The translations under genes were made by a program, and so were the position numbers. The notes under the pieces were generated by a model. The model had not been told where the DNA came from, searched no databases, and was given only the letters and a program-made list of their open reading frames with translations. Shown here piece after piece: positions 1 through 64,000 of a DNA stretch of 64,000 nt. This DNA is from Escherichia phage ECO340P2. The stretch lies in sequence record OP172792, one strand, 5' to 3'. Each line of letters opens with the position of its first letter. Positions within the stretch are counted from its first letter, which is position 1.

Positions 1-8339: not shown

Positions 8340-8469
8340 TAAATACTAATATTTAAATTCTTTTTAAAATAGCCAGTGTTCACACCACTAACTATGAGTT
8401 ATCGGTAAAGTGGTTACCGCCACTTGCCGAAGATTTACTCTGCTAAAGTAAGCTATATTAAAAAGAACT

Positions 8470-8555
8470 TGGCGGTAGATGTAGGACTCGAACCTACACG
8501 CCGTTTCCGACTACAGTTTAGCAAACTGTCGTGGCTACCATTTCACCAATCTACC
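8470..8555 (-). tRNA. tRNA-Ser (anticodon GCT), type II
   Basis: acceptor GGTAGAT/ATCTACC, G73, anticodon arm ACAGT-TTGCTAA-ACTGT, long variable arm, T-loop TTCGAGT. Confidence 0.85.
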
Positions 8556-8560
8556 TAATC

Positions 8561-8651
8561 TGGCGGAAGGAGGGAGAGTCGAACTCCCAAGGCTCTTTCA
8601 AGCTCGGCGGTTTTCAAGACCGTTTTCGTCGCCACGTCGATTTGCCCTTCC
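8561..8651 (-). tRNA. tRNA-Ser (anticodon TGA), type II
   Basis: acceptor GGAAGGG/TCCTTCC, G73, anticodon loop CTTGAAA, long variable arm, T-arm GGGAG/TTCGACT/CTCCC. Confidence 0.8.
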
Positions 8652-8660
8652 ATACTTATA

Positions 8661-8689
8661 ATCTAACATAAAATAATGTTAGTTGTCAA
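8661..8689 (-). promoter_or_regulatory. sigma70-like promoter (TTGACA-17-TTAGAT) upstream of the right tRNA sub-cluster
   Basis: reverse complement CTATTGACAA motif about 30 nt upstream of tRNA-Ser 5' end. Confidence 0.3.
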
Positions 8690-8884
8690 TAGTTTTTTAA
8701 AACATTTTACCATGAATGGTGACTCCACCAACCCCGTTCTCCACGAACGGTGCTCTTCGAGCATTTATGTCTTCTAATATAACCGTGGCCTTTGTTTATA
8801 ATGTCTGACATACTTGCCTCATTCTCTGCCACCATGATCAGTAGTGGGTTCAAATCACTTGAGCTAATTCATGTTAAAATGTTC

Positions 8885-8959
8885 TGGTGTCTTTACAAGG
8901 AATCGAACCTTGACTAAGAGTTTAGAAGACTCCTGTGCTATCCATTACACCATAAAGAC
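8885..8959 (-). tRNA. tRNA-Arg (anticodon TCT)
   Basis: acceptor GTCTTTA/TAAAGAC, anticodon arm GGAGT-CTTCTAA-ACTCT, T-arm CAAGG/TTCGATT/CCTTG, CCA. Confidence 0.85.
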
Positions 8960-8961
8960 GT

Positions 8962-9036
8962 TGGTGGCCCTGGCTGGTTTCGATCCAGCTACCTATCGGT
9001 TATGAGCCGACAGCTCTCCCATTGAGCTACAGGGCC
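8962..9036 (-). tRNA. tRNA-Met (anticodon CAT; second copy, possibly a different CAT isoacceptor)
   Basis: acceptor GGCCCTG/CAGGGCC, anticodon loop CTCATAA, T-arm GCTGG/ATCGAAA/CCAGC, CCA. Confidence 0.8.
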
Positions 9037-9282
9037 ATAAATGTGGTAACAGAGACGCTGACGATTGTAGAGAACCGCTACATTCTCTAAGACCAAGCCC
9101 AACTTTCAGCGTAAAAGTTCTTGAGCCGAGACTATTCCTTTTCCTCTTTGGTAGCTAACCTCTGAAGAAGTAGTCTCTAACACTACCGCAGTGCAAGCCC
9201 CTCTTAACAAAAGTCAACGACCCTGTTACCACACTTGATGAACGTATCCTAACATATGAAGGATACGTTTGTCAATAGTTAT

Positions 9283-9531
9283 TTAAGCATATTCTGCTAC
9301 TTCTTCACTATCTTTCTTTTCCAGAAGAGCAACAACCAAAGCTTCTGCGTTAAAAGTATTAATTTCAAGATCCATCTCTCGCATCAGAGCCAAGAAATCA
9401 ATAACTTTAACATCTTTAGTGATTACAATAGAAGTTGTACCATTGTTTTCAGATGTGTATTTTTCTGGATGGAAAAGAAAAACTGCATTGCCGTTACCAT
9501 CTTCAAACACGTGTTTTTCTAATAGAGACAT
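9283..9531 (-). CDS. hypothetical protein
   Basis: ATG preceded by AGGAGG; ORF-track N-terminal extension to 9597 lacks an RBS. Confidence 0.5.
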   Translation of the reverse strand: MSLLEKHVFEDGNGNAVFLFHPEKYTSENNGTTSIVITKDVKVIDFLALMREMDLEINTFNAEALVVALLEKKDSEEVAEYA

Positions 9532-9539
9532 TGTTCCTC

Positions 9540-9791
9540 CTAATCTGTTAGTTGTTCGTCCTCTACCAAGTTTGACACGAGAACGTCTGTTATACATTGA
9601 TGCTGATAAACCCTTTCGGGACTATCATCAAAAGCCAAACCTGTGCAAATAGAACAGAGGTCTGATTCCTTGATGACTCCATTTTTATCACGTCTGGAGT
9701 GGTTTGTCAAATGCCTATTACAAGCACGGCACCTAAAATAAAAGCTATTTTGCATATATCCTTCGAACCCCAAATGGGGAGTGATCGGCAT
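9540..9791 (-). CDS. hypothetical Cys-rich protein (zinc-finger-like CxxC pairs)
   Basis: 83 aa ORF with CRACN and CSIC motifs. Confidence 0.45.
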   Translation of the reverse strand: MPITPHLGFEGYMQNSFYFRCRACNRHLTNHSRRDKNGVIKESDLCSICTGLAFDDSPERVYQHQCITDVLVSNLVEDEQLTD

Positions 9792-9828
9792 CTCCTCACT
9801 TCTAGTTTAGCACGAAGGATATCTTAAG

Positions 9829-10014
9829 TCAACTAGGAATAATTTTATCCTTTTTGGTTTCATAACCAGTCCAATCTAAATCCTCCCAGCCTTCATCATC
9901 GTCTAACACATTGTCATCATCATAAGATGCAATGTTATAAATAGAACGTGGATTACAAGACATACAATCTTTAATAGGCACATGATGCCATTTGCACGGA
10001 TTCTCGCTAATCAT
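9829..10014 (-). CDS. hypothetical acidic small protein
   Basis: 61 aa ORF, last gene before the divergent AT-rich region. Confidence 0.45.
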   Translation of the reverse strand: MISENPCKWHHVPIKDCMSCNPRSIYNIASYDDDNVLDDDEGWEDLDWTGYETKKDKIIPS

Positions 10015-10495
10015 TACACACCTCCATTCTTGTTAAGATGTTCCGTACTGTACTTCATACTGATCTATAGATCAAGTATTATTTATAATAATTTATTATT
10101 TTATTTTTAATTGATAGAAGTTGATCTGTACGTACCAGTTCTGATACACTGTACCTGTTTGTTAGATCTAATAATTATTTATTATTAATATTTAATAATT
10201 ATTAATCTAGTACGGAGTACAGTACTTGAGTACAGAGTACTACATCAACAACCTAAAACCTTAACTCGCTGCGCTCGTTAATAGATTTCTAGGGTAGCAT
10301 ACTTCGAACACAAAAGTCAAGAGTTTTATTAAAAATTATTTTCTGTGTGCAAAAACCTTGCTTAAACAGGTAGCAATAGTATAGCCTATAACATAAGCTT
10401 CATAAGAGGCTCGTAGAGCAAGTTCACTTACTAGGTAAGGTGATTTATCATCTTATATATAAAAAGTGCGTCAGAGACGCGTTTAGGAGGTTAGA

Positions 10496-10819
10496 ATGAG
10501 ATTTACAAGACAAGAGGTAGTTGTGCTGGACGAAGCAATGACAATGATCGTCTTTTACTATGAGGATATCTTCTGTGCAGCATATCATTTAAATGACATT
10601 CAGATTGAATGGCAGCAGATAGCATTCCTGTTGGACAAGAGTAATCATTTGGATGGCTTTGAGTATTTGGAGTGGGATGGTGCAAAGGAAGTTAAAATTG
10701 TAGGGTTAAATCACGATCAGATTGTTGACATGCAATGTAAGTTGTGTCATTATCAGTTCTCAAACAAGGTCAAACTCGAAAGACAATTGGAGGTGGTTAA
10801 AGATGATAGCACTGATTAG
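10496..10819 (+). CDS. hypothetical protein
   Basis: first gene of plus-strand block; GGAGG 8 nt upstream of ATG. Confidence 0.55.
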   Translation: MRFTRQEVVVLDEAMTMIVFYYEDIFCAAYHLNDIQIEWQQIAFLLDKSNHLDGFEYLEWDGAKEVKIVGLNHDQIVDMQCKLCHYQFSNKVKLERQLEVVKDDSTD

Positions 10820-10919
10820 TGAGAATCCAGTCCTGGCAACAATTGTTCTGATTTTTGCCTTATGTGTGGTTCACGATATTCTGGTAAGCTATTTTGACAA
10901 TAAAGGAGGTAAGAAATGA
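10803..10919 (+). CDS. hypothetical small membrane protein
   Basis: GGAGG RBS then ATG; 38 aa with one hydrophobic helix. Confidence 0.4.
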   Translation: MIALISENPVLATIVLIFALCVVHDILVSYFDNKGGKK

Positions 10920-11110
10920 AAGACGTTATTCAAATGGTATTCCGTGTAACTCTAGATGGTATACACGTTGTTAAAGGCACACAGAACTACACAGAAGCGA
11001 AAGAACACTTCTTAGAGTGGATTGATACACTGAAGACACAAGATGTGTCCTACAGCCGTGTTACGCTTACTGGCGACCACACCCCAATCATGGAGTACGT
11101 AAAGAAATGA
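10916..11110 (+). CDS. hypothetical protein
   Basis: 64 aa ORF; start overlaps previous stop (ATGA). Confidence 0.55.
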   Translation: MKDVIQMVFRVTLDGIHVVKGTQNYTEAKEHFLEWIDTLKTQDVSYSRVTLTGDHTPIMEYVKK

Positions 11111-11346
11111 GCAACTATCCAATTACAGGCGTAACCTATTCTTGTGTAGCAAAAGGTGGTTTATATACGGTAGTGGAATTTCCAAAACCTGCCGGAATAT
11201 CTAAAGTGTTTGATCCTGTGGTTATCTATGAAGATCTTAGAACAGGTCAACGTTACTGGAGATTTGTGAATGACTTTTTAGATCGTATGGAGGTAGTAAG
11301 TGGCGAAAACACCGAAGAAGTTATCAAAGCCAAAGAACGTTACTAA
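11107..11346 (+). CDS. hypothetical protein
   Basis: 79 aa ORF; start overlaps previous stop. Confidence 0.55.
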   Translation: MSNYPITGVTYSCVAKGGLYTVVEFPKPAGISKVFDPVVIYEDLRTGQRYWRFVNDFLDRMEVVSGENTEEVIKAKERY

Positions 11347-11653
11347 GAAACCGAAAAACGAGGTTCTCAAAGTAGCTAAATCAGTTCCTAAGAAAGATAA
11401 ATTTGATACGGAGGCATTCGTCTTTGACACACCAATCGAGAAGATTGAAGAAGCGTTGCAACGTCTTGAGGAGCAGGAGGCAGATCCAATGGCTGAACCA
11501 CTCACGGCAGACCAAATTTATTGGTGGGGAATATGGACTTTGCAACTGCCAGAAGCAAAAAGAAGAGGAATGACTTCAGTTCCTACTTGTGCAAAAGAAG
11601 CGGCTGTGTTAGGTTTGTATGAGAAATCTAAAAAGAGGAGCAAAAAGAAATGA
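11300..11653 (+). CDS. hypothetical Lys-rich basic protein (possible nucleic-acid binding), GTG start
   Basis: 117 aa; N-terminus KTPKKLSKPKNVTKKPK; GTG after GGAGG. Confidence 0.45.
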   Translation: MAKTPKKLSKPKNVTKKPKNEVLKVAKSVPKKDKFDTEAFVFDTPIEKIEEALQRLEEQEADPMAEPLTADQIYWWGIWTLQLPEAKRRGMTSVPTCAKEAAVLGLYEKSKKRSKKK

Positions 11654-11931
11654 TCAAGACTTTTCTGAAGTGTGTAAAAGCAACAGATAATGAGTGGTAC
11701 TCTGGATTATTCACTGCTGGCAAGAAATACGAGATCCTCAACGGGACAGGCAAGAAGTTTTCTCTCGTTGTAAACGATGAAGGCACGAAGCAAATGGTAT
11801 TTGCTGAAAGTTCTGTTTATGGTATTTTTGAAGTAGTGCAAGAAGGCTCTCCAATGATTCTGGAGTATCATGGCACTAATAAACCATATACTGCTATGGA
11901 TGTTATCAACAACAAGAGGAATGCAAAATGA
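11650..11931 (+). CDS. hypothetical protein
   Basis: 93 aa ORF, overlapping start/stop. Confidence 0.55.
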   Translation: MIKTFLKCVKATDNEWYSGLFTAGKKYEILNGTGKKFSLVVNDEGTKQMVFAESSVYGIFEVVQEGSPMILEYHGTNKPYTAMDVINNKRNAK

Positions 11932-12110
11932 TTTTACTCTATTCCGGTAAGGCAAAATACATGCAAGGTGTTAAACGTGTAGAGGTTACTAAGACAGTAA
12001 CAATCGGGAAATCTTTTATCGTTTATTATTTCCTTGTTAATGGGAAGGAGTATGCTGTAGCAAAGACCTTGGTTGATAAGGGTAAAACGTGGAAAGTGGA
12101 GGCACTATGA
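11928..12110 (+). CDS. hypothetical protein
   Basis: 60 aa ORF. Confidence 0.5.
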   Translation: MILLYSGKAKYMQGVKRVEVTKTVTIGKSFIVYYFLVNGKEYAVAKTLVDKGKTWKVEAL

Positions 12111-12313
12111 TCCCTGTAGCTGGGTGGGTGGTATTGGCAACACTTAATGGGAATGTTACTGTGGAGACTAAAACCATCTTCAAAGCACCAGAAGATTGCT
12201 ATAACTCCTTGGTAACTTGGCCTCGTGATGAGGATGATAAGGCAGAGTATCAGTGTTTTTACATTGAGGGTAAGCCTGTAGAATTTGAGGTTAAAGTGAA
12301 GGAGGAAAAATGA
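12107..12313 (+). CDS. hypothetical protein
   Basis: ATG after GGAGG; ORF-track start 12089 is probably too far upstream. Confidence 0.45.
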   Translation: MIPVAGWVVLATLNGNVTVETKTIFKAPEDCYNSLVTWPRDEDDKAEYQCFYIEGKPVEFEVKVKEEK

Positions 12314-12780
12314 GAATTAAAGTAAATAAAGCTTACGATGATAACCCGAAGTTTATCTCTTTGAATAAGAGTTATGGTGTCGAAAACGGCGATGAGTTCG
12401 AGGTTATCGATCTTTTTGAGGATCACGGGTATATTGTCAAAGCCCCAATCACAGAGCAGCCTCTTATCATCTTACGCACAGAGGCTGTTGAGGTAGGTTC
12501 TGATGAGCCTCAATATGACAGCCCATACATGACAGAGTGGATTGTGGCTGTAGATGTTGGAGGCAGGGTTTCTGTATTGAAAGCTCCTAATCTCCATCCT
12601 AGTTTTACAGAGAACGGTTTGACAGCTTTGGATTACGGGTTGCCAGAAGATGTTGAGAATACACCGCCAGGTATGTACCGTTGGATTTGCTCTTTCCATG
12701 AAGAGAAGGATTGGGAATCAGGTCTTGTGGAGGATTGGCATTTTGAAGTGGAGAGTTCTTTTTTAATCATGCCAGCTTAG
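12310..12780 (+). CDS. hypothetical protein
   Basis: 156 aa ORF, RBS GGAGG. Confidence 0.55.
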   Translation: MRIKVNKAYDDNPKFISLNKSYGVENGDEFEVIDLFEDHGYIVKAPITEQPLIILRTEAVEVGSDEPQYDSPYMTEWIVAVDVGGRVSVLKAPNLHPSFTENGLTALDYGLPEDVENTPPGMYRWICSFHEEKDWESGLVEDWHFEVESSFLIMPA

Positions 12781-12790
12781 AGGAGGTTAT

Positions 12791-13135
12791 ATGAAAGTTT
12801 GGATAGATGATATGCGTAACCCAGCCGACTATGGACAGGAAGATGCAATTTGGTTTAAAACGTCACAAGAAGCTATGGCTTTTCTCAATGATCCTGCTAA
12901 ACTGTATCGAAGAGTAACCGAGTGGTCTTTTGACAATGATTTAGGTATGGAGTCAGACCAAGATGGGTATGATGTTTTCCTGTACCTGGAAGAACTTCTG
13001 GCGTTTGGTAAACCTTGCTTTGGTTCACCTACCATTTTCGTGCATACTTCTAATCCCGCCGCTGGGGATAAATTCATGCTTGCAAAAGAATCCATGCTGC
13101 GTTATGGTATTAAAATGATTCGTGTGCACTATTAA
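12791..13135 (+). CDS. hypothetical protein
   Basis: 114 aa ORF, RBS GAGGAGG. Confidence 0.55.
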   Translation: MKVWIDDMRNPADYGQEDAIWFKTSQEAMAFLNDPAKLYRRVTEWSFDNDLGMESDQDGYDVFLYLEELLAFGKPCFGSPTIFVHTSNPAAGDKFMLAKESMLRYGIKMIRVHY

Positions 13136-13144
13136 GGAGAGAAC

Positions 13145-13288
13145 ATGCATCATTCGGTTTGGTCGGAACAAGAAGAGGACGAAGGTTACTTTATCTACCG
13201 AGAAGAAGAGGATTGGCCCGACACAAGTAATGATCTTTTACTTCCAGATACTAGTTTTTTCGAGGATAACTTAAGAGAGGAGGGTTAG
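13145..13288 (+). CDS. hypothetical acidic small protein (47 aa)
   Basis: AAGGAGA RBS 5 nt before ATG; fills a gap the ORF track missed (below 60 aa). Confidence 0.4.
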   Translation: MHHSVWSEQEEDEGYFIYREEEDWPDTSNDLLLPDTSFFEDNLREEG

Positions 13289-13294
13289 GAAACA

Positions 13295-13651
13295 ATGAGT
13301 GGTATTGAAAACAATATTTGTTACCAACCTCTTACCTGGATTGGTGAGGGTCATTATGCGCAACGTGTTATCGTCTGTGCTGCAAATAAGTATATTTTGA
13401 ATAATGGTGAAGAGTTAATTATTCCTTGTGTTCGACATGCAAATCCTGTACTATATGCACAGTTAAACGTGTTGAAAGAAGCAGGTGTAATCAACAAAAC
13501 TTTGTGCACACCAGATAATCAAGGCTTTATCGATCAGTATTACAATTGGTGGAGTCGTGCGGATGCTTATATCATCGCGGAAAATGCTGACCAGATCGAC
13601 CATGAGCGTAATGGTCACGACCATGAACTATTTAGCGAGGGATTATACTAA
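13295..13651 (+). CDS. hypothetical protein
   Basis: 118 aa ORF, RBS GAGGAGGG. Confidence 0.55.
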   Translation: MSGIENNICYQPLTWIGEGHYAQRVIVCAANKYILNNGEELIIPCVRHANPVLYAQLNVLKEAGVINKTLCTPDNQGFIDQYYNWWSRADAYIIAENADQIDHERNGHDHELFSEGLY

Positions 13652-14202
13652 TGTTTATTACAAGTGATTTGCATTTTATGCACAAACGTATACGAGAGTT
13701 TGCTCCTGAATATCGACCGTGGGAAGATATGGACCACATGACAGAAGCACTGATCGAAGCATGGAATAAATGCGCTACGAGTCCAGGTGTCAAGATGTGG
13801 CATTTGGGTGACTTCTGTTTCGGGACTGAAGAAGATACCCGTAAGATTGCTTCCCGCCTCCAAGGGGATATCACTTATTGTGTTGGGAACCATGATTACA
13901 GCAAACACCGAGAAGTGCTTGCAGAGTATGGAGAAGTGGTGTATTATGACGAAGTGAAATATCAGAAGCTGTTCTTCGTCTTAAGCCATTACCCTATGGC
14001 CTCCTGGAATAAGCAAGGTCGTGGATCAATCATGCTACACGGGCATTCCCACGGATCTTTCCCTGATGAAGCTTATGGTAAAATGTTAGATGTGGGTTGG
14101 GATGCACACGGAAAAATCTTACATTTTGATGAGATAATTTCTATGATGAGTAAACGAGATATCGTAACTGTAGACCATCACAAAATAATCAAAGGAGAGT
14201 AA
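13651..14202 (+). CDS. calcineurin-like metallophosphoesterase (candidate RNA 2',3'-end phosphatase)
   Basis: motifs DLHFMH, GDFCFG, GNHD, GHSHG; directly upstream of RNA ligase and kinase. Confidence 0.7.
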   Translation: MFITSDLHFMHKRIREFAPEYRPWEDMDHMTEALIEAWNKCATSPGVKMWHLGDFCFGTEEDTRKIASRLQGDITYCVGNHDYSKHREVLAEYGEVVYYDEVKYQKLFFVLSHYPMASWNKQGRGSIMLHGHSHGSFPDEAYGKMLDVGWDAHGKILHFDEIISMMSKRDIVTVDHHKIIKGE

Positions 14203-14203
14203 T

Positions 14204-15136
14204 GTGGCTAAATTTAATTGCGACGATTTAGTTGAAAAAGGTTTAGTTCATAAGAAAACATATAAAGAAGGAGAGTATTCTGGTCTATCTGTTCTTAAGT
14301 ATAAGAACAAAGTTTTCTGGGATAACCTATGGAACATTGATTCTCGTCTTCTAGAATGTCGCGGAATCGTTGTTGACGCTGATGACAATGTTGTTATTTG
14401 GCCTTTCACTAAGATTTTTAATCGTTTTGAGAATGGCACAGATCTACCAGCGGATGAATTTGTAGATGTTGTTCGTAAAGTAAATGGTTTTATGGCCTCT
14501 GTAGGTGTATATAAAGGTCAACTTATCGTATCGACAACAGGAAGCCTTGAATCAGATTTTGCAAGTATTGCAAAGAATCATATTGTTTCAGAGTGTGATG
14601 ACATAGAACACTTCATCAAATGGACAGAAAGTGCAAAAGCAACTTTCCTTTTTGAAATCTGTGATCCTTCTGATCCGCATATTGTCGAAGAAGAACCAGG
14701 TGCATACTTAATTGGTGCCAGAATTCAAAACCCTGATGGGACAAGTTTTATGTTACCTGAAGGTGCTCTTGATGGAATTGCTTCTGTCACCAAATTTAAG
14801 CGTCCTGAAGTTCATCCGATGGTTAAGTTTTCAGATGTTGTTGAAATGTCTAAAGATTGTAAACACGAAGGGTTTGTAGTTCGTGAAACAAACTATCCGT
14901 TTAACTTACTCTTAAAGATTAAGTCACCATACTATCTTACTAAGAAGTTTCTTATGCGCGGTGGAGATAAAAAGTGGGATCTGATTTGGGATAATCCAAA
15001 AAATGCCAAACAAATTGTTGACGAAGAATATTACGCTTTGTTAGAATGGATTCGAAATAATTTTACGAAGACTCAATGGGTTGCTTTAAATCAGCAAGAG
15101 CGACGTGAAAAAATCGAAAACTTCTTTGGAGGATAA
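14204..15136 (+). CDS. rnlA: RNA ligase 1 (T4 RnlA-like)
   Basis: 310 aa; ECRGI, KIFNRFENG, KVNGFMASV (nucleotidyl-lysine motif), TTGSLESDFA match recalled T4 Rnl1 blocks. Confidence 0.75.
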   Translation: MAKFNCDDLVEKGLVHKKTYKEGEYSGLSVLKYKNKVFWDNLWNIDSRLLECRGIVVDADDNVVIWPFTKIFNRFENGTDLPADEFVDVVRKVNGFMASVGVYKGQLIVSTTGSLESDFASIAKNHIVSECDDIEHFIKWTESAKATFLFEICDPSDPHIVEEEPGAYLIGARIQNPDGTSFMLPEGALDGIASVTKFKRPEVHPMVKFSDVVEMSKDCKHEGFVVRETNYPFNLLLKIKSPYYLTKKFLMRGGDKKWDLIWDNPKNAKQIVDEEYYALLEWIRNNFTKTQWVALNQQERREKIENFFGG

Positions 15137-15541
15137 ATGAAACAACTTATCATTTTACGTGGCGTTTCAGGTGCTGGTAAATCTACAGTAGCAGAAATTA
15201 TTTCTGAAGGTTATTGGCCTATCTGTGAGGCAGATCAATATCATTACACAGAAAGTGGTGTTTACGATTGGAAGCCAGAAAATGTAGGTAAAGCACACGC
15301 ATGGTGTCAGAGTATTGTTCGTGATGCTATGGCATCTAATCTTAACAAGATTATTGTTTCTAACACTTCAACCACAGAGAAAGAACTTAAACCTTATCTA
15401 GCTCTTGCTGAAGAGTTTGGTTATCAAGTTATCTCTTTAGTTGTTGAAAATAGGCACGGTAATGATTCAATTCACGAGGTTCCACAATATATCCGTGATC
15501 AGCAAGAGAAACGTCTTCGTGGTTCACTTAAACTTCAATAA
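15137..15541 (+). CDS. P-loop kinase, polynucleotide 5'-kinase-like
   Basis: Walker A GVSGAGKST at N-terminus; 134 aa, size of Pnk kinase domain; adjacent to RNA ligase. Confidence 0.6.
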   Translation: MKQLIILRGVSGAGKSTVAEIISEGYWPICEADQYHYTESGVYDWKPENVGKAHAWCQSIVRDAMASNLNKIIVSNTSTTEKELKPYLALAEEFGYQVISLVVENRHGNDSIHEVPQYIRDQQEKRLRGSLKLQ

Positions 15542-15550
15542 GGAGAAATA

Positions 15551-15877
15551 ATGCAGATTTATACAGATGATCGTAAATATGAGACAATTTTAGATGAAGA
15601 TACTGGACGAATTACCGTTCTCCGTCACGGTGAAGAGTGGCGTGATGAAACGGGAGACAATTATATCTTGTCTCTGATTCATCTTATTGAACAAATGCGT
15701 GATGATTACGCTGAACTGCATTATGAAAATGAGGCTAATAAAGTAAAATTTGAAAATGAATTAGAAGAGAAAGAATCCGAAATGGTATATCTAAAAGAAG
15801 AGATCTCCCGTTTGGAGGAAGAGATTGATGCTCTTCAAGAAGAGATTTACGAACTCAACAACGAACTTAACGCTTAA
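15551..15877 (+). CDS. hypothetical coiled-coil protein
   Basis: 108 aa; Glu-rich heptad repeats at C-terminus. Confidence 0.5.
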   Translation: MQIYTDDRKYETILDEDTGRITVLRHGEEWRDETGDNYILSLIHLIEQMRDDYAELHYENEANKVKFENELEEKESEMVYLKEEISRLEEEIDALQEEIYELNNELNA

Positions 15878-15886
15878 GGAGGGATT

Positions 15887-16078
15887 ATGAAAAAAGATAT
15901 CGTTGTTGTTGGTTGGCTGACTTGCCCTTGTGGTAGTAATGACATAACTGTAAACACAGAGGGTGATAAAAATTATTTATTCTACGGGGATAAAATCACT
16001 TGCAATACCTGCGGACGTGTTGGTATTATAGAAACCGATGATTGTTGTGCTTTTGAATCTTGGGATGAAGAAGAATGA
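15887..16078 (+). CDS. hypothetical zinc-ribbon protein
   Basis: 63 aa; CPCG ... CNTCG cysteine pairs. Confidence 0.5.
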   Translation: MKKDIVVVGWLTCPCGSNDITVNTEGDKNYLFYGDKITCNTCGRVGIIETDDCCAFESWDEEE

Positions 16079-16296
16079 GTACTGCATTTTATGTTCGTAG
16101 CGGAGACGAGGATTTTCTAGCTACTTTTGATGACGGTGATCTTGAAGATATGTATGAAGATATGTTTGACTATGCCAAAGGGCAAGGTTTCACAAGCATT
16201 GATTACATGTTGGCAACATCTACAACGTTACTCGACGCAGATTTGGATGAAGTGTGTAACAGATTGAAAATTTCAGTTTTTAAATGGGAGGACTAA
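16075..16296 (+). CDS. hypothetical acidic protein
   Basis: 73 aa ORF. Confidence 0.5.
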   Translation: MSTAFYVRSGDEDFLATFDDGDLEDMYEDMFDYAKGQGFTSIDYMLATSTTLLDADLDEVCNRLKISVFKWED

Positions 16297-17411
16297 TGCA
16301 ACAAACAAATCAAACGCTGTATGGTAAAGATTCAAAAGGAAAACTTAAACAGTGGACAGTGTATACAGATGGTGCAGTTGTTACTGTAGCTCATGGAAGA
16401 GTAGGTGGAAAAATCACAGAAAAATCTTATACAGCAGAAGCAAAAAACATTGGTCGTTCCAATGAAACAACACCGGAAGAACAAGCTGAACTTGAAGCTT
16501 TTGCCAAATGGACAAAACAGTTAAAGAATGGCTATTATAAAACAAAAGAAGAAGCTGAAAACCATGTTCCTTCCACACCAATGAAATGCCAGGATTATAA
16601 AGATTATCCTGAAAGGGTTGTGTTCCCTGGTTATGCACAATACAAACTGAACGGGTTACGTTCTATGATTAACATGAAAGGAGAGTGTTTATCAAAAGCT
16701 GGGGAAGTGTATAACCTGCCACCTCATTGGAAAGGTATTCCAAACTTTATTAGTGAAGTTGTTGGTCATCCTCTTGATGGTGAAGTGTTTGCTGGGTTAG
16801 GTGTCCTTAGTCTGCAACAAATTAACAGCGCCTGGAAGAAGCATAATGCAAATACACCTTTGCTGAATTATTACGTATACGATATTCCAGTTCCAGATCT
16901 ACCGTTTGAAAAACGTGTTGATGTTCTTGCTGCTCTTAAGGCAGTAGTTGAAGATTATGGTCTTGATGAGCTTATTTGTGTAGTTCATACAGAGTATATT
17001 GAAAACCAAGAACAGTTTGATGCTTTCTATGAAAAAGCTTTACTTGAGAAAGCTGAAGGTGTAGTATATCGTAATGCTCACGGAGTTTACGAATTTGATA
17101 AACGTTCTTATGACGTTATTAAACGTAAGCCTCGCCATACCCTTGAAGTTAAAGTAACAAATTCAAAAAGTGATAAAAATGGCGATGGAGTGTTGACAGG
17201 TGAGATGGAAAATGGTAAAGTAGTCGAATTCTTAATGCGTAAAGATGCTCATGAGACTATCAATTATCGTAAAGCAGAGAATGCTTCTACCTTGATTAAT
17301 CAGTTCGTTGAAATAGAATATGAAGAATTTTCAGATGAAGGTATTCCAACAAAACCTGTTGGTGTTCGTATTCGAGAAATGATCCCAGGCACTTGGGAAC
17401 CAGCAGAGTAA
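16296..17411 (+). CDS. ATP-dependent DNA ligase
   Basis: adenylation motif KLNGLR, motif III PLDGEVF, motif V EGVVYR, motif VI VIKRKP; ATG after GGGAGG (ORF-track start 16284 is 4 codons earlier). Confidence 0.75.
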   Translation: MQQTNQTLYGKDSKGKLKQWTVYTDGAVVTVAHGRVGGKITEKSYTAEAKNIGRSNETTPEEQAELEAFAKWTKQLKNGYYKTKEEAENHVPSTPMKCQDYKDYPERVVFPGYAQYKLNGLRSMINMKGECLSKAGEVYNLPPHWKGIPNFISEVVGHPLDGEVFAGLGVLSLQQINSAWKKHNANTPLLNYYVYDIPVPDLPFEKRVDVLAALKAVVEDYGLDELICVVHTEYIENQEQFDAFYEKALLEKAEGVVYRNAHGVYEFDKRSYDVIKRKPRHTLEVKVTNSKSDKNGDGVLTGEMENGKVVEFLMRKDAHETINYRKAENASTLINQFVEIEYEEFSDEGIPTKPVGVRIREMIPGTWEPAE

Positions 17412-17464
17412 GGAGGAAAAATGTTCTTAGCCTATCATTGTGCAAAATACCTGGAGGCATTTTT

Positions 17465-17647
17465 ATGATAATTTTAGCAACAATTCTTATGATGTTGATA
17501 GCAATTGCTATTGTAATTCTGGCATCTTTTCCGGCTGATAAATGGTATTTCAATATTCCACGTATGCTTGTTTTCGGTTTCGCAGGAATTTACATGGGTG
17601 AGACTGTAGTAAATATTAGCAACTTTCTAGAAAGCTATTTTAAATAA
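17465..17647 (+). CDS. hypothetical small membrane protein
   Basis: 60 aa with two hydrophobic helices; RBS GGAGG. Confidence 0.45.
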   Translation: MIILATILMMLIAIAIVILASFPADKWYFNIPRMLVFGFAGIYMGETVVNISNFLESYFK

Positions 17648-17656
17648 GGAGTTATA

Positions 17657-18382
17657 ATGATCGAGAATTTTTTTAAAGATATTAAATTCGATACTGAATT
17701 TTTCAAAAATGCAGCAAAGCACGTGATTGATTGGAATGCCAAAGCACGAGGTGGTGAACAACCTGAATTCACTCAAGAGCTATTTATGTCTCAAATCGGG
17801 TTCGTTCGTGAAGAGCTTAAAGAGTATGAAACAGCCGCGAAAGTAAACGATCATGTAGAACTCTTGGATGCAGCAGCGGATATTTTTGTAGTATCCAGTT
17901 ATCTGACTTACATGTTCTTTGGTGAAGAACATACGATGAATTTCTTGGACTATGCTGTAGGCGATGTTTTTACTCCAACTGTGTATACCGATTTCGATGC
18001 TTTGGAACAAACATTTACAGAGCCAGTTCAAATGGCGCTAATGGCTGCGGGTATTATGCGTATGTCTCGTGACACTCTAATCCGTTCAAAATATCCAGAA
18101 AAGAAAGTTATTAAAGAGGTATTGAAAAGTAATGATTCCAAGTATCCAACTAAACAACAGTTGCTGAAAACTTGGAAAACTTCAGATATCGATTCAGCCA
18201 TTGCACAAGAATGCGCTGCAATTGAAGAACGAAATGCCAATCGTCCAGAAGGGGCATACACTGGTGTTCATGCCGTTTATAATGAAAAACAGAAAGTGTA
18301 TGTGTTCTTTGATGATAAAGGTAAGATCATGAAACCATCGACCTTTGTCAAACCTAATATTGCAGGTATTATTAACAAGTAA
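17657..18382 (+). CDS. hypothetical protein, possible MazG-like nucleotide pyrophosphohydrolase
   Basis: 241 aa; EELKEYETAAK...ELLDAAADIFVV resembles the MazG EExxE...D pattern; weak. Confidence 0.45.
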   Translation: MIENFFKDIKFDTEFFKNAAKHVIDWNAKARGGEQPEFTQELFMSQIGFVREELKEYETAAKVNDHVELLDAAADIFVVSSYLTYMFFGEEHTMNFLDYAVGDVFTPTVYTDFDALEQTFTEPVQMALMAAGIMRMSRDTLIRSKYPEKKVIKEVLKSNDSKYPTKQQLLKTWKTSDIDSAIAQECAAIEERNANRPEGAYTGVHAVYNEKQKVYVFFDDKGKIMKPSTFVKPNIAGIINK

Positions 18383-18438
18383 TGTTGTAAGCCGCCCTTT
18401 ACGGGCGGTAATGTGAGATGTATTAAATAGGAGGAAAC

Positions 18439-19317
18439 ATGTTTGTAAAATCTTTTAAATCCGCTCTGCCTATGGTTGTTGGTGACGATGCTTCTGTAGC
18501 ATCCCTTAACAGCATTACAGATATTCCTCTGGAATTTGTAACAGCAGAAGGCTCCCAGTCACACACTATCGGTCTTGTTCGTTTCGAAGATGACTCCAAA
18601 TTTGTAAAAGAGTTTTCAGATCTTGAACTGCTTAATGTAGGTCAATCTGTGAAGAAGGTAGATAAAAAGAAAGTTAAACGTATTCTGAATGAACGTCTAG
18701 AAGAAATGCGTCAGGATATGGAGAGCGAGGGTAAAGAGTTTTATGTCGATAAAGAAGTAGTCAAAGCAATGAAGGAAGATATTGAATTTGCACTATTGCC
18801 TGAAACAGAACCTGAAGATTTCTTTAACTATGTTGTCTTGGATAAAACTACGAATCTTCTTTATGTTCTTAATGGAAGTAAAAAGGTCGCAGAAGAGATT
18901 ACTTCTTTCCTCCGTTCCGTTCTGGGGACTTTCCCTTCGGTAGGTTTTAGTGTGCACGAAGAAGCTATTGTAAAAGGTTTTGGTGAATTGCTGGAGAATC
19001 ACGAAGCAGATCGTATTACTCTCGGAAATTATATCAAAATGGAGGATAGCGAGGGCGTTGTTGTTTGGAGTAAAGAATCCCTATACGAGTCTAAAGCTGT
19101 CGAACTAAAAGAAGATGGTAAAGATGTGGTTGCAATCGGTCTTGAATATGACGGTGTTGTAGATTTTGTAGTGGATAAAGAGTTTAAACTTTCTAAACTA
19201 CGTTTTCCGAAATATTTTGCAGACGAAGAAGGCAGTATTGAAGCTTCAGTCCTTCTGTGCTTCAATGAGATTCGAGGTCTGATGGAAGATTTAACCAAAG
19301 CAACAATCCTTAAATAA
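18439..19317 (+). CDS. hypothetical protein
   Basis: 292 aa ORF, strong RBS AGGAGG. Confidence 0.55.
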   Translation: MFVKSFKSALPMVVGDDASVASLNSITDIPLEFVTAEGSQSHTIGLVRFEDDSKFVKEFSDLELLNVGQSVKKVDKKKVKRILNERLEEMRQDMESEGKEFYVDKEVVKAMKEDIEFALLPETEPEDFFNYVVLDKTTNLLYVLNGSKKVAEEITSFLRSVLGTFPSVGFSVHEEAIVKGFGELLENHEADRITLGNYIKMEDSEGVVVWSKESLYESKAVELKEDGKDVVAIGLEYDGVVDFVVDKEFKLSKLRFPKYFADEEGSIEASVLLCFNEIRGLMEDLTKATILK

Positions 19318-19321
19318 GTTC

Positions 19322-19350
19322 TTGACTTGCGGGATTAGTTATGATATTAT
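19322..19350 (+). promoter_or_regulatory. sigma70-like promoter (TTGACT-17-TATTAT)
   Basis: good consensus match; followed by hairpin CCTACCT..AGGTAGG + TTTTTA. Confidence 0.45.
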
Positions 19351-19389
19351 GCCTACCTACTTAATGAGGTAGGCTTTTTAGGAGGCGTT

Positions 19390-19599
19390 ATGAAAAAGAT
19401 TCTGACAGTCGTTCTTTTAGCTTTTAGTTTCACAGTAGCAGCAGGTCAAATTACTTTAATCTTGTCTGATTCTGAAGTTAATGGCAACACAAAATATTGC
19501 TACTATTCTAACGCTAACCAAGATGAAGTTATAGCAATCCCGAAAAGTCGTCAATGTCCGTATACTAAAACATTCTCAACAGAGGATGACGATGAATAA
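19390..19599 (+). CDS. small secreted protein (signal peptide)
   Basis: 69 aa; N-terminal MKKILTVVLLAFSFTVAAG; RBS GGAGG. Confidence 0.55.
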   Translation: MKKILTVVLLAFSFTVAAGQITLILSDSEVNGNTKYCYYSNANQDEVIAIPKSRQCPYTKTFSTEDDDE

Positions 19600-20040
19600 T
19601 TAGGGGGAAATATTAGCGGTTATATTTTAATTAAACCTGAAGATCTTCATTTATATGTCAACGAAGAAACAATAGCTGCAATTGATTATGATCAAATCGC
19701 TTTCCAAGCAGCGTCTGCATTAGAGAAAAGAACAATCATTGCGAAGCACATCCCTTCAGGTGCTCAAAAGGAATTTAAAAATAAGACAGAGTTTTGGGGT
19801 AAAAGCAAGACTAAAATTGGAGGTTGGCTAGGAGATACAAATGCAGAAAGAGCCTCCAAAAACAAACGTCCCTTCACAAAGGAAGAGTTCGAAATCATTG
19901 ATAAGCAATACCCGCCAGAAGATATCGGACACACCTTCCAAGCAGCTAAAACAAAAGTCTTAGGTATTCTAAAACATCTACGTTTAGAAAAATATTGCGG
20001 AGTTATTGGCGTAGGAAAAACTTTCAGACACGCCTTCAAA

Positions 20041-20730
20041 ATGCCTGTAGAATATAAGTCTGAACGATTAGATATCAAACCACTTCAGCTTTCAGAAACC
20101 AAAGATTATCTTGTGGAGTTCCACAATGGTGATGTTGTTACTGTAATAGAGGCTGATGATGAGTTAGAGAAGTATGGTTTCCAAGGTTATAAAGATTATA
20201 AAAGGACGGGTAAATTTTCTTATATCGTAGTGTCTATAGATAAAGATAGTTTACATACTCCTAGTATCCTTTTTAATTTCTACAAAGAGGATGGAGTATT
20301 TAAAAATCCAGATATAATTCTTATTGACGAGTCTATTGGCGATATATGGATCGTAGATAAAGGTAAAAAGAAAGAAGTTAAAGGTTGGGGCAGTTACTGG
20401 TTAGCATATCAGATGCTAATGGGAGATAAAACAGATAGTATCCGACCTTATCAAGATTTTGATATTAAGTTCGGAGATATTACTTGTTTTAATCTTCTTT
20501 CAGCTTGTAAAACTCAAGCAGAACTTTTCCAAACAGTTAAAGATACTTACTACTCATGGTTCCCAGATGGTGTTAATTTTACTTCTTGGGATGGAGAAGA
20601 AGTCCATATGACAACAGATGAATGGATAGAAACAATTTTCCAGTTGGTATACATGAAACGCTGGGATAATGACGATACAACATTTGAGAGTATGCTTCAG
20701 TCATACATCTCGCAACAGGAGGCAGAGTGA
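20041..20730 (+). CDS. hypothetical protein (frame stays open upstream to 19600; true start may be non-canonical)
   Basis: 229 aa from first ATG; 147 in-frame upstream codons have no stop and no ATG/GTG/TTG. Confidence 0.5.
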   Translation: MPVEYKSERLDIKPLQLSETKDYLVEFHNGDVVTVIEADDELEKYGFQGYKDYKRTGKFSYIVVSIDKDSLHTPSILFNFYKEDGVFKNPDIILIDESIGDIWIVDKGKKKEVKGWGSYWLAYQMLMGDKTDSIRPYQDFDIKFGDITCFNLLSACKTQAELFQTVKDTYYSWFPDGVNFTSWDGEEVHMTTDEWIETIFQLVYMKRWDNDDTTFESMLQSYISQQEAE

Positions 20731-21686
20731 GCAGATTAACAGAAGAGCAGAAAGCAGATATCCTTAGTATGAGTGCAGAGGGTATGTCTTCTCGCAATAT
20801 TGCAGCAATTGTTTTAGGTAGTCCAACAAGAAAAAGCACAGTAAATGATTTCCTTGCACGTTTCGGTGCAAGTAAACAAGAGCCAGTTAAAAAGAAACAA
20901 CCAGTTATTAAAATTATTGATGTTGAAACTGCACCAGAGATTGCATATACTTTCCGTCGATTCAAAGCCTTCATTTCTCCAGACCAGGTAATTCGTAGGG
21001 GTTATTTGTTATCTTACTCTTCTGCTGATTTGTATACAGGTGAAGTAGAAGGTAAGAACTTATCTTCTTATCCTCTTTTCGATATCGATCATACAGATGA
21101 TTGGGAACTTTGCCAAGATCTTTGGAATCTTCTGAATGAAGCTGATGTTGTTGTGGCTCACAACGGATATAAGTTTGACCGTGCATACATTAACCAACGA
21201 TTTGCATATCACGATATGGCTCCTCCTTCTAATTATGTAGTTGTTGATACATTGAAGGCAGCTAAGAAGCAATTTGCACTTCCTTCCAACTCCCTTAAAG
21301 AAATGGGAGCATATTTCGAAACAGAAAGTGAAAAACTGGATAACGAGGGGTTCCCTTTATGGAAAGCATGTTGTGAAGGTGATCGTGATGCTTTTGAACG
21401 TATGCAGATTTACAATGATGGTGATGTTGTTTCACTCCGTGATTTGTATATGAAAATCCTTCCGTGGATTCCACAGCATCCTAACTTATCCGCTTATTAC
21501 CCAGATGAGAAGGTCCGTTGTTCTCGTTGTGGCAGTGATCACGTTCACGTTGTTACTGGTAAACAATACCACACTGCGGTAAGTTCTTTCGATATCATTC
21601 GTTGTGAATCTTGCGGAGGTTTGTCACGTAGTAGAGCAAACACCAGATCCAAGGATAAACGAGCAGCAACTATTATTGGAATCTAA
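20727..21686 (+). CDS. DEDD-type 3'-5' exonuclease-like protein with N-terminal HTH and C-terminal zinc ribbon
   Basis: IDVETA (Exo I-like), HNGYKFD (Exo II-like), sigma-like HTH at N-terminus, CSRCGS...CESCGG. Confidence 0.5.
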   Translation: MSRLTEEQKADILSMSAEGMSSRNIAAIVLGSPTRKSTVNDFLARFGASKQEPVKKKQPVIKIIDVETAPEIAYTFRRFKAFISPDQVIRRGYLLSYSSADLYTGEVEGKNLSSYPLFDIDHTDDWELCQDLWNLLNEADVVVAHNGYKFDRAYINQRFAYHDMAPPSNYVVVDTLKAAKKQFALPSNSLKEMGAYFETESEKLDNEGFPLWKACCEGDRDAFERMQIYNDGDVVSLRDLYMKILPWIPQHPNLSAYYPDEKVRCSRCGSDHVHVVTGKQYHTAVSSFDIIRCESCGGLSRSRANTRSKDKRAATIIGI

Positions 21687-21691
21687 TAATC

Positions 21692-21716
21692 AGGGAGCTT
21701 ATTGCTCCCTTTTTTA
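21692..21716 (+). terminator. rho-independent terminator
   Basis: GGGAGC-TTATT-GCTCCC hairpin followed by TTTTTTA. Confidence 0.55.
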
Positions 21717-21745
21717 TTGACAAAAATTTAATATTAGTGTATACT
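21717..21745 (+). promoter_or_regulatory. sigma70-like promoter (TTGACA-17-TATACT)
   Basis: directly abuts the terminator T-tract (TTTTTATTGACA). Confidence 0.45.
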
Positions 21746-21772
21746 CTGCTAACCACAATAAAAGGAGGAAAT

Positions 21773-22000
21773 ATGAGCATTACATTAACAGGTAACGAAA
21801 TTTTCGAACTGTTTGAAATGTTAGGTTTAAACTATACCATCGAGAAAGACCCAGATTTACTTGACGTTGAAATAACAATTCAAGAAGATACAGCAATCTA
21901 CAATGATGATGGTGATGTTATCTATCAAGGTAGGGTAGCTTATTATACAGATTACCCAGAAGAAGGCGCAGTAGGAATTCAGGAGGAAAATTATGTCTAA
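21773..22000 (+). CDS. hypothetical protein
   Basis: ATG after AAGGAGG; ORF-track start 21737 lacks an RBS. Confidence 0.5.
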   Translation: MSITLTGNEIFELFEMLGLNYTIEKDPDLLDVEITIQEDTAIYNDDGDVIYQGRVAYYTDYPEEGAVGIQEENYV

Positions 22001-22394
22001 TGCTTTTGATAATCAGGTTGACGGTGATCACTACACAAAAATGGCAATGCAACCTATTGAACTAGCTTATTTGGTTGGTGGCACACCTTGTTTTTGCAAA
22101 TTGGCAAAATACGCAACACGTATTAAAGGTGAACGTCAGATTAACCTAGATAAAGCTATTCATTGTATTGAACTAGAAAGAACCCTTATGCAAAATAACA
22201 CGTATATGGTTCGTGAAAATTATCCATCTATGACAAATGCAGCTAAACATGATCAAGCTATGCTTCTTATTGATTTCTTCACAAAAGATCCTTTAATCCG
22301 AGTGGCACTGAAACACATGTATAACTCTTCTTATGTAGATGCAATTGAAGCTATTAAACAACTTAAGGAACGTATTAGTGGCGAGCAATACTAA
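21993..22394 (+). CDS. hypothetical protein
   Basis: 133 aa ORF, RBS GGAGG. Confidence 0.5.
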   Translation: MSNAFDNQVDGDHYTKMAMQPIELAYLVGGTPCFCKLAKYATRIKGERQINLDKAIHCIELERTLMQNNTYMVRENYPSMTNAAKHDQAMLLIDFFTKDPLIRVALKHMYNSSYVDAIEAIKQLKERISGEQY

Positions 22395-22484
22395 ACAATA
22401 TGGAGCAGGAGAAGTTTATAAAATATTCAACCGAAAAGGTGATAAACTTTTACTAACTTTGACTATTCCAGAAACAATGTGCAA

Positions 22485-22512
22485 GGCGGGGTTAGACCGC
22501 CTTTTGTTTTTT
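22485..22512 (+). terminator. rho-independent terminator
   Basis: GGCGG-GGTTAGA-CCGCC hairpin followed by TTTTGTTTTTT. Confidence 0.5.
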
Positions 22513-22561
22513 AAACACAATATCCCACCAGGGGAATATACAGCTAAAAAGGTGAGCAATA

Positions 22562-23137
22562 TTGGCAGGTGAACCAAAAATAATGTGGGGTGAAGGAACA
22601 CCCTGGAAAACACAAGCTGAATTTTATACTTATCTTAGGGGATGTTTTAGAAAAGCATGGATGAGACACCCTAATAAAATTAAGGTTATCAATGCAAGGC
22701 GTTTTAAAGTTGATCGAGTAGATAAAGACGGCAATGTGATGATAGACAAGAAAACTGGAAAACCAAAACAAGTTTGGAATTGTGAGTGCGAAATATGTGG
22801 ACATAGAGGAGGAATGAAAGACTTCCAAGTGGATCATATTCACGCAGCAAAACAACTTCAATGTTTTGATGATATTCCTCTTTTTGTTTTCCGTTTAATC
22901 TATGTGAAAGAAGAAGATTTGCGAATGGTTTGTAAATTGTGCAACTCTATTCTTGCTTATGCAGACAAGCAAGGCATATCTTTTGAAGAAGCAAAAGCTG
23001 AAAAAGAAGCAATAGCTTTGTGTAGAGCTAAGAAAGATAAAGCTTGGTTGAAGAAGCGTAAAATAGAACCTGAAAGCACAGTAGCAAAACGCCGTAAACA
23101 AATAGTCAAAATCTTATTGCAGAAAATTGAAAGTTAG
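22562..23137 (+). CDS. HNH endonuclease-like protein
   Basis: CECEICGH ... VDHIHA ... CKLCNS arrangement typical of HNH nucleases; Lys-rich C-terminus. Confidence 0.55.
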   Translation: MAGEPKIMWGEGTPWKTQAEFYTYLRGCFRKAWMRHPNKIKVINARRFKVDRVDKDGNVMIDKKTGKPKQVWNCECEICGHRGGMKDFQVDHIHAAKQLQCFDDIPLFVFRLIYVKEEDLRMVCKLCNSILAYADKQGISFEEAKAEKEAIALCRAKKDKAWLKKRKIEPESTVAKRRKQIVKILLQKIES

Positions 23138-23173
23138 TATAAGATAACTATACTAAAAGAGAGAGGAGGTTTT

Positions 23174-23782
23174 ATGCAGATAGTATGTGATTGGGATTTA
23201 GTTGTGGCTCCATTAGATGTGGCTTGGTTAGAATGGTTGAATAAGATTAGTGGCCTTGGTGTTAAAATCGACACATTCACAAAAAATGCAGATTATGATC
23301 TTACCAACTATTTTCCTGGTTTCAGAGAAGAGTTCAATATAGATCCTTACGGATTTCTGGATAATCCTCATCTCTATGATACAATGGGTTTTGTTCCAGG
23401 TATGCCAGATTTCTTAAAGTATGTTTCAAGGAAAGGTAGCAACCTTTTGATCGCAAGTGTGACAAAAGGTGGTCACTTAAGTTCTAAACATAAGCATGTT
23501 TTAAGAACATTAGATACGATTGATTTTAGCAAAGGATCTGGCAACGGCTTTTTTGCTACGAAAGAAAAATACTTATTGCCTTGTGATATAGCAATAGATG
23601 ACAGGGCTGATAACCTACTATATTTTCCAGATGAAGTGGTTAAAATATATTTTAATACGCCTTATAAAGATAACCATCTAGAAGAACTAAAGAAAAAACC
23701 AAATGTTGTGATCACAGGTTTAGAAGATCAGTGGCTAACATGTTTGGATGTTTTTAACACTTTGAACAATTTTAAAAACTAA
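23174..23782 (+). CDS. 5'(3')-deoxyribonucleotidase (NT5C-like HAD phosphatase)
   Basis: N-terminal VCDWDLV (DxD nucleophile motif) and C-terminal IDDR resemble NT5C family. Confidence 0.55.
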   Translation: MQIVCDWDLVVAPLDVAWLEWLNKISGLGVKIDTFTKNADYDLTNYFPGFREEFNIDPYGFLDNPHLYDTMGFVPGMPDFLKYVSRKGSNLLIASVTKGGHLSSKHKHVLRTLDTIDFSKGSGNGFFATKEKYLLPCDIAIDDRADNLLYFPDEVVKIYFNTPYKDNHLEELKKKPNVVITGLEDQWLTCLDVFNTLNNFKN

Positions 23783-23791
23783 GGAGAAAAA

Positions 23792-24790
23792 ATGACAAAA
23801 CAGATTTCGGCTAGTATTATTGCGCATTCCATCACTGAAGACGGAAAAGAGATTGTAACTTTTGAACTAGAATATCCACGTATTATTCATTCAGAATTGA
23901 TGACTCACCGCCTGTTCAGTCGTAATGCTGCTTCTAGCCGTGCTATACCTGTTAAAACACTGATTGAAATGGTGCGAAATCAACCTGCTCGTCCTTATCG
24001 TTTTGGGGCTAACCAACCTGGTATGCAGGATAAAGGTGTTGATCACGATGCTCTTATTGATGCAGGTTATACTGCTCAAGAGTGGTGGGATCTTGCCGCG
24101 CTTAGTGCAGCACGTTTTGCAGAAGAATTCTCTTTGGCAGGGTACCACAAACAAGTTGCAAACCGTCTTCTGGAACCTTTCCAACGAATTAAAACAGTTC
24201 TGACAGCAACAGAATATGAAAATTTCTGGTGGCTACGTGATGACAAAGAAGCCGATCCTACTATCGAAGCTTTGGCTAAAGAGATGCACAAAGAGTATGA
24301 AGGATCTACACCAGAAGTGCTGAAACCAGGGCAATGGCACACACCTTATGTAGACCATTTCTATGATACTATTGGCACAGAAGGTGACGATCATTTTGTT
24401 TTTGGTGGATACTATGTTCAAGATGAATCTGGAGAAGTTGTTGTGCTTACTTTGGAAGAAGCCAAAGCTATTTCAGCTTCGTGTTGTGCACAGGTTAGTT
24501 ATCGTCGTTTAAATGCAACTAAAGATAAAGCTTTAGATATCTATGGTCGCTTGCTGACTGGGCGCAAGGTTCATGCTTCTCCGTTTGAACATCAAGCCAC
24601 TCCAATGCAAGAAACATACGAACAATATGGAGAGAACTGTTTTGAAGATTTGTTTATCAATGCTCCTTGGGATTTTAACTCTTGGGAACCAGGTATTACC
24701 CATGTAGATCGTAATGGTAAGTTTTGGTCTGGCAATTTCAAAGGTTGGATTCAACATCGTCAACTTTTAACAAATCACACTAAATGGTGA
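23792..24790 (+). CDS. ThyX-like protein (flavin-dependent thymidylate synthase family, atypical)
   Basis: THRLFSRNAASSR closely matches the ThyX signature RHR-x7-S-xR but with Thr for first Arg; PFEH element near C-terminus; 332 aa is long for ThyX. Confidence 0.45.
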   Translation: MTKQISASIIAHSITEDGKEIVTFELEYPRIIHSELMTHRLFSRNAASSRAIPVKTLIEMVRNQPARPYRFGANQPGMQDKGVDHDALIDAGYTAQEWWDLAALSAARFAEEFSLAGYHKQVANRLLEPFQRIKTVLTATEYENFWWLRDDKEADPTIEALAKEMHKEYEGSTPEVLKPGQWHTPYVDHFYDTIGTEGDDHFVFGGYYVQDESGEVVVLTLEEAKAISASCCAQVSYRRLNATKDKALDIYGRLLTGRKVHASPFEHQATPMQETYEQYGENCFEDLFINAPWDFNSWEPGITHVDRNGKFWSGNFKGWIQHRQLLTNHTKW

Positions 24791-24806
24791 TCTGTTTAAA
24801 TAGTTA

Positions 24807-24834
24807 TTGACTTTAGTATTAGTTTTAGTATAAT
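24807..24834 (+). promoter_or_regulatory. sigma70-like promoter (TTGACT-16-TATAAT)
   Basis: near-consensus boxes upstream of the 24889 gene; followed by GGGAGGA..TCCTCCC hairpin. Confidence 0.5.
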
Positions 24835-24888
24835 ATAGCACAATACTGGGAGGAGGTGAGTCCTCCCATTCAAAATGAAGGAGAAAAT

Positions 24889-25299
24889 ATGTCATTAGTA
24901 AATACTACAACTTGGGCTACCGTAAGCATGTCTACTGTAATGTCTACCCCTATCTGGAAACTAGAATCAAATAAACACAATGGTAATATCCCACACGAGA
25001 AACAAAATGCTGTTATTAGAGCGTCGCTTGTAATGCTGGGTATGGCTGAAGATTCACACTATTCTGTTGAGCGTAATGTGAATATCCGAAGCAATAACGA
25101 TAAGCGAGTAGTGTTTGCAAATACAACGCTTTTCACTTTCCCTGTTTCACCTAATTGTGGTTTTAAACGAATCTACCAAGAAAATGATATTTTTCATTTT
25201 GGTGATGAAGAATTTACAGGTTGGGGTGCGTCACATATTAAGATGGATGATTTCGGTAACTCTTATGATCCTGCGAAAGCAGATGATACTAATCAATGA
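24889..25299 (+). CDS. hypothetical protein
   Basis: ATG after AAGGAGA; 136 aa. Confidence 0.5.
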   Translation: MSLVNTTTWATVSMSTVMSTPIWKLESNKHNGNIPHEKQNAVIRASLVMLGMAEDSHYSVERNVNIRSNNDKRVVFANTTLFTFPVSPNCGFKRIYQENDIFHFGDEEFTGWGASHIKMDDFGNSYDPAKADDTNQ

Positions 25300-25550
25300 G
25301 AGGGACAATGACTGATAATAAATATGAAGGCTGTGAAATCGAAGTCTATTTTGATGAAACTGTTGGTTGTAATGTAACTGTAATTCTAGACACTTCAAAA
25401 CGTTTATCTCCTAAAAGACAAGAAGCAGACCGTCGAGCAAAAGCAAAAGGGTTTGATGACATAACTCATTTTGAAGGTTTTCTATATGCTAATGGACTTT
25501 TTAATGAAATGAAGTTCGGTTATGATGTAGATGTTTTGAATATGCATTAA
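25296..25550 (+). CDS. hypothetical protein
   Basis: 84 aa ORF overlapping previous stop. Confidence 0.5.
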   Translation: MRGTMTDNKYEGCEIEVYFDETVGCNVTVILDTSKRLSPKRQEADRRAKAKGFDDITHFEGFLYANGLFNEMKFGYDVDVLNMH

Positions 25551-25566
25551 TAATAGGGAGGAGAAG

Positions 25567-27807
25567 TTGATTCGTTTTGTAACTAAATCTAACGGTAAGA
25601 CAGAGGAGTTTAATCCAGAAAAACTTCGCAAGTGGTCTGAATTTGCAGCAGGTAAACTAAACTGGTCTGAAATTGAATTAGAAGCTGTGAAGCGGTGTTA
25701 TGACGGTGTGTCTACACGTGATCTGCATAAAGCAATGATTGCAGCGTGTATTGACAAGAAAACACAAGCTTACAGTGATATGGCAGGAAGACTTCTTCTG
25801 GGTATGATTTACAAACAGGCTCATGGGGGATACCACAGTATCCCTTCACTGAATACCTTTTATCATGATATGGTAGAACGTGGACATTGGGCTAAAATGG
25901 ATTATACTGATGAAGAGATCAAAGAAATCGGTAAGATTGTAAAGCATAATAAAAATCTAACTTATGGTTATTCTGTTTTACGTCAGATGGTAGATAAATA
26001 TCTTATTCGAGATGCAGTAAACGATGTTGTGCATGAGTCTCCACAGTTTCTTTTCATTGGTATCGCAATGAAGGTTATGGAGATCCAACCAAAAGAACGC
26101 CGTATAGAAGATATTAAAAAACTTTATACTTATGTTAGCGATCTTAAGATTAATCTGCCATCGCCGTATCTGACAACTCTACGAACTCCAATCAAAGGAA
26201 GTGCGTCTTGTTGTTTATTCCGTGCAGACGATACGGCAGAGTCTTTAGCCATTGCTAACTACTTAGCTCATGAGTATACGTTGAATAACGCAGGTATTGG
26301 TGTTAATCTTCAAACCCGTGCCACAGGTCAAGGTGTTAAGAATAATCGTATTATTCATGGTGGTCTTCTTCCGTATCTGAAATGGATGGAAGATAGTGTT
26401 GGAGCTTCGAAGCAAGCAAGCCGTGGAGGTAGTGCTACAGTTACCTTTACCATACTTGAACCAGATTTCGACGATCTGATTCGACTGAAGAATCCAACAA
26501 CACCTATAGATAAACGAGTAGACAAACTGGATTATTCTATTGTTGTTAACCGTTCATTCTTGCGTCGAGCAGCAAAAAACGAAGATTGGATGTTAGTTAG
26601 TTGTGATGATGCTCCTGAACTTTATGAAGCTTTGTATAAAAGTGAAGAAGAGTTTGATGCAGTTTATGACAAAGTAAGCCGTCGTCGCATTAAGAAAAAA
26701 TTTGTTAAGGCTCGTGATCTTCTGACAGAGATTATTGTTCAACGTGCAGAAACAGGACGTATTTACATGTTCTTTGCTGACAACGTTAACAACCATACAC
26801 CTTTCCTGGATACGGTGTATCAATCAAACCTGTGTCAAGAGATTTTCTTACCGACTAAAGCTTTCCACAATATGCCGGATCTCTTTACTGGTGAGAATAC
26901 TGAAGATCAAGAATTGGCTTTATGTTTCTTATCTTCTATTGTTGCTGGTCGTGTATTACCTGAAGAATATGAAGATGTTGCATACTACACTGTATTGACA
27001 ATTGACAACGTTATTGAAACAATGGATTATCCATTTAAACATAACGAAATAACTGCTAAAGCACGTAGATCTATTGGTGTAGGCATTACAAACTTAGCGC
27101 ATTACTTGGCAAGTAATTTTGTAAATTATTCAGATGCTTATGCTAAAAAATTAATGCATGAACTTGCAGAACGTCATTACTTTTGGTTGGCAAAAGCCTC
27201 TCTGCGTCTGGCTAAGGAAAAAGGTAATGCGGAGTGGATCGATAAGACCAAATGGCCTCAAGGTTGGCTACCAATTGACACTTATGTTAAAACAGTAGAT
27301 AGTATCGGTAATTTTGATCTTAAAATGGACTGGGAAGGCTTACGTGCTGAAATCATTGAACAAGGTGGTATCCGTAACAGTGTCTTGGCTGCTATTGCAC
27401 CTAATGAGTCCAGCAGTTTGGTAAGCAATACTACTAACTCTCTGTATCCTGTTCGTGATACCATTATGTATAAACAAAGTCAGAAAGGCAGTGTATTATT
27501 TATTGTTCCAGACTATGAAAAACTGAAAATGTTCTACCAATCTGCCTGGGATACTCCGGCTAAAGATCTTGCAGAAATGTATGGTATCTTTACCAAGTTT
27601 ACGGACCAAGGAATTTCTTGTGATTCTTGGTTAGATTATTCTAAATTGGTAGGGGGACGTTTATCAGTTAAAGAAGAGATGAAATTTATTTTGAACTTTG
27701 CTAGACTGGGTGGTAAGTCATTGTATTACCTTAATAGTAGAACAAAATCAGCAGATTCTTTAGCACAAGAAGATTCTGATGGTGGTTGTGAAGCTTGCAA
27801 GATGTGA
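25567..27807 (+). CDS. nrdA: ribonucleotide reductase large subunit (class Ia NrdA), TTG start
   Basis: 746 aa; N-terminal ATP-cone-like region, active-site NLCQEI, C-terminal tail ending CEACKM; RBS GGGAGGAG. Confidence 0.85.
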   Translation: MIRFVTKSNGKTEEFNPEKLRKWSEFAAGKLNWSEIELEAVKRCYDGVSTRDLHKAMIAACIDKKTQAYSDMAGRLLLGMIYKQAHGGYHSIPSLNTFYHDMVERGHWAKMDYTDEEIKEIGKIVKHNKNLTYGYSVLRQMVDKYLIRDAVNDVVHESPQFLFIGIAMKVMEIQPKERRIEDIKKLYTYVSDLKINLPSPYLTTLRTPIKGSASCCLFRADDTAESLAIANYLAHEYTLNNAGIGVNLQTRATGQGVKNNRIIHGGLLPYLKWMEDSVGASKQASRGGSATVTFTILEPDFDDLIRLKNPTTPIDKRVDKLDYSIVVNRSFLRRAAKNEDWMLVSCDDAPELYEALYKSEEEFDAVYDKVSRRRIKKKFVKARDLLTEIIVQRAETGRIYMFFADNVNNHTPFLDTVYQSNLCQEIFLPTKAFHNMPDLFTGENTEDQELALCFLSSIVAGRVLPEEYEDVAYYTVLTIDNVIETMDYPFKHNEITAKARRSIGVGITNLAHYLASNFVNYSDAYAKKLMHELAERHYFWLAKASLRLAKEKGNAEWIDKTKWPQGWLPIDTYVKTVDSIGNFDLKMDWEGLRAEIIEQGGIRNSVLAAIAPNESSSLVSNTTNSLYPVRDTIMYKQSQKGSVLFIVPDYEKLKMFYQSAWDTPAKDLAEMYGIFTKFTDQGISCDSWLDYSKLVGGRLSVKEEMKFILNFARLGGKSLYYLNSRTKSADSLAQEDSDGGCEACKM

Positions 27808-27814
27808 TAAAACT

Positions 27815-27838
27815 AGGGGCTTCGGCCCCTTTTTATTG
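27815..27838 (+). terminator. rho-independent terminator
   Basis: GGGGC-TTCG-GCCCC hairpin followed by TTTTTATT. Confidence 0.6.
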
Positions 27839-27851
27839 AGGAGAATTTTAA

Positions 27852-28937
27852 ATGGCAGCAATTAATTTACACAATGAAGTTTACAAAACAGGAAAATATC
27901 CAGTATTTTTGGGGGAGCAATTAGGGATCTTTGATTCTGTTAACGTAACTTATCCAGAAATGCACAAACTCTACAAACTTCAAAAAGCACAAGATTGGGA
28001 TGAAAACGAAGTTAATCTGGATCAGACACGTAAAGATTTCGTAGCTTGTTCTAAAAACAACTATGATGTTATGATTAAAAACTTATCGTTCCAATGGGAA
28101 AATGATTCTCTTGCAAAATCAATCATCACTTTGTTCTCTCCATTCTTGAGTAACAATGAAGCCTGTGCTATGATGATGAAGCAGAGTGAAATGGAAGTTC
28201 TCCATGCGTTAACGTATTCTGAAATAATCCGTCAATGTACTCCAGATCCAATTGAAGTCATCAATCAGATTATGATTAATGATAAAATTTTCAATCGTAT
28301 GGGTATCATTGCTGATATCATGGGTCAGTTGGAAGAAGCTGGTCATAAGTATGCTCTAGGATTGATTGAAGCTAACGATGAACTTCGCTTGCTGATTCTT
28401 AAAGGGATGGTAGCCCTGATTGGATTAGAAGGTATTCAGTTTATATCTTCCTTCTCTGCTACTTTTGCTATGGCAGAACAACAACTGTTTGTTGGGGCTT
28501 GTAAACTGATCCAGAAAATTATGCTAGATGAAATCTTGCATGTTAAGATGGACTATGCTGTAATTGATGCATTGATGCATGACCCAATTTGGCGTAAAAT
28601 TTACGAAGATAATATTGAAGAGTTGACTTTGATCCTCGACACTGTTGTTGAACAAGAGGAACAGTGGTGTGACTACCTGTTTAGTGAAGGTCGTTTTATT
28701 GTAGGTCTTAACGCCGAATTGTCTAAACAGTGGGTTTATTTCAATGCTGCTCCTATTTATCGTCGATTGAAAATGAAAGCCAAGTTTAAAGCACCTAAAC
28801 ATAGTCCTTTAGCTTGGATGGAAAAATGGTTGAATCCTGATTTGATTCAGTCAGCAGCCCAAGAGATTCAGTTAACTAATTACAAATTGAATTCAGCTAA
28901 CAAAGATCTCTCTGATGATGAGGAGCTTGACTTCTAA
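27852..28937 (+). CDS. nrdB: ribonucleotide reductase small subunit (class Ia NrdB)
   Basis: 361 aa; ferritin-like helices with conserved E/H positions; acidic C-terminal tail DDEELDF; next to nrdA. Confidence 0.85.
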   Translation: MAAINLHNEVYKTGKYPVFLGEQLGIFDSVNVTYPEMHKLYKLQKAQDWDENEVNLDQTRKDFVACSKNNYDVMIKNLSFQWENDSLAKSIITLFSPFLSNNEACAMMMKQSEMEVLHALTYSEIIRQCTPDPIEVINQIMINDKIFNRMGIIADIMGQLEEAGHKYALGLIEANDELRLLILKGMVALIGLEGIQFISSFSATFAMAEQQLFVGACKLIQKIMLDEILHVKMDYAVIDALMHDPIWRKIYEDNIEELTLILDTVVEQEEQWCDYLFSEGRFIVGLNAELSKQWVYFNAAPIYRRLKMKAKFKAPKHSPLAWMEKWLNPDLIQSAAQEIQLTNYKLNSANKDLSDDEELDF

Positions 28938-29146
28938 TGATTTTGAGATGTGTTGGTATAATCGACACATTCAAAGACGTTTTTGACAAAGGGGCTTCTT
29001 ATGAAGCCTCCGAAATGAAGAATGGTTTTTGTGATGTATTCGGTAAACGCCTGAAGAAAAACGGCGATCCTTGGCTAGGAGTTATGTCTTGTGGTCATAT
29101 TATTGTAAATGGTGTTGCCAAGTTTGAAATAATTAAGGAGGAATAA
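28937..29146 (+). CDS. hypothetical protein
   Basis: 69 aa ORF overlapping nrdB stop. Confidence 0.5.
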   Translation: MILRCVGIIDTFKDVFDKGASYEASEMKNGFCDVFGKRLKKNGDPWLGVMSCGHIIVNGVAKFEIIKEE

Positions 29147-29298
29147 TGGCTGAAAAACTTATTTTTTGTCCTGTGTGTGGTGGGACTGGACAGATGGAAG
29201 TGGAAATTATGGTAACATTTCCTTGCCTGAATTGTCATGGTGAAGGACGAGTAGTAGTCTTTGAAAAAGAAGGGTTGGAGGTAGAAGATGGAGAGTGA
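29146..29298 (+). CDS. hypothetical zinc-finger mini-protein (DnaJ-type CxxCxGxG repeats)
   Basis: 50 aa; CPVCGGTG and CLNCHGEG; AAGGAGG RBS; start overlaps previous stop (TAATG). Confidence 0.4.
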   Translation: MAEKLIFCPVCGGTGQMEVEIMVTFPCLNCHGEGRVVVFEKEGLEVEDGE

Positions 29299-29452
29299 AA
29301 AAGAGTATGTCCGAATTCCACGAGAATTAACAGATCACATTGCAGAAGCAATAGCTTTCGAAGCTAGATGTTGTGGAGGCATTGCTTACGATATTTATGA
29401 AGCAATTATTAAAGCTGCTCAAGAAGAGGAGGAGATGAAAAATGGGTATTGA
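29288..29452 (+). CDS. hypothetical small protein
   Basis: 54 aa; GGAGG upstream; bridges two annotated genes with overlapping stops. Confidence 0.35.
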   Translation: MESEKEYVRIPRELTDHIAEAIAFEARCCGGIAYDIYEAIIKAAQEEEEMKNGY

Positions 29453-29768
29453 TATCGAATGGCGTATGTTACAGGGTGCACCTTTTAATAAGTGGGAAGA
29501 GGTTGTAGGAGAAGATCCTAGAATTGAAGAAGAATTTGATGGAGATTTTAACTGGTTCTTACAAGAAGGTCTTGATTTAAGTCGTATCTCTCCTTTCTAC
29601 GATGCTGATGAGTCTTATTGCATATATGGTATTTATTTAGAAGGCGGAGAAGGAAGCGTAGCTGTAGATCTTGAGCAAGTAAATGAGAATGCAAAAGAAG
29701 CCTATGCAGAGCTACTTGAAAAATATAACATTAAAACGGAAACTATTATTTCTCAACACGTCTGGTAA
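29442..29768 (+). CDS. hypothetical acidic protein
   Basis: 108 aa ORF. Confidence 0.55.
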   Translation: MGIDIEWRMLQGAPFNKWEEVVGEDPRIEEEFDGDFNWFLQEGLDLSRISPFYDADESYCIYGIYLEGGEGSVAVDLEQVNENAKEAYAELLEKYNIKTETIISQHVW

Positions 29769-29777
29769 GGAGAGAAA

Positions 29778-30344
29778 ATGAAAGTAGAAAAAACAAAAAT
29801 TGAAGGTGCGGTAATTATCAAACCAGACGTTTATAAAGATGATCGTGGTTTCTTTTTAGAAACATACAATGAACAAAAATACGAAGATATCATTGGTAAA
29901 CAAACTTTCGTTCAAGATAATATGTCTAAATCAAACTTCGGTGTTTTGCGAGGAATGCACTTTCAAACAAATAACCCGCAAGGTAAGCTTGTTCGTTGTG
30001 TAAGTGGAGAAGTATTGGATTTCGCTGTAGATTTACGTAAAGATAGTCCAACTTACGGTGCTTGGGACGGTGTTGTTCTTCGTGCACGACACCATACGCA
30101 GTTTTGGCTTCCCCCTGGTTTGGCACATGGTTTTATAGTTTTGAGTATGGACGCTATCTTTGAATACAAATGCACAACTCCATACGACCCTTCTAGCGAA
30201 CAAAGTTTACGTTGGGATGATCCTGACATAGGGATCGATTGGGGCTTCGATATGATTTTTGACGAAGGTTTTAAACCTATCTTATCAACAAAAGATGCAA
30301 TGGCTAAATCTTTTCAACAGTTGCGTAGTGAGGGTGTATGCTAA
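29778..30344 (+). CDS. rmlC: dTDP-4-dehydrorhamnose 3,5-epimerase (RmlC-like cupin)
   Basis: 188 aa; FxETY...GVLRGMHFQ block and size match RmlC/RfbC. Confidence 0.75.
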   Translation: MKVEKTKIEGAVIIKPDVYKDDRGFFLETYNEQKYEDIIGKQTFVQDNMSKSNFGVLRGMHFQTNNPQGKLVRCVSGEVLDFAVDLRKDSPTYGAWDGVVLRARHHTQFWLPPGLAHGFIVLSMDAIFEYKCTTPYDPSSEQSLRWDDPDIGIDWGFDMIFDEGFKPILSTKDAMAKSFQQLRSEGVC

Positions 30345-31180
30345 CATATCTGGTATTGGGTGGTAATGGACAACTGGGACAAGCTTTACGTAAAGTGGTT
30401 CCTTCAAATGTATCTTTAATTTATCCTAAAGAACGTGTAGATATTACAAATTTTGAAGCTGTGCGAAACGCTATTGTTGAAGATTATGTAGACGGTGTTA
30501 TTAACTGCGCTGCTTATACGGCTGTAGATAAAGCAGAACATGATTTTGCTACTGCTTTGGCTGTTAATGCGTATGGACCTGCAAATATTGCGGCAGTGTG
30601 CAGCAAACTTAAAATTGATTTTGTGCATATTTCTACAGACTATATTTTTAATTATTCTCACCCTATTTTTGAAGATACTACACCTAACCCAATAAACAAT
30701 TATGGGTATACGAAAGAACTTGGTGAAAAAATGGTGCGAGGAGTTAACCCAAATGCATATATTATTCGAACAGCCTCGGTATATAGCGAATTTGGAAATA
30801 ACTTTCTAAAAACGATGTTGTCTCGCTATAACGATGGACAACGTGATTTTATTATTGTTGCTGATCAGTTCTCTTGTCCAACATATGCTCCAGATTTAGC
30901 AGAAGCTATTTTTGAAGTATTAAAAACAGGTTGGTCAAGGTCTGTTAAGACTTACCATTTTGCAGGAAGCCATTTTATTTCTTGGGCGGAGTTTGCGGAA
31001 AAGATCTTGACACAGATGCCAGAACCTGTTAAGATATCGGCGGTATCAGCTTCAACCTATAATGCTCCAGCAGCACGTCCGGTGAAGTCACAACTAGTAA
31101 CCAGTCACTACCTTACAAAATCAGATTTAAATAAAGGTATTGAACAGTCTTTAGCAGTATTACTTAATAAGGAGAGGTAA
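30338..31180 (+). CDS. rmlD: dTDP-4-dehydrorhamnose reductase (RmlD-like short-chain reductase)
   Basis: 280 aa; N-terminal Rossmann LVLGGNGQLGQAL; YxxxK-type context; adjacent to rmlC. Confidence 0.7.
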   Translation: MLTYLVLGGNGQLGQALRKVVPSNVSLIYPKERVDITNFEAVRNAIVEDYVDGVINCAAYTAVDKAEHDFATALAVNAYGPANIAAVCSKLKIDFVHISTDYIFNYSHPIFEDTTPNPINNYGYTKELGEKMVRGVNPNAYIIRTASVYSEFGNNFLKTMLSRYNDGQRDFIIVADQFSCPTYAPDLAEAIFEVLKTGWSRSVKTYHFAGSHFISWAEFAEKILTQMPEPVKISAVSASTYNAPAARPVKSQLVTSHYLTKSDLNKGIEQSLAVLLNKER

Positions 31181-31440
31181 TGGAATTTGTAATTTTTGGT
31201 AAACCTAACTGTCAATTTTGCGAAATGTCAAAACAACTATTAACCATGCGCAATAAACAGTTTGAATATTTAAGTCTTGATCAAGACTATGATTTAGAAT
31301 CAATGACTAAAACAGTTGTTGATCTTACCGGAGTTCCTCCACGCACATTTCCACAAATTCTGTCTGAAGTGAACGGGGAGGTAACATACGTAGGCGGTTT
31401 TACCGAACTGCGTGATCTCATGGCTCAAATTGCGGAGTAA
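31180..31440 (+). CDS. glutaredoxin/NrdH-like redoxin
   Basis: 86 aa; N-terminal FGKPNCQFC (CxxC active site) in thioredoxin-fold context. Confidence 0.7.
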   Translation: MEFVIFGKPNCQFCEMSKQLLTMRNKQFEYLSLDQDYDLESMTKTVVDLTGVPPRTFPQILSEVNGEVTYVGGFTELRDLMAQIAE

Positions 31441-31445
31441 CAATT

Positions 31446-31595
31446 ATGAAAAGTAAACAGAAACGTAAGATCTTTTCTCGTGCTTTGGCAAATGAGCTGA
31501 AGTCCAACATAAAGAAAACGAAACCAAAACGTGAAACTTCTCCAGAACATCTGTTGTTTAACGAGTTGGATCACGGAGTAGGAGACGACGAATAG
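31446..31595 (+). CDS. hypothetical small basic protein (49 aa)
   Basis: ATG 5 nt after previous stop; fills gap before lysozyme; weak RBS. Confidence 0.35.
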   Translation: MKSKQKRKIFSRALANELKSNIKKTKPKRETSPEHLLFNELDHGVGDDE

Positions 31596-31602
31596 GAAGT
31601 AA

Positions 31603-32103
31603 ATGGCTAAAGTAGTAGATGAGTTTGATATGCTACGAGTCGATGAAGGACTGAAGCTTACTGTTTATCAAGACCATCTTGGTTATTGGACAGTCGGCAT
31701 AGGACACCTTCTGACTAAAATAAAAGATAAAGCAAAGGCTATTCAAATCTTAGATAATCTTCTTGGTCGTAAGACTAATGGAGTTATTACAGAAAAAGAA
31801 GCCCGTCAAATCTTTGCTGACGATGTTGCAAAAGTGAAGAGAGACATAAAAAACAGTACTATCTTATCACCAATCTATGATAAGGTTAGTGATACTCGTA
31901 AATTGGGAATAATCAACATGGTTTTCCAGTTGGGGTTAAAAGGTGCTGAAGGGTTTCAAAATAGCTTGACTTTAATCAGCAATGCATATTATACTCAAGC
32001 AGGTAAAAACATGCGTAAAAGCCGATGGTATAGCCAGACGCCAAACCGTGCTGAACGAGTAATTAAAGTTCTGACTTCTGGAACTTTAGATGCTTACAAC
32101 TAA
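31603..32103 (+). CDS. endolysin, T4-type lysozyme (GH24)
   Basis: 166 aa; EGLKLTVYQDHLGYWTVGIGHLL matches the T4 lysozyme catalytic region. Confidence 0.85.
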   Translation: MAKVVDEFDMLRVDEGLKLTVYQDHLGYWTVGIGHLLTKIKDKAKAIQILDNLLGRKTNGVITEKEARQIFADDVAKVKRDIKNSTILSPIYDKVSDTRKLGIINMVFQLGLKGAEGFQNSLTLISNAYYTQAGKNMRKSRWYSQTPNRAERVIKVLTSGTLDAYN

Positions 32104-32140
32104 TAAAGGGGCTTCGGCCCCTTCTAAAAGGAGTGCTACT

Positions 32141-32899
32141 ATGGGAAATAAAACCGCAGCTAAAACACAACGGCAGAAACTGGCTAATTCAGCAAAGATT
32201 GAAAGCCGTTATGCAGCAAAAGCGGTAGGTAATGACGATTACCGTTTAGATGAATTTATGCCTGAAGGGGACCAAAATAAGATTGTTCAAAGCATGATTT
32301 GGAATGATCTGACTGTTGTAAATGCTCCGGCAGGGACTGGTAAAACCTCTGTTGCTTTATGGAAAGCTTTGCAGATGCTTCGTTCAGGAGACTTCCGTAA
32401 ACTACTTTTTATCAAGAACCCTACTGAAGTCGGAGATGATCAGATTGGTTTCTTGTCGGGGGATAAAACAGATAAACTAGCAGCACACTATGAATCTACA
32501 AAACGTATTTTCCAGCAATTCATGACAGCCAACAAATTGGAAAACGATATTGGATCAGGTAAGATCGAATTGAATATTCCTAACTATTTGTTAGGGGCTA
32601 CCCTGGATAATACAATTGTCATTATTGACGAAGCACAACTTATGTCAACAGAAACACTTAAACTTCTTATTGAACGTGCAGGTATTAATACGCATGTTAT
32701 TGTATTAGGCGATGTTCGCCAGACATATGCAATTAAAAAACGTAGCAATGGTCTGCATCAAATTTTGGAACTTTTATATCCAGAAAATGAAGAAGGTGTT
32801 CGTGAGCCAATTGTAGATTTTATTGGATACGTTGAACTGACAACGGACGATAATAAACGTGGACGTTTGTCTAAACTGATTACTGAAGTGTTTATTTAA
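32141..32899 (+). CDS. phoH: PhoH-like ATPase
   Basis: Walker A PAGTGKTS, Walker B IIDEAQ; ATG after AAGGAG (ORF-track start 32090 overlaps lysozyme). Confidence 0.75.
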   Translation: MGNKTAAKTQRQKLANSAKIESRYAAKAVGNDDYRLDEFMPEGDQNKIVQSMIWNDLTVVNAPAGTGKTSVALWKALQMLRSGDFRKLLFIKNPTEVGDDQIGFLSGDKTDKLAAHYESTKRIFQQFMTANKLENDIGSGKIELNIPNYLLGATLDNTIVIIDEAQLMSTETLKLLIERAGINTHVIVLGDVRQTYAIKKRSNGLHQILELLYPENEEGVREPIVDFIGYVELTTDDNKRGRLSKLITEVFI

Positions 32900-32931
32900 T
32901 AACATGGCAGGGAAGCCATTTATAAGGAGGA

Positions 32932-33435
32932 TTGATGGGTGTAGCAACAATAGCTATCGGAAGAAGCGGTATAGATGAGTGCTATCAAACGGGACTCGTA
33001 AAACCTAACGAATTTCGTCAAATTTGTGTAAACCATATTGAAAAAGAGATTGCTCTTACTTTAGAGAATATGACCCTCCGAGATAAACTGGAAATGTTTA
33101 AATGTTGGTGTCTAGGAGAAGATTGGCTTTTAAACCATTTTCAAGAACTTTCTGATAGTAAAGAAAGCTTGTTTGATTGTATAATAGGAATAGCTGGCTC
33201 CGATCCTACCCTTCTGCACATAACAGAAGAAGAGGCGAAGTTACTGTTCTTAAGTAATTTGTTTAATAAGAAAGCACTGCTTGTTCGTGATTGCAGTGAT
33301 CTTCTTAATAACCCGCTCGCAACGTCTGATCAAATTTTTGTTGACAAAGAGACACTACGTGCGATAGAATACATCTGCAAATATGTGAATGGCGGGAAAG
33401 CGGTTCTTAAAACATTAACAGAGGAGGAAGAATAG
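32932..33435 (+). CDS. hypothetical protein
   Basis: 167 aa ORF, RBS AGGAGG. Confidence 0.5.
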   Translation: MMGVATIAIGRSGIDECYQTGLVKPNEFRQICVNHIEKEIALTLENMTLRDKLEMFKCWCLGEDWLLNHFQELSDSKESLFDCIIGIAGSDPTLLHITEEEAKLLFLSNLFNKKALLVRDCSDLLNNPLATSDQIFVDKETLRAIEYICKYVNGGKAVLKTLTEEEE

Positions 33436-34127
33436 TGACGACAATTATTGCAACCAAAAATAAGATTTTGAGTGACGGTAAGGTAACTTTTGGTGGACGT
33501 GTAGATTCTATTAATTTCAAAAAGGTCCGAAAAATTGGAGATTACCTTGTAGGTGGTGCTGGTCGTCTGACCTCCGTGCTTTCTTTCTTTCAATGGTTTG
33601 AACAAAATCTACAGTGCGAAGCAGCACGTGATGCTGTCCCTGGTTTGATGATTCACTCTGATCCAGATAAAGAAGATGAAGAGTTTATTGCACTTGTTGT
33701 TCATCCAGACGGACGTATTTTCCTGCACGAAGGTAACAACCCAACACGTGCATATCCGATTGATGAAGAATATTATGCAGTAGGGAGTGGGTCAGATTTT
33801 GCTTTAGCTGCTCTTGATGCAGGGGCAACACCAGAACAGGCTATGGAAGTAGCTAAAAAGCGAGATGCTTTTTCTGGTGGTGAAACATTTATTGAAGAAC
33901 AAGACGAGATTATTGAATTAACAGATGATGATTTAGAAAACTTCTCCAAAGAAGAATTGATCAATCTTTTGAAATTCGGTAATCCCTACGGTGAAGAAGA
34001 ACCTCGTAACGTGGCAGGTAACGAGGCGGATACTGAAGAAAAATCTGTTGCAGAAAACAACTTGACTTCTAAATCTGAAAATATTAATCTCGTAAATGTG
34101 GCGGATTTCGAAGGAACCGCTATTTAA
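33435..34127 (+). CDS. HslV-like N-terminal nucleophile peptidase (proteasome beta-type fold) with acidic C-terminal tail, GTG start
   Basis: mature N-terminus TTIIA, KVRK, VGGAG and AVGSGSDFALAA align with recalled E. coli HslV blocks. Confidence 0.65.
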   Translation: MTTIIATKNKILSDGKVTFGGRVDSINFKKVRKIGDYLVGGAGRLTSVLSFFQWFEQNLQCEAARDAVPGLMIHSDPDKEDEEFIALVVHPDGRIFLHEGNNPTRAYPIDEEYYAVGSGSDFALAALDAGATPEQAMEVAKKRDAFSGGETFIEEQDEIIELTDDDLENFSKEELINLLKFGNPYGEEEPRNVAGNEADTEEKSVAENNLTSKSENINLVNVADFEGTAI

Positions 34128-34172
34128 CAAACTGCCCCTTCGGGGGCATTTCTTAAACATAGGAGATTAATA

Positions 34173-34607
34173 ATGTTACAAGTTCCTGCTAAGTTTGTTG
34201 AAGGCGCTATCCACTCTTACCGTCAAACATGTAAGAGGGCAAGAAACTGTTTAGATGGTCTGGTGGCAAAAACCTATACTGTTGAAAAGAAGAAACGTTG
34301 GTTTGGCAAAGATGTTTATGAAGTTAATATTTTTGGTGAACATAAACTAAACCATGACACTCCTGAAAACATGTTAGAAATATTTCTAAGAGATGACAAA
34401 ATATCTCCTATGGATTACCAACTTTTAAAATTTTATGATTCTTCTTTGGCTATTGATAAGTTTGTTGAAGATATTCTGTCTAGAAAAACAGATAAAAACA
34501 CTTATCCTCTAGAAGCTGATCAAATAGGATTATTAAACGAGATTTCATCCTTTAAAGAGTTGGATAATATTACAAAAGAGGAGATTTTAGATGGCATTAG
34601 ATTATGA
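34173..34607 (+). CDS. hypothetical protein
   Basis: 144 aa ORF. Confidence 0.5.
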   Translation: MLQVPAKFVEGAIHSYRQTCKRARNCLDGLVAKTYTVEKKKRWFGKDVYEVNIFGEHKLNHDTPENMLEIFLRDDKISPMDYQLLKFYDSSLAIDKFVEDILSRKTDKNTYPLEADQIGLLNEISSFKELDNITKEEILDGIRL

Positions 34608-35100
34608 TCGCCCAACGAGCGATTATTATCCGACACCGCAAAAAGCAATCAATAGTTTGTTTAGTGTTATAGATTTCAAAAATCTAAAGGAAGAAGGTTG
34701 GGTTTTTGCAGAACCTTGCAGAGGTGAAGCTGAAGCGATTTATCGCCATTTTCCTGAAGGTTCAGAATATTGCGAACTTGAAGAAGGCAAAGATTATTTT
34801 AGTCATGAATGGGAAAATCGTCCCGACATTATAATCACAAATCCTCCATTTAAGTTAGCAATGGAGTTCTTGGAAAAGAGCTTAAAAGAGGCGGATGTTT
34901 GTGTTTATCTTCTTCGGTTGGGCTTCTTGGAGTCAAAGAAACGACGAGAGTTCCATCAAAAGAATCCACCAACAAACCTTATAGTCCTTTCAGAACGGCC
35001 TTCGTTTGTTGCAGGTGGAACAGATAAGACAGCATACGCTTGGTATGTATACGACCCAAAGAATCGTTTGGGCCTCTCTCAACCATTTTATTTTGTTTAA
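34591..35100 (+). CDS. DNA N6-adenine methyltransferase (small phage Dam-like)
   Basis: 169 aa; YYPTPQ near N-terminus and catalytic NPPF motif. Confidence 0.65.
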   Translation: MALDYDRPTSDYYPTPQKAINSLFSVIDFKNLKEEGWVFAEPCRGEAEAIYRHFPEGSEYCELEEGKDYFSHEWENRPDIIITNPPFKLAMEFLEKSLKEADVCVYLLRLGFLESKKRREFHQKNPPTNLIVLSERPSFVAGGTDKTAYAWYVYDPKNRLGLSQPFYFV

Positions 35101-35112
35101 GGAGTGTGAACT

Positions 35113-35349
35113 ATGGGTAAACTAATTATGACAGTGGCTATTGATTTTGATGAAGTAGATGAGAGCCTCAACCTTTCACTTTCTACTGACGTAGATGGCG
35201 AAATGGATAATATTGAAGCAGCTACTGCTCTTTTCTTCAAAAAAGCCATTGAAGTTTATGCCGAACATGCTGCAAATCAGGCAGTAGATTACGGTGGTAT
35301 CGTGCGAGCTTTAGTTCACTCTACCGAGGGCAATGACTGGGAAGATTAA
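35113..35349 (+). CDS. hypothetical acidic protein
   Basis: 78 aa ORF. Confidence 0.5.
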   Translation: MGKLIMTVAIDFDEVDESLNLSLSTDVDGEMDNIEAATALFFKKAIEVYAEHAANQAVDYGGIVRALVHSTEGNDWED

Positions 35350-35552
35350 TGGCTTACAATTATTACTGCATTTATGCACATGAAAAGAAAAAAGGTGACA
35401 CTGGGACTAACGTTTATGCGGAGTCCGAATCTCATGCAAAAGAGATTGGTGCTATCCTTTTATCACGCTGGACTGGAAATAATTACAGTGCAGAAGATAT
35501 GTTTGCAGAAGTGGATTCTAGTATACAAGAAGACAACATAACAACTACGTGA
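35349..35552 (+). CDS. hypothetical protein
   Basis: 67 aa ORF overlapping previous stop. Confidence 0.5.
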   Translation: MAYNYYCIYAHEKKKGDTGTNVYAESESHAKEIGAILLSRWTGNNYSAEDMFAEVDSSIQEDNITTT

Positions 35553-35561
35553 TATACTTAT

Positions 35562-35586
35562 ACTCCCTTTTCGGAGGGAGTATTTT
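35562..35586 (+). terminator. rho-independent terminator
   Basis: ACTCCC-TTTTCGGA-GGGAGT hairpin followed by ATTTT. Confidence 0.5.
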
Positions 35587-35597
35587 AAGGAGGGATT

Positions 35598-35792
35598 ATG
35601 CAGAGCGGAGAAGAACTTTTAGAGAAACAATTCTCAACGCGTCAACAAGCTTTAAGTTATATGGTTTTTCTAAGCAATCTTGATGTGAATGAGATACTTT
35701 TACGGCGCGAAGGTAATTTCTGGAGCGTTAAATATCATGCAACAAGGTCTGTAATCTACCTAGAAGAGGCGGAATTCTCTTTGGTAGAATGA
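35598..35792 (+). CDS. hypothetical protein
   Basis: 64 aa ORF, RBS AAGGAGGG. Confidence 0.5.
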   Translation: MQSGEELLEKQFSTRQQALSYMVFLSNLDVNEILLRREGNFWSVKYHATRSVIYLEEAEFSLVE

Positions 35793-35806
35793 TCCGAGGA
35801 GTAGTT

Positions 35807-36379
35807 ATGCGTTCAACTTTCACTGGCAAAATAAATGCTGGTTTGATTTTTACAGCAGTAAGCATTCTTAGCAAAAAGTTTAAAGTTGTTAACTTACCTG
35901 TGTGTGTCGATTTCGATCATGTTTTTGATCCTTCGAACCCCACTCGTTGCATAGTAAGGAGTAATGTTGAAAACCCAACAGAAAATCTTTTTTATGTAAC
36001 AAAACCATCTCAAAGCATACTTAACCAGGTTGAGGCGAAATTGATACCTAACGGTAAATATTACTCCTTTTTACCTTGTAAGTCGGTTGAAGTAGAGAAT
36101 AGCAATACTTTCGCTAATAACTTGTCTGTATTCGTTTTCTTTGTTTCACAGGAAGACGAAACAGATGAAATGGTAGCAACAGTGAGATCACTTTATGACT
36201 CTTTAGGGGTTGTTTATAGTCAACAAGTGTGCGAAAATAATAAAGCCTGTGTAGATTTCATTATCAACGGTATTTGTGTTTGTAGAGTAGAATCTTTTTG
36301 GCTGCACGATACATATGTGACTGTAGCAGAGGTTATATCTGAACCAAGATTTAGTCATGCGGTTTCGTTAATAATTTGA
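35807..36379 (+). CDS. hypothetical protein
   Basis: ATG after GAGGAG; ORF-track start 35789 overlaps upstream gene. Confidence 0.5.
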   Translation: MRSTFTGKINAGLIFTAVSILSKKFKVVNLPVCVDFDHVFDPSNPTRCIVRSNVENPTENLFYVTKPSQSILNQVEAKLIPNGKYYSFLPCKSVEVENSNTFANNLSVFVFFVSQEDETDEMVATVRSLYDSLGVVYSQQVCENNKACVDFIINGICVCRVESFWLHDTYVTVAEVISEPRFSHAVSLII

Positions 36380-36389
36380 GGAGGAAGGA

Positions 36390-36719
36390 ATGGAAATTAC
36401 TACAGAACAAGCCCTTATCGACGAGGGTCGTAAAATCTTAGAAAAGTATTTAGGGGAGATTCATAAAACCCCTGGCTATTTGGGTTGGAGAATTGTTGAA
36501 GCTGTAGATTTCCTTCCTCGTAACAGTAAAAACGTCGAAATGCGATCTCTTTTCTTATTAGTAAAGGTGGATGGGGATACGCCTTTTAAAGATGCCGCAG
36601 AACATATTGAAAAAGTTGAAGAGAAAGCTTATGCAGAATTTGCCGATCTTGTTTTAGAACAAGAGATTGAAGGAAAGGTGAATATTTTTATTTTCTTAGA
36701 TTTTGAGGAGGATAAGTGA
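36390..36719 (+). CDS. hypothetical protein
   Basis: 109 aa ORF, RBS GAGGAGG. Confidence 0.5.
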   Translation: MEITTEQALIDEGRKILEKYLGEIHKTPGYLGWRIVEAVDFLPRNSKNVEMRSLFLLVKVDGDTPFKDAAEHIEKVEEKAYAEFADLVLEQEIEGKVNIFIFLDFEEDK

Positions 36720-37459
36720 TCATACACAGAGAAATTACTGTTAAAAGCGATCAAGATCTTTTTATAATTGGAGATCTACACGGTTGTTATAATTTGTATG
36801 AAAAAGGAAAGGCAAAGTTAGGTATCCGAGATACAGATGTGGTTGTATCTCTAGGAGATCTTACTGACCGTGGAAAGCAAAACTTTCGTTGTGTTTTAGA
36901 ATTTACTCGTAAACACAATCGCTACGCTATTCGTGGCAATCATGAAGACATGATGATTAAAGGTATGCTGGAAGGAGATCGTAGCTACTACGAGTGTTGG
37001 TATCAAAATGGAGGATATACGGTCTTTGAAGAATGTGGTGAAGAAGGAGCTACAGCCTTAGCAATGATGACAGAAGATTTACCTGTTGTTCTCATTGTTA
37101 ACTACAGAGGCATGAAACTTGCGTTTATTCATGGTGGGTATCCATCTTCTTTGGAATATCTCCCTGTAACAGATATTCCAGAATACATTTCGAAGATGAC
37201 AAAAACACAGGAAAACCGTTTTGCTGAAGCACTTATGTGGGACAGAGATATGGTAGACTGTGCTAAAGAGGGAATGAAACTTCCTGTTGTGATGGGTGTG
37301 GATTATGTGTTTCATGGACACTCTTATGTAAAAACACCTATTATCAATGCGAATCGTGTTTATATGGATACTGGATCTGTGTTCAATAATAACTTAACAT
37401 TTGCTTATTTCGATATGGACGGTGGTCTTCAATTTTATTCAACTCTTGAGGAGGATTAA
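36716..37459 (+). CDS. Ser/Thr protein phosphatase (PPP-family metallophosphatase, lambda PPase-like)
   Basis: GDLHGC, GDLTDRG, RGNHE motifs in canonical order. Confidence 0.75.
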   Translation: MIIHREITVKSDQDLFIIGDLHGCYNLYEKGKAKLGIRDTDVVVSLGDLTDRGKQNFRCVLEFTRKHNRYAIRGNHEDMMIKGMLEGDRSYYECWYQNGGYTVFEECGEEGATALAMMTEDLPVVLIVNYRGMKLAFIHGGYPSSLEYLPVTDIPEYISKMTKTQENRFAEALMWDRDMVDCAKEGMKLPVVMGVDYVFHGHSYVKTPIINANRVYMDTGSVFNNNLTFAYFDMDGGLQFYSTLEED

Positions 37460-37767
37460 TGTATAAGATTACAATTATTCAAAGTGTAGGTAATATCCGT
37501 AAAGAAGTTATCTTAGAAACAGAAGATGTTAATCTTGTTCGTGAGATTGTTCTTAAGGAAGATAACCTGCAAGCTGTAGAATCAGATGCACCGAATCTTA
37601 TGGTGGATCAAGAATATTCTGAACTTCGTCGTATTTTTGAAGAGATTCAGAAGAAAGAAACACAACCTACCATAAAACCTTTTGGCCCTTATGATCCGAG
37701 CAATCCTAGCAGTCCTTGGATCATGAGAAATACGGAACCCTATACACCTTTTGAAATTACTTGTTGA
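37459..37767 (+). CDS. hypothetical protein
   Basis: 102 aa ORF. Confidence 0.5.
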   Translation: MYKITIIQSVGNIRKEVILETEDVNLVREIVLKEDNLQAVESDAPNLMVDQEYSELRRIFEEIQKKETQPTIKPFGPYDPSNPSSPWIMRNTEPYTPFEITC

Positions 37768-37774
37768 GGTGATT

Positions 37775-38356
37775 ATGGCAGAACTGTTCTATACGGGAGT
37801 TGGAAGTAGAGACATATCCGAAGAAGAGTGGGCTTTGATGGTAGGTATAGGGAAATGGCTTTCAAACCTTGGGTTTAAATTAAGGTCTGGGAAGGCAGAG
37901 GGTAGTGATTCTGCTTTTGAAACAGGTGTCCAAGAGTCTGAAAATCCTACTAACAAGGAGATTTATGTTCCTTGGGAAAATTTCAAAGGTAATCAGATTC
38001 CAGGGGATGTTATTGTTCTTGCAAAACCAGATACAATGAACTATGCTATCTCTGTGCAGTGGATCAAAGATGTTCACCCAGCCTATGAAAAGCTTAAGCA
38101 GGGTGCCAGAAAATTGCACCAACGTAATGTGCATCAAGTGTTAGGTAGAGATTTGGAGAATCCTGCTCCATCATGTTTCTTGTTGGCTTGTGCTAATACT
38201 GATAAACATGGAGATGCAAAAGGTGGAACAGCTACGGCTTGGAAGATAGCTAAAGCCAATAATGTTCCTTGTTTAAACATTCGTGGGAAAACAAAACAAG
38301 AGATTTACGATTTTCTACGACCTTTGGTAATGAGGGCAATAACAAGTGATTCCTAA
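37775..38356 (+). CDS. Rossmann-fold protein, DprA/SLOG-like
   Basis: YTGVGSRD ... LRSGKAEGSDSAFETG resembles DprA/LOG-type nucleotide-binding loops; ATG after GAGGTGA. Confidence 0.4.
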   Translation: MAELFYTGVGSRDISEEEWALMVGIGKWLSNLGFKLRSGKAEGSDSAFETGVQESENPTNKEIYVPWENFKGNQIPGDVIVLAKPDTMNYAISVQWIKDVHPAYEKLKQGARKLHQRNVHQVLGRDLENPAPSCFLLACANTDKHGDAKGGTATAWKIAKANNVPCLNIRGKTKQEIYDFLRPLVMRAITSDS

Positions 38357-38858
38357 ACGTAAACGTGGTGAACAAAGAACAAACTTGGCAGAAATCTTAG
38401 ATTACAACATGGTTAATGATGTGACAAAAGAAATTCTGCCTGTTGTAGAAGATATTCTTCAAAGAGGATTACGATTCTGCTCGGATCGGGTGCATTTCAT
38501 GTGGACACATAAAAGTGACTCCGCTTTGAATTTCTATCCTTTGGATTATACTCTGAACAATACAGAGATGAAAGATATCAACAAATACTTAATGGGATAT
38601 AAAGATATAACCGAAACCGTTCTTGGAGAATTGGCAGAAATCTTGGCTAACGATATCCTTAGAAATATTAATAAGGCTCTTGACAGAAGCCCAGCAGGAG
38701 TAGTAGTATCTTTTGCTGTGCCAGATATGGTTAAATATGAGTCTACAATACCTAATAAAGCTTATGCCTTTCTTCGGAGAGACGTTCGTGGAAATGTGTT
38801 GGAGATGGAGTCAAACTACAAGATTGAGGAGGTTTTATGGCAGAGTTCGGATCAGTAA
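38346..38858 (+). CDS. hypothetical protein
   Basis: 170 aa ORF. Confidence 0.5.
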   Translation: MIPKRKRGEQRTNLAEILDYNMVNDVTKEILPVVEDILQRGLRFCSDRVHFMWTHKSDSALNFYPLDYTLNNTEMKDINKYLMGYKDITETVLGELAEILANDILRNINKALDRSPAGVVVSFAVPDMVKYESTIPNKAYAFLRRDVRGNVLEMESNYKIEEVLWQSSDQ

Positions 38859-39127
38859 CAAGTTTTGAAAGTAACTTCGTTACCGCTTGGGAAGCTTGGG
38901 ATGAAATGGGTGTTGGTGAACTTTATTTTTACAATGTAACACTACGTCCAGAGTATGCTTATCTGGTACCAGAAGGAACAGTTCAAATTGGCATGTATCT
39001 GTCTTCTCAAGACGGTGTTGTTCAATTTGAGTTTTATTCAAACACAACGGACAACGAATTTACATATCGTGCATTTCATGTCAACATGTCTTTAGGAGAG
39101 GAGAAATTTTATGACGACCAAGTTTAA
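38837..39127 (+). CDS. hypothetical protein
   Basis: 96 aa ORF. Confidence 0.5.
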   Translation: MAEFGSVTSFESNFVTAWEAWDEMGVGELYFYNVTLRPEYAYLVPEGTVQIGMYLSSQDGVVQFEFYSNTTDNEFTYRAFHVNMSLGEEKFYDDQV

Positions 39128-39308
39128 AACAGTAGAAGAAGCCGTAAAAGCAGCTTATGAGGCTTTAGCGGAAGCAGAGCAGTTAGCAGATGAGACTGGT
39201 AAAGGTTTCCGTTTCTCCCCTGAATATGGGATGGGTGGCTATTATGATCCAGAAGATGAAAATGAGAATACTGGAACAAATTGGCATCCATCTTCTTTAA
39301 GTTGTTAA
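39111..39308 (+). CDS. small protein, WxSS..C C-terminal family member 1
   Basis: 65 aa; ends GTNWHPSSLSC. Confidence 0.5.
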   Translation: MTTKFKTVEEAVKAAYEALAEAEQLADETGKGFRFSPEYGMGGYYDPEDENENTGTNWHPSSLSC

Positions 39309-39319
39309 TAGGAGGTAAA

Positions 39320-39595
39320 GTGGGAATCGAAGATATCAAAGGTTATAAGGCGCATACTGACGATAAGATTGGCAAGGTTAACGCTATTAAAGATGCAGAA
39401 GAGCGTTTAGGTTTAATCTTCAAAGCTTTAGAGGAAGAGTATTGTGAAGCATATCATGGGTCTTTTGACGGCACAGAAAAAGAATTAGATTTTGCATACG
39501 AACGTATTGATCAAATCCGTTGTGCTATTAAACATTTAAAAGAAGCTAGTATGTGGGCTTGTCGTTCAGTTTTCCAACCAGAGGAGAAATATTAA
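39320..39595 (+). CDS. hypothetical protein, GTG start
   Basis: GTG 4 nt after AGGAGG; ORF-track TTG start at 39281 has no RBS. Confidence 0.4.
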   Translation: MGIEDIKGYKAHTDDKIGKVNAIKDAEERLGLIFKALEEEYCEAYHGSFDGTEKELDFAYERIDQIRCAIKHLKEASMWACRSVFQPEEKY

Positions 39596-39813
39596 TGAGT
39601 GATCGTAATGTTGAAGAATTAACTGAAAAAGCCCAAGCTATTATGGCTTTAGTTGACGAACTTACAAAAGAAGCTGAAGATGCTGGTTTTGGTCTTAGTT
39701 TAGAAGATAATGCAATCTGTTTTGAAGATTGGCAATCCTCTTCTTGTTATGGTGAAGGTGACGATGGTTTCGTTGTTAATTCTCAAGGCGTTTGGCACAG
39801 TAGTAGCTGTTAA
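39595..39813 (+). CDS. small protein, WxSS..C C-terminal family member 2
   Basis: ATG after GAGGAGA; ends GVWHSSSC. Confidence 0.5.
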   Translation: MSDRNVEELTEKAQAIMALVDELTKEAEDAGFGLSLEDNAICFEDWQSSSCYGEGDDGFVVNSQGVWHSSSC

Positions 39814-39822
39814 GGAGAGATT

Positions 39823-40095
39823 GTGGAGTCTGAAGGCGAACTGCTGATAAAAAAGAAAGTTAAAGAGATGGAACAAGCACAAAGAAAGTTTCGTAAAGAG
39901 ATTGAAGAACTTTGTGAACAATTTCAGGAACAAGCTTGGATTGGTGACTATGATAATGGAGAAACTTATTACCCTACCGGAACACCAGCCGCAGACCACT
40001 ATATTGACTTTATTTGTGAAGATTATGGTGTAGAGTTAGATGAAAATGGTTTAACCACAAGAGGTGTTTGGGTCTCTTCTTCATCAATGTGTTAG
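39823..40095 (+). CDS. small protein, WxSS..C C-terminal family member 3, GTG start
   Basis: ends GVWVSSSSMC; RBS AAGGAGAG. Confidence 0.5.
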   Translation: MESEGELLIKKKVKEMEQAQRKFRKEIEELCEQFQEQAWIGDYDNGETYYPTGTPAADHYIDFICEDYGVELDENGLTTRGVWVSSSSMC

Positions 40096-40104
40096 TAAAT
40101 AATA

Positions 40105-40126
40105 ACCCGCTTCGGCGGGTTTTTTA
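40105..40126 (+). terminator. rho-independent terminator
   Basis: ACCCGC-TTCG-GCGGGT hairpin followed by TTTTTTA. Confidence 0.6.
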
Positions 40127-40155
40127 TTGACAGAGATAGGGAAGCTTGATAAACT
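40127..40155 (+). promoter_or_regulatory. sigma70-like promoter (TTGACA-17-TAAACT)
   Basis: abuts terminator T-tract (TTTTTATTGACA), same arrangement as at 21717. Confidence 0.4.
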
Positions 40156-40185
40156 TGATCTATCAACCAATAGAGGAGAAATATT

Positions 40186-41127
40186 ATGGTGTTAATTGGT
40201 AGCCGTGCATTACAAATTCATGCTATGGATATGGGAAAAGACTTGTATCGCCCTTGTGTAGATTTAGATTACCTGTGTACAGAACAAGAGTGGGAAGAAT
40301 TATCAAAAATGTTCTCTCAAGAGGAGTTTGTTGAACTTGTAGAACGTAAAGGGAACAAGGGCCATGTCAAAATGATAGCTGGTGCACATTTGGAATACGA
40401 TATTGCTTCTCAAGGAGATAGCACAGAAGCTTTGATTAGTTATTGTGAAGAGTCTGATGATATTCGTCGAACTTACGCTGGACATGTTGTTGCTCCTTTA
40501 GATGTGCTCTACCTTCTTAAAATGAGTCATCGTTTTAAAAAGGATAGTCCTCACTTCTTTAAAACTATGAAAGATATTCATTTCATGCGATCACTGGGCG
40601 CAAAGATCCCAGAAAATCTTAAGAGTATTTATGAGTTGCGTGAGAAAGAAACATACACTTACTCTCATCCAAACTTAAACGTAAAAAGTAAAGACTTCTT
40701 TAAAGGTGATGAGGTTCCGTATGTTTATGATCATGATTCTATCCACGAAGCCATTGCGGTAATGGATGCTCCAGCATATAAATCTTATATGAAAGATGGA
40801 AGTGAAGTTATGACCAGCAAAGAAAAGTTTTTTGCTCAACCAAAACATGTGCGCCTGTTAGGTGTTTATGAAGAAGCGTGTGTTTTGGCTTTGGAACGTT
40901 CACAAATTCCTTTCGGTGAAGAGATCGGAGGTCCAACACCTAAGCAAAGTTTTATGATGGCTTTATCTAAAGTTTGCACATCCATTACTAGTGGTTGGTT
41001 TAGGGAATATGCCTGGGAGAACTTTTACGTTGTTACTAAACTATATGAAAACATGGGTGAAAACGACTATGTTGAACGTTTTAAAGCTAATCGCCATGTA
41101 GTAAAGCCTTTTGAAGGAGGTTATTAA
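40186..41127 (+). CDS. hypothetical protein
   Basis: 313 aa ORF, RBS AGAGGAG. Confidence 0.55.
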   Translation: MVLIGSRALQIHAMDMGKDLYRPCVDLDYLCTEQEWEELSKMFSQEEFVELVERKGNKGHVKMIAGAHLEYDIASQGDSTEALISYCEESDDIRRTYAGHVVAPLDVLYLLKMSHRFKKDSPHFFKTMKDIHFMRSLGAKIPENLKSIYELREKETYTYSHPNLNVKSKDFFKGDEVPYVYDHDSIHEAIAVMDAPAYKSYMKDGSEVMTSKEKFFAQPKHVRLLGVYEEACVLALERSQIPFGEEIGGPTPKQSFMMALSKVCTSITSGWFREYAWENFYVVTKLYENMGENDYVERFKANRHVVKPFEGGY

Positions 41128-41128
41128 T

Positions 41129-41524
41129 ATGTGTGGATATCTTTCAGAAAGTTATTTCAAAGTGACCCATGAGGATTTAGAAAAAGCACGATTGAAATTG
41201 ACAGCTATTATTGAATACTCTAATACTGTTGATCACAGATTAAAGACTACTAAAGTATCTGTTCCTTGTTGGTTAGGTTTACGGCATAAAACAATGTCTC
41301 AACATGATCATGTTGTTCGAGAGATGCATGGTTGGTGTTGGTTTCACGATGTGGCTCTGCATTTTGGTTATATTACAGAAGAAGAACATAGATTCTGTGA
41401 GCTAACATATCGTATTCCAACCCTTCACGATTTAGATTTGTGGAGGAAAGCAAGTGAGATCTTTCTGACAGAAAGTGATTGGCGTAAAGTTATGGCTTGT
41501 CTTGAATGGAGGGGCAATGAGTAA
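41129..41524 (+). CDS. hypothetical protein
   Basis: ATG after GGAGG; ORF-track start 41111 is inside previous gene. Confidence 0.5.
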   Translation: MCGYLSESYFKVTHEDLEKARLKLTAIIEYSNTVDHRLKTTKVSVPCWLGLRHKTMSQHDHVVREMHGWCWFHDVALHFGYITEEEHRFCELTYRIPTLHDLDLWRKASEIFLTESDWRKVMACLEWRGNE

Positions 41525-42200
41525 AACAGTTTTGTCTATGTTTGACGGATCTGGTATCATGGTGTTACGTTATGCCGAAGCAGGTCACAAGTGTTTTTGT
41601 GTAAACGCTGATGAAGGGGACCACGGTAAATACGAGGTCAGGATGGAGCACCCAAACATAACCTATGTGAATGCTTGGATAGATTCTACATTCAACCCTG
41701 AAGATCACGGAATACCTAAACCCGATATTATTTTTGGATTTCCACCTTGCACTATGTTAGCAGGTAGTGGTAGCAAACACGAACGTAGCACAGAGGAATT
41801 AGATGAAGCTTTAGCTAATATTCGTGTAGTGGAAGCTTTGGGTAACAAATACAATGTTCCTTGGATGATTGAGAACCCAGTAGGTAAACTTTCAACCTTA
41901 TGGCGTAAACCTGATTTTTACTTTGATCCTTATGAGTATGGTGGGTATTTGTTTGAAGAGGAAGGAAGCTTTCATCCTAAAATGCCTACCCGCGATGGAT
42001 ATACAAAGAAAACTTGTATCTGGTACGGAAATGGTTTTGTTCAACCAGTGAAGAAACCAGTAGATCATATAGGCTGTTTCTGGGGTTGGAAAAGCTTGGG
42101 TGGAGCTAGTGCAAAAACAAAACAACTTAGATCGCTAACAGCACGTGGTTTTGCTCGTGCAGTGTTTTTGTCTAACAATCTTCTAGATAAGGAGAAATGA
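41517..42200 (+). CDS. compact DNA (cytosine-5) methyltransferase-like protein
   Basis: motif I-like MFDGSG, motif IV-like FGFPPC, motif VI-like WMIENPVGKL; only ~227 aa, no obvious target-recognition domain. Confidence 0.45.
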   Translation: MSKTVLSMFDGSGIMVLRYAEAGHKCFCVNADEGDHGKYEVRMEHPNITYVNAWIDSTFNPEDHGIPKPDIIFGFPPCTMLAGSGSKHERSTEELDEALANIRVVEALGNKYNVPWMIENPVGKLSTLWRKPDFYFDPYEYGGYLFEEEGSFHPKMPTRDGYTKKTCIWYGNGFVQPVKKPVDHIGCFWGWKSLGGASAKTKQLRSLTARGFARAVFLSNNLLDKEK

Positions 42201-42853
42201 TGTCAAATTCAAAACAATTAGTTGCTTATCAAGTAGATCGTAATGATGGGGAAGGAAGTGTTGTTATTTTCAGTACACACGGTCTTGAGGCTCGTCGAAA
42301 AGGTGCATATCGTTTAGAATGTGAGTTTGAAGACTGCACAAGCCACCGTGTCAAACAATTCGATCAATATGCTGATAAAGGCTTCGTCCCTATCAAAGCC
42401 TTACTGGAAGATGGTTGGTGGGTATATTCTGCTTTTGATTACTCAAAACTGGAGGAGTCAGCTTCGTGCGCCTCCGAGATCGAATATGATGATTACTATG
42501 ACACTCTCTACCTTCCAGAATGGCTTGTCTTTTCTCCTGATGAGAGAAGTGTCTGGAAAACTTGGGAAGAAATGGAGAGACATGCATATAGCATCAATGA
42601 AGCCTTAGATCGTAAAGCTTGGTTTATTGAGGCAGTAAAGGCGGCATACCCTCAATTCTCATTTTGTGATTTCACTGGTGGCCCAGGATACATTACACAT
42701 ACAGCCTCTTTTGAGTTCCCTGGCTCACGTTATAAAGGTAATGTTTATTGGGATTGGGATGAAAATAAACAACCTTCGGCTCAAGACTTCCGTTGCTATG
42801 TTTGCCAAGGTGATCAAGAAGCCCTTGACAAATACCTTCAAAGTCTGATATAG
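42197..42853 (+). CDS. hypothetical protein
   Basis: 218 aa ORF overlapping previous stop. Confidence 0.5.
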   Translation: MMSNSKQLVAYQVDRNDGEGSVVIFSTHGLEARRKGAYRLECEFEDCTSHRVKQFDQYADKGFVPIKALLEDGWWVYSAFDYSKLEESASCASEIEYDDYYDTLYLPEWLVFSPDERSVWKTWEEMERHAYSINEALDRKAWFIEAVKAAYPQFSFCDFTGGPGYITHTASFEFPGSRYKGNVYWDWDENKQPSAQDFRCYVCQGDQEALDKYLQSLI

Positions 42854-42870
42854 TGTCAACATCTGAACAA

Positions 42871-42897
42871 AGCCCCCTGTTTCAGGGGGTTTTTCTT
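42871..42897 (+). terminator. rho-independent terminator
   Basis: CCCCCTG-TTTC-AGGGGG hairpin followed by TTTTTCTTT. Confidence 0.55.
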
Positions 42898-42910
42898 TAT
42901 AGGAGGAAAT

Positions 42911-43396
42911 ATGTTTCAAGTAAATGTCAATGTGCATAATAGTTACTCTGATTGTGAAACGTGTGGCTATAGTTCATCTAATGTTGTTCGTATCAGTGGT
43001 GATTTGGGAGAAGCTTCTTTTGGAGAAGAAGCAAGTTGCTTTAGCGGTATGGATGCAGAATGGAATGATATTGCACATTGGTTGGTGAGCAAACTAAAAG
43101 AAAAAGAGAAACCATTTCCTACTCTGCTTGATCGTTCTCTTGTAGAAGACGCAGGTAAAGCCTATGCAGATTACGCTTATGCAGATGGGAAGTACTTGGA
43201 AGATGACAAGGCTAACCATTTGCTTTATGTTTACTATGAAGCTGAAGCTGCCTATGATAATTATTATAGTATGTCCAATATCTTACGGCTATTTGCAGAG
43301 TTTGATATCTATTTTGAAGTAGAGTTTTCAGAAGATGATACTTACGAGTATGATTCTTATGATCCATTTGAGGAGGAAGAATGCCAAGACGAGTGA
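42911..43396 (+). CDS. hypothetical highly acidic protein
   Basis: 161 aa; Asp/Glu/Tyr-rich C-terminal half; 3' end overlaps the Sir2 gene start. Confidence 0.5.
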   Translation: MFQVNVNVHNSYSDCETCGYSSSNVVRISGDLGEASFGEEASCFSGMDAEWNDIAHWLVSKLKEKEKPFPTLLDRSLVEDAGKAYADYAYADGKYLEDDKANHLLYVYYEAEAAYDNYYSMSNILRLFAEFDIYFEVEFSEDDTYEYDSYDPFEEEECQDE

Positions 43397-44196
43397 TTTT
43401 TGTAAGTGGTGCAGGTTTAAGTGCAGACAGTGGGATTCGAACATTCAGAACAGACACAGATAGCGGTCGTGCTTTATGGGAAGAATACGATTTAGAAGAG
43501 GTCTGCAATATTGGAGCTTTCCAAGCAGGTTATCGTGTGAGAACATCTCCAGATCTTCCGGTGGTTGGAGGTGTAGACGAGAACGGTATAGATTTATATG
43601 CCAAAACACACGAATTTTATAACAAAAGACGTGTTGAGCTTAAAAACGTACAACCTAATGCTGCGCATCTTCAAATAGCCAAATGGTTTAAGGAATATCC
43701 TAACCAGGTAGTAAACTTGACAACAAATGTCGATGATCTACTAGAGCGAGCAGGGGTAGACAGGGACTCGGTTGTTCACGTGCACGGTTATCTTCCTGAA
43801 GTAGTCTGCCGTATGCACCCTGGAGATTACAAAACACTGGTGGATATTGGTTACAATAGTATAAACATAGATGATTATAACTGGGTGAAGCCTAATGTAG
43901 TCTTCTTTGGGGAAGCTGCTCCACTTTACACGGATATGTATCATATTTTTGATACATTGACGTCTCAAGATATGGTGATTGTAGTAGGCTGCTCTAATCA
44001 AGTTATCAATTTTAACTGGGAGCTTTTTCCTGCTCTTAACATCGGGACAAAAATGGTCGTAGTTAATCCAGGAGTTAATTACGAAGAAACACTTCTCTAT
44101 GAAGATCGTGGAGTTTTTGTTTACCGAGAAAAAGCTGTAACAGCCTTCAGTAATGAAGGTTTCATTAAAATGGTCGAAGACCACTTAAACAAATAA
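43381..44196 (+). CDS. Sir2-family (sirtuin-like) NAD-dependent protein
   Basis: N-terminal VIFVSGAGLSADSGIRTFR matches the sirtuin NAD-binding signature GAGxSxxSGIPxFR. Confidence 0.7.
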   Translation: MPRRVIFVSGAGLSADSGIRTFRTDTDSGRALWEEYDLEEVCNIGAFQAGYRVRTSPDLPVVGGVDENGIDLYAKTHEFYNKRRVELKNVQPNAAHLQIAKWFKEYPNQVVNLTTNVDDLLERAGVDRDSVVHVHGYLPEVVCRMHPGDYKTLVDIGYNSINIDDYNWVKPNVVFFGEAAPLYTDMYHIFDTLTSQDMVIVVGCSNQVINFNWELFPALNIGTKMVVVNPGVNYEETLLYEDRGVFVYREKAVTAFSNEGFIKMVEDHLNK

Positions 44197-44207
44197 ACCA
44201 CTCAAGG

Positions 44208-44228
44208 GGCTTCGGCCCCTTTTCTTAT
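44208..44228 (+). terminator. rho-independent terminator
   Basis: GGGGC-TTCG-GCCCC hairpin followed by TTTTCTT. Confidence 0.55.
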
Positions 44229-44240
44229 TAGGAGAACAAA

Positions 44241-44513
44241 ATGACTGAAGAAATCCGTGATTACTACCTTGCACATTACGTTTACTACTTTGCCAATGCT
44301 ACACAAAAAGGGGAAGGTAATCTTTACTTGGCAACAGGACATGGAACAGGTGTTAGGAAATCAAATATTGATAACGCTTTGGCTCAAGTAGCGGCTGGGC
44401 TAGAAGATAAACTTCAAACCCCTGTAGTTGTAGTGATGCAAAATATAAGTTACCTAGCAAGTTGTACTGAAACCGAATTTAACGCGTCTGAAACGCAATC
44501 TAACGAAGAATAA
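44241..44513 (+). CDS. hypothetical protein
   Basis: 90 aa ORF, last gene of the plus-strand block. Confidence 0.5.
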   Translation: MTEEIRDYYLAHYVYYFANATQKGEGNLYLATGHGTGVRKSNIDNALAQVAAGLEDKLQTPVVVVMQNISYLASCTETEFNASETQSNEE

Positions 44514-44548
44514 AACAAAGGCACCCAAGTGGGTGCCTTTTCTGTTTT
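44513..44548. terminator. bidirectional rho-independent terminator between convergent gene blocks
   Basis: 7 bp stem GGCACCC/GGGTGCC, loop AAGT, flanked by AAAACAAA on the left and TTTTCTGTTTT on the right. Confidence 0.6.
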
Positions 44549-44582
44549 AGAGCGTCTCTGTTCGATTTAGGCGGGTTCTAGC

Positions 44583-44813
44583 TTATTTGTGTAGTGCTCT
44601 CTCGTATAACTCAATAATCAATTCATCTTCTACTGTAATACGCGCCATTTGATCCGTCTTAAGGATTGTTGGTTGGTAGTGATGCATTTCACTATTGATA
44701 CTACAATCCCATTCATCATTACCTAAATACTCTCCTACGTGGACCTTAACCATAAACGGAAACGGGTTATCTACCAAAAATGCCATACAACCTTCTTCGA
44801 TTTTATTTAACAC
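44583..44813 (-). CDS. hypothetical protein
   Basis: 76 aa ORF; start codon at 44813 reads GTG (reverse complement); first gene of minus-strand block. Confidence 0.45.
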   Translation of the reverse strand: MLNKIEEGCMAFLVDNPFPFMVKVHVGEYLGNDEWDCSINSEMHHYQPTILKTDQMARITVEDELIIELYERALHK

Positions 44814-44837
44814 ACGACCTCCTATTGCTACAGATAT

Positions 44838-44861
44838 GAAAAAACCCGCCGAAGCGGGTTC
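44838..44861 (-). terminator. rho-independent terminator (leftward)
   Basis: reverse complement AACCCGC-TTCG-GCGGGTT followed by TTTTTT. Confidence 0.5.
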
Positions 44862-44904
44862 TATTGCTACGATAGGATTACTATCCTACAGTATTGTTTC
44901 TGTG

Positions 44905-45186
44905 TCAAGCCTTAGCGTAGAAAAACTTCTCATATTCAGCTTTTGTTACGATTGTGGGGCAATCTTTTGTTCCATATTCAATAACAGGGGCTTCTACCAT
45001 TCTGGTGTTGAATAAGCAATAAGTCCCACGCATGTAAATACCAAATTTTGTTTCTACGATGTATTCTTTACTTAAACTAGAGAACTTAATCTCACCATCG
45101 GAGTCTCTTATAGCAATAAGAGCATGTTCGGGCCAATCTTTTCCTTTTGCGCCTAAAGCATTATACAATTCTTGAACGAGTTCCAT
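44905..45186 (-). CDS. hypothetical protein
   Basis: 93 aa ORF. Confidence 0.5.
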   Translation of the reverse strand: MELVQELYNALGAKGKDWPEHALIAIRDSDGEIKFSSLSKEYIVETKFGIYMRGTYCLFNTRMVEAPVIEYGTKDCPTIVTKAEYEKFFYAKA

Positions 45187-45198
45187 GTGACCTCCTTA

Positions 45199-45399
45199 TT
45201 AAATAACAAATTTTTCTTCTTCTGGCTTATCGTAATCTGGAGAATAAACATGTGCGGGATTAAAACCTTTAAAACTTCCTCGACCTTTACGTGGACAATT
45301 GAATGTGCGAGCTTGATGATCCCCAAAAGATTTCCCACAATGCATACATTTAAAATCAGTGCGTTTAGTCATGCTATATCTCCTTTTAAAAGGCTGCAC
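45199..45399 (-). CDS. hypothetical zinc-ribbon protein
   Basis: 66 aa; CMHCG ... NCPRKG; RBS AAGGAGA. Confidence 0.5.
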   Translation of the reverse strand: MQPFKRRYSMTKRTDFKCMHCGKSFGDHQARTFNCPRKGRGSFKGFNPAHVYSPDYDKPEEEKFVI

Positions 45400-45424
45400 C
45401 TATTGAAGATGCAGCTTTGATAGA

Positions 45425-45526
45425 TTATTTAGATGAGTCTAAAATGTCTTTTACTTTTGCCGTGATAACGTCTTGGTATTTGTTAATGAGATAGCCTACA
45501 ACTACACCTGCGATAAATGAAACCAT
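45425..45526 (-). CDS. hypothetical small membrane protein (33 aa)
   Basis: GGAGAAATA then ATG directly after upstream stop; single hydrophobic helix. Confidence 0.3.
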   Translation of the reverse strand: MVSFIAGVVVGYLINKYQDVITAKVKDILDSSK

Positions 45527-45535
45527 TATTTCTCC

Positions 45536-46144
45536 TTACTTAAGTGGTGAGAGAACAATCTCTCGGTTTTTTAAGAACCAAAGCATGTCATCTTGATCAT
45601 AGTCTGATCCCTCTGTAGTCGAATTTTTGATAGAATCAAAAAACCAACGAGGTATACCAAAACAACTCCCAGATGACTGCACGTCTTTCTGCGACATTTT
45701 AAATGTGATTGGAAAATCACAATTCTCAATCTCTCGGATATCCGCTGAAGATAAGATTGTAACTTCAACCAGTTCGTCGTTAGATGTAGTATCGTTGTCT
45801 TCCTGAATAATGTCAAATGCTTTTTGCACATCTTTTGCATCCAATGTTAAGCCTGTGGCTTTCTGAAAAGCAGAAACAAAAATGAGAGCTTCTTCAGAAC
45901 AAGGGGCTTCCAGCAAATGCGCCATAATAGGTGACAAGCAGATGTTAAGATCTTCGTCATACCAACGAACAATCCACACAGGCGTTGATCCGTTTTGTTT
46001 GTCACGAGCCAAAATTGTAACGTGCTGACCTTCTTCTGGTATATGATACAAACCAGAAAAACCAGGACCTGTAATGGATTTTTTGACACGCACTACATGT
46101 CCCACTTCTAAAGGATCTTTACCATCCCAAATCTTCTCTTCCAT
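45536..46144 (-). CDS. hypothetical protein
   Basis: 202 aa ORF. Confidence 0.55.
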   Translation of the reverse strand: MEEKIWDGKDPLEVGHVVRVKKSITGPGFSGLYHIPEEGQHVTILARDKQNGSTPVWIVRWYDEDLNICLSPIMAHLLEAPCSEEALIFVSAFQKATGLTLDAKDVQKAFDIIQEDNDTTSNDELVEVTILSSADIREIENCDFPITFKMSQKDVQSSGSCFGIPRWFFDSIKNSTTEGSDYDQDDMLWFLKNREIVLSPLK

Positions 46145-46152
46145 ATAACCTC

Positions 46153-46416
46153 CTAAATAACATCTTTGAAATAGTGAATCACTTCAATGTTATGATACAA
46201 AGTGCTTCGCTCTTTTGTGTACTCTGTTTTAGTAACAAACACTTTTGCAATACCATACTTATGTGCAGGTAGGTTTGGATTGGTTTGCATAATCTCTTTC
46301 ACAACACTTATAGTTTCGTGCTCGGATTCCCAATAAGTGAAGTAACCCTCACTATCAACGATTAAAGACTCGTTTTCAAGATCTACAAAACAGAAAAATA
46401 TTGACGGATGGCTCAT
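46153..46416 (-). CDS. hypothetical protein
   Basis: 87 aa ORF. Confidence 0.5.
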   Translation of the reverse strand: MSHPSIFFCFVDLENESLIVDSEGYFTYWESEHETISVVKEIMQTNPNLPAHKYGIAKVFVTKTEYTKERSTLYHNIEVIHYFKDVI

Positions 46417-46580
46417 TCTTTTTCTTCAACCTTCCTCAAAGCTTTTTGATCGAATATGGCGTGTTGTAACTCCCCGTTTTCATCGAACCAAGTTACTTTA
46501 CAAGATTCACCATAACTTTCTATTACTGTCATTTGTTTGTTTGCACCTTTAAGACAAACCACATCACCTACTTGCATCAT
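46413..46580 (-). CDS. hypothetical small protein (55 aa)
   Basis: ATGA overlaps at both ends with neighbouring genes; missed by ORF track (below 60 aa). Confidence 0.4.
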   Translation of the reverse strand: MMQVGDVVCLKGANKQMTVIESYGESCKVTWFDENGELQHAIFDQKALRKVEEKE

Positions 46581-47026
46581 GATTGAGTTCCTTTTTGTTT
46601 TTCAATAGCTGCACGAATTTCTGCTAAAGGCTCTGCTACCAAATCTTCAACTTCTTGGATTTGTTCATTCATTACGTCACGAACCATTTGAATCCGCTCT
46701 TCAAGGGAAACAGCAAGTTCATCTGCATAAGCCATATTAAGAACGTGGTAGAAATTTTCTTGTGCACTTAGAGCACCAGATAACAAGTAATCCTGATCTT
46801 CCTCTGGTAAAAGCATGTGTTGCTCATATTCAGCAAAAGTGTTTTTGTTAATCTCAAGCAAAGCACCCATCATAACATCATACTGATAATCTTTATGATC
46901 GGGATTGTTTAAAACAACATCTTCAAAGATATTAAGAAGAATCTTAGTAACAAAAGCATTGTTTTCAGCACCTTCCATCTGACGGATTACCGTAATTACT
47001 TCTCTTTCTTTAGCGTTTTGGCTCAT
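46577..47026 (-). CDS. hypothetical protein
   Basis: 149 aa ORF. Confidence 0.55.
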   Translation of the reverse strand: MSQNAKEREVITVIRQMEGAENNAFVTKILLNIFEDVVLNNPDHKDYQYDVMMGALLEINKNTFAEYEQHMLLPEEDQDYLLSGALSAQENFYHVLNMAYADELAVSLEERIQMVRDVMNEQIQEVEDLVAEPLAEIRAAIEKQKGTQS

Positions 47027-47216
47027 AGTGTTTCTCCTCTGGCTCTATTTGGATGTAACCCGTGGTTTTGCACGGATTACACTCGTAAATTTGACCTACA
47101 TCCGCCATAACATAGCCTGCACCACCGCAGTAGGGGCAAGGCATAGGAGGACAAGGTATGGACGTAGTAATTGTTACAACATTGTCAATTGCCAACATTT
47201 TCGCCATTATTACCAC
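47010..47216 (-). CDS. hypothetical zinc-finger mini-protein (DnaJ-type CxxCxGxG repeats)
   Basis: 68 aa; CPYCGGAG and CNPCKTTG. Confidence 0.5.
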   Translation of the reverse strand: MVIMAKMLAIDNVVTITTSIPCPPMPCPYCGGAGYVMADVGQIYECNPCKTTGYIQIEPEEKHYEPKR

Positions 47217-47458
47217 TCCGCTATTAATGTTAGACCAAGTGCATCGTTAAAACGTTCAACATTCGAGTATAGGTATGGAGGGGTTATTTGCTCTAAAATT
47301 TGTGCTGCTTCCACTTGGTGTTCTATGTTTTGAGAAGTTCGGGCATAAACTAAGACACCCATTTTATTCAAAATAAAAACAGAATCAGACCCATCCAGCT
47401 TATCAACGGCTGCATACATTTTAGTCATGTTTTCTCCTAGATTACCATTCAGCAACAA
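47210..47458 (-). CDS. hypothetical protein
   Basis: 82 aa ORF. Confidence 0.5.
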   Translation of the reverse strand: MLLNGNLGENMTKMYAAVDKLDGSDSVFILNKMGVLVYARTSQNIEHQVEAAQILEQITPPYLYSNVERFNDALGLTLIAEW

Positions 47459-47657
47459 GATTAGGATTTATAGCAAAAGCTTTGAAAGTTGTTATGTCAT
47501 GACTAACATTAAAACTAACGCCTTTTACTTTCTCTAATATTTGAACTTTCGTCTCTCCGTCCCACGGTAGGATGATAACACCATCTCCTGTGATCAACCA
47601 CCAATGGTTCTCTCCATCTCGTGAATCTTTTGCTTTGTATAGAAAATTGGAACTCAT
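47442..47657 (-). CDS. hypothetical protein
   Basis: 71 aa ORF; RBS GGAGGA. Confidence 0.5.
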   Translation of the reverse strand: MSSNFLYKAKDSRDGENHWWLITGDGVIILPWDGETKVQILEKVKGVSFNVSHDITTFKAFAINPNLVAEW

Positions 47658-48017
47658 TTTTCCTCCTGTTCGGTATTATTCGCCTGTGAGACACAATGTA
47701 ACACAAGCCTTGTGAGTTTGTCAAGGATCTAATTACATTCTACAGAAGAAGGTGATTAATAACCATAGGAATAGTCTCACTATAGGTGTAAGATAAGGTA
47801 AGAGTTAGATTGATAGGTAAGACTTATCTTAAACAGATAATTGATAGGTAAACCAGCATTGACTTTTTCAAAAAAATATGGTACCCTAAACATATGTTTA
47901 CGAGCGATAGCGAGTAGTAGATTTCTATATAATAATGTTTCATGTTACTCACGATAGTGAGGTATGAAACGTAAGTGAAGGTAGATAAACTATGATCATC
48001 TATCTACCATCTATTAA

Positions 48018-48227
48018 TCAATATAGATCTAATGTTAGACTAACAGTTATCCAACAAACAATAGCAGTCCATATAACAAGTAATGATCTACAAACTACAT
48101 CCCATTCAAATACATTGTATGTTAACCATTCTCCCATCACAACAGAAGAACCCAACCAACATCCAACAACAACTATAATCCAATAAAAGAATCCTACAGT
48201 AGAGTATACAGCAAAAGCTTTTAACAT
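48018..48227 (-). CDS. hypothetical small membrane protein (two predicted TM helices)
   Basis: 69 aa, strongly hydrophobic; GGAGG upstream of ATG. Confidence 0.4.
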   Translation of the reverse strand: MLKAFAVYSTVGFFYWIIVVVGCWLGSSVVMGEWLTYNVFEWDVVCRSLLVIWTAIVCWITVSLTLDLY

Positions 48228-48640
48228 CTTTCCTCCAGAAGTTGTTCAACAGTTTGACGAGTATGATTGTCCCAGTAAACCTTAGTGAAGTCAAGAGTTC
48301 CTTGTTCGTTTCTCTTAGTTTCGAAGAAGTATCCGCCTTCTCTTTCTACTCTGTCTCTAATGTGCTCTATGAGGTGCTTTTTAGAAGATGCTGATAAACA
48401 GTAGTCATACTCCCCACGAAGTAACGCTATAGCTGCAAGCCTGTTATCACCAACTTGAGATATTGTCCAAGAAAGCATACTACCTTTTATACCTAAAGGT
48501 GTTTGTCGAATGGAATATCCACCATGCCGACTGATAGAAATTATGGCAAGTGGTTCTCCTGTTAGGGTTCTTCCTAATGCACCTTCTGTTGGACTTCCTT
48601 CGATAATACGTTTGAAAAAGGCTTTGATCTTACCTAACAT
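48221..48640 (-). CDS. hypothetical protein
   Basis: 139 aa ORF; RBS AAGGGGGA. Confidence 0.55.
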   Translation of the reverse strand: MLGKIKAFFKRIIEGSPTEGALGRTLTGEPLAIISISRHGGYSIRQTPLGIKGSMLSWTISQVGDNRLAAIALLRGEYDYCLSASSKKHLIEHIRDRVEREGGYFFETKRNEQGTLDFTKVYWDNHTRQTVEQLLEERC

Positions 48641-48657
48641 AAGTCCCCCTTAAAAAT

Positions 48658-48792
48658 TTACTTGTTTAAAGTATCTCTTACTTGTTCTGCTTGACGTTTA
48701 GTAATAAAAGTCCCAACCGAAACGTTAAACTCATTGACTACAGAGAACGATCCATCACGGTTCTCACGAATATTAAACAATTTCTTACTCAT
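48658..48792 (-). CDS. hypothetical small protein (44 aa)
   Basis: AAGGAGG RBS then ATG overlapping upstream stop; missed by ORF track. Confidence 0.4.
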   Translation of the reverse strand: MSKKLFNIRENRDGSFSVVNEFNVSVGTFITKRQAEQVRDTLNK

Positions 48793-48988
48793 TTCTACCT
48801 CCTTCAATGCTTTGTGCCGTACCATCCCAAGCCATTAGAATGTTTTCCAATAGTTCACGAGGCTCTTTAAACCAAACTTCCATTTCATCAAGGATCTCGT
48901 CCGTGTCGTAAGTATAACCTGGAACACCAAGTTCACATTTCTTAAGATAGCTTTCTAACCAGCGGTGATAATTCTTAACCCCATTCAT
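48785..48988 (-). CDS. hypothetical protein
   Basis: 67 aa ORF. Confidence 0.5.
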   Translation of the reverse strand: MNGVKNYHRWLESYLKKCELGVPGYTYDTDEILDEMEVWFKEPRELLENILMAWDGTAQSIEGGRNE

Positions 48989-49361
48989 ACTGTGCTACCT
49001 TTTCTTTTACCCAATCTACACGATCTTTATCATAATGTTGAGTGCCAAGGAAAAGACCATTGTGGAAACTTTCCTCACCGAAAGGATAAATTGGATCTAA
49101 ACCATCTTCTTCAAACAACATTTTTAATCGATTTGATGTAGATTTCTTAGTTTCTGAATTGTAGTTTGTGGTTATAAGCCAATCTTCCAAACAACGACAC
49201 AAACCTTGACGAGAATCCCAAGGAAAAACACAATCTCCGACAGGAGCTTGTTCAGCCCATTTCAACCAGCCTTTAAAAAAGTTATACAGTATGTAGTCTT
49301 CAGTGTAATACATTAGCGCCTCCTTTACATATACAATAACACCCCGCAGAACGGGGTGCAA
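48975..49361 (-). CDS. paralog family A member (FY..W..GLC..FPF..WV small protein)
   Basis: shares FFKGWL, GLCRCL, YPF and RVDWVKEKV blocks with six other ORFs in this block. Confidence 0.55.
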   Translation of the reverse strand: MHPVLRGVIVYVKEALMYYTEDYILYNFFKGWLKWAEQAPVGDCVFPWDSRQGLCRCLEDWLITTNYNSETKKSTSNRLKMLFEEDGLDPIYPFGEESFHNGLFLGTQHYDKDRVDWVKEKVAQYEWG

Positions 49362-49364
49362 CTA

Positions 49365-49976
49365 TTATTTAATCTGTTTAAAAATTTCGTTTGGAACGGT
49401 ACCGTTTAAAATACCTTCTACGATCTCTTGTGCAGATGTGTAAGAGAGTCCAAAAGAAGCTACGCCTAAAATTGCCTCCTTCAAAGGATCTGGCAGGGGT
49501 TCAAAATTACCTGCAACAAAGCCACCTGCACAAGCAGCGCCTTCATCATCCCAGAAAACAACTGCTACATCGTTACCATGCGAAGTTGTGCGATGTGCAA
49601 TAACTTCAACTTCTGTTCCTTCTTTAGGAACAGAATAAGAACTGTCCCAAGAATATCTTTCCAAATCAGGAACAAAGATAACCTTTTCACCTACTGGCGG
49701 CAGTTCACAACGATAATACCAAGAATTTTTTTCGTTCATTGTTTTATTTTCCTCCACGTCTTCAAAAGTAACGATCCAATCGTAGCCGTAAGAAAACGGA
49801 TATTTTAGATCTAAAGAATAAGTTTGACCTAGATCGTCCTCAACAAGAACCATCCTGTCAAAGTTTGCGATGTTAGGATTATGTTTAATGATAGGGTATG
49901 TTTCCCCTACAGTAAATTGCCCCAAATGGTAAAGGTCATCTCTCCAAGTAATTTGGATATGAGTGCATTGAATCAT
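49365..49976 (-). CDS. hypothetical protein
   Basis: 203 aa ORF. Confidence 0.55.
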   Translation of the reverse strand: MIQCTHIQITWRDDLYHLGQFTVGETYPIIKHNPNIANFDRMVLVEDDLGQTYSLDLKYPFSYGYDWIVTFEDVEENKTMNEKNSWYYRCELPPVGEKVIFVPDLERYSWDSSYSVPKEGTEVEVIAHRTTSHGNDVAVVFWDDEGAACAGGFVAGNFEPLPDPLKEAILGVASFGLSYTSAQEIVEGILNGTVPNEIFKQIK

Positions 49977-49980
49977 AAAA

Positions 49981-50253
49981 TCACCCCCAAGAAATATTTA
50001 TATATCTTACAATGTTTGCACTGTCTAAAGCCATGTTTGCACCACACCCACGCTCGCGCCAGTAACTAACAATACCTTCACAGATACTCTCTTGTATCTT
50101 CTTATCACTTGGCATTTCTAGTATAAGACTTGGGTTGTGGATGTTTATGTTATAATATCCTTCCTCTGCGGCTTGAGCTACCAATTTACTTACTTTTTCA
50201 AAGTACGGGGAATTAGTGGCATCTGCCATTGTTTTTAAGGTTTGTCTATCCAT
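49981..50253 (-). CDS. hypothetical protein
   Basis: 90 aa ORF. Confidence 0.5.
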   Translation of the reverse strand: MDRQTLKTMADATNSPYFEKVSKLVAQAAEEGYYNINIHNPSLILEMPSDKKIQESICEGIVSYWRERGCGANMALDSANIVRYINISWG

Positions 50254-50618
50254 TATTCTGCCTCATCATAGAAGAAATCCAACTCTTGTTCCAGTTGTTT
50301 AACTTGATCCTTAACCCACTGTACACGTTTTTCATTAAACATGCAACGTTTTTCCTTACACTCTTGCTCAAAAGATTTTGCTGTGTTAAATGGGAAAGTT
50401 GTATCTAAGCCAGCGTTTTCAAAACTGGCTAATTGCATACCATAAACAGAATATGCTAAAGAATGCTCTGCCCGAAATTCATCACTTATATACATACGCA
50501 GACCTCGGCATAAGCCAACATCAGCGTAACCACTTTCTCTTGGAAAGAGACGGAGGTGTTCTAACCAATTATTATAGAAATCTAAAAGAATCCTCTTACA
50601 CTTCAAATCGATTGTCAT
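50253..50618 (-). CDS. paralog family A member
   Basis: LDFYNNWL, GLCRGL, FPF, RVQWVKDQV; ATG after GAAGGAG (ORF-track start 50708 overlaps upstream gene). Confidence 0.5.
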   Translation of the reverse strand: MTIDLKCKRILLDFYNNWLEHLRLFPRESGYADVGLCRGLRMYISDEFRAEHSLAYSVYGMQLASFENAGLDTTFPFNTAKSFEQECKEKRCMFNEKRVQWVKDQVKQLEQELDFFYDEAE

Positions 50619-51018
50619 AAAAAGTTTCTCCTTCATCAAACAAGTTGGCAAGATTGTTAACGGCAATCTGGGTGGAAAGAAGACAACTGTTTGCAGACAC
50701 ATAAGCACGAGCTATTTTGTAAACATAAACTTTCGTATTACAATTGTCTAGGATCGGAAGACTTTCGTCGATAGCATCTATAACACTAAACATCACATCT
50801 AAAACTTTAATGGTGAGTGTTGTATTTGTATCTTCGTAACCTTTTTCAATCAGACCTGAATAGAAGGTATAGTCCTCAACAGTTCGTCGTTTAAATTGGC
50901 GCATAAAATCGGAACCATCTGTAGCAGAATTGAACAAATTTTCAAAAAATACGTCCCATCCTGCAAAAAGGGCTGACAGCATGATTAAGTGATCTACAGA
51001 TTCATTTTCTTGTTTCAT
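50596..51018 (-). CDS. hypothetical protein
   Basis: 140 aa ORF. Confidence 0.5.
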   Translation of the reverse strand: MKQENESVDHLIMLSALFAGWDVFFENLFNSATDGSDFMRQFKRRTVEDYTFYSGLIEKGYEDTNTTLTIKVLDVMFSVIDAIDESLPILDNCNTKVYVYKIARAYVSANSCLLSTQIAVNNLANLFDEGETFYDNRFEV

Positions 51019-51026
51019 ATCCTCTC

Positions 51027-51704
51027 CTATTTAATGTTAAGTCTGGCACACAAACGAGAAACAGTTTTAGCATCCCATTTACCACCACGTGCTGTTGCTA
51101 TTTTCTTACTATTGAATTTTTCAGCAATAGTTTTGTAAGGTGTATTTAAATCTCTAAGGATCTCCAAACGTTCACGGAATGTCTCTGCAAAAGCGTCTGC
51201 TTTAACAGAGTTGTATTCCATTTTTCCTTTTCTACGTGCAGCGGCAGTTTTAGGATTAGCACTACCTAATAAAACACCTTTGCTTTTTGCTACAGCAAGA
51301 CCCTTTTTAATACGATCAGCAATACCTCTAACTTCTTGTTCAGCCAGAACAGACAGAAGCTGTATAACCATTTTATCTGCGTCTGGCATAATGGCTATCT
51401 TAACATCGATCATTTCTAGAAGAGTTGCTACGGAGGCGTTGTTACGACCCAAGCGGTCAACTTTAGCTACCAATAAAGTTGCTCCGGTAGCTTTACACAT
51501 TTCAACCGCTTTGACCAGTTCCTTACGTTGCTTCCAATCGCCCTTACCCGAATAGTATTCAGAAAATTGACCAATAACTTCAGCATCAGGCACAGAGTCT
51601 AAGAAGTAACGGATATCGTTCTCTTGGCTCTCCATACCATATTGTGCCTCACCTTTTTTCTGTTTAGAAAGACGACTGTAAACAACAAACTTTTTCATAA
51701 CCAC
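51027..51704 (-). CDS. serine recombinase (resolvase/invertase family)
   Basis: 225 aa; N-terminal YSRLSK catalytic-serine region, VDRLGRN block, C-terminal HTH-like region. Confidence 0.7.
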   Translation of the reverse strand: MVMKKFVVYSRLSKQKKGEAQYGMESQENDIRYFLDSVPDAEVIGQFSEYYSGKGDWKQRKELVKAVEMCKATGATLLVAKVDRLGRNNASVATLLEMIDVKIAIMPDADKMVIQLLSVLAEQEVRGIADRIKKGLAVAKSKGVLLGSANPKTAAARRKGKMEYNSVKADAFAETFRERLEILRDLNTPYKTIAEKFNSKKIATARGGKWDAKTVSRLCARLNIK

Positions 51705-51727
51705 TCCTAAACTATTGCTGTATTCTC

Positions 51728-51756
51728 ACTTTACAAAACGAATAAACACTTGTCAA
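51728..51756 (-). promoter_or_regulatory. sigma70-like promoter (TTGACA-17-TAAAGT) upstream of the recombinase gene
   Basis: reverse complement of the intergenic region gives both boxes with 17 nt spacing. Confidence 0.4.
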
Positions 51757-51768
51757 GGTATTTATTAT

Positions 51769-51981
51769 TTACAGCCATTCTACTCTTAAGCAGTATTCCT
51801 CGACATGTTGTTTACGCTTGTTTTTGTCTATGTAAGTGTATTCAACAAATGTCCCAAGATAGTCCTTGTCTACATTGTGTGGGCTATTGATTGGACATTT
51901 AGTACGACAAACCCGTTGCCACTGACGAAGAATTACGGCTTTGTTTTTAGGATCAAAGGGATGAGGGTAATGTGCCTTCAT
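51769..51981 (-). CDS. hypothetical protein
   Basis: 70 aa ORF. Confidence 0.5.
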   Translation of the reverse strand: MKAHYPHPFDPKNKAVILRQWQRVCRTKCPINSPHNVDKDYLGTFVEYTYIDKNKRKQHVEEYCLRVEWL

Positions 51982-52305
51982 TCACGACTCCTGTTTTAGT
52001 CGAAAAATATTTTGAATAACGAGAGATGTATAATTATCACTTAGTTCCATAAGTTCTACTTCCAAGTTTCGAATATCTTCCACTGTAGGAGGATATGTTG
52101 GTAAAAATGCTTGAGCGTTACCAGACCCCACCTCATTGCTGTAAGCAGTTGTAAAATTGTAAGATACAAAACATGAAACACCTTTTTGTCGGTACCCGAT
52201 TAATCGACGAATACACCAGATAAGAGCCAAACCTATGAGGACACCTCCTAAACCAGCTAACAAGAAGGATAAGTTCATAATAGCTTCGTTAACAACTGCT
52301 TGCAT
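51982..52305 (-). CDS. hypothetical membrane protein
   Basis: 107 aa; N-terminal hydrophobic helix LSFLLAGLGGVLIGLALIW. Confidence 0.5.
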   Translation of the reverse strand: MQAVVNEAIMNLSFLLAGLGGVLIGLALIWCIRRLIGYRQKGVSCFVSYNFTTAYSNEVGSGNAQAFLPTYPPTVEDIRNLEVELMELSDNYTSLVIQNIFRLKQES

Positions 52306-52315
52306 TCTTTTCTCC

Positions 52316-52615
52316 TTAGTTATGTAAACCCAAATGTGCTACAACTTCTCTACGATAAGATAACTGCATAGCGATTTTATAGCCAGGATGAAAACCATTT
52401 ACATCAATGTCATCAAACCAAACCTCAAATGAACCGTGTTTAAGAGTCATTAAGTTAATATACCATTCAATAGTATAATGATCGTCAGCAATACCTTCGA
52501 TGTAAAACTCTCGGCAACAGTGAGATAAATCTTCACTTGTTTCACGTTTCCAATCCTTAATAGCCCCTTTCTCTTTGGCTTGATTCAAAATTTTGATCAG
52601 GTCTTCAACTTGCAT
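52316..52615 (-). CDS. hypothetical protein
   Basis: 99 aa ORF; RBS AAGGAGA. Confidence 0.5.
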   Translation of the reverse strand: MQVEDLIKILNQAKEKGAIKDWKRETSEDLSHCCREFYIEGIADDHYTIEWYINLMTLKHGSFEVWFDDIDVNGFHPGYKIAMQLSYRREVVAHLGLHN

Positions 52616-52643
52616 ATCTATCTCCTTTGTGGTTAATCTTTAT

Positions 52644-52672
52644 ATTTTAAATATTGTACCGTCTTCTGTCAA
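52644..52672 (-). promoter_or_regulatory. sigma70-like promoter (TTGACA-17-TAAAAT)
   Basis: -35 overlaps the stop codon of the upstream gene; drives the 52316-52615 gene. Confidence 0.4.
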
Positions 52673-53082
52673 ATAGCCTCTTTCTCTAAAACAACCCTTT
52701 GGATCACAACATCTTCAATGTTTGCCAAACAATGACCCAAAGTCAATCCTGCCTTGAAAGGTGCTTGTAGTTTGGATTCAGCTTCTACGCGAACAGAATG
52801 TTCCGCTCCGCACATGGTGTAATCTACACGGTAAACGTTTAAACCTAAGAACATAGATTCTTCTTCCTCACAACAAGGATTGAGTTCAGCCCAGTCCCAA
52901 GCATCTCCTTCTAAAGCAAATGGAGTATTGTAATTGAAGAAAGTGCAGCGCGGATATTCCCCGTTGAAAGAATCTTTCAGCAGAATATATTTCTTACCGT
53001 TTGCATGGAAGAGTTCTCCTTTGATAACTTTACCTACAAGGATATCACTGTTAGTGGAACGGGTGCAAATAAACTTTTTCAT
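52669..53082 (-). CDS. hypothetical protein
   Basis: 137 aa ORF; RBS GAGAGGAGAA. Confidence 0.55.
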   Translation of the reverse strand: MKKFICTRSTNSDILVGKVIKGELFHANGKKYILLKDSFNGEYPRCTFFNYNTPFALEGDAWDWAELNPCCEEEESMFLGLNVYRVDYTMCGAEHSVRVEAESKLQAPFKAGLTLGHCLANIEDVVIQRVVLEKEAI

Positions 53083-53111
53083 GATTTTCTCCTCTCTGTT
53101 TCGATGAGATG

Positions 53112-53140
53112 ATTATGACAAAGACAGATCCTTCTGTCAA
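53112..53140 (-). promoter_or_regulatory. sigma70-like promoter (TTGACA-17-CATAAT)
   Basis: -35 overlaps stop codon of upstream gene, same arrangement as at 52644. Confidence 0.4.
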
Positions 53141-53463
53141 CCAATTATTTCTTCTGCTACACGTTCTTTTACCCAGTTCACACGATCCACATTCAAATGA
53201 CAACGGCTTTTTTCCGCTTCTAAGGTGTACTTTCCAAAATTACTGTTGAAAGGCAACACCATAACCAAATCTTTGAGGTAGAACTGCTCATGCATTTCAT
53301 CCAGTACATGTTGGTATCGTTCGCTTTCTCCCATGTCGTAAAAATCATAGAGGTTCGTGCACAAACCTGTGCAACGGGTGAACGGTTCACCTTCAGGAGC
53401 ACCAGCTTCCAACCATGCCAAATACGTGCGGTAAAATGTTAATAGTTCTTCGCTCATTTCCAT
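53137..53463 (-). CDS. paralog family A member
   Basis: FYRTYLAWL, GAPEGEPF, GLCTNL, LPFN, CHLNVDRVNWVKERV. Confidence 0.55.
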   Translation of the reverse strand: MEMSEELLTFYRTYLAWLEAGAPEGEPFTRCTGLCTNLYDFYDMGESERYQHVLDEMHEQFYLKDLVMVLPFNSNFGKYTLEAEKSRCHLNVDRVNWVKERVAEEIIG

Positions 53464-53666
53464 TCTCCTTCGTGATAGTAAACCTCAAAAGAATAGTAAG
53501 TGAACATGCTCATTGTAACACCTGCCATTTCTGGATCAAAGGGGGTGTTGTTATACATGTCAACTACTGCCTGACCCGCTGCTTTGGCATGTGCTGCTGA
53601 ATCACAGGCACAAACATCTTTCTCCCACGGAAACTTACCATCATACTTAAGACGGACAATCCACAT
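53454..53666 (-). CDS. hypothetical protein
   Basis: 70 aa ORF. Confidence 0.5.
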   Translation of the reverse strand: MWIVRLKYDGKFPWEKDVCACDSAAHAKAAGQAVVDMYNNTPFDPEMAGVTMSMFTYYSFEVYYHEGEWK

Positions 53667-53668
53667 GC

Positions 53669-53896
53669 TTATTCCTCCATCTCAAACCATTCAGGGAACA
53701 CTTTATGGAAGACACGGGTTGTTTCCAAAAGGAATTCCAATTCTTTTTCCAGGTCTGCGTTCCAATCGTGCACTTTAACATTGATTGCCAATGCACTTGC
53801 ACGGCGACTTAATTCTTGACAGATTGGATCACACAGAACTATTGAGTCGTAAAACTGACAAACGGCCTCAAGTTCATACCAGTTATAATCCGACAT
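53669..53896 (-). CDS. hypothetical protein
   Basis: 75 aa ORF. Confidence 0.5.
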   Translation of the reverse strand: MSDYNWYELEAVCQFYDSIVLCDPICQELSRRASALAINVKVHDWNADLEKELEFLLETTRVFHKVFPEWFEMEE

Positions 53897-54222
53897 TATT
53901 CATCCTCCTCTGCAATACGATCTCTTACCCAATTAATCCTGTCCACGTTCAGGTGACATACCTCTGCATCTGATTCTAAGACATATGCATCGTAGTTCTC
54001 ATTGAAAGGGAGTTCTTGACTCAACCCTTTGTAGTAAAACTGTGAGTGCATTTCGTCTGACAAGGTTGTTATAAGGAGATTGTAGCCATCTGCGTGCACA
54101 TAATCGAACAAGTTGGCACACAAACCGCAATCTCGCCGAAAAGGTTTACCATCAGGAGCACCAACATCAATCCATGCTAGATAAATTTTATAAAACTCCA
54201 TCAACCCTGCGCTTGTTTTCAT
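53896..54222 (-). CDS. paralog family A member
   Basis: FYKIYLAWI, GAPDGKPF, GLCANL, LPFN, CHLNVDRINWVRDRI; closest to the 53137 member. Confidence 0.55.
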   Translation of the reverse strand: MKTSAGLMEFYKIYLAWIDVGAPDGKPFRRDCGLCANLFDYVHADGYNLLITTLSDEMHSQFYYKGLSQELPFNENYDAYVLESDAEVCHLNVDRINWVRDRIAEEDE

Positions 54223-54460
54223 TTAGCCACCTCGTTAGTTTTTCTTGCTCTTTGTTTGCGCGTTCTAAGCTTCTAAACTTTAAACAAAGGGAACGAGAAT
54301 CCCTACCCATGCACAAGCTTTCATCTAAGCTGTGCTCCCCAACCAACCAAAGAGAATATGTTTGAACATCTAACCCATAGTTTCTGTCTTTCCATAATCT
54401 CACCCCAAGAACATCAAAAGGCGCTTCCGCGACTAAAGAAAGAAACCGATCTTTATTCAT
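54188..54460 (-). CDS. hypothetical protein
   Basis: 90 aa ORF; RBS AAGGTGG. Confidence 0.45.
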   Translation of the reverse strand: MNKDRFLSLVAEAPFDVLGVRLWKDRNYGLDVQTYSLWLVGEHSLDESLCMGRDSRSLCLKFRSLERANKEQEKLTRWLNENKRRVDGVL

Positions 54461-54522
54461 ATTACACCACCTTGCTCACGTTGATAATGTATGTATACCA
54501 TACATAAAATAAATGTCAAGGC

Positions 54523-54723
54523 TTATCGACACAGATAGTTGTAACGATCTGCTTTATCCTCTGCTTCAGCAAAGTCAGCAATCAAGGAAGTTTTGAGTTC
54601 TTCCAACTCTTTCACCCAAGAGTCGTAATCGTCCTGTGTTTCTCCAATAGTTTGGAGAAAACAATCGTCGTAGCCAATAGACATGGCTAACTCGATAATA
54701 CGTTCCAGTTTTTCTTCCATCAT
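54523..54723 (-). CDS. hypothetical acidic protein
   Basis: 66 aa ORF. Confidence 0.5.
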   Translation of the reverse strand: MMEEKLERIIELAMSIGYDDCFLQTIGETQDDYDSWVKELEELKTSLIADFAEAEDKADRYNYLCR

Positions 54724-55082
54724 TTCTCTCCTTCTACAGGCTTCTGTTTAACATAAAAGTAAGCACCACGAGCAAGATACAAATCATGTTCAATATCGCT
54801 CACAGGAAAACCATCTGGATTTTTAAAACCATCTTCTACAGCCAAAATGAGAGATCGTAAACTGATAGCTAACAACTCCATTTGATCTTGTAGTTTTCTA
54901 TTTTCTGCGTAAAGGTTTTTGCATTTTTGTTCTGCATTTTTCCATTGTTCTAATGCATGATCATAGCGGTGCATAAGAATAGCTTTTTCTTGTTCACGCT
55001 TAAAAGTTTCTTCGCAAATGAAACCTGTGCCTAAACCAGTTTCTTCGTCTTTGACAAACACTTCAACAAAATCTTTAGACAT
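54720..55082 (-). CDS. hypothetical coiled-coil protein
   Basis: ATG after AGGAGA; ORF-track start 55202 overlaps upstream gene. Confidence 0.5.
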   Translation of the reverse strand: MSKDFVEVFVKDEETGLGTGFICEETFKREQEKAILMHRYDHALEQWKNAEQKCKNLYAENRKLQDQMELLAISLRSLILAVEDGFKNPDGFPVSDIEHDLYLARGAYFYVKQKPVEGEK

Positions 55083-55083
55083 A

Positions 55084-55347
55084 TTATCTCCTATTTGCTT
55101 TCGGATACTCCCAACCCTCTGGGAGATCTTCTTTACACATCCACTCAAAAGGCCAGCGACAATAACTGTGCCACTTTCCATTGAGATACAAACAATCTTC
55201 ATCTACTGGTCCACAAGGGTTGATAACTACAACACACCCTTTTGCTCGCCAATATTGAACTATTTCAGGGTAAAAACAAGAAACGTCGGTCCACTCCCAA
55301 ATACGTTCATCATTCAAACGGTATGCTGCTGGCAATGTCTCTTTCAT
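55084..55347 (-). CDS. hypothetical Trp/Cys-rich protein
   Basis: 87 aa ORF. Confidence 0.5.
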   Translation of the reverse strand: MKETLPAAYRLNDERIWEWTDVSCFYPEIVQYWRAKGCVVVINPCGPVDEDCLYLNGKWHSYCRWPFEWMCKEDLPEGWEYPKANRR

Positions 55348-55351
55348 ATTA

Positions 55352-55798
55352 TTAAACCTCTGTCAAAGAGAAACGCCAATCCTTACTACTACCTACGCCA
55401 AGGAAGATATAGTCTCCGGTACTAACGGAAATACGCCAAGCGGGAATCCAATCAGGAATCTCTGGCTTATGGCTGTAACCATAACGATCACCATCCGAGT
55501 CTGTTGCAATATAATTAACAAATTCAGGAACATCTAAAGTTTCACCTTGATACTCTACACGCTTGAAGCCATCTTTCACTTCTTTCTCACCTTCTACCAG
55601 ACAAGCAAGAAGTTTGATGTGAGGGCAAGTGAAATCTTGTCCTGGATAACGTGAACGGATATCAGTTAACAATGCGATCACAGCATCCGATAACTCTTTA
55701 TAATCCTCATATCTTACAAATGTGCCTTCTGTCGGATCATCAGGACACAAACGCCAAGCATCGTTGCAGTTTACAGCATAATGTCGCACTTTAGTCAT
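55352..55798 (-). CDS. hypothetical protein
   Basis: 148 aa ORF. Confidence 0.55.
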   Translation of the reverse strand: MTKVRHYAVNCNDAWRLCPDDPTEGTFVRYEDYKELSDAVIALLTDIRSRYPGQDFTCPHIKLLACLVEGEKEVKDGFKRVEYQGETLDVPEFVNYIATDSDGDRYGYSHKPEIPDWIPAWRISVSTGDYIFLGVGSSKDWRFSLTEV

Positions 55799-55808
55799 AA
55801 ATACCCCC

Positions 55809-56207
55809 TTATCGTTGCGTACAATCGGCTTCTAGAGTAAGAACATTCGTTATTGTTTTATCATTTTTTAGAAATGCAAACCAAGCTAAAGTGTCTCGAT
55901 ACTCTGTGCGCATCATCACAACTTCAGTAGTGCCAATAAATTGTTGTGAACCGTACATAGCACTACCATCTTTACTTTTTTCTCCTGTGTGTTGCAGAAT
56001 GCCACTCATCAAAGCACCACCTGAATTTTTAAGGATAAAGGAGTTATCTTTATTAATGACAACAGAAGCCATTTTCTTAGGACCAGAAATCACTTCACCT
56101 TTCAGATTTTTAACAACCACATCTGACACACACTCATAAACTTGAGACGCATTTGCTGTTCCAAGTGATGCAATGAGTAACAAGAAACCTACAATGATCT
56201 TTTTCAT
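55809..56207 (-). CDS. secreted protein (signal peptide)
   Basis: 132 aa; N-terminal MKKIIVGFLLLIASLGTANA. Confidence 0.55.
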   Translation of the reverse strand: MKKIIVGFLLLIASLGTANASQVYECVSDVVVKNLKGEVISGPKKMASVVINKDNSFILKNSGGALMSGILQHTGEKSKDGSAMYGSQQFIGTTEVVMMRTEYRDTLAWFAFLKNDKTITNVLTLEADCTQR

Positions 56208-56303
56208 ATAAACTCTCCTCTTTATTTACCCGACGCGCCCCCTGTTGGGCGGAAAGGGTTGTACGCAAAATTTTTAGCTCCAATCGTCGGGTGTCCCGAC
56301 TCC

Positions 56304-56510
56304 TTACGCTTTTAATGTTTTAACAGAATGACAAGCTTTGCAAACCATAACCGGAACAAGTTCGTCTCCATTATCCGCATAAATCACTGTTTTCTTCATT
56401 CTGCCACCACATGAACAATACTCTGTATGATCCACTGGAATATTAAATATTCCGTAATCACTTTCATATTGTTTCTTACATATGGACACTGCTTTTGTAA
56501 AACAAGACAT
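56304..56510 (-). CDS. hypothetical zinc-ribbon protein
   Basis: 68 aa; CSCGG ... CKAC. Confidence 0.5.
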   Translation of the reverse strand: MSCFTKAVSICKKQYESDYGIFNIPVDHTEYCSCGGRMKKTVIYADNGDELVPVMVCKACHSVKTLKA

Positions 56511-56512
56511 AC

Positions 56513-56734
56513 CTACTCCGAAAGAACATTCACTTCATCAGAGAAAAATACGTAATCACAACCTTCCCAAACATCTTCTTCAAACCACTCCCATCCCTCA
56601 ACTTTGGACATTTCTTCTATCGTAACAAAGAATGTTGTCATATCATCGCTAACAAGATGTGCTTCAACAACAAAAGGAATCTGAACATTCTCAAAACCAA
56701 CATAACCCAATACATCGCAAACTCTAATTTTCAT
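56513..56734 (-). CDS. small acidic protein, EWF..DYVFF pair member
   Basis: VEGWEWFEEDVWEGCDYVFFSDE resembles the 62019-62249 product. Confidence 0.5.
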   Translation of the reverse strand: MKIRVCDVLGYVGFENVQIPFVVEAHLVSDDMTTFFVTIEEMSKVEGWEWFEEDVWEGCDYVFFSDEVNVLSE

Positions 56735-56735
56735 A

Positions 56736-56936
56736 TTATGCTCCTTTGTAGATTATGTTGGTGCGTTCACACTCTGCCACCAGCAAGCGATTAGCAATGT
56801 TGTCCATAGGAACATCAATCTCTACGCTCCAGGCATTGATATACACTTCTTCAATCTTTGCTCCAAGCGTTTGTGCGATCAGAGCAACAGCCCCAGCATA
56901 TTCAAGTTTAATCTCAATTACCATTTTGCACCTCAA
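56736..56936 (-). CDS. hypothetical protein
   Basis: 66 aa ORF. Confidence 0.5.
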   Translation of the reverse strand: MRCKMVIEIKLEYAGAVALIAQTLGAKIEEVYINAWSVEIDVPMDNIANRLLVAECERTNIIYKGA

Positions 56937-56938
56937 GG

Positions 56939-57139
56939 TTATTTATCTTGCTTGTATCTTACAAGGCGATCACACTCTAGGTCAAGAAATTTCTCCGCAT
57001 TTCGTTCATGTTTGAGCACAATACATTGTTCTTTCCAGTCTGTAGCTCTTTGCTGCGCTGCTCCTGGGTCAAAATCCCAAAGCCATGCCGCGAAAAGAAC
57101 AACCATAACAATTATCAAGAAACTAAACACTATTGGCAT
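56939..57139 (-). CDS. hypothetical small membrane protein
   Basis: ATG after AGGAGGA; hydrophobic helix IVFSFLIIVMVVLFAAWLW. Confidence 0.45.
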   Translation of the reverse strand: MPIVFSFLIIVMVVLFAAWLWDFDPGAAQQRATDWKEQCIVLKHERNAEKFLDLECDRLVRYKQDK

Positions 57140-57444
57140 TGCACATCCTCCTGTGTAGCATGATCTTTTACCCATTTTATACGGGCAGCATTCAAATGCA
57201 ATAGCCCGTTTCTTTGTGCAAAATCATATTTAAACCAGTCTCCGTCATCAAACGGGTATTCTTCAGACAACCCTGCTTCTCGAAATTGCATTTGCATTTC
57301 ATAATTTAGATCATCGTAACCACCAGTCCAAAGGTAGAGGCAACTACATAATCCTTTATCATGCCAGAAAGGATTATTATCTGGAGCACCAGTTAATAGC
57401 CAGTTATGATATGCCTGATAAAATTCTTTAAGTTCTTCTGACAT
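57130..57444 (-). CDS. paralog family A member
   Basis: FYQAYHNWL, GAPDNNPF, GLCSCL, YPF, RIKWVKDH. Confidence 0.55.
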   Translation of the reverse strand: MSEELKEFYQAYHNWLLTGAPDNNPFWHDKGLCSCLYLWTGGYDDLNYEMQMQFREAGLSEEYPFDDGDWFKYDFAQRNGLLHLNAARIKWVKDHATQEDVQCQ

Positions 57445-57621
57445 TTAACCTCCTGTATACAGTGTTGAAAGATACACAGCAAAAGCATTCTCGGCTGTTT
57501 TCACCTCCTCTTCAAGATCTTCACGCTCTGCTGGCGTTAATGCATTCCGCACAGCAGCGTCTGCTTCTCGGATTTTTCTTACTAAACGTGAAACATCTTT
57601 CAATTGTTGAAAAGTAGCCAT
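57445..57621 (-). CDS. hypothetical small protein (58 aa)
   Basis: AGGAGA RBS; stop TAA immediately abuts the next ATG; missed by ORF track. Confidence 0.4.
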   Translation of the reverse strand: MATFQQLKDVSRLVRKIREADAAVRNALTPAEREDLEEEVKTAENAFAVYLSTLYTGG

Positions 57622-57636
57622 AATCTTTCTCCTGTT

Positions 57637-57921
57637 TTAGTTAGTGTCACGCCATTCGGCAATCTCTTCGGCTAAACGATCACAAGAATCGAAAGCCACT
57701 TTACCTTTAGTCTGATTTTCATATCGCACTTCCTTCAATGCGAGTAATGCATTCACCAGATTATCAACACCTTGATCATCCAGTGCAATAACATCAAAGT
57801 TAAACCCTGTATCAGTTGGGACTTTACGTTTTATAGTGTAATAGTCTCCTTCATGACGTTCAACATCCGCGTATGGGTAACTGCTGTTTGGATCATGTTT
57901 TACGCGAATAGATGTTTTCAT
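57637..57921 (-). CDS. hypothetical protein
   Basis: 94 aa ORF. Confidence 0.5.
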   Translation of the reverse strand: MKTSIRVKHDPNSSYPYADVERHEGDYYTIKRKVPTDTGFNFDVIALDDQGVDNLVNALLALKEVRYENQTKGKVAFDSCDRLAEEIAEWRDTN

Positions 57922-58391
57922 GTTTTGTTCTCCTCTTTAATTGCAACACGGAACTTATTAGCTTCTCTCACCTGGTGCATGAAGTCTTTCTTCTTCATAA
58001 TCCCGATGGACATTTCATCCAGTTCTTCTGGGTGAATCTGAAGATTACGGCGATCAGACAGGAACCAAGTTTTCTCCCACCAGAAGCGTTGATCCTCCTC
58101 TTCGTGATATTTATATGTCTCTTTTTCTTCTTCTGTGAGAAGTTTGAATCGGTTTTTCGCTTCGTACCTCATTGGGGTATGAAAAGGAATGCCATTATCA
58201 CCATTATACACCGCAGACGTACCCAGACAATAACCAGTTTCTGCGTCGATCATTTGGTAGTGAAACTCACACTCCAGTTCAACATACTCTAAATCCCCAT
58301 AAAAATCACTAATCAAGAAAGCAATGTAAGTTTCACCGTGTTCGGGAACAAATTCTTGCTTTGTCAACATCTCCAGTTTCAAACCTGCCAT
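57918..58391 (-). CDS. hypothetical protein
   Basis: 157 aa ORF. Confidence 0.55.
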   Translation of the reverse strand: MAGLKLEMLTKQEFVPEHGETYIAFLISDFYGDLEYVELECEFHYQMIDAETGYCLGTSAVYNGDNGIPFHTPMRYEAKNRFKLLTEEEKETYKYHEEEDQRFWWEKTWFLSDRRNLQIHPEELDEMSIGIMKKKDFMHQVREANKFRVAIKEENKT

Positions 58392-58403
58392 TGCTTTCTC
58401 CTT

Positions 58404-58655
58404 TTAGTCAAACCAGTTGTATTCAGAAGGGTAACGAGCGTAGTTTGGCTTGTACCCCAGCCTTTTCATCTTGACAGACATACGAGTGAAGCCAAAGGTT
58501 GTTTTGCCCTTAGACATAAACTTCTTCCCACTCTTCATTGGCTTCTTAGGGTCTTTGATCGTCTGGTGTAACGCTCGCGCAAGCCATAAAGTGTATGCGC
58601 TCGGCACTTGATTAACTTTCATCTTGTTACCTTTCATCATTTCACCTCGGACCAA
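58404..58655 (-). CDS. hypothetical basic protein
   Basis: 83 aa; Lys-rich. Confidence 0.5.
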   Translation of the reverse strand: MVRGEMMKGNKMKVNQVPSAYTLWLARALHQTIKDPKKPMKSGKKFMSKGKTTFGFTRMSVKMKRLGYKPNYARYPSEYNWFD

Positions 58656-58936
58656 TCAATAGTGATCCACTCGTATGCCCCGTTCAGATCCATTTCTTTA
58701 TAAACAACAAGCCCACGCTCACGAAGAATTGCTACTGCTTCATCCATCCATTTCACCTGATTGTAGATTTCCCCTGGGTGAGTAGGAGAATTATCCAAAC
58801 CAAAATCAGATGGTGTGAAATTTCTTGAAGAGTTCCCCGCTCGTGCTTCAGCAAAACATGTCTCGATCACTTCTTCAACAGGGAAGTTGAAGGAAGCTTC
58901 TTTTGCAATACGGCGTAACTGTTCAGTCAGATTCAT
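58637..58936 (-). CDS. hypothetical protein
   Basis: 99 aa ORF. Confidence 0.5.
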   Translation of the reverse strand: MNLTEQLRRIAKEASFNFPVEEVIETCFAEARAGNSSRNFTPSDFGLDNSPTHPGEIYNQVKWMDEAVAILRERGLVVYKEMDLNGAYEWITIDWSEVK

Positions 58937-58963
58937 CTTATTCTCCTTTCGTTGTGTGAAACA

Positions 58964-59401
58964 TTACAGCAGATCTAATGCTTTCAACTCTTCTTTCAAT
59001 GATTCAGGCAGGTCACATTCAATGTCAATCAGAGATAACAAGTGACCAACAATGCCTTCCAGATGTTGATACTCACTATAACTTATAAATTCAGAATTGT
59101 AAACAGAAACATCCTTAGTTTCTTTCACAACTTCCCCCGCAGACACGCACATAAAAAAGTTACGCTCTCCGCGAGCTAACAATATCTCCCAACTCCTGAA
59201 CGGATACTGTCCAGCTTCAATAATATCCCCGCTGTCCAATAAAGTCAATGAGCAAACAGACCCTGATTCACTAACATCTTCGACGCGGAAACAAGACCCT
59301 TCAATCAAAGCTGCCATTTTGAAATTTTCATCAGAGATCATAGAGTAAGCTTCACATGCAGCTTTGCTTTTGAAACAGTAAACAGCATTAGCTTTGAACA
59401 T
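58964..59401 (-). CDS. paralog family B member (MFKxG..Y.FKS N-terminus)
   Basis: MFKANAVYCFKS; tandem with three related ORFs. Confidence 0.55.
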   Translation of the reverse strand: MFKANAVYCFKSKAACEAYSMISDENFKMAALIEGSCFRVEDVSESGSVCSLTLLDSGDIIEAGQYPFRSWEILLARGERNFFMCVSAGEVVKETKDVSVYNSEFISYSEYQHLEGIVGHLLSLIDIECDLPESLKEELKALDLL

Positions 59402-59410
59402 AATAACTCC

Positions 59411-60196
59411 TTATTTTATTACCGCAGTAGGCTCAATACTAACAACACCAATACGCTCATAGATCTCAACAGTAGAAACTGGGTATTCTTCCTTCATCTT
59501 TTTTGCTTCTGTGGCGATCTCTTCGTAAGAATGTGACACCAGTTGGACATTCATACCTTTAACAATAGCATAGTGTTTAAAATTCGCTGCGGGTTCCTCT
59601 TGTTTAGGCTCAACAACATCTTTAATATTTTTAAAATAAGGGTTATCACTTTTGATTAGCAGCGCACAAGCTTCCTTGAACCAACCTTCACCTGCTACAT
59701 GATTTGTATTACATACAAGCCTACGGATTGCTGTTACATCTTGTCCAACCATCTTTGTGATCACGAAAGGATCATCACCAATAAGATCGGAAATTTTTCG
59801 GTTTACATTGTTTGTCGTTTGTCCGCCGTCAATATAATTGGCGAAAAGCTTACGATCTTGTTCACTTGCAAACTTATAGACACCACCTTCTACAAAGACA
59901 CAGCCCCCTGTAGGAGAATCTTCATAATCTTCAGGGGTATGTTCTTCAAAACGAGCATAATCCATGCAACTTACAAGCTTATAACCTTCAGGGAAAAGCC
60001 CAGAACCACCTTCGATGATTTTATTTGTGTCTAATACCTTCACCTTGGACACAGAACCAAGAAAATCAACATCCAAAACTTTAAATTTACTGTCTTGAAT
60101 GCAACCTACAAAGAAAGCGTTACGAATACTAGCTTTACCAAAATTGTTTTTGGTATCCTTTGATTTGAAATTGTAAACAAAACCTACTTTAAACAT
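59411..60196 (-). CDS. paralog family B member
   Basis: MFKVGFVYNFKS ... VSTVEIYERIGVVSIE. Confidence 0.55.
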   Translation of the reverse strand: MFKVGFVYNFKSKDTKNNFGKASIRNAFFVGCIQDSKFKVLDVDFLGSVSKVKVLDTNKIIEGGSGLFPEGYKLVSCMDYARFEEHTPEDYEDSPTGGCVFVEGGVYKFASEQDRKLFANYIDGGQTTNNVNRKISDLIGDDPFVITKMVGQDVTAIRRLVCNTNHVAGEGWFKEACALLIKSDNPYFKNIKDVVEPKQEEPAANFKHYAIVKGMNVQLVSHSYEEIATEAKKMKEEYPVSTVEIYERIGVVSIEPTAVIK

Positions 60197-60208
60197 AACA
60201 TTCCCCTT

Positions 60209-60667
60209 TTAAACAAAAGATACGCCGATGGTAGCAACAACCAAACGTTTATAAACTTCAACCTCTTCTGTAGGATTAGCCATTTTATGCTCTGCTGCTT
60301 CTTTCAAAGCTTCTTCATAACTTTCAAATCCAGAGATACAGGTGTCATCAGTCATTACAACATACCACTCTTCTTTTGTTGTATCAACAGGTTCTTCTTG
60401 AGGTTTTCCACGACCACCACGAACACCACCGTCAACAAAATAATCTATATGAGCAGAATTGATTATGTAACGATCCCCATCGCCAGCAGTGATAATACCG
60501 TCTCTCATACCTATCACAACCATTGACAAGATATTACCATTTGCATCAGTGCTCAACACCTCGAAAAAATTCTCTCCAATGATAGCAGCAATACTGTTAT
60601 CAAAGGTAGAATATAGTCGCATATAATCTTCATCCTGGAAACGGTAAACATGACCTTCTTTGAACAT
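60209..60667 (-). CDS. paralog family B member
   Basis: MFKEGHVYRFQD ... EVEVYKRLVVATIG. Confidence 0.55.
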   Translation of the reverse strand: MFKEGHVYRFQDEDYMRLYSTFDNSIAAIIGENFFEVLSTDANGNILSMVVIGMRDGIITAGDGDRYIINSAHIDYFVDGGVRGGRGKPQEEPVDTTKEEWYVVMTDDTCISGFESYEEALKEAAEHKMANPTEEVEVYKRLVVATIGVSFV

Positions 60668-60673
60668 TTGGCT

Positions 60674-61129
60674 TTACTCCTTATCAATAGTGATTGTGGC
60701 GTTTGCTACTGCAACACGAGCGTAAATCTCAACCGTCTTCGACGGATAATCCTTCTTAGCTTTTGTAGCGACTTCAGAAGCTTTTTCAAAACTAGAACAA
60801 ACATCTACACACTCTGATCCTACGATCACAACATGCCATTGTGGTTCTGCTTTACCCATTGTTTCCTCCTTTACTTCTTCAAAATATTTAAATTCTTCGT
60901 TATCAATCAAATAAGTATACGAATTAAATCCTGGGGTAACACCTGCTGTATAGAGGGTACCATTGACATAAAACTCAAGAACATGACCATACTTATCATC
61001 TGTATTCATAACTTTGAAAACTTCGTTTCCAATCGCTTGGCAAACAGCAATATTTGCTTTGTCATGTGTTGCCATATCTCCTTGGTCAGCAACGCTTTTG
61101 AATTTATAAGTAAGCCCTACTTTAAACAT
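60674..61129 (-). CDS. paralog family B member
   Basis: MFKVGLTYKFKS ... KTVEIYARVAVAN; ATG after AGGAG (ORF-track start 61210 overlaps upstream gene). Confidence 0.55.
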   Translation of the reverse strand: MFKVGLTYKFKSVADQGDMATHDKANIAVCQAIGNEVFKVMNTDDKYGHVLEFYVNGTLYTAGVTPGFNSYTYLIDNEEFKYFEEVKEETMGKAEPQWHVVIVGSECVDVCSSFEKASEVATKAKKDYPSKTVEIYARVAVANATITIDKE

Positions 61130-61316
61130 GATGTGCTCCTTCTTGTTCAAGAGTAAAAGGAATGATCTCACCATAGCTGTATTGCATGGCATCCACTTCT
61201 GCTTCTGCACGTTGTGCTAGTTCTAATGTTGCACAGATCTTGTAAGGGACAGTGCTGCATTGGCTCCAGCCTGGGGTATTCTTTGTTACTAAATATACAG
61301 TAGTTCCTTTATTCAT
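61122..61316 (-). CDS. hypothetical protein
   Basis: 64 aa ORF. Confidence 0.5.
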   Translation of the reverse strand: MNKGTTVYLVTKNTPGWSQCSTVPYKICATLELAQRAEAEVDAMQYSYGEIIPFTLEQEGAHHV

Positions 61317-61770
61317 AACTTTCTCCTCCTAGTTCATCATACCATTTCAAAGCGTCTTTTGGAAGCATACCAAAATCTTCTTTCAGTTCTTTTTCAATCT
61401 CTTCTTGCATTTCCATCAGTGTTTTCAGTTGACGGACTTTTTTATGCATAGCCACATTCCTTTCATTAAGGTTTGTCACTACATTATTTGCACGACTCGG
61501 TGGAAATGACAAAGGTTTCACGGGAAGATAATCTTCGATATTATCTAGTGCGTTACGAAAATTATGATCCAAGAAACGCACATCTACACGATTGTAATCG
61601 GCAGCTACAACAGTGAACACTTTAAACGGCACATTGGATAAAGTATGTTGCACATAGACAGTACCCATATTACCTTCAATTTTACTATTAACTTCCAGCA
61701 AACCTGTATGAGCACTAACATAATCGTGAACACATTGCACATAAGCTGCCAGTATAGTGAATTGTCTCAT
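61309..61770 (-). CDS. hypothetical protein
   Basis: 153 aa ORF. Confidence 0.55.
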   Translation of the reverse strand: MRQFTILAAYVQCVHDYVSAHTGLLEVNSKIEGNMGTVYVQHTLSNVPFKVFTVVAADYNRVDVRFLDHNFRNALDNIEDYLPVKPLSFPPSRANNVVTNLNERNVAMHKKVRQLKTLMEMQEEIEKELKEDFGMLPKDALKWYDELGGESYE

Positions 61771-62015
61771 TTTCTACCTCCCCATAATGCTAACATTTTA
61801 TTGAAAATGGAAACGCGTCGTGCGCGAGATGCCATATCATAATTCATTCTTTCCGTCTCTGCAAGAAATTGATCTACTGTAATCAACGCTTTTGTCTTCT
61901 CTTTCAGAGTTTGCATATTCATCCATTCACATTCAGAATACCAATTATCGAAATACAAACTATCAAGAAGATCCATTGCTGCTTCGTTCTGTTGTGGTGT
62001 GATCATTGCACACAA
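61767..62015 (-). CDS. hypothetical protein
   Basis: 82 aa ORF. Confidence 0.5.
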   Translation of the reverse strand: MCAMITPQQNEAAMDLLDSLYFDNWYSECEWMNMQTLKEKTKALITVDQFLAETERMNYDMASRARRVSIFNKMLALWGGRK

Positions 62016-62018
62016 CCT

Positions 62019-62249
62019 TTAATAGACAATTTCATATTCGTGAGGAAAGAAAACATAATCTTCCCCTTCTCGTGCATCTATCTCGTCCCAAAACCATTCC
62101 TGCACTTCCATCATCTTCGAGAATCGCACATGAGCAAGCCCACTGTATTCCACCGTAGCTTCCAGCACAAGTGGAAATTTTGCATGTGCCAATCCTTTAT
62201 AACCACCATCATTCTCAATACGAATTTTCATGCGTTTCATATTATGCAT
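62019..62249 (-). CDS. small acidic protein, EWF..DYVFF pair member
   Basis: EVQEWFWDEIDAREGEDYVFFPHE. Confidence 0.5.
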   Translation of the reverse strand: MHNMKRMKIRIENDGGYKGLAHAKFPLVLEATVEYSGLAHVRFSKMMEVQEWFWDEIDAREGEDYVFFPHEYEIVY

Positions 62250-62451
62250 CCTTCAGACTCTTAATGAAGTGACGAGCAACAGGGTTCCCGTAGAAATATT
62301 CATTAATGAAATCGATAACACACGTTTCACTGCCTGTCACAACGGATGGTGCAAAGTTTTGGAACTGCACAGTTACACGACTTGCTTTAGCAAGGGTGTG
62401 CACACGATCAGTGTTAGCTAAATACAAAGATACAGTTTTCATATTTGACAT
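62242..62451 (-). CDS. hypothetical protein
   Basis: 69 aa ORF. Confidence 0.5.
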   Translation of the reverse strand: MSNMKTVSLYLANTDRVHTLAKASRVTVQFQNFAPSVVTGSETCVIDFINEYFYGNPVARHFIKSLKDA

Positions 62452-62510
62452 TTCAATCTCCTCATTGGCTATCTGTTATGCGCGGTATGCAAACCACTAT
62501 ACAGACATTT

Positions 62511-62879
62511 TTATTCAATGCAAGCATTATTTGCATCTTCAATGCGATCTTTCACCCATTGAAGACGTAACGTGTTGGTATGACACGCCAAGTTTATACA
62601 CTCTGAAAGGTAATCCATGCAATCTGCATTGAACGGAAGATTGTAGTCCAGCCCTGCACATGTAAATTGTTTCCTCATTTCATATTTCAAACGGTCCAAC
62701 AAACTATCCCGCCATCTTCTATCTTCTTCTCTAGTTGTCTCACCAACAAAATCATCTACATAATCCACCAGACAACCACATAAGCCACTCGTTGTGCGAT
62801 TCATTGCAGGATAGTTGGCAATCCATGCTTTATAGAAGCGAAGCAATGTTGCACTGCTCAACGGAATACTATTTGTCAT
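62511..62879 (-). CDS. paralog family A member
   Basis: FYKAWIANY, SGLCGCL, LPFN, RLQWVKDRI; ATG after AAGGAGA (ORF-track start 62894). Confidence 0.5.
   Translation of the reverse strand: MTNSIPLSSATLLRFYKAWIANYPAMNRTTSGLCGCLVDYVDDFVGETTREEDRRWRDSLLDRLKYEMRKQFTCAGLDYNLPFNADCMDYLSECINLACHTNTLRLQWVKDRIEDANNACIE

Positions 62880-64000: not shown

Follow-up and report, generated by a model that had tools for sequence, protein, structure and literature searches.

A probable flavin-dependent thymidylate synthase of a sequence-permuted ThyX subfamily, encoded beside a putative deoxyribonucleotidase in a Phapecoctavirus

The DNA considered in the present work is a stretch of 64,000 nucleotides from Escherichia phage ECO340P2 (record OP172792; called the window below), and it is that of a Phapecoctavirus, i.e. 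a phAPEC8-like coliphage. The near-identical relative phAPEC8_ev052 shows 98.6% identity to it across positions 23174-24790. This interval contains two open reading frames on the plus strand, located exactly where the initial annotation had put them. The first (23174..23782) encodes an NT5C-like phosphatase of the HAD superfamily with 202 residues, a putative 5'(3')-deoxyribonucleotidase, and the second (23792..24790) a protein of 332 residues from a permuted ThyX family, probably a flavin-dependent thymidylate synthase. The two are separated by 9 bases, the Shine-Dalgarno sequences ahead of them are both strong (GAGGAGG and AAGGAG, respectively), and no terminator-like site was found between 23174 and 24790. 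Upstream of the unit, a match to a sigma-70-like promoter (TTGAAA-16-TATACT, 23127..23154, plus strand) gives weak evidence for a start of transcription; such matches are no commoner than in shuffled sequences (29 found, 24.2 +/- 4.4 expected). The next strong promoter-like match, at 24807-24834, lies past the ThyX-like gene.

Directly upstream of the two genes there is an HNH endonuclease gene (22562..23137, plus strand; PHROG_1985, E = 1e-65), which is probably a mobile element. On the other side, and on the same strand, lie the genes for the alpha (25567-27807; Pfam PF02867, 326.6 bits) and beta (27852-28937; Pfam PF00268, 114.8 bits) subunits of a class Ia ribonucleotide reductase (RNR). 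The RNR genes adjoin the ThyX-like gene, and the same order is found in rV5 and Mystique. Apart from its enzyme class, the ThyX-like gene is an ordinary member of the phage's nucleotide-supply module.

When searched by tblastn with the E. coli proteins, neither the window nor the complete phAPEC8_ev052 genome yielded a homologue of ThyA, FolA or Dut (best E 0.035). A canonical ThyX homologue is likewise absent from both, and no ThyA, DHFR or dUTPase is annotated in the phAPEC8_ev052 genome. Judged on the window and on that genome, the usual pattern of a ThyX genome, without ThyA and DHFR, is therefore seen here, and the ThyX-like gene is the sole thymidylate synthase candidate found in phAPEC8_ev052.

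The relationship to ThyX, which the initial annotation had proposed, is confirmed by the profile comparisons. The 332-residue protein passes the gathering threshold of Pfam Thy1 (PF02511; 33.3 versus 24.8 bits), the match covering only positions 59-190 of the 191 in the profile, and it aligns by HMM to ThyX from T. maritima. It has the three-dimensional fold of ThyX. The equivalog cut-off of NCBIfam TIGR02170 is missed by a wide margin (31.1 versus 87.9 bits), and even the de-permuted construct described below reaches only 49.6 bits. Searching the PDB by sequence gave no match, whether the query was the protein alone or a profile of its close relatives; the ThyX structures are reached only by diverse or de-permuted profiles. 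A search of BFVD added little. The protein is also long, as had been pointed out: its 332 residues compare with 216-270 in the solved ThyX chains, an excess of 60-115 residues and thus in line with the surplus of about 100 originally noted.

The main structural peculiarity concerns the order of the elements. In canonical ThyX, the N-terminal helices and the HxTPFEH element precede the strand and the RHR motif, and the core helices follow. Here, the corresponding module, consisting of two helices and HASPFEH, comes after the core, at residues 221-267 (24452..24592, plus strand), and is homologous to residues 20-59 of T. maritima ThyX. HASPFEH itself occupies residues 261-267, with PFEH at 264-267, and the equivalences within the module are Ser236 to Ser30, His261 to His53, Ser263 to Thr55, and Glu266 to Glu58. 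In its native order, the family HMM matches T. maritima ThyX as three pieces that are out of order, with positions 218-261 aligned to 20-61. When the module is moved back to the canonical place, the Pfam Thy1 score rises from 30.6 to 51.4 bits and the match extends over profile positions 14-190 of 191, while a control with the segment reversed scores 30.8. The TIGR02170 score rises similarly, from 26.5 to 49.6 bits (reversed-segment control 26.4). Against the ThyX entries of the PDB, the de-permuted profile scores 38 bits and the native-order profile 29, and the match to PolB improves from E = 1.5 to E = 0.006. When the N-terminal strand was placed in front of this construct as well, with the aim of telling pure circular permutation from translocation of the module, the score did not change (51.2 bits with the strand added to the de-permuted form). 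As judged from these alignments, the displaced PFEH, whose position near the C-terminus had been remarked upon, reflects a genuine change in the place of a homologous module.

A number of further elements are specific to the family. A W-H-x-P-Y motif (24335..24349, plus strand), in which His183 and Pro185 are invariant, has no counterpart in the alignment to canonical ThyX. It is followed by a beta-hairpin insertion at residues 188-219 (24353..24448, plus strand; secondary structure from AF2) that varies among lineages and is missing from the minimal members, i.e. the proteins of Mystique and BcepSaruman and the cellular proteins of 270-290 residues. The C-terminal extension (24593..24787, plus strand) also lacks a canonical counterpart; it consists of a variable part, approximately residues 272-310, and a conserved tail, SGNFxGWxQxRQ, at 313-324. 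Arg323 is invariant in all 254 sequences in which the tail aligns, and G[WF]xQxR is found in most of the cellular copies.

We now consider the signature motif and the residues of the pocket. The signature (23903..23941, plus strand) has the variant form T38-H-R-x-x-S43-x-N45-x-x-S48-S-R50, which the HMM alignment equates with R78-H79-R80...S83...N85...S88...R90 of T. maritima. The motif, THRLFSRNAASSR, occupies residues 38-50 of the protein. Compared to the canonical RHRxxSxxxxSxR, the spacing and five of the six positions are kept, and the first Arg is replaced by Thr (codon ACT, 23903-23905), as the initial annotation had observed. Since Thr38 is invariant across 23 close relatives and present in 378 of 390 family members, it is neither a sequencing error nor a chance occurrence. 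Other columns of the motif are similarly uniform (His39 in 376/390, Ser48 in 384/390, and Arg50 in 385/390). The next residue, Ala51, which takes the place of the Tyr91 lid of T. maritima (Tyr108 in M. tuberculosis), is found in 385/390.

According to the HMM alignment and the column counts, the core helices (24149..24238, plus strand) carry Lys120, Arg125 (Arg147 in T. maritima), Thr138/Thr140 (Asn163/Arg165), Asn144 (Asn169) and Arg149 (Arg174). The dUMP-binding equivalents Ser48, Arg50, Arg125 and Arg149 (T. maritima Ser88, Arg90, Arg147 and Arg174) are kept and near-invariant. Apart from the contacts of M. tuberculosis Ser71, Arg95 and Arg190, the flavin contacts are those that we take to be made in the T. 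maritima structure, and the equivalents of Ser30, Thr55 (as Ser), Glu58, His79, Arg80 and Asn169 are all kept. T. maritima Arg78 and Arg165, corresponding to Arg95 and Arg190 in M. tuberculosis, are replaced by Thr in the ca 390 relatives, and His178 is Asp or Glu in the permuted family. The arginine that opens RHR forms a hydrogen bond to the isoalloxazine ring and contacts dUMP in the enzymes from M. tuberculosis and H. pylori, and flavin contacts have been described for Ser71, Arg95 and Arg190 of the former (PMC6514825). A further dUMP-binding equivalent, Arg30 (Arg87 in M. tuberculosis), is also kept; it is located 8 residues ahead of the motif, a spacing identical to that of Arg87/Arg95 in M. 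tuberculosis and Arg66/Arg74 in H. pylori (PMC6514825 for comparison). Arg238 was also considered as a stand-in for the missing Arg and was dropped; the cyanobacterial set has Leu at this position.

The permuted family comprises 4,994 representative clusters, and the cluster members listed for distant representatives were metagenome proteins only. It occurs in 1,034 records of isolated phages (among them rV5-like phages, ICP1, and PaP1/PAK_P1-like, N4-like and phiCbK-like phages), the Vequintavirinae and their relatives having orthologues at 53-72% identity. The permuted gene is also present, always with the same layout, on at least 120 contigs of bacterial genomes; they were located by a degenerate DNA pattern requiring the Thr, and the frequency of Arg at that position in cellular copies is therefore outside its reach. 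Chromosomal copies were found in Pseudanabaena, Saccharibacteria, Eremiobacterota and Solirubrobacterales, the one in Pseudanabaena biceps sitting amid ordinary chromosomal genes. Further genomes with the gene are those of a member of the Saccharibacteria (CP011211.1) and of Svornostia abyssi (NZ_CP088295.1). The catalytic-site equivalents are near-invariant across ca 390 diverse members, and five of the sites with conserved motifs harbor inteins. No assayed or solved member of the permuted subfamily was found in the PDB or the searchable literature, and the branch, large as it is, is apparently undescribed.

It is instructive to compare the phage protein with the known systems. The canonical ThyX enzymes (T. 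maritima TM0449, M. tuberculosis, H. pylori and PBCV-1 A674R; PF02511, EC 2.1.1.148) are collinear, whereas the phage protein has the N-terminal module after the core, shows the replacements of Arg78 and Arg165 by Thr, of Tyr91 by Ala and of His178 by Asp/Glu, and gains the WHxPY motif, a GMQ loop, the variable hairpin and the Arg-bearing tail. PolB (PDB 4P5A), which methylates UMP/dUMP at C5 in polyoxin biosynthesis, has the collinear order of ThyX, and its gene sits in an antibiotic biosynthesis cluster; the phage protein, on the other hand, is permuted and its gene lies among replication, RNR and nucleotide genes, i.e. neither feature of a PolB-type enzyme is found. The phage enzymes of the ThyA family, such as T4 Td and the dCMP/dUMP hydroxymethylases for hypermodified bases, occupy the same metabolic position, transferring a one-carbon unit to C5 of a pyrimidine dNMP while the phage replicates, but their fold is unrelated. 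The known pathways of thymidine hypermodification begin with a ThyA-family enzyme and not with ThyX (PMC8989533).

Taken together, the 332-residue product is most likely a functional flavin-dependent thymidylate synthase of the ThyX type that belongs to a large, sequence-permuted subfamily; its catalysis, cofactor and oligomeric state are what we infer for it. It would convert dUMP to dTMP with methylene-tetrahydrofolate and NADPH via a bound flavin, and since the folate product of ThyX is tetrahydrofolate and not dihydrofolate, the phage would need no DHFR of its own. In this subfamily, the module with two helices and HxSPFEH, whose canonical place is after the first strand and ahead of the one entering the RHR motif, follows the catalytic core, and the C-terminus gains a short conserved tail containing an Arg. 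The family-specific invariant residues Gly77-Met78, Lys120, His183 and Arg323 may rebuild the part of the pocket that is lost with Arg78, Arg165 and Tyr91. The equivalent of His53 is retained, as are the residues corresponding to most of the flavin contacts. The gene is probably co-transcribed with that of the HAD-type nucleotidase and shares a replication-phase block with the class Ia RNR genes; its product would supply dTMP for phage DNA.

Of the two options left open by the initial annotation, a divergent thymidylate synthase or a pyrimidine-modifying relative, the results thus favor the former. The latter would imply a neofunctionalized ThyX paralogue making another C5-modified pyrimidine nucleotide (5-hydroxymethyl-dUMP, methylated dCMP or, as PolB, a ribonucleotide), with the adjacent nucleotidase clearing the competing normal nucleotide. 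We consider this improbable, as the same substitutions are fixed in the chromosomal copies of cyanobacteria, Saccharibacteria, Eremiobacterota and Solirubrobacterales, which can be argued to need ordinary dTMP, and as no second thymidylate synthase was found in the phAPEC8_ev052 genome. Moreover, the family is present in the well-studied ICP1, PaP1, rV5 and N4-like phages, and we know of no thymine modification reported for any of these. The related phages bearing the orthologues are, furthermore, highly restriction-sensitive, the Vequintavirinae and relatives having been described as 'exceptionally susceptible' to restriction-modification systems (PMC8594841). That the phage copies form something other than dTMP is less likely, and the protein is best read as an enzyme that makes dTMP in the ordinary way, though it belongs to an unusual structural class, and not as one that modifies bases. 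What counts against a working ThyX is that the first RHR Arg and the equivalent of M. tuberculosis Arg190 are Thr, that the Tyr lid is Ala, and that the score is far under the NCBIfam equivalog cut-off. The missing first Arg and lid, along with that score, would also fit a ThyX-like protein that lacks catalytic activity and serves in regulation or as a structural component, e.g. by nucleotide binding only. This we regard as very improbable indeed, given that all the other catalytic-site equivalents are near-invariant in such diverse members, that the inteins lie within conserved motifs, as they typically do in active sites that are essential, and that the gene is kept in the small genomes of Saccharibacteria.

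A different question is what the neighboring phosphatase contributes. By sequence it is a HAD phosphatase that can be assigned only weakly to NT5C: motifs I-IV (Asp6-x-Asp8, Ser95/Thr97, Lys130/Lys132 and Asp142-Asp143) are all invariant in 20 homologues, and the DxD nucleophile, Ser/Thr, Lys and DD are shared with the NT5C 5'(3')-deoxyribonucleotidases (PF06941; human cdN/mdN), from which the protein is otherwise very divergent. The NT5C-like character that had been ascribed to it stands insofar as these motifs are intact and the PF06941 cut-off is passed, but the assignment is marginal (26.1 versus 24.8 bits). The protein belongs to PHROG_420, listed in PHROGs with function unknown, and no PDB match was obtained by sequence or by profile. 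Its homologues occur in 415 phage records, mostly relatives of Vequintavirinae and Stephanstirmvirinae. A role in reshaping the dNMP pool, which is what we infer for it, is plausible. One possibility, compatible with the thymidylate synthase reading and not exclusive of it, is that the two enzymes form a deliberate substrate cycle, in which the phosphatase dephosphorylates dUMP/dTMP or host-derived dNMPs and thereby tunes the pyrimidine pool. The close spacing of the genes with no terminator-like site between them speaks for such a cycle, as do the invariant HAD motifs and the finding that in relatives the ThyX-like gene is directly preceded by the nucleotidase homologue together with a gene for a dNMP or thymidine kinase. 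The marginal NT5C assignment without PDB support speaks against it, and so does the distribution; since the nucleotidase is found in 415 records compared to 1,034 for the ThyX-like gene, the latter enzyme does not depend on it. On balance, we find the cycle possible yet doubtful.

ThyX serves as a target for antibacterial drugs and as a model of flavin-mediated methylene transfer, and among the solved or assayed examples that we found, all are of the collinear RHR type. The thousands of sequence clusters of the permuted branch have a different chain topology and are without three pocket residues that have been deemed conserved, namely the first Arg of the motif, the Arg from the second subunit, and the Tyr lid. 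In annotation, the entire branch escapes the equivalog model, and Pfam covers its second half only. We suggest tentatively, at somewhat less than even confidence, that the branch represents an undescribed structural class of ThyX, widespread among virulent phages and found in several bacterial phyla, in which the flavin/dUMP pocket has been rebuilt by the relocated module, the two Arg to Thr replacements, the change of the Tyr lid to Ala, and the new invariant Gly-Met, His183 and C-terminal Arg. If this is true, one would expect a cofactor binding, kinetics or inhibitor sensitivity unlike that of the ThyX enzymes characterized to date. The branch bears on which features of the ThyX pocket are truly essential, and on whether inhibitors of ThyX would be active against Saccharibacteria, cyanobacteria or these phages.

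The 332-aa ThyX-like protein is encoded at 23792-24790, on the same strand as a 202-aa ORF at 23174-23782. A strong ribosome-binding site precedes each ORF, and no terminator-like site was found in the 9 bases between them. The THR-for-RHR motif and the late PFEH described in the initial annotation are exact: residues 38-50 read THRLFSRNAASSR, with Thr38 encoded by ACT (23903-23905), and HASPFEH spans residues 261-267. Over 23174-24790, the window matches Escherichia phage ECO340P1 at 100% identity, many phAPEC8-like phages (genus Phapecoctavirus, Stephanstirmvirinae) at 98-99%, and the complete relative genome phAPEC8_ev052 at 98.6%.

In T. maritima ThyX (reference sequence identical to PDB 1KQ4), AARVS30F...H53ETPFEH59 comes before the strand leading into R78-H79-R80, whereas here the look-alike SCCAQVS236YRR...VH261ASPFEH267 comes after the core. 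An HMM built from 58 diverse family members matches T. maritima ThyX as three out-of-order pieces, with HMM positions 218-261, 27-56 and 135-177 aligning to residues 20-61, 61-90 and 157-199, respectively. Reordering the HMM columns joins T. maritima residues 20-90 in a single alignment and lifts the total score from 28.7 to 42.0 bits. An artificial de-permuted protein, in which residues 214-267 are put ahead of 20-178, increases the Pfam Thy1 score from 30.6 to 51.4 bits, now with profile positions 14-190 of 191 matched in one block, while a control with the moved segment reversed gives 30.8 bits. With TIGR02170 the change is from 26.5 to 49.6 bits (control 26.4). In PDB searches, T. maritima ThyX scores 38 bits with the de-permuted profile, as against 29 before, PolB goes from E = 1.5 to 0.006, and alignments that began at chain residues 49-68 now begin at 25-33. 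A construct extended by the N-terminal strand scores no differently. The ThyX relationship proposed earlier is supported, and the displaced PFEH is the mark of a sequence permutation, by either circular permutation or module translocation.

Residue equivalents were obtained from HMM alignments to T. maritima ThyX and from column counts over 390 family members. Conserved are the counterparts of T. maritima Ser30 (Ser236), His53 (His261), Thr55 (Ser263), Glu58 (Glu266), His79 (His39), Arg80 (Arg40; Arg or Lys), Asn85 (Asn45), Ser88 (Ser48), Arg90 (Arg50), Arg147 (Arg125), Asn169 (Asn144) and Arg174 (Arg149). Replaced are Arg78 by Thr38 (378 of the 390 members), Arg165 by Thr140 (387/390), Tyr91 by Ala51 (385/390) and, in the majority, His178 by Asp (226/390) or Glu (8). 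In ThyX, the first RHR arginine contacts dUMP and also forms a hydrogen bond with the isoalloxazine ring, the FAD phosphates are bound in the M. tuberculosis enzyme by Arg190 of the adjacent subunit, and the tyrosine forms a lid above the reacting atoms (review PMC6514825); Arg190 is equivalent to T. maritima Arg165, i.e. to the position of Thr140. Arg30 lies eight residues ahead of the motif, which is the spacing of the dUMP-binding pairs Arg87/Arg95 of M. tuberculosis and Arg66/Arg74 of H. pylori (numbering from PMC6514825). Invariant residues peculiar to the family, namely Gly77-Met78, Lys120, His183, Pro185 and Arg323 (the last within the C-terminal tail SGNFxGWxQxRQ), could reasonably rebuild the altered part of the pocket.

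Inteins typically settle in essential active-site motifs. In family representatives they interrupt at least five distinct conserved sites, namely those following His33, Arg40, Ser48 and His261 and one immediately ahead of the AQPEI motif. The bearers include the relatives P0126, P0134, P0145, P0149, P0158, P0172, P0201, P0223, P0248, P0257 and others, and several of the inteins contain HNH or LAGLIDADG-like endonuclease parts. Insertions fall in the THR motif as well as in the relocated HxSPFEH motif, a pattern which argues that both are functional.

An HNH endonuclease gene (PHROG_1985, 22562-23137) lies directly upstream of the gene pair, and in Burkholderia phage BcepSaruman (L010 2908-3981) a homing endonuclease stands immediately upstream of the ThyX-like gene. 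The locus seems to be a repeated target of mobile endonucleases.

An exhaustive HMMER search gave 4,994 representative clusters with E <= 1e-3, of which 1,618 reach E <= 1e-30, and by tblastn the protein is encoded in the genomes of 1,034 isolated phages, including rV5-like, phAPEC8-like, ICP1, PaP1/PAK_P1-like, N4-like Gamaleyavirus, phiCbK-like, Mx1, BcepSaruman and Cellulophaga phages. In the phage members furthest from this protein (33-39% identity), Thr-His-Arg, the tail and the C-terminal HASPxEH are all retained. The family extends beyond phages: a degenerate DNA pattern encoding E..THR..S.N..SSRA[IV]P matches at least 120 bacterial genome contigs. Among the matches listed are Solirubrobacterales, Eremiobacterota/Vulcanimicrobiota, Saccharibacteria, Pseudanabaena, Leptolyngbya, Verrucomicrobiota and Acidobacteria, several as Mb-sized contigs or complete chromosomes; the family HMM matches 120/120 of their ORFs (median 271 bits), and every full ORF has HxSPxEH about 200 residues past THR. 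Cellular copies are shorter (about 250-330 aa), because the hairpin insertion and the variable part of the C-terminus are missing from them. That of Pseudanabaena biceps, named 'FAD-dependent thymidylate synthase' by NCBI, has ftsEX, smc and other ordinary chromosomal genes around it.

No ThyA, DHFR, dCMP deaminase or dUTPase is annotated in the complete phAPEC8_ev052 genome, and tblastn with four queries (E. coli ThyA, FolA and Dut, and T. maritima ThyX) gave chance matches only, in the window as in that genome (best E 0.035). With neither ThyA nor another ThyX matched, the ThyX-like gene is the only thymidylate synthase candidate. ThyX produces tetrahydrofolate, not dihydrofolate, so finding it without DHFR is as expected. 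Class Ia RNR alpha and beta follow 0.8 kb downstream, an arrangement common to rV5 and Acinetobacter phage Mystique.

Between the ThyX-like gene and RNR alpha (24856-25550) are small conserved ORFs of 147 aa (PHROG_15711) and 84 aa (PHROG_15807); the label 'minor head protein' given to the former in one relative looks doubtful amid replication genes. The same early-gene block contains a MazG/PRA-PH-like nucleotide pyrophosphohydrolase (17657-18382; Pfam PF01503, 28 bits), a potential further modifier of the nucleotide pool. Elsewhere, a cluster of ten tRNA genes (Met x2, Ile, Pro, Gln, Gly, Thr, Asn, Ser, Arg; 7114-9036, minus strand) corresponds to the tRNA block annotated in phAPEC8_ev052. 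That phage carries rmlB-rmlA-rmlC-rmlD (compare L001 18601-20472), whereas the dTDP-rhamnose pathway of the window comprises only rmlC (29778-30344) and rmlD (30338-31180); a clean 1.87-kb rmlB and rmlA segment is absent, and rmlC begins at the expected place of rmlB. The two genes are perhaps useful together with host rmlAB.

The protein is likely a true ThyX that makes dTMP and belongs to a permuted subfamily; its catalysis, cofactor and oligomeric state, and a role as sole thymidylate synthase of the cellular hosts, are inferred. Of the two options in the initial annotation, the divergent thymidylate synthase is supported. [quoted passage not shown] A pseudoenzyme would be at odds with both the residue conservation and the inteins, and we consider it highly improbable.

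The gene is already known at the annotation level, as 'thymidylate synthase' in many records, phage copies being usually named so or 'hypothetical protein'. In the searchable literature we found no description of the permuted architecture or of the fixed Arg-to-Thr, Arg-to-Thr and Tyr-to-Ala changes, nor in the PDB a structure of this permuted, Thr-variant class; 'distinctive ThyX motifs' by Liu and Yang (2004), which may describe the motif variant, falls outside that literature result.

The NT5C-like neighbour noted initially is indeed present, with a marginal Pfam NT5C match (26.1 bits, threshold 24.8). Its PHROG family carries no assigned function and PDB searches, profile search included, gave no match, but the HAD motifs Asp6-x-Asp8, Ser95/Thr97, Lys130/Lys132 and Asp142-Asp143 are invariant in 20 homologues, and the protein probably has phosphatase activity. 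Its homologues number 415 among phage records, mainly in rV5 and phAPEC8 relatives, where the gene lies shortly before the ThyX-like gene and usually has a dNMP or thymidine kinase gene as its neighbour. The putative nucleotidase may plausibly balance deoxynucleotide pools.

Follow-up and report, generated by a model that had tools for sequence, protein, structure and literature searches.

The stretch of DNA analysed in this work (hereafter the window) comprises 64,000 nucleotides of Escherichia phage ECO340P2 (sequence record OP172792), a Phapecoctavirus whose nearest record is Escherichia phage ECO340P1, with E. coli and Shigella as hosts. Open reading frame calls fill positions 29,778 to 31,440 of the window with three intact plus-strand genes, namely rmlC (29778..30344; 188 aa) for a dTDP-4-dehydrorhamnose 3,5-epimerase, rmlD (30338..31180; 280 aa) for a dTDP-4-dehydrorhamnose reductase, and grx (31180..31440; 86 aa) for a glutaredoxin; rmlC and rmlD overlap by 7 nt, and rmlD and grx by 1 nt. 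Directly upstream of rmlC, the plus-strand sequence GGAGAGAAA (29769..29777) contains the ribosome-binding site and, by comparison with four-gene relatives, the point at which rmlB and rmlA are absent, and the rml insertion site is bordered on the left by a conserved 108-aa ORF without assigned function (phrog_15453; 29442..29768, plus strand). Further upstream on the same strand lies the neighbouring ancestral block of class Ia ribonucleotide reductase genes (25567..28937), nrdA (25567–27807) and nrdB (27852–28937), which were assigned from their ORFs, the annotation of relatives and the synteny in rml-less phages, and four small ORFs separate nrdB from rmlC. A sigma-70 promoter scan of 23–34 kb returned 41 candidates against 33 ± 6 in shuffled sequence, which is not above expectation, and operon boundaries were not found; a hairpin between nrdA and nrdB was the sole clear signal of the regulatory scan of this region.

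RmlC scores 225.3 bits against the equivalog profile TIGR01221 (cut-off 155.75; residues 2–181 of 188 covered) and 224.6 bits against PF00908 (E 8e-67), and it matches solved RmlC structures at E 7e-56. Nine residues (R23, E28, Q46, R58, H61, K70, H117, Y130 and D173) are invariant in four phage lineages and align with K-12 RfbC. Eight of these also align with the solved RmlC, including H61 and D173, which we take to be the His/Asp dyad, Y130, taken as the Tyr acid, and K70, taken as the Lys, of the Salmonella and Streptococcus structures, as well as R23, E28, Q46 and R58, presumably the dTDP-binding Arg/Glu/Gln residues. RmlC is thereby predicted from its sequence to doubly epimerise dTDP-4-keto-6-deoxy-D-glucose. 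RmlD matches PF04321 (RmlD_sub_bind) over its full length (246.9 bits, E 3e-73) and passes the equivalog profile TIGR01214 by a narrow margin (239.1 bits, cut-off 224.05), and falls short of the enterobacterial-type model NF007440 (117.9 bits against 308). Its best structure matches are the RmlD structures 3sc6 and 1vl0 (E 3e-44), and both the NAD(P)H motif G8xxG11xxG14 and the SDR Thr/Tyr/Lys triad (T100, Y122xxxK126) are invariant across the phage lineages and aligned with 3sc6, 1vl0 and K-12 RfbD. A preliminary description of this DNA, made without database searches, had named the pair RmlC and RmlD, allowing that profile searches might move them to other cupin or SDR families; both names held, each enzyme exceeding its equivalog cut-off with its catalytic residues conserved, and in RmlD the cofactor motif as well. 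The two enzyme families and their catalytic residues are thus shared with the bacterial pathway RmlA-RmlB-RmlC-RmlD (E. coli rfbBDAC; Salmonella RmlC 1dzr and RmlD 1kbz). However, the phage encodes the last two steps only, its RmlC and RmlD are 50% and 31% identical to the K-12 enzymes, RmlD is nearer to the Firmicute-type structures 3sc6 and 1vl0 than to the K-12 enzyme, and the genes reside in a virulent phage, whereas the bacterial genes lie in the O-antigen cluster.

The complete cassette rmlB-rmlA-rmlC-rmlD occupies the equivalent slot in ESCO5, phAPEC8, tuntematon, SKA64, phi92 and phiWec179, and it has been described for the Stephanstirmvirinae phAPEC8, ESCO5 and phi92 (Olsen et al., 2020, PMC7552041); this four-gene context in close relatives had escaped the preliminary description. 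ECO340P2 shares with phAPEC8 and ESCO5 the slot between the 108-aa ORF, which is present in all Stephanstirmvirinae loci examined, and grx, and its RmlC and RmlD are 98–100% identical in protein to their counterparts, so that it differs from these type phages in nothing other than the missing rmlB and rmlA, which leaves the pathway incomplete. The lack of RmlA and RmlB that had been noted earlier was confirmed in the window by tblastn, where RmlA of ESCO5 found no match and the sole match of RmlB was the paralogous SDR fold of RmlD (26% identity, E 2.5e-5), and it extends to the ECO340P1 genome pieces L006, L029 and L030 (tblastn, with RmlA queries from ESCO5 and phi92) and to the complete genome of the two-gene relative anhysbys. 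About a third of Phapecoctavirus, including this phage, lack rmlB-rmlA, and the loss in ESCO37 has already been noted (PMC10269720); the alignment of ESCO37 to the query begins at position 1, as in the two-gene relatives anhysbys and ZCKP1.

The segment missing at the junction measures 1876 bp in ESCO5. Compared with the four-gene relatives, the left half of the junction corresponds to the ribosome-binding site that precedes rmlB, its right half to the last bases of rmlA, the junction lies between two GGAGA ribosome-binding sites, and it is identical in 10 of the 10 two-gene phapecoctaviruses examined. The two-gene state most likely arose by one 1.9-kb deletion between the two GGAGA sites. Across the genus, rmlBA diversity (pS 0.05) is similar to that of the flanks; the module would therefore be old in the genus, and deletion is favoured. 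The reverse polarity, in which a Wecvirus-type rmlBA module was inserted, is less favoured: the rmlBA of ESCO5 is indeed 94–97% identical to that of phiWec179 and has a GC3 of 0.39–0.41 against 0.21–0.29 in its neighbours, but the pS between the two phages amounts to 0.39–0.46, against the 0.05 within the genus that equals the flanks. Since the junction is symmetrical and the GC3 of ESCO5 rmlBA atypical, the deletion polarity is unproven.

The glutaredoxin scores 38.1 bits against PF00462 (cut-off 22.9) and its translation carries the CxxC active site C11-Q-F-C14, and among NCBIfam equivalogs it passes none (the highest score is 33 bits, where 90 are required). As in phage T4 NrdC and the E. 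coli Grx1-type reductants of class Ia ribonucleotide reductase, a small CxxC protein of the glutaredoxin fold is here encoded beside nrdAB, but it passes no specific glutaredoxin equivalog, and in Stephanstirmvirinae the rml insertion parts it from nrdB. In the Vequintavirinae SSBI34 and A73, which are without rml, the order is nrdA, nrdB, small ORFs and grx, and in SSBI34 a homologue of the 108-aa ORF stands immediately before grx, downstream of nrdAB. Judged by this gene order, the glutaredoxin is part of the ancestral nrdAB block, and the rml cassette is to be read as an insertion into that block. Two points of the preliminary description therefore fall away: the glutaredoxin had been grouped with the rml pair, whereas the same grx follows the same small ORF where rml is absent, and the placement had been taken as a hint of a nucleotide or DNA role, for which an insertion into a conserved nrdAB-grx block is no evidence.

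All 16 loci compared carry rmlC, rmlD and grx in intact form. Within the two-gene phages pS reaches 0.10, and pN/pS is about 0.03 for rmlC (0.03–0.035) and 0.12–0.13 for rmlD, values that could in part be due to allele exchange with four-gene phages. Over about 130 genomes, the losses strike rmlAB and never rmlCD: in DIJ07P2 rmlAB has been independently broken by a fusion with rmlCD intact, and the Klebsiella phage KP2025, about 40% diverged, has no rmlAB in its whole genome and keeps all catalytic residues in an RmlC and RmlD that are about 60% identical. Two further records give a match in two pieces, for rmlD in P3322 and for rmlB in KKP 3954, as possible frameshifts. Overall, loss or breakage of rmlAB has taken place on at least two occasions and perhaps on three, and rmlCD is the constant core of the cassette, under purifying selection. 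An IMG/VR scan with RmlC returned two loci, one of them in an unrelated context, and the comparison of loci draws on annotated phage records.

The products of rffG and rffH make dTDP-4-keto-6-deoxyglucose, the intermediate that a two-gene phage would need. Among 5426 complete E. coli genomes, rffG-rffH is present in 5309 (98%), whereas the counts for rfbC-like and rfbD-like genes are 2348 and 2386 (about 44%), these blastn counts of host rmlC and rmlD being lower bounds. The near-universal rffGH and the presence of rmlC/rmlD in only about 44% of hosts thus give a simple explanation for keeping only rmlCD, and the dependence on the host intermediate, raised in the preliminary description as something that may occur, is with 5309 genomes against some 2350–2390 its most sensible reading. 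We propose, with a probability of about 0.6, that RmlC and RmlD make dTDP-L-rhamnose from the host precursor for phage glycosyltransferases, and that rmlCD is the core of an ancestral cassette. First, the ancestor of Stephanstirmvirinae would have acquired the cassette at a site between nrdB and its glutaredoxin gene, and a 1.9-kb deletion removing rmlB and rmlA would have left rmlC with a working ribosome-binding site. Upon infection, dTDP-4-keto-6-deoxy-D-glucose could come from the host enzymes RffH/RffG, which serve enterobacterial common antigen (ECA) synthesis, or from RfbA/RfbB, RmlC could epimerise it at C3 and C5, and RmlD could perform the NAD(P)H reduction to dTDP-L-rhamnose, so that the sugar donor would be guaranteed also in those E. 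coli hosts, roughly half, that are without rmlC/rmlD.

The glycosyltransferases in the rest of the genome, which the preliminary description had suggested searching for, comprise four soluble enzymes encoded about 70 kb from the rml pair, outside the window, with a primase/helicase, a Dam-type methyltransferase and a DNA polymerase as neighbours; in the ECO340P1 record this cluster spans 40315–43459. None of the four has a membrane segment, in that no 19-residue hydrophobic stretch exceeds 1.65 on the Kyte-Doolittle scale, and in about 130 records of Stephanstirmvirinae the cluster and rmlCD are found together, which within one clade could be simple shared ancestry. These four glycosyltransferases are the likely consumers of dTDP-L-rhamnose and would probably act on a cytoplasmic acceptor, for which virion proteins are the leading candidate. 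Tentatively, and as a proposal that we hold rather doubtful as a whole, RmlC and RmlD, with or without RmlB and RmlA, and the four glycosyltransferases may build a rhamnose glycan on the virion proteins of Stephanstirmvirinae, the two-gene variants taking the host ECA precursor. In cluster-F mycobacteriophages (Che8), glycosylation of capsid and tail tube has been shown (Freeman 2023, as cited in PMC11256854 and PMC12619734). The Che8 system and this phage each have several soluble phage-encoded glycosyltransferases, and one enzyme of this phage shows remote similarity to the cluster-F set: the 227-aa protein matches about 300 cluster-F glycosyltransferases with 26–28% identity across some 130 aa (E about 1e-7). 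In contrast to the present phage, sugar-nucleotide synthesis genes are not reported for the cluster-F phages, their glycosyltransferase genes lie at the genome end and not beside replication genes, and their virion proteins are reported to be glycosylated, whereas for Stephanstirmvirinae no protein bearing a glycan is known. Ser/Thr-rich C-terminal tails were not seen on the capsid, decoration, tube and sheath proteins, which is uninformative.

Action on the host envelope is an unlikely alternative use of the pair, either through rhamnose for an altered LPS or O-antigen, giving superinfection exclusion or less trapping of progeny, or through a drain on ECA and O-antigen precursors. RmlC and RmlD would divert dTDP-4-keto-6-deoxyglucose from ECA, for which it is a precursor, and this diversion speaks for such an action. 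Moreover, these phages bind the LPS core and surface glycans (PMC8594841), and rhamnose can enter the K-12 LPS core (PMC12548472). However, a virulent phage kills its cell within one cycle, the four glycosyltransferases are without membrane segments, and in the whole anhysbys genome no flippase, polymerase, Wzx/Wzy-like or GtrA/GtrB/Gtr(type) partner is annotated; surface modification of the Gtr type is disfavoured because the phage enzymes are soluble. A precursor drain would make the four glycosyltransferases superfluous and would leave unexplained the four-gene phages, which make the precursor themselves.

Quite improbable is the published hypothesis, also entertained in the preliminary description, that dTDP-L-rhamnose is the donor for phage DNA glycosylation, as in the glucosylation of hydroxymethylcytosine in T-even phages. 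It draws on the position of rml among nucleotide-metabolism genes, to which Olsen et al. (2020, PMC7552041) drew attention, on the replication-type neighbours of the glycosyltransferase cluster (primase/helicase, Dam-type methyltransferase, DNA polymerase), and on the weak similarity of one glycosyltransferase to TET-associated (PF20691, 19.5 bits) and T-even (phrog_842, E 9e-6) DNA glycosyltransferases. In T-even and TET-associated systems, phage sugar transfer is likewise encoded near DNA-metabolism genes. However, the location is accounted for by the insertion into the ancestral nrdAB-grx block, and the PF20691 (TAGT) score lies below the Pfam cut-off of 27.5 and covers about 37 residues around a DxD motif, so that the likeness is local. 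Further, phi92-like phages carrying the full cassette and the glycosyltransferases are "exceptionally susceptible" to restriction-modification (PMC8594841; also PMC10844046), and this high sensitivity of relatives argues against glycosylated DNA. The T-even and TET-associated systems rely on a hydroxymethylating enzyme, whereas none is annotated in anhysbys: the annotations of this whole genome, many of whose ORFs are hypothetical, include ThyX and neither a hydroxymethylase nor TET/JBP. DNA glycosylation is disfavoured because the relatives are restriction-sensitive and hydroxymethylase or TET is not annotated in anhysbys. The donor in those systems is a UDP-sugar and here would be a dTDP-sugar; we know of no dTDP-sugar serving as donor of a DNA glycosyltransferase, which counts against it as well.

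That rmlC and rmlD are a non-functional leftover, drifting to decay in a pathway that died with the loss of rmlB-rmlA, is very unlikely. In its favour, the genome encodes only part of the pathway, cassette damage occurs sporadically elsewhere (the DIJ07P2 fusion, and two records in which rmlD or rmlB matches in two pieces), and growth on K-12 shows no obvious need for the pathway. However, both genes are intact in all 16 loci with pN/pS of 0.035 and 0.12 despite pS of up to 0.10, the KP2025 lineage retains them with their catalytic residues in the absence of rmlAB, losses are confined to rmlAB and spare rmlCD, and the missing intermediate is provided by the host in 98% of E. coli genomes. Least probable of all, a reductase of opposite C4 stereochemistry giving another 6-deoxyhexose such as dTDP-6-deoxy-L-talose would suit an RmlD only 15 bits above its equivalog cut-off and 31% identical to E. 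coli RfbD, but hardly one for which all six structures matched with E ≤ 1e-20 bear the name dTDP-4-dehydrorhamnose reductase or dTDP-glucose oxidoreductase (RmlD), whose RmlD_sub_bind domain is full length (247 bits), and which is always accompanied by a canonical RmlC.

In conclusion, the pathway, its odd location and the variant without rmlA/rmlB are already in print, and the genes are named in near-identical GenBank records; this work adds the pattern over about 130 genomes, in which the last two steps are always kept and the first two are dispensable, a retention that fits which steps E. coli hosts can and cannot contribute. What has been filed as an auxiliary metabolic gene thereby becomes a testable prediction of host dependence on rffGH and rfbBA, and the uncharacterised cluster of four glycosyltransferases is where the real function should be sought. 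If the proposed rhamnose glycan on virion proteins is true, phages of Gram-negative bacteria would thereby have their first system of virion glycosylation. The phages concerned are common therapeutic candidates of broad host range, and glycosylated virions would matter for recognition by the immune system and for pharmacokinetics, a case already argued for mycobacteriophages.

Downstream of nrdA (25567-27807) and nrdB (27852-28937), and separated from the latter by four small ORFs, the plus strand carries rmlC (29778-30344), rmlD (30338-31180, overlapping rmlC by 7 nt) and the 86-aa glutaredoxin gene grx (31180-31440, overlapping rmlD by 1 nt), exactly where the preliminary description had placed them. 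RmlC matches PF00908 (Pfam, E 8e-67) and lies above the NCBIfam equivalog cut-off of TIGR01221 (225.3 vs 155.75 bits), RmlD matches PF04321 (Pfam, E 3e-73) and exceeds that of TIGR01214 (239.1 vs 224.05 bits), and both match solved structures (E 7e-56 and 3e-44, respectively). The catalytic and substrate-binding residues of RmlC (R23, E28, Q46, R58, H61, K70, H117, Y130 and D173) and the RmlD motifs G8xxG11xxG14, T100 and Y122xxxK126 are kept, and all are invariant in an alignment of four diverged phage lineages. Both genes are ordinary RmlC and RmlD family members, and they have not been recently captured from the host, because they are 50% (RmlC) and 31% (RmlD) identical to the E. coli K-12 enzymes and their GC content is that of the phage genome. 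The glutaredoxin assignment comes from Pfam (38.1 bits vs a cut-off of 22.9), and no specific NCBIfam glutaredoxin model was passed.

The rml region is 100% identical to that of Escherichia phage ECO340P1 (OP172791.1), a Phapecoctavirus (subfamily Stephanstirmvirinae) whose isolation host was Shigella flexneri. Window 1-25000 aligns with OP172791.1 83947-109095 at 99.2% identity, with 0.8% mismatches and lengths that differ by about 149 nt; the window thus comes from this phage or from a nearly identical sibling. The records MG0656xx, OP562383.1 and MH252123.1 share 98-99% identity with E. coli phapecoctaviruses and are deposited as Campylobacter, Acinetobacter and Klebsiella phages; either the hosts named there look doubtful or these phages infect an unusually broad range of hosts.

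In the phapecoctaviruses ESCO5, phAPEC8, tuntematon and SKA64, whose flanking genes are 98-99% identical to the window, rmlB-rmlA-rmlC-rmlD lie between the same 108-aa ORF (29442-29768 in the window) and the same glutaredoxin, and all four genes also occur in the sister genera, in phi92 (Justusliebigvirus) and phiWec179 (proposed 'Wecvirus'). By this comparison, the rmlC-rmlD pair is half of a four-gene cassette. The window has no rmlB or rmlA at the cassette slot, and neither was found elsewhere in the window, as the preliminary description had noted, nor in the other pieces of the ECO340P1 record or the complete genome of the two-gene relative anhysbys. In the 9-nt spacer GGAGAGAAA (29769-29777), the ribosome-binding site preceding rmlB in ESCO5 is fused to the very end of rmlA, where it overlaps the start of rmlC, and the junction is equivalent to 1876 bp taken out of the ESCO5 arrangement between two GGAGA repeats. 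An identical junction occurs in all ten two-gene phapecoctaviruses examined. RmlC and RmlD at 95% identity or above are present in 64 phage records and RmlB in 43 only; therefore about a third of the genus is two-gene, a share estimated from identity bands of phage-record matches.

We propose, at odds of about three to one, that the two-gene state arose by deletion, which is the simpler reading because rmlBA is as old as the sampled genus and the four-gene state is found in three genera. Judged from the junction, the two-gene form could equally be the pre-insertion state, with rmlBA inserted later: the junction is symmetrical and so compatible with insertion as well, GC3 of ESCO5 rmlBA is 0.39-0.41 vs 0.21-0.29 in its neighbours, and ESCO5 rmlBA is 94-97% identical to that of phiWec179, while rmlCD is only about 65% identical. 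However, rmlBA is as diverse at synonymous sites among the four-gene phapecoctaviruses (0.05) as the flanks are (0.02-0.08), and pS between ESCO5 and phiWec179 rmlBA is 0.39-0.46; therefore the age of the module matches that of the sampled genus. Under either polarity, the constant core is formed by rmlCD, and the part that varies is rmlBA. Between phiWec179 (piece L022, 4125-7400) and ESCO5 (piece L001), the mosaic boundary is sharp: rmlB-rmlA share about 89% nucleotide identity, a value that falls right where rmlA meets rmlC to about 65%, and in the upstream 108-aa ORF to about 57%. Modules are thus swapped at gene boundaries.

Loss or breakage of rmlAB takes three forms, namely the shared clean junction, a fusion in DIJ07P2 and absence in KP2025. 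In the Phapecoctavirus DIJ07P2 (piece L017, 1879-2944), an independent internal deletion fused RmlB residues 1-305 out of frame to RmlA residues 240-292, keeping the last 53 rmlA codons, with rmlC and rmlD intact. In the genome of Klebsiella phage KP2025 rmlAB was not found, and its RmlC and RmlD, 62% and 57% identical to the window's, keep every catalytic residue. By contrast, rmlC, rmlD and grx are intact in 16/16 phapecoctavirus loci, and pN/pS inside the two-gene group is 0.035 for rmlC and 0.12 for rmlD, constraint no weaker than in the four-gene phages, although part of this diversity may stem from recombination with them. Therefore, we reject the reading of the pair as a decaying remnant. 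Two records hold genes matched in two pieces and annotated as two CDSs, rmlD of PV191315.1 (vB_EcoM-P3322) and rmlB of OR067838.1 (KKP 3954), possibly frameshifts or sequencing errors.

E. coli K-12 has rfbBDAC plus the enterobacterial-common-antigen genes rffG-rffH, whose products likewise make dTDP-4-keto-6-deoxy-D-glucose. Among 5426 complete E. coli genomes, rffG-rffH occur in 5309 (98%), and an rfbC-like gene in at least 2348 and an rfbD-like gene in at least 2386 (about 44%), both lower bounds at blastn sensitivity. Therefore, RmlA and RmlB duplicate what nearly every host supplies and RmlC and RmlD are absent from about half of the potential hosts, which explains why rmlAB, not rmlCD, is lost. 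The earlier suggestion that RmlC and RmlD may use an intermediate made by the host fits the near-universal rffG-rffH.

The Vequintavirinae phages SSBI34 and A73 are without rml genes; SSBI34 has the order thyX, nrdA, nrdB, small ORFs, a homologue of the 108-aa ORF and glutaredoxin, and A73 likewise nrdA, nrdB, small ORF(s) and glutaredoxin. Therefore, the glutaredoxin belongs to the ribonucleotide-reductase block, and the rml cassette has been inserted after the 108-aa ORF and before grx, so that its placement, which had been taken to hint at a nucleotide or DNA-modification role, is no evidence for one. Between nrdA and nrdB, a perfect GC-rich hairpin AGGGGCTTCGGCCCCT (27815-27830) followed by a T-run resembles a terminator on either strand; two extra ORFs occupy this site in ESCO5 and an HNH endonuclease in phi92, so that the nrd operon has a variable insertion point here. 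Two CxxC pairs occur in a 50-aa ORF (29146-29298) that all relatives keep downstream of nrdB and ahead of the rml genes; the DnaJ zinc-finger domain, DUF5351 and Anti-TRAP match it below threshold. By annotation of relatives, ten tRNA genes (Met x2, Ile, Pro, Gln, Gly, Thr, Asn, Ser and Arg) cluster at 7114-9036 on the minus strand. The GC-skew sign flips at about 10000 and 44000, coinciding with gene-orientation switches between the structural, tRNA and early-gene modules.

Four adjacent glycosyltransferase (GT) genes outside the window are annotated in the whole genome of anhysbys beside primase/helicase, a Dam-type methyltransferase and DNA polymerase; the same four ORFs lie at 40315-43459 of the ECO340P1 record, about 40 kb upstream of the window start and 70 kb from rmlC. 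Two are 41%-identical, GT-B-like tandem paralogues with sub-threshold Pfam GT1/GT4 matches, the third (227 aa) has a DxD motif, and the fourth (187 aa) matches PHROG families only. KP2025 has a reduced cluster, and the cluster accompanies rmlCD in virtually all of the roughly 130 Stephanstirmvirinae records, a co-occurrence within one clade that may be shared ancestry.

We infer that the sugar would be transferred to an acceptor in the cytoplasm, for which virion proteins are the leading candidate. The only other phage homologues of the 227-aa GT, remote ones, are about 300 GTs of cluster-F mycobacteriophages, in which glycans have been shown on capsid and tail-tube subunits (Freeman 2023, as cited in PMC11256854 and PMC12619734). 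The 227-aa GT also shows a weak, sub-threshold similarity, over about 37 residues, to TET-associated and T-even DNA glycosyltransferases. DNA glycosylation, proposed by Olsen 2020 (PMC7552041), is weakened as restriction acts exceptionally well on phi92-like phages that have the full system (PMC8594841; PMC10844046), the anhysbys whole-genome annotation includes no hydroxymethylating enzyme, and the argument from location falls with the insertion into the nrdAB-grx block. Gtr-type O-antigen modification is disfavoured, since all four GTs are devoid of membrane segments and the anhysbys annotation lists no flippase, polymerase or Gtr partner.

The feature is thus real, correctly named from the outset and already known in kind: near-identical records annotate rmlC and rmlD as such, a 2020 paper (PMC7552041) described the full dTDP-rhamnose pathway of phapecoctaviruses and its unusual position, and a 2023 paper (PMC10269720) noted ESCO37 without rmlA/rmlB; no report on an experimental function of these genes was found in the literature searched. 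New are the exact junction common to two-gene phages, the recurrent loss that is confined to the rmlAB side, the lasting retention of rmlCD without rmlAB in a lineage of Klebsiella phages, the gene frequencies in host genomes that account for this asymmetry, the attribution of the glutaredoxin to the nrdAB block, and the link of the rml genes to a soluble four-GT cluster, which might, although we think it unlikely, represent a system that glycosylates virions with rhamnose in phages of Gram-negative bacteria.

Follow-up and report, generated by a model that had tools for sequence, protein, structure and literature searches.

The peptidase gene and its relatives

The DNA analysed here, referred to as the window, is a stretch of 64,000 nucleotides from Escherichia phage ECO340P2 (sequence record OP172792). 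This 64-kb window, which belongs to a Phapecoctavirus (a phAPEC8-like coliphage), is 98–99% identical to Escherichia phage Mt1B1_P17 and spans the arbitrary ends of that record. As shown in Table 1, it contains a gene for a putative peptidase, the last of three genes on the same strand (PhoH, gp236 and peptidase, in that order), with hairpins at both ends of the unit. The unit sits in a block of replication and nucleotide-metabolism genes. An open reading frame had been proposed at this place in an earlier note made from the sequence alone, and it is a real gene for 230 amino acids, with a GTG start and a GAGGAGG site in front of it.

Table 1. Features of the peptidase gene and of the three-gene unit, in positions of the window.
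Feature	Positions	Strand	Basis or remark
GC-rich hairpin AAAGGGGCTTCGGCCCCTTC, 5′ boundary of the three-gene unit	32105..32124	.	between lysozyme and PhoH genes
PhoH-like P-loop ATPase gene, first in the unit	32141..32899	+	PF02562, E = 1.2e-36
gp236 gene (Mt1B1_P17 gp236, PHROG 14834), upstream of the peptidase	32935..33435	+	stop overlaps peptidase start
Sigma-70-like promoter match: TTGACA, 18-nt spacer, TAGAAT; 11/12	33341..33370	+	within the 3′ end of gp236
Shine-Dalgarno GAGGAGG	33421..33427	+	7 nt 5′ of the peptidase GTG
PPH-type peptidase gene, 230 aa (RefSeq 'peptidase HslV family')	33435..34127	+	GTG start, TAA stop
Predicted catalytic core, residues 1–155: beta-sandwich and helices H1, H3, H4	33435..33899	+	model, alignments
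Thr2 codon (mature Thr1), predicted nucleophile, family-invariant	33438..33440	+	conservation in 53-homologue alignment; MTT[IVL] starts
Predicted acidic coil (net −5), residues 68–84, VPGLMIHSDPDKEDEEF	33636..33686	+	model and alignment; position of HslV helix H2/pore motif
Predicted acidic linker and two short helices, residues 156–185	33900..33989	+	model, family motif
Predicted disordered acidic tail (net −8), residues 186–230	33990..34124	+	model, composition
GC-rich hairpin TGCCCCTTCGGGGGCA then TTTCTT, terminator-like	34133..34148	+	6 nt past the peptidase stop

The start of the peptidase gene overlaps the TAG stop codon of the upstream ORF (gp236) by one base. Related loci have a GGAGG-type site at the equivalent position, and they start with ATG. 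Translation from GTG gives the N-terminus M-T-T-I-I. Because 213 of the 233 collected family members or representatives begin with MTT[IVL], GTG is the correct start of the peptidase, and for the same reason the protein has no propeptide. At the other end of the gene, a hairpin recurs at the same 3′ position in several distant lineages, with a different sequence in each. The sigma-70-like promoter match inside gp236 was not relied on. Only some relatives keep its hexamers, which the codons for VDKETLRAIEY impose; this partial conservation, together with the codon constraint, makes the match weak evidence.

The peptidase is 100% identical to a protein of Mt1B1_P17 which is called 'peptidase HslV family' in RefSeq. 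Peptidases at least 95% identical to it were found in 64 phage records, nearly all of them Phapecoctavirus (phAPEC8-like E. coli myoviruses). The exact protein is in GenBank (e.g. phAPEC8 AFU62667.1) and is present on 393 contigs; the gene was therefore annotated before this analysis. The whole family comprised 233 phage records and 316 IMG/VR loci. The peptidase has relatives among Stephanstirmvirinae and among phages of Vibrio, Aeromonas, Caulobacter and Rhizobium. A search of 185,579 species genomes of cellular organisms gave two matches, one on a 425-bp contig and one in a distant MAG. The subfamily is virus-restricted and essentially absent from cellular genomes.

Predicted fold, catalytic residues and the position of helix H2

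The peptidase passed the Pfam model PF00227 (Proteasome) narrowly, with 25.6 bits against a cut-off of 22.4, and several of its relatives score slightly under that cut-off. PHROG 1040 ('peptidase HslV family') matched over the full length (residues 1–229, E = 1.6e-63). The solved structures closest by sequence are HslVs, the best of them at 39 bits. In an alignment of 53 homologues with identity down to 27%, residues T2, T3, I4, D14, K30, G117, S118 and G119 are invariant. The family profile places the TT pair at residue 1 of mature HslV chains, and the profile alignment equates D14, K30 and G117-S118-G119 with D17, K33 and G123-S124-G125 of E. coli HslV, a reference which was checked against PDB chains, which start at Thr. 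The Thr directly after the initiator, to which the earlier note had drawn attention, is present and invariant within the family; the sequence blocks named along with it were located at residue 30 (KVRK), residue 39 (VGGAG) and residue 117 (GSGSDFALAA). The specificity of methionine aminopeptidase is known to permit Met removal before Thr. By analogy with the E. coli HslV chain, Thr1 of the phage protein would be exposed by simple removal of the initiator Met.

Structure prediction, proposed earlier as a check on the likeness to HslV, returned the proteasome/HslV Ntn fold. The alpha-beta-beta-alpha Ntn fold of the modelled peptidase could be superposed on beta subunits and HslV, and the model comparison gave figures of 15.4 for BPH, 13.9 for Anbu and 11 for Connectase. 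Model and alignments together indicate that the phage-encoded protein is an N-terminal-threonine peptidase of the proteasome/HslV fold.

The relation to HslV itself is another matter. The peptidase scored 32.2 bits with the NCBIfam HslV equivalog NF003964 (cut-off 137) and 31.4 bits with TIGR03692 (cut-off 157.75). With both cut-offs missed by over 100 bits, the protein does not qualify as an orthologue of HslV. In the model, helix H1 (residues 45–67) is followed by a 17-residue coil at residues 68–84, according to DSSP. The segment aligned to the HslV H2/pore motif (about residues 75–91 of E. coli HslV) reads PGLMIHSDPDKEDEEF, with R86–L88 deleted, and the basic H2 of HslV (K80, R83, R86, R89, K90) gives way to the acidic stretch SDPDKEDEE. 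The description of the product as an 'HslV-like proteasome-type peptidase' thus stands for the proteasome/HslV fold and falls for HslV orthology, the equivalog cut-offs having been failed and H2 replaced.

These changes bear on the partner of the enzyme. The HslV residues which are reported to accommodate the C-terminus of HslU are F54, F57, A79, K80 and Q114 (PMC6429459). In the profile alignment, the residues at these positions of the peptidase are L, F, D, P and P, so the pocket for the HslU tail is, as far as the alignment tells, mostly not conserved. HslV K28, which we take to be the salt-bridge partner of the HslU C-terminal carboxylate, is aligned to Ser in the phage protein.

The first reading had left two courses open, use of host HslU or action alone. 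Under the former, rings of the phage peptidase would dock on host HslU hexamers, replace or mix with the host's HslV, and so give ATP-dependent proteolysis a new direction. We consider such docking unlikely. Three pocket residues (A79, K80 and Q114) are changed to D, P and P, part of the pore motif is deleted, the acidic coil that replaces the basic H2 would face the C-terminal carboxylate of HslU, and the equivalog models were failed. Further, the survey of proteasome homologues which defined the clades PPH and RPC (Fuchs, Alva and Lupas 2021, PMC8665760) speaks against it in the sections drawn on here: no AAA+ co-occurrence was found by the clade's describers, and Table 1 of that survey has PPH in Actinobacteria, with HslV unlisted there. 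Use of host HslU is thus unsupported, and action alone is the better-supported half of the proposal. Judged from the monomer model and the profile alignment, canonical HslU docking is improbable; the peptidase may still touch HslU, or a different unfoldase of the host, in some non-canonical way. With the HslU docking surface absent, the label 'HslV' is misleading, and experiments should not presume host HslU.

The second part of the protein which sets it apart is its C-terminus. Residues 156–230 contain 20 D/E against 5 K/R and have a net charge of −15. An acidic tail of 60 residues had been described here; the extension is indeed acidic, and its length is about 75 residues (156–230), of which the first 30 are predicted to be folded. 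In the monomer model, helices at residues 164–169 and 172–181 have a pLDDT of about 90. The motif ELTxxxLxxxSKEELxxLLxxG follows the core directly in 120 of the 233 family sequences. Beyond this motif, the tails of family members vary from 15 to 193 residues and share about 20% identity among close relatives; 98% of them nevertheless carry a net negative charge (median −7). Where relatives have a longer C-terminal extension (up to 379 aa, Cys-rich in some cases), Pfam detected no domain in it. This combination of conserved helices with an acidic bristle conserved in composition suggests, from model and sequence, a docking or recruitment arm.

The three-gene unit and candidate partners

Gene context was surveyed in 80 IMG/VR loci and in annotated phage loci. 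Among loci with the tail motif in the peptidase, all 24 have a PhoH-like gene 2–9 genes upstream of it (at position −2 in 18 of them); among loci without the motif, only 2 of 47 do. The linkage holds down to peptidases 36–38% identical, where the intervening genes are different. Because the 24 loci are related by descent, it is suggestive rather than a statistical proof. The gp236 gene is kept immediately upstream down to the group with peptidases about 47% identical; the model of its product is confident and helical, and it gave no structural match. No neighbour was found to be conserved across the whole family. A distant group with proteins of about 180 aa has a CHAP endolysin or an M23 peptidase alongside, and in phages of Caulobacter and Rhodobacter the peptidase is near NAD-salvage and RNA-repair genes. 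PADLOC defence models gave no match for the peptidase or for either of its two neighbours.

Escherichia phage VEcB carries a natural deletion in the unit. A single ORF of 267 aa in this phage consists of PhoH residues 1–112 fused to peptidase residues of about 63–217; VEcB has lost its homologue of gp236 as well as the catalytic N-terminus of the peptidase, parts of three genes having gone in one deletion event. Since VEcB is a propagated and sequenced isolate, growth in culture does not require the module.

PhoH is among the most widespread phage auxiliary genes, and PhoH2 has RNA helicase and RNase activity. The linkage raises the possibility that the peptidase works with the phage PhoH-like ATPase as a nucleotide-dependent module, in which gp236 might serve as adaptor or assembly factor and the C-terminal helices and tail would dock. 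The near-exclusive association of PhoH with tail-motif loci, its persistence among divergent peptidases in spite of the changed intervening genes, the hairpin-bounded unit with the overlapping gp236 stop and peptidase start, and the loss of parts of all three genes at once in VEcB are in line with such a partnership. Against it, common descent means that the 24 loci do not represent 24 independent events, and short PPH forms exist without PhoH; PhoH proteins are, to our knowledge, not known as protein unfoldases. We therefore hold the partnership to be doubtful, with a small though real chance of being correct. In a more specific and slightly less probable form, PhoH ATPase (from a shared transcript), translationally coupled gp236 and the extended peptidase would make up a nucleotide-dependent proteolytic machine found only in viruses, fed or regulated by PhoH in place of an AAA+ unfoldase and coupled through the SKEEL helices and the acidic tail. 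If true, such a machine would give phage PhoH a role.

A conventional unfoldase was also sought. The earlier note had found no HslU-like AAA+ gene in the window, and this extends further: HslU-, ClpX-, ClpA- or Lon-like proteins are absent from the whole deposited annotation of the near-identical Mt1B1_P17 genome. A report on another phage had already noted an HslV with no HslU (PMC7823757). The only classical AAA ATPase is Mt1B1_P17 gp041 (379 aa, PF00004), whose gene is not within the window. Its relatives come mostly from Herelleviridae-type phages that do not carry the peptidase (phages of Enterococcus, Bacillus, Staphylococcus, Lactobacillus and Lactococcus), and its homologues are missing from the peptidase-bearing phages of Vibrio, Caulobacter and Rhizobium. 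Outside Stephanstirmvirinae and a few phages of Aeromonas the two distributions do not meet, so gp041 was rejected as a dedicated unfoldase for the peptidase.

The position of the gene bears as well on whether the peptidase could be the capsid (prohead) maturation protease. It is encoded by a large myovirus whose head module has no annotated protease, which would suit such a role. The gene, however, is separated from the head module by about 30 kb, is on the opposite strand and has replication genes around it, and an ORF adjacent to the portal gene (window positions 1296–1775, minus strand) matches head-maturation-protease PHROGs; moreover, VEcB grows although its peptidase has lost the catalytic N-terminus. 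A capsid role is extremely unlikely.

Proposed function and comparison with known proteasome homologues

The account that we favour, with reasonable though far from full confidence, is that the gene encodes a stand-alone, phage-specific peptidase of the PPH type which acts independently of HslU. The peptidase would be expressed together with PhoH and gp236 from the replication gene block. Host methionine aminopeptidase would remove the initiator Met and free Thr1, and the subunits would self-assemble. Unfolded or disordered polypeptides could then be cleaved during infection without docking of host HslU, while the outward-facing C-terminal helices and the acidic tail might bind a partner or substrate. 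HslV alone is a poor peptidase. The strict PhoH linkage could also mean that the peptidase is not truly stand-alone.

A subunit that lacks H2 might not form a closed chamber. This loss, which may prevent the assembly of a degradation chamber, would equally suit a non-degradative Ntn enzyme, whether for site-specific processing, as a connectase-like transpeptidase or ligase, or as a small-molecule amidase. Connectase, a proteasome homologue described in the survey, shows that ligation is within reach of this fold (PMC8665760); in several phages the peptidase gene has genes of nucleotide and cofactor metabolism around it. We think a non-degradative function rather improbable, and prefer the stand-alone peptidase.

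The peptidase is kept in early or middle gene blocks of virulent phages of E. coli, Klebsiella, Vibrio, Aeromonas, Caulobacter and Rhizobium. A threonine peptidase kept in this way could plausibly serve in taking over the host or in countering its defences. VEcB, a natural deletion mutant for comparison, is a useful new lead, as are the linkage to PhoH and the conserved element of the tail.

Proteins of this kind are already known, the gene being annotated in GenBank/RefSeq and the phage clade having been defined bioinformatically in 2021. A search of the literature for the function of phage HslV, HslV-like or PPH proteins returned genome notes only and no functional study. The published description of the clade, in the parts used here, states that PPH is carried by Caudovirales, that PPH and RPC are the only homologues without just helix H2, and that propeptides are missing from all the new homologues (PMC8665760). 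The same account found neither a co-occurring AAA+ interactor nor a telling gene context for the new homologues, and it notes that some homologues may adopt other quaternary structures (PMC8665760). The loop after H1/H2 is described there as short in HslV, a peptidase gated by HslU, and the C-termini in the fold as directed away from the presumed ring (PMC8665760).

Judged by this description, our sequence comparisons and the model, the peptidase is most probably a member of the PPH/RPC-type phage clade. It gave 69 and 54 bits with the phage forms P0081 (146 aa) and P0082 (139 aa), against 39 bits with the best HslV, and the family profile matched many representatives of 137–150 aa at 105–130 bits, such forms having been included in the profile itself. 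Like PPH, it is phage-borne, and like the PPH and RPC proteins as described it has a compact core, a Thr1/Asp17/Lys33 triad with Gly at the oxyanion position, no propeptide, no helix H2 and no AAA+ partner; with RPC it further shares a C-terminal extension predicted to be directed away from the presumed ring. It differs in its core, which is about 155 residues here and about 140 in the published forms. RPC is reported in the survey only from proteobacterial genomes (PMC8665760), whereas cellular genomes have next to no members of the phage subfamily; for this reason, 'PPH-type with C-terminal extension' is the safest label. What we found beyond the published description, as far as the parts of PMC8665760 used here go, is the SKEEL-type two-helix element with an acidic tail conserved in composition, and the strict PhoH linkage in a hairpin-bounded three-gene unit; none of these is mentioned in those parts.

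From HslV (ClpQ), the phage peptidase is set apart by its scores of 31–32 bits against equivalog cut-offs of 137–158, by the loss of four residues from the first hairpin and by the extra 75-residue C-terminal extension, and no hslU gene is annotated adjacent to it or elsewhere in the near-identical genome. BPH, the beta-proteobacterial homologue (PDB 5ovs), has retained H1 as well as H2 and assembles into double rings of heptamers; unlike the phage peptidase, it is cellular rather than viral and is without an acidic C-terminal tail. A parallel in mode of action may be Rrp (SP_1145 of Streptococcus pneumoniae TIGR4), which according to a 2026 preprint trims the disordered tail of a ribosomal protein with low specificity and without a dedicated ATPase (10.64898/2026.08.10.744006). 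Like the phage peptidase, Rrp is a proteasome-fold Ntn protease on a phage-like mobile element (10.64898/2026.08.10.744006); it differs in being Anbu-like with extra domains and in residing on a Gram-positive mobile element, and the two are likened here by description. By analogy, Rrp offers a precedent for stand-alone action.

Natural deletion and transcriptional context of the peptidase gene

As shown in the table, the PhoH-like ATPase gene and the peptidase gene are fused into a single ORF in Escherichia phage VEcB. Residues 1-112 of PhoH are joined to residues ~63-217 of the peptidase, and both the catalytic N-terminus of the peptidase and the gp236 homologue are deleted. The fusion is a natural knockout of the entire PhoH-gp236-peptidase unit, and the isolate is viable. 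The fusion ORF keeps the RefSeq label 'peptidase HslV family' though it is without the catalytic N-terminus.

A GC-rich hairpin lies directly 3′ of the peptidase stop codon in the window (34133-34148) and in seven compared phage loci (L005, L006, L013, L024, L025, L030 and L031). Across distant lineages the position of the hairpin is conserved and its sequence is not. This conserved position suggests that the peptidase gene is regularly the last in its transcription unit.

In some records, among them P0023 (Escherichia phage vB_EcoM-Ro121c4YLVW) and several from GenBank, the peptidase is either named 'hypothetical protein' or called from an internal Met, which gives a 159-aa product beginning MIHSDPDK. 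The internal-Met annotation overlooks the GTG start, and thus the catalytic threonine is missed.

Features and their coordinates in the window and in compared phage loci
Feature	Position	Strand	Phage	Description
PhoH-peptidase fusion ORF	L091 2501-3304 (NC_052663.1 21495-22298)		Escherichia phage VEcB	single ORF, 267 aa
Candidate head-maturation protease	window 1296-1775	-		159-aa ORF between portal gene and scaffold-like gene
Ntn paralogue 1	L030 5432-5983		Aeromonas phage 4L372D type	183 aa; begins MTCII; GCG replaces GSG
Ntn paralogue 2	L030 6001-6885		Aeromonas phage 4L372D type	294 aa; tail-bearing; begins MTTIA
Accessory gene run (Mt1B1_P17 gp229-gp213)	window about 36,000-44,500	+		downstream of peptidase, same strand
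AAA ATPase (Mt1B1_P17 gp041)	L002 16017-17156, outside window	-		379 aa; PF00004; PHROG 2376

Paralogues and Cys-rich C-terminal extensions

Two Ntn paralogues stand side by side in L030 and likewise in L028, and it is conceivable that the Aeromonas phage pair forms a two-subunit (hetero-oligomeric) phage proteasome homologue. The metagenomic relatives P0061-P0069 (264-379 aa) carry Cys-rich segments in their C-terminal extensions, for example CxxxxxxxxHPPKHKGVCKFCGK, and a conserved WRLHNA or WKLADE motif closes these extensions. They had no match in Pfam, and may serve as alternative targeting modules attached to a common peptidase core.

Other genes of the phage

The ORF between the portal and scaffold-like genes is labelled 'DNA methyltransferase' in RefSeq, after PHROG 1530. 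It has further matches to PHROGs 3017 and 34096, both of them head-maturation-protease families, and is probably a mislabelled prohead protease. The accessory run resembles a block for host takeover or counter-defence: its genes encode a NinI-like Ser/Thr phosphatase, a DprA-like protein, two DNA methyltransferases and a Sir2-like protein. Two small ORFs of about 190 aa are labelled 'histidyl tRNA synthetase' and are too short for that enzyme. A homologue of the AAA ATPase gp041 is named 'putative ATPase or Zn metalloprotease' in one record. Herelleviridae-type phages of Gram-positive hosts share this ATPase.

Follow-up and report, generated by a model that had tools for sequence, protein, structure and literature searches.

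The two genes and their surroundings

The 64,000-nucleotide stretch of Escherichia phage ECO340P2 analysed here (record OP172792; the window) is from a Phapecoctavirus, a phAPEC8-like E. coli myovirus, and shares ~98% identity with more than 60 genomes already deposited. Two methyltransferase genes lie within its plus-strand block of early/middle DNA-metabolism genes. The first (34591..35100, plus strand) has an ATG start and encodes a compact, gamma-class-like N6-adenine DNA methyltransferase of 169 aa; the second (41517..42200, plus strand) encodes, from an internal ATG, a compact cytosine-C5 DNA methyltransferase of 227 aa. A sequence-only reading had picked out 34591-42200, which runs exactly from the start of the first gene to the stop of the second, as containing two DNA methyltransferase genes, and both reading frames are indeed present and intact, with the motifs it quoted. 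The ~6.4 kb separating them is occupied by ~20 unrelated genes.

Neither gene is a chance ORF, since the N6 enzyme matches phrog_799 (VOG0822; E 6.5e-59) and the C5 enzyme phrog_757 (VOG4567; E 4.6e-84), with 244 and 844 homologs respectively in a set of 5.8 billion proteins, and tblastn recovers 548 and 1,487 phage records. Over 60 Phapecoctavirus genomes have both ORFs intact, with 95-99% identity, and no catalytic residue varies among 39 close sequences or 89 diverse ones, a sign of purifying selection. Both genes are real and already known: in several near-identical genomes they are labelled ‘DNA methyltransferase’ or ‘Dcm’, and the labels in GenBank and RefSeq are essentially correct. The finding is thus correct but ordinary, given that dozens of near-identical genomes carry them as annotated genes and that a relative of each was characterized recently. 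[RefSeq also annotates a ‘third DNA methyltransferase’ on the minus strand (window 1296-1775), but its product is a prohead protease of the XkdF type (PF14550).]

Upstream of the N6 gene, a terminator-like hairpin (34133..34148, plus strand) precedes the unit to which it belongs. The first gene after this hairpin (34173..34607, plus strand; phrog_15078, E 4.2e-83) encodes a 144-aa protein of unknown function, with no match in Pfam or PADLOC, and its end overlaps the N6 gene start by 17 nt. A good Shine Dalgarno sequence, AAGAGGAG, is 7 nt 5′ of the N6 gene's ATG. Further along come a terminator-like hairpin (40104-40121) and, directly after it, a promoter-like site (TTGACA-17-TAAACT with TG, 40127-40155), and as judged from these consensus matches the region 40104..40155 (plus strand) would divide the transcription unit with the N6 gene from that with the C5 gene.

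The C5 gene is third in a plus-strand cassette of four (40186..42853). It is preceded by genes for a DUF7277+DUF7275 protein (40186-41127) and a phrog_16551 protein, which ends at 41524 and so overlaps the C5 start, and is followed by one for a phrog_8514 protein (42197-42853). The overlapping stops and starts suggest that the cassette is translationally coupled. A longer ORF with a GTG start (41475..42200, plus strand, 241 aa) contains the C5 reading frame; homologs begin at the ATG at 41517, which has GGAGG, a good Shine Dalgarno sequence, 4-5 nt 5′ of it. The cassette is closed by a strong terminator-like hairpin of 11 pairs with a T-run (42869..42893, plus strand). Terminator-like sites number 20, against 6.5 ± 2.4 in shuffled sequence, and both methyltransferase genes are inside terminator-bounded units.

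That no restriction endonuclease partner accompanies them, as had been claimed, holds for the cassette and for the ~95 kb of annotation covered in a 98%-identical genome (the parts other than its structural genes at ~45-87 and 137-151 kb). The three cassette neighbours of the C5 gene have no defence match in PADLOC and no restriction-enzyme, Pfam or PDB nuclease match. The relative's annotated nucleases, all far from the methyltransferase genes, are an HNH homing endonuclease, exonucleases, an ‘anti-restriction nuclease’ and an endonuclease beside an ATPase gene. Neither gene, then, has the cognate endonuclease alongside that defines a type II restriction-modification system.

The N6-adenine enzyme

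The N6 enzyme has motif X as YYPTP (12-16, within the YYPTPQ of 12-17 noted earlier), motif I as EPCRGE (41-46), D68 in motif III and motif IV as TNPPF (83-87, which includes the NPPF noted earlier). In the family alignment T15, E41, P42, C43, T83, N84, P85 and P86 are invariant and D68 nearly so. With its class I methyltransferase fold, the motif order X-I-II-III-IV and an (N/D)PP(Y/F) active site, it has the features of the gamma class. The predicted model is a single domain, alignments take in 139-159 residues, nearly the whole protein, and there is no separate C-terminal target-recognition domain, only 82 residues following NPPF. The homologs are of 156-227 aa. The sole Pfam match, EcoRI_methylase, has 14.6 bits against a cutoff of 26.4, and there is none in NCBIfam. 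The earlier designation ‘Dam-like’ suits the probable target, GATC, though not the family: the Pfam search gave no match to PF02086 (EcoDam/T4 Dam) or PF05869 (phage Dam).

The informative relative is bas51_0176 (177 aa) of Bas51 (Escherichia phage WalterGehring), a Vequintavirus and so of another genus. It is 47% identical to the N6 enzyme and colinear with it end to end, with the YxTP, EPCR, D and TNPP[YF] motifs in common. Both genes are solitary and in large rV5/phAPEC8-type myoviruses, though bas51_0176 adjoins a ClpP-like protease gene and the neighbourhood of the window gene is different. Bas51 DNA gives a GATC m6A logo, and with the T83P mutation nearly all GATC methylation is lost even on a normal host (PMC12548924). 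The Bas51 enzyme is toxic on overexpression and triggers retrons, and mutations of D69, D79 and T83 abolish the triggering (PMC12548924). The residues of these escape mutations correspond to D68, D79 and T83 of the window enzyme, all conserved. GATC specificity, toxicity and retron triggering are properties observed for the Bas51 enzyme and not for its window counterpart, for which, by analogy, GATC is most likely the target.

The C5-cytosine enzyme

Motif I of the C5 enzyme is FDGSG (9-13), motif IV FPPCT (75-79) with the catalytic C78, and motif VI ENP (119-121) with E119. They are in the order expected of C5-methyltransferases, which together with the profile match bears out the earlier assignment from FDGSG, PPC and ENP. 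Beyond them are WRKPD (129-133), YTKKT (162-166) and a C-terminal LRSLTARGFARAV (204-216). All 89 family representatives compared share C78, E119 and K164. With hhalign against E. coli Dcm, F9 pairs with the motif I Phe, C78 with Cys177 and E119 with Glu225 of ENV, in a weak alignment (E 0.036) that reaches only motif VI; the HaeIII alignment agrees with this placement of motifs I, IV and VI. A canonical motif X (GN) was not located by either a shuffle-controlled motif search or hhalign. [C-terminal RSLTARGFARAV, assigned by eye as canonical motif IX, failed the shuffle control.] The protein is below threshold for Pfam PF00145 and in NCBIfam, whereas a 63%-identical relative, P0058, passes PF00145 (27.3 bits against a cutoff of 22), by motifs I-IV only.

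The description of this enzyme as truncated does not hold. Its family comprises 1,853 clusters at 50% identity with full-length matches at 200-260 aa, so that this is the usual size, and the ~70 residues between WRKPD and the C-terminal motif leave room for a target-recognition element. Nor is the small size explained by a specificity subunit or partner with a gene of its own, a candidate that was rejected: the neighbours of the C5 gene are not conserved, differing completely among Drexlerviridae, Dhillonvirus, Vequintavirus and D6.

The counterpart of Bas51 is the ‘Dcm’ of K42 and KarlJaspers (Bas06; Drexlerviridae), siphovirus genomes unlike that of the window myovirus. At 236 aa, bas06_0055 is 49.8% identical to the C5 enzyme (E 1.7e-71), the two differing by several short insertions; the gene is 711 bp, matching the K42 paper, and carries C82, E128, K175 and K176. 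These correspond to C78, E119, K164 and K165 in the window enzyme, all conserved. K42 Dcm makes 5mC on msDNA, as shown by LC-MS, dependent on the same four residues, and triggers retron Ec86 (bioRxiv 10.1101/2023.08.16.553469). Its CCWGG specificity was assumed from that of host Dcm and is backed only by mutation of the msDNA site (bioRxiv 10.1101/2023.08.16.553469). Both 5mC formation and Ec86 triggering were demonstrated with the K42 enzyme, not with that of the window, for which CCWGG is proposed as the target by analogy.

Proposed activity and role

Quite probably the window has genes for two DNA methyltransferases, both solitary and catalytically competent, one forming m6A at GATC and the other 5mC at CCWGG, which methylate replicating phage DNA. 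What is established is their fold, the conservation of catalytic residues and that the homologs are active; that the window enzymes are themselves active, and that at 47-50% identity they retain the homologs' target sites, we infer by analogy. The N6 enzyme would bind SAM through YxTP, EPCxG and D68, and TNPPF would serve for adenine N6 methylation. In the C5 enzyme Cys78 would attack cytosine C6, Glu119 would protonate N3, and the SAM methyl would pass to C5 to give 5mC. The likely role is methylation of fast-replicating phage DNA beyond the capacity of host Dam and Dcm; that these host enzymes fall behind phage replication is supported by the loss of GATC methylation from Bas51 T83P on a normal host.

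Progeny DNA would then have the full host-like Dam/Dcm pattern and be protected from restriction enzymes inhibited by those marks. Such enzymes are of the EcoRII type (CCWGG) and the MboI/DpnII type (GATC). It might also evade host proteins that act on unmethylated or hemimethylated GATC. The cost would be exposure to retrons, which sense both families: Ec86 the C5 enzyme, and Asa1 and Squ1 the N6 enzyme. An anti-restriction role is plausible. In the BASEL study restriction resistance of Drexlerviridae was not simply related to the presence of such methyltransferase genes, and relatives with both methyltransferase families were exceptionally sensitive to the six restriction-modification systems tested (PMC8594841). 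Nothing specific on a Phapecoctavirus methylome or restriction was found in the literature. None of the six BASEL systems is known to target GATC or CCWGG. As a whole, the sequence-only interpretation is partly supported.

Target sites and other readings

Rather unlikely, though deserving of some weight, is that both proteins are active DNA methyltransferases of unchanged chemistry but with other target sites in place of GATC and/or CCWGG. They share no more than 47-50% identity with the characterized enzymes, and the K42 specificity has not been mapped genome-wide. The putative recognition region of the C5 enzyme (~137-200) varies between subfamilies: Bas06 differs over a stretch at window residues ~178-195, because of which the specificities of the two could differ, and the D6 homolog lacks ~12 residues of the region. 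Against this, the region is highly conserved within the close family (>60% identity across 120 matches). Site statistics also count against it. In the 64-kb window GTAC (O/E 0.29, z −9.5), CCGG (O/E 0.33) and GGCC (O/E 0.38) are strongly avoided, whereas GATC is not (O/E 0.95) and the value for CCWGG (O/E 0.79) is not significant. This fits protection at GATC and CCWGG, but lack of avoidance of these two is also expected simply from the E. coli host being Dam+ Dcm+. A signature of 5mC deamination, CCWGG depletion with CTWGG and CCWAG excess, was not found in the window, there being no excess of CTWGG or CCWAG.

There is a very slim chance that one or both enzymes act not on DNA but on RNA (tRNA m5C, as for DNMT2, or rRNA m6A, as for METTL5, Erm and KsgA) or on protein glutamine (HemK-like NPPY). 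Slimmer still is the chance that the 227-aa protein is a CmoX-like carboxymethyltransferase, using host carboxy-SAM to form 5-carboxymethylcytosine, or another enzyme with a cofactor other than SAM. CmoX is a 333-aa protein with SPPC, with Arg350 replacing the motif X Asn and with linkage to cmoA and cmoY (PMC12783734; PDB 8yf3). The window protein has FPPC in place of SPPC, no CmoA or CmoY-type ligase is present in the ~95 kb of annotation covered in the 98%-identical genome, and DNMT3, M.HhaI and M.HaeIII score at least as well as CmoX; its 50%-identical K42 relative, moreover, gave 5mC. (The position equivalent to M.HhaI Asn304 was not located.) The possibility that the two genes have decayed into catalytically dead remnants, or are chance ORFs with short motifs, is effectively refuted by their intactness across Phapecoctavirus genomes, catalytic residues invariant across hundreds of clusters and the activity of equally compact homologs, though both proteins fall short of the Pfam and NCBIfam gathering thresholds and the C5 protein is without a motif VII region or identifiable motif X.

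The reading as two active DNA methyltransferases has practical consequences. Virion DNA is predicted to carry Dam-type and Dcm-type methylation even from dam− dcm− hosts, which is relevant to cloning, restriction mapping and nanopore base-calling. Phapecoctaviruses, which are components of phage-therapy cocktails, are predicted from their carriage of both enzymes to be sensitive to methylation-sensing retrons (Ec86/Eco1; Asa1/Squ1 type) and to be shielded against no more than a small range of restriction enzymes. The discovery value is small, relatives of both enzymes having been characterized in 2023-2025.

Comparison with known methyltransferases

Neither compact family has a solved structure, and PDB sequence searches with both proteins, as single sequences and as profiles, gave marginal matches only. 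For the C5 enzyme, as in the K42 study, the nearest solved fold is that of DNMT3A/B, the catalytic domain of the mammalian enzymes being 14-18% identical with a TM-score of only ~0.5; DNMT3 enzymes act on CpG, as dimers or tetramers formed with DNMT3L. Compared with the PF00145 enzymes E. coli Dcm, M.HhaI and M.HaeIII, the window protein is shorter by ~100 residues. Canonical C5-methyltransferases have motif VII between the positions of ENP and WRKPD, where it has only 11 residues; its recognition region is of ~70 residues, there is no identifiable motif X (GN), and, unlike in the canonical enzymes, the residue before the Cys varies in its family (P, D, S or Q).

The product of the N6 enzyme is probably the same as that of the alpha-class E. 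coli Dam and T4 Dam, m6A at GATC on phage DNA. However, those have DPPY and the alpha-class motif order, while the window enzyme has NPPF and the gamma-type order (X-I-...-IV), is ~100 residues shorter and lacks the DNA-binding domain. In M.TaqI, MmeI, M.BseCI, CamA and type I HsdM there is a large separate target-recognition domain or subunit, whereas the phage N6 enzyme is the catalytic domain alone. It is possible, if somewhat doubtful, that the two are among the smallest sequence-specific DNA methyltransferases, with an undescribed recognition mode or specificities unlike those of their characterized relatives; the palindrome might, for instance, be bridged by an obligate homodimer, in the manner of DNMT3, or the site be read by loops that form part of the catalytic core. 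As minimal scaffolds, the two compact families are attractive for structural studies of how specificity arises without a canonical recognition domain. The 169-aa type is little more than a gamma-class catalytic domain, though in Bas51 it is GATC-specific.

Two compact methyltransferase genes

The phage is a Phapecoctavirus (Stephanstirmvirinae; a phAPEC8-like E. coli myovirus with a genome of ~150 kb), and bases 34000-43000 of the window match 78 phage records, 61 of them at 95-99% identity across at least 80% of the length. The ORF listing of the window contains both genes of the sequence-only reading, with the coordinates, lengths and motifs it had claimed. The gene for the N6-adenine enzyme (34591-35100, plus strand) encodes 169 aa with the motifs YYPTPQ, EPCRGE and TNPPF, and AAGAGGAG is 7 nt 5′ of its ATG. 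That for the cytosine-5 (C5) enzyme (41517-42200, plus strand) specifies a protein of 227 aa with FDGSG, FPPCT and ENP. The mechanical ORF call for the latter begins at GTG 41475; homologs begin at the ATG at 41517, a short way 5′ of which is GGAGG. In RefSeq and GenBank entries for near-identical phages the labels for the two genes are 'DNA methyltransferase', 'putative DNA methyltransferase', 'Dcm' and 'DNA N-6-adenine methyltransferase'.

Families, folds and anatomy

Neither protein scores above threshold against Pfam or NCBIfam. The N6 enzyme belongs to phrog_799 (E 6.5e-59) and the C5 enzyme to phrog_757 (E 4.6e-84), families that are both labelled DNA methyltransferase. The former has 244 homologs, most of 165-200 aa, and its family is present in 548 phage genomes; the latter has 844 homologs of 210-267 aa, and its family is present in 1,487. 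Drexlerviridae, Dhillonvirus, Vequintavirus and phi92 are among the phages carrying these families. The AlphaFold models predicted for both are confident (pLDDT 89.9 and pTM 0.86 for the N6 enzyme, 88.3 and 0.88 for the C5 enzyme).

The motif order of the N6 enzyme is gamma-type, X (YxTP), I (EPCxG), III (D68), IV (TNPPF). The earlier description 'Dam-like' does not hold as membership of the Dam family. Its C-terminus is 82 residues past NPPF, and there is no recognition domain. The model matches catalytic domains of gamma-class amino-methyltransferases (scores: MmeI 13.0, M.TaqI 12.9, M.BseCI 12.0, CamA 11.8, HsdM ~11), but PH1948 and METTL5 match it as well as these do, so that fold alone does not fix the substrate; that gap is filled by characterized relatives in the literature. 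A subset of homologs has a zinc-ribbon-like insertion of ~25 residues (CxxC...CxCGG), missing from the window protein, between the RPSF/RPxF and GxTD motifs; it is possibly an add-on DNA-recognition element.

The C5 enzyme had been called truncated. An exhaustive profile search yields 1,853 clusters at 50% identity, whose full-length members nearly all have 200-260 aa and align over their whole length; since compact size is common to the whole family, the enzyme is not truncated. FDGSG and ENP are invariant in the close-family alignment, where FPxCT is the form of the cysteine motif, with P, D, S or Q just before the cysteine. Among 89 representatives (31-57% identity) C78, E119, P121, P138, K164, T166 and W169 are invariant. 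Against E. coli Dcm their profile is colinear over a stretch that begins at motif I, takes in Cys177 and stops at Glu225 of ENV, a weak match (hhalign E 0.036, probability 1.4%). In the place of canonical motif VII, the gap between ENP and WRKPD is just 11 residues long, and ~70 residues after WRKPD comes a conserved C-terminal LRSLTxRGFARAV. Likeness by eye of this last element to canonical motif IX was no better than that of shuffled controls, and the assignment was rejected. A search of the protein for motif X identified none, and it is in this one respect, how the cofactor pocket would be closed, that the description 'structurally unusual' is fair.

Neighbourhood and orphan status

Consensus matches to terminator-like hairpins (34133-34148, 40104-40121 and 42869-42893) and to a promoter-like site (40127-40155) mark off two units in the region, and in the first of these the N6 gene comes second. 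The C5 gene is third in a four-gene cassette (40186-42853) with overlapping stops and starts, opened by a 313-aa phrog_2141 protein (40186-41127, plus strand) with DUF7277 (E 1.1e-13) and DUF7275 (E 2.8e-76), which has no match in PADLOC or the PDB; two more proteins complete the cassette. In other groups of phages these neighbours are not kept beside the C5 gene. They have no match among models of defence systems, restriction enzymes and solved structures, and ~95 kb of annotation of a 98%-identical genome contains no restriction enzyme. 'Orphan' is thus supported.

Plus-strand genes nearby encode HslV-like peptidase (33435-34127), NinI-like Ser/Thr phosphatase (Metallophos; 36716-37459), DprA-like (37751-38356) and Sir2-family (43381-44196) proteins. 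The last (PF02146, E 1.6e-24), in the same plus-strand block as the methyltransferase genes, may bear on host defences that are based on NAD+. Between the two methyltransferase genes are three phrog_899 paralogs of 65, 72 and 90 aa (39111-39308, 39595-39813 and 39823-40095, plus strand; PHROG label 'unknown function'), the first and second separated by a 104-aa phrog_717 gene. All three are acidic in their N-terminal part and have an invariant W-x-S-S-(x)-C at the extreme C-terminus.

Unrelated groups of phages carry the two compact families together. The two genes of Dhillonvirus 'rolling' are at most ~1 kb apart (2495-3190 and 4030-4515) with an HNH gene between, and rV5-like FV3 has both and a third adenine methyltransferase of 448 aa.

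Two other labels in the window are wrong or probably misleading. RefSeq NC_052662 gp148 gives 'DNA methyltransferase' for 1296-1775 (minus strand, 159 aa), which has the portal gene on one side and a 371-aa head-module ORF (178-1293) on the other. Its match to PF14550 Peptidase_S78_2 (44.9 bits where the cutoff is 24; E 1.4e-11) is that of an XkdF-type prohead serine protease, and the label, here rejected, appears to be a propagated misannotation. The 196-aa ORF at 35789-36379 (plus strand; phrog_4806, E 3e-64) is labelled 'histidyl tRNA synthetase', probably misleadingly; Pfam gives it no synthetase domain, and a HisRS is far longer.

Site statistics

Palindromes were counted in the 64-kb window against a Markov expectation. 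GTAC is strongly avoided (51 observed, 178 expected, O/E 0.29, z −9.5), as are CCGG (O/E 0.33), GGCC (0.38) and CTAG (0.56); CCSGG is absent where 5.8 are expected. The avoidance of GTAC, CCGG and GGCC suggests that RsaI-, HpaII/MspI- and HaeIII-type restriction systems have exerted selection over the long term. GATC (O/E 0.95) and CCWGG (O/E 0.79, z −1.7) are not avoided, nor are GCGC and TGCA, and the products of deamination, CTWGG and CCWAG, are not in excess. Non-avoidance is consistent with GATC and CCWGG being protected sites, though weakly so, because it is equally expected for the phage of any Dam+ Dcm+ host.

Function and characterized relatives

The 'N6 adenine methyltransferase' of Bas51 (the Vequintavirus WalterGehring) gives phage DNA a GATC m6A logo, which is almost gone in the T83P mutant (PMC12548924). 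Host Dam alone, therefore, leaves phage GATC sites largely unmethylated. Overexpression of this enzyme is toxic, it triggers retrons Asa1 and Squ1, and the escape mutations engineered in it, by means of recombitrons, are D69G, D79G and T83P (PMC12548924). Its gene product, bas51_0176, was confirmed to be 177 aa with D69, D79 and T83; it is 47% identical to, and colinear with, the window enzyme, in which all three residues are kept (D68, D79 and T83).

For the C5 enzyme the counterpart is the 711-bp 'Dcm' gene of K42, a relative of Bas06 (the Drexlerviridae phage KarlJaspers). It triggers retron Ec86 and its product places 5mC on msDNA, as detected by LC-MS; activity is lost in a C82A/E128A/K175A/K176A mutant, and a CCTGG site in the msDNA is also needed for defence (bioRxiv 10.1101/2023.08.16.553469). 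The confirmed 711-bp bas06_0055 has exactly these residues and is 49.8% identical to the window enzyme (E 1.7e-71), in which they correspond to C78, E119, K164 and K165. The CCWGG specificity of the K42 enzyme is presumed, host Dcm serving as the analogue, and has only indirect support (bioRxiv 10.1101/2023.08.16.553469). That one or both window enzymes have a sequence specificity other than GATC or CCWGG is the most serious alternative, though a rather doubtful one. Carboxymethyl transfer of the kind carried out by CmoX is unlikely for the C5 enzyme: its homolog produces 5mC, it has FPPC and not SPPC, and the linked cmoA and cmoY were not seen in the ~95 kb annotation of the 98%-identical genome. 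RNA or protein substrates are likewise unlikely given the DNA evidence for homologs of both enzymes, and conservation of both genes excludes pseudogenes.

The likeliest mechanism is that both enzymes would methylate the replicating phage DNA, and the benefit may be anti-restriction. In the BASEL collection, restriction resistance of Drexlerviridae is not simply linked to these methyltransferase genes, and, faced with the six RM systems used, Vequintavirinae and relatives prove exceptionally sensitive (PMC8594841). Members of the latter group carry both families. To our knowledge, none of those six systems recognises GATC or CCWGG, so that any protection would be narrow in range but is not refuted by this result.

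The original observation is correct and its interpretation largely so, truncation and Dam family membership excepted. As judged from the Bas51 and K42 enzymes, sensing by retrons is demonstrated for both families. The remaining interest is in site recognition by such minimal enzymes. The genes are already known: both are annotated publicly, and both families have characterized members.
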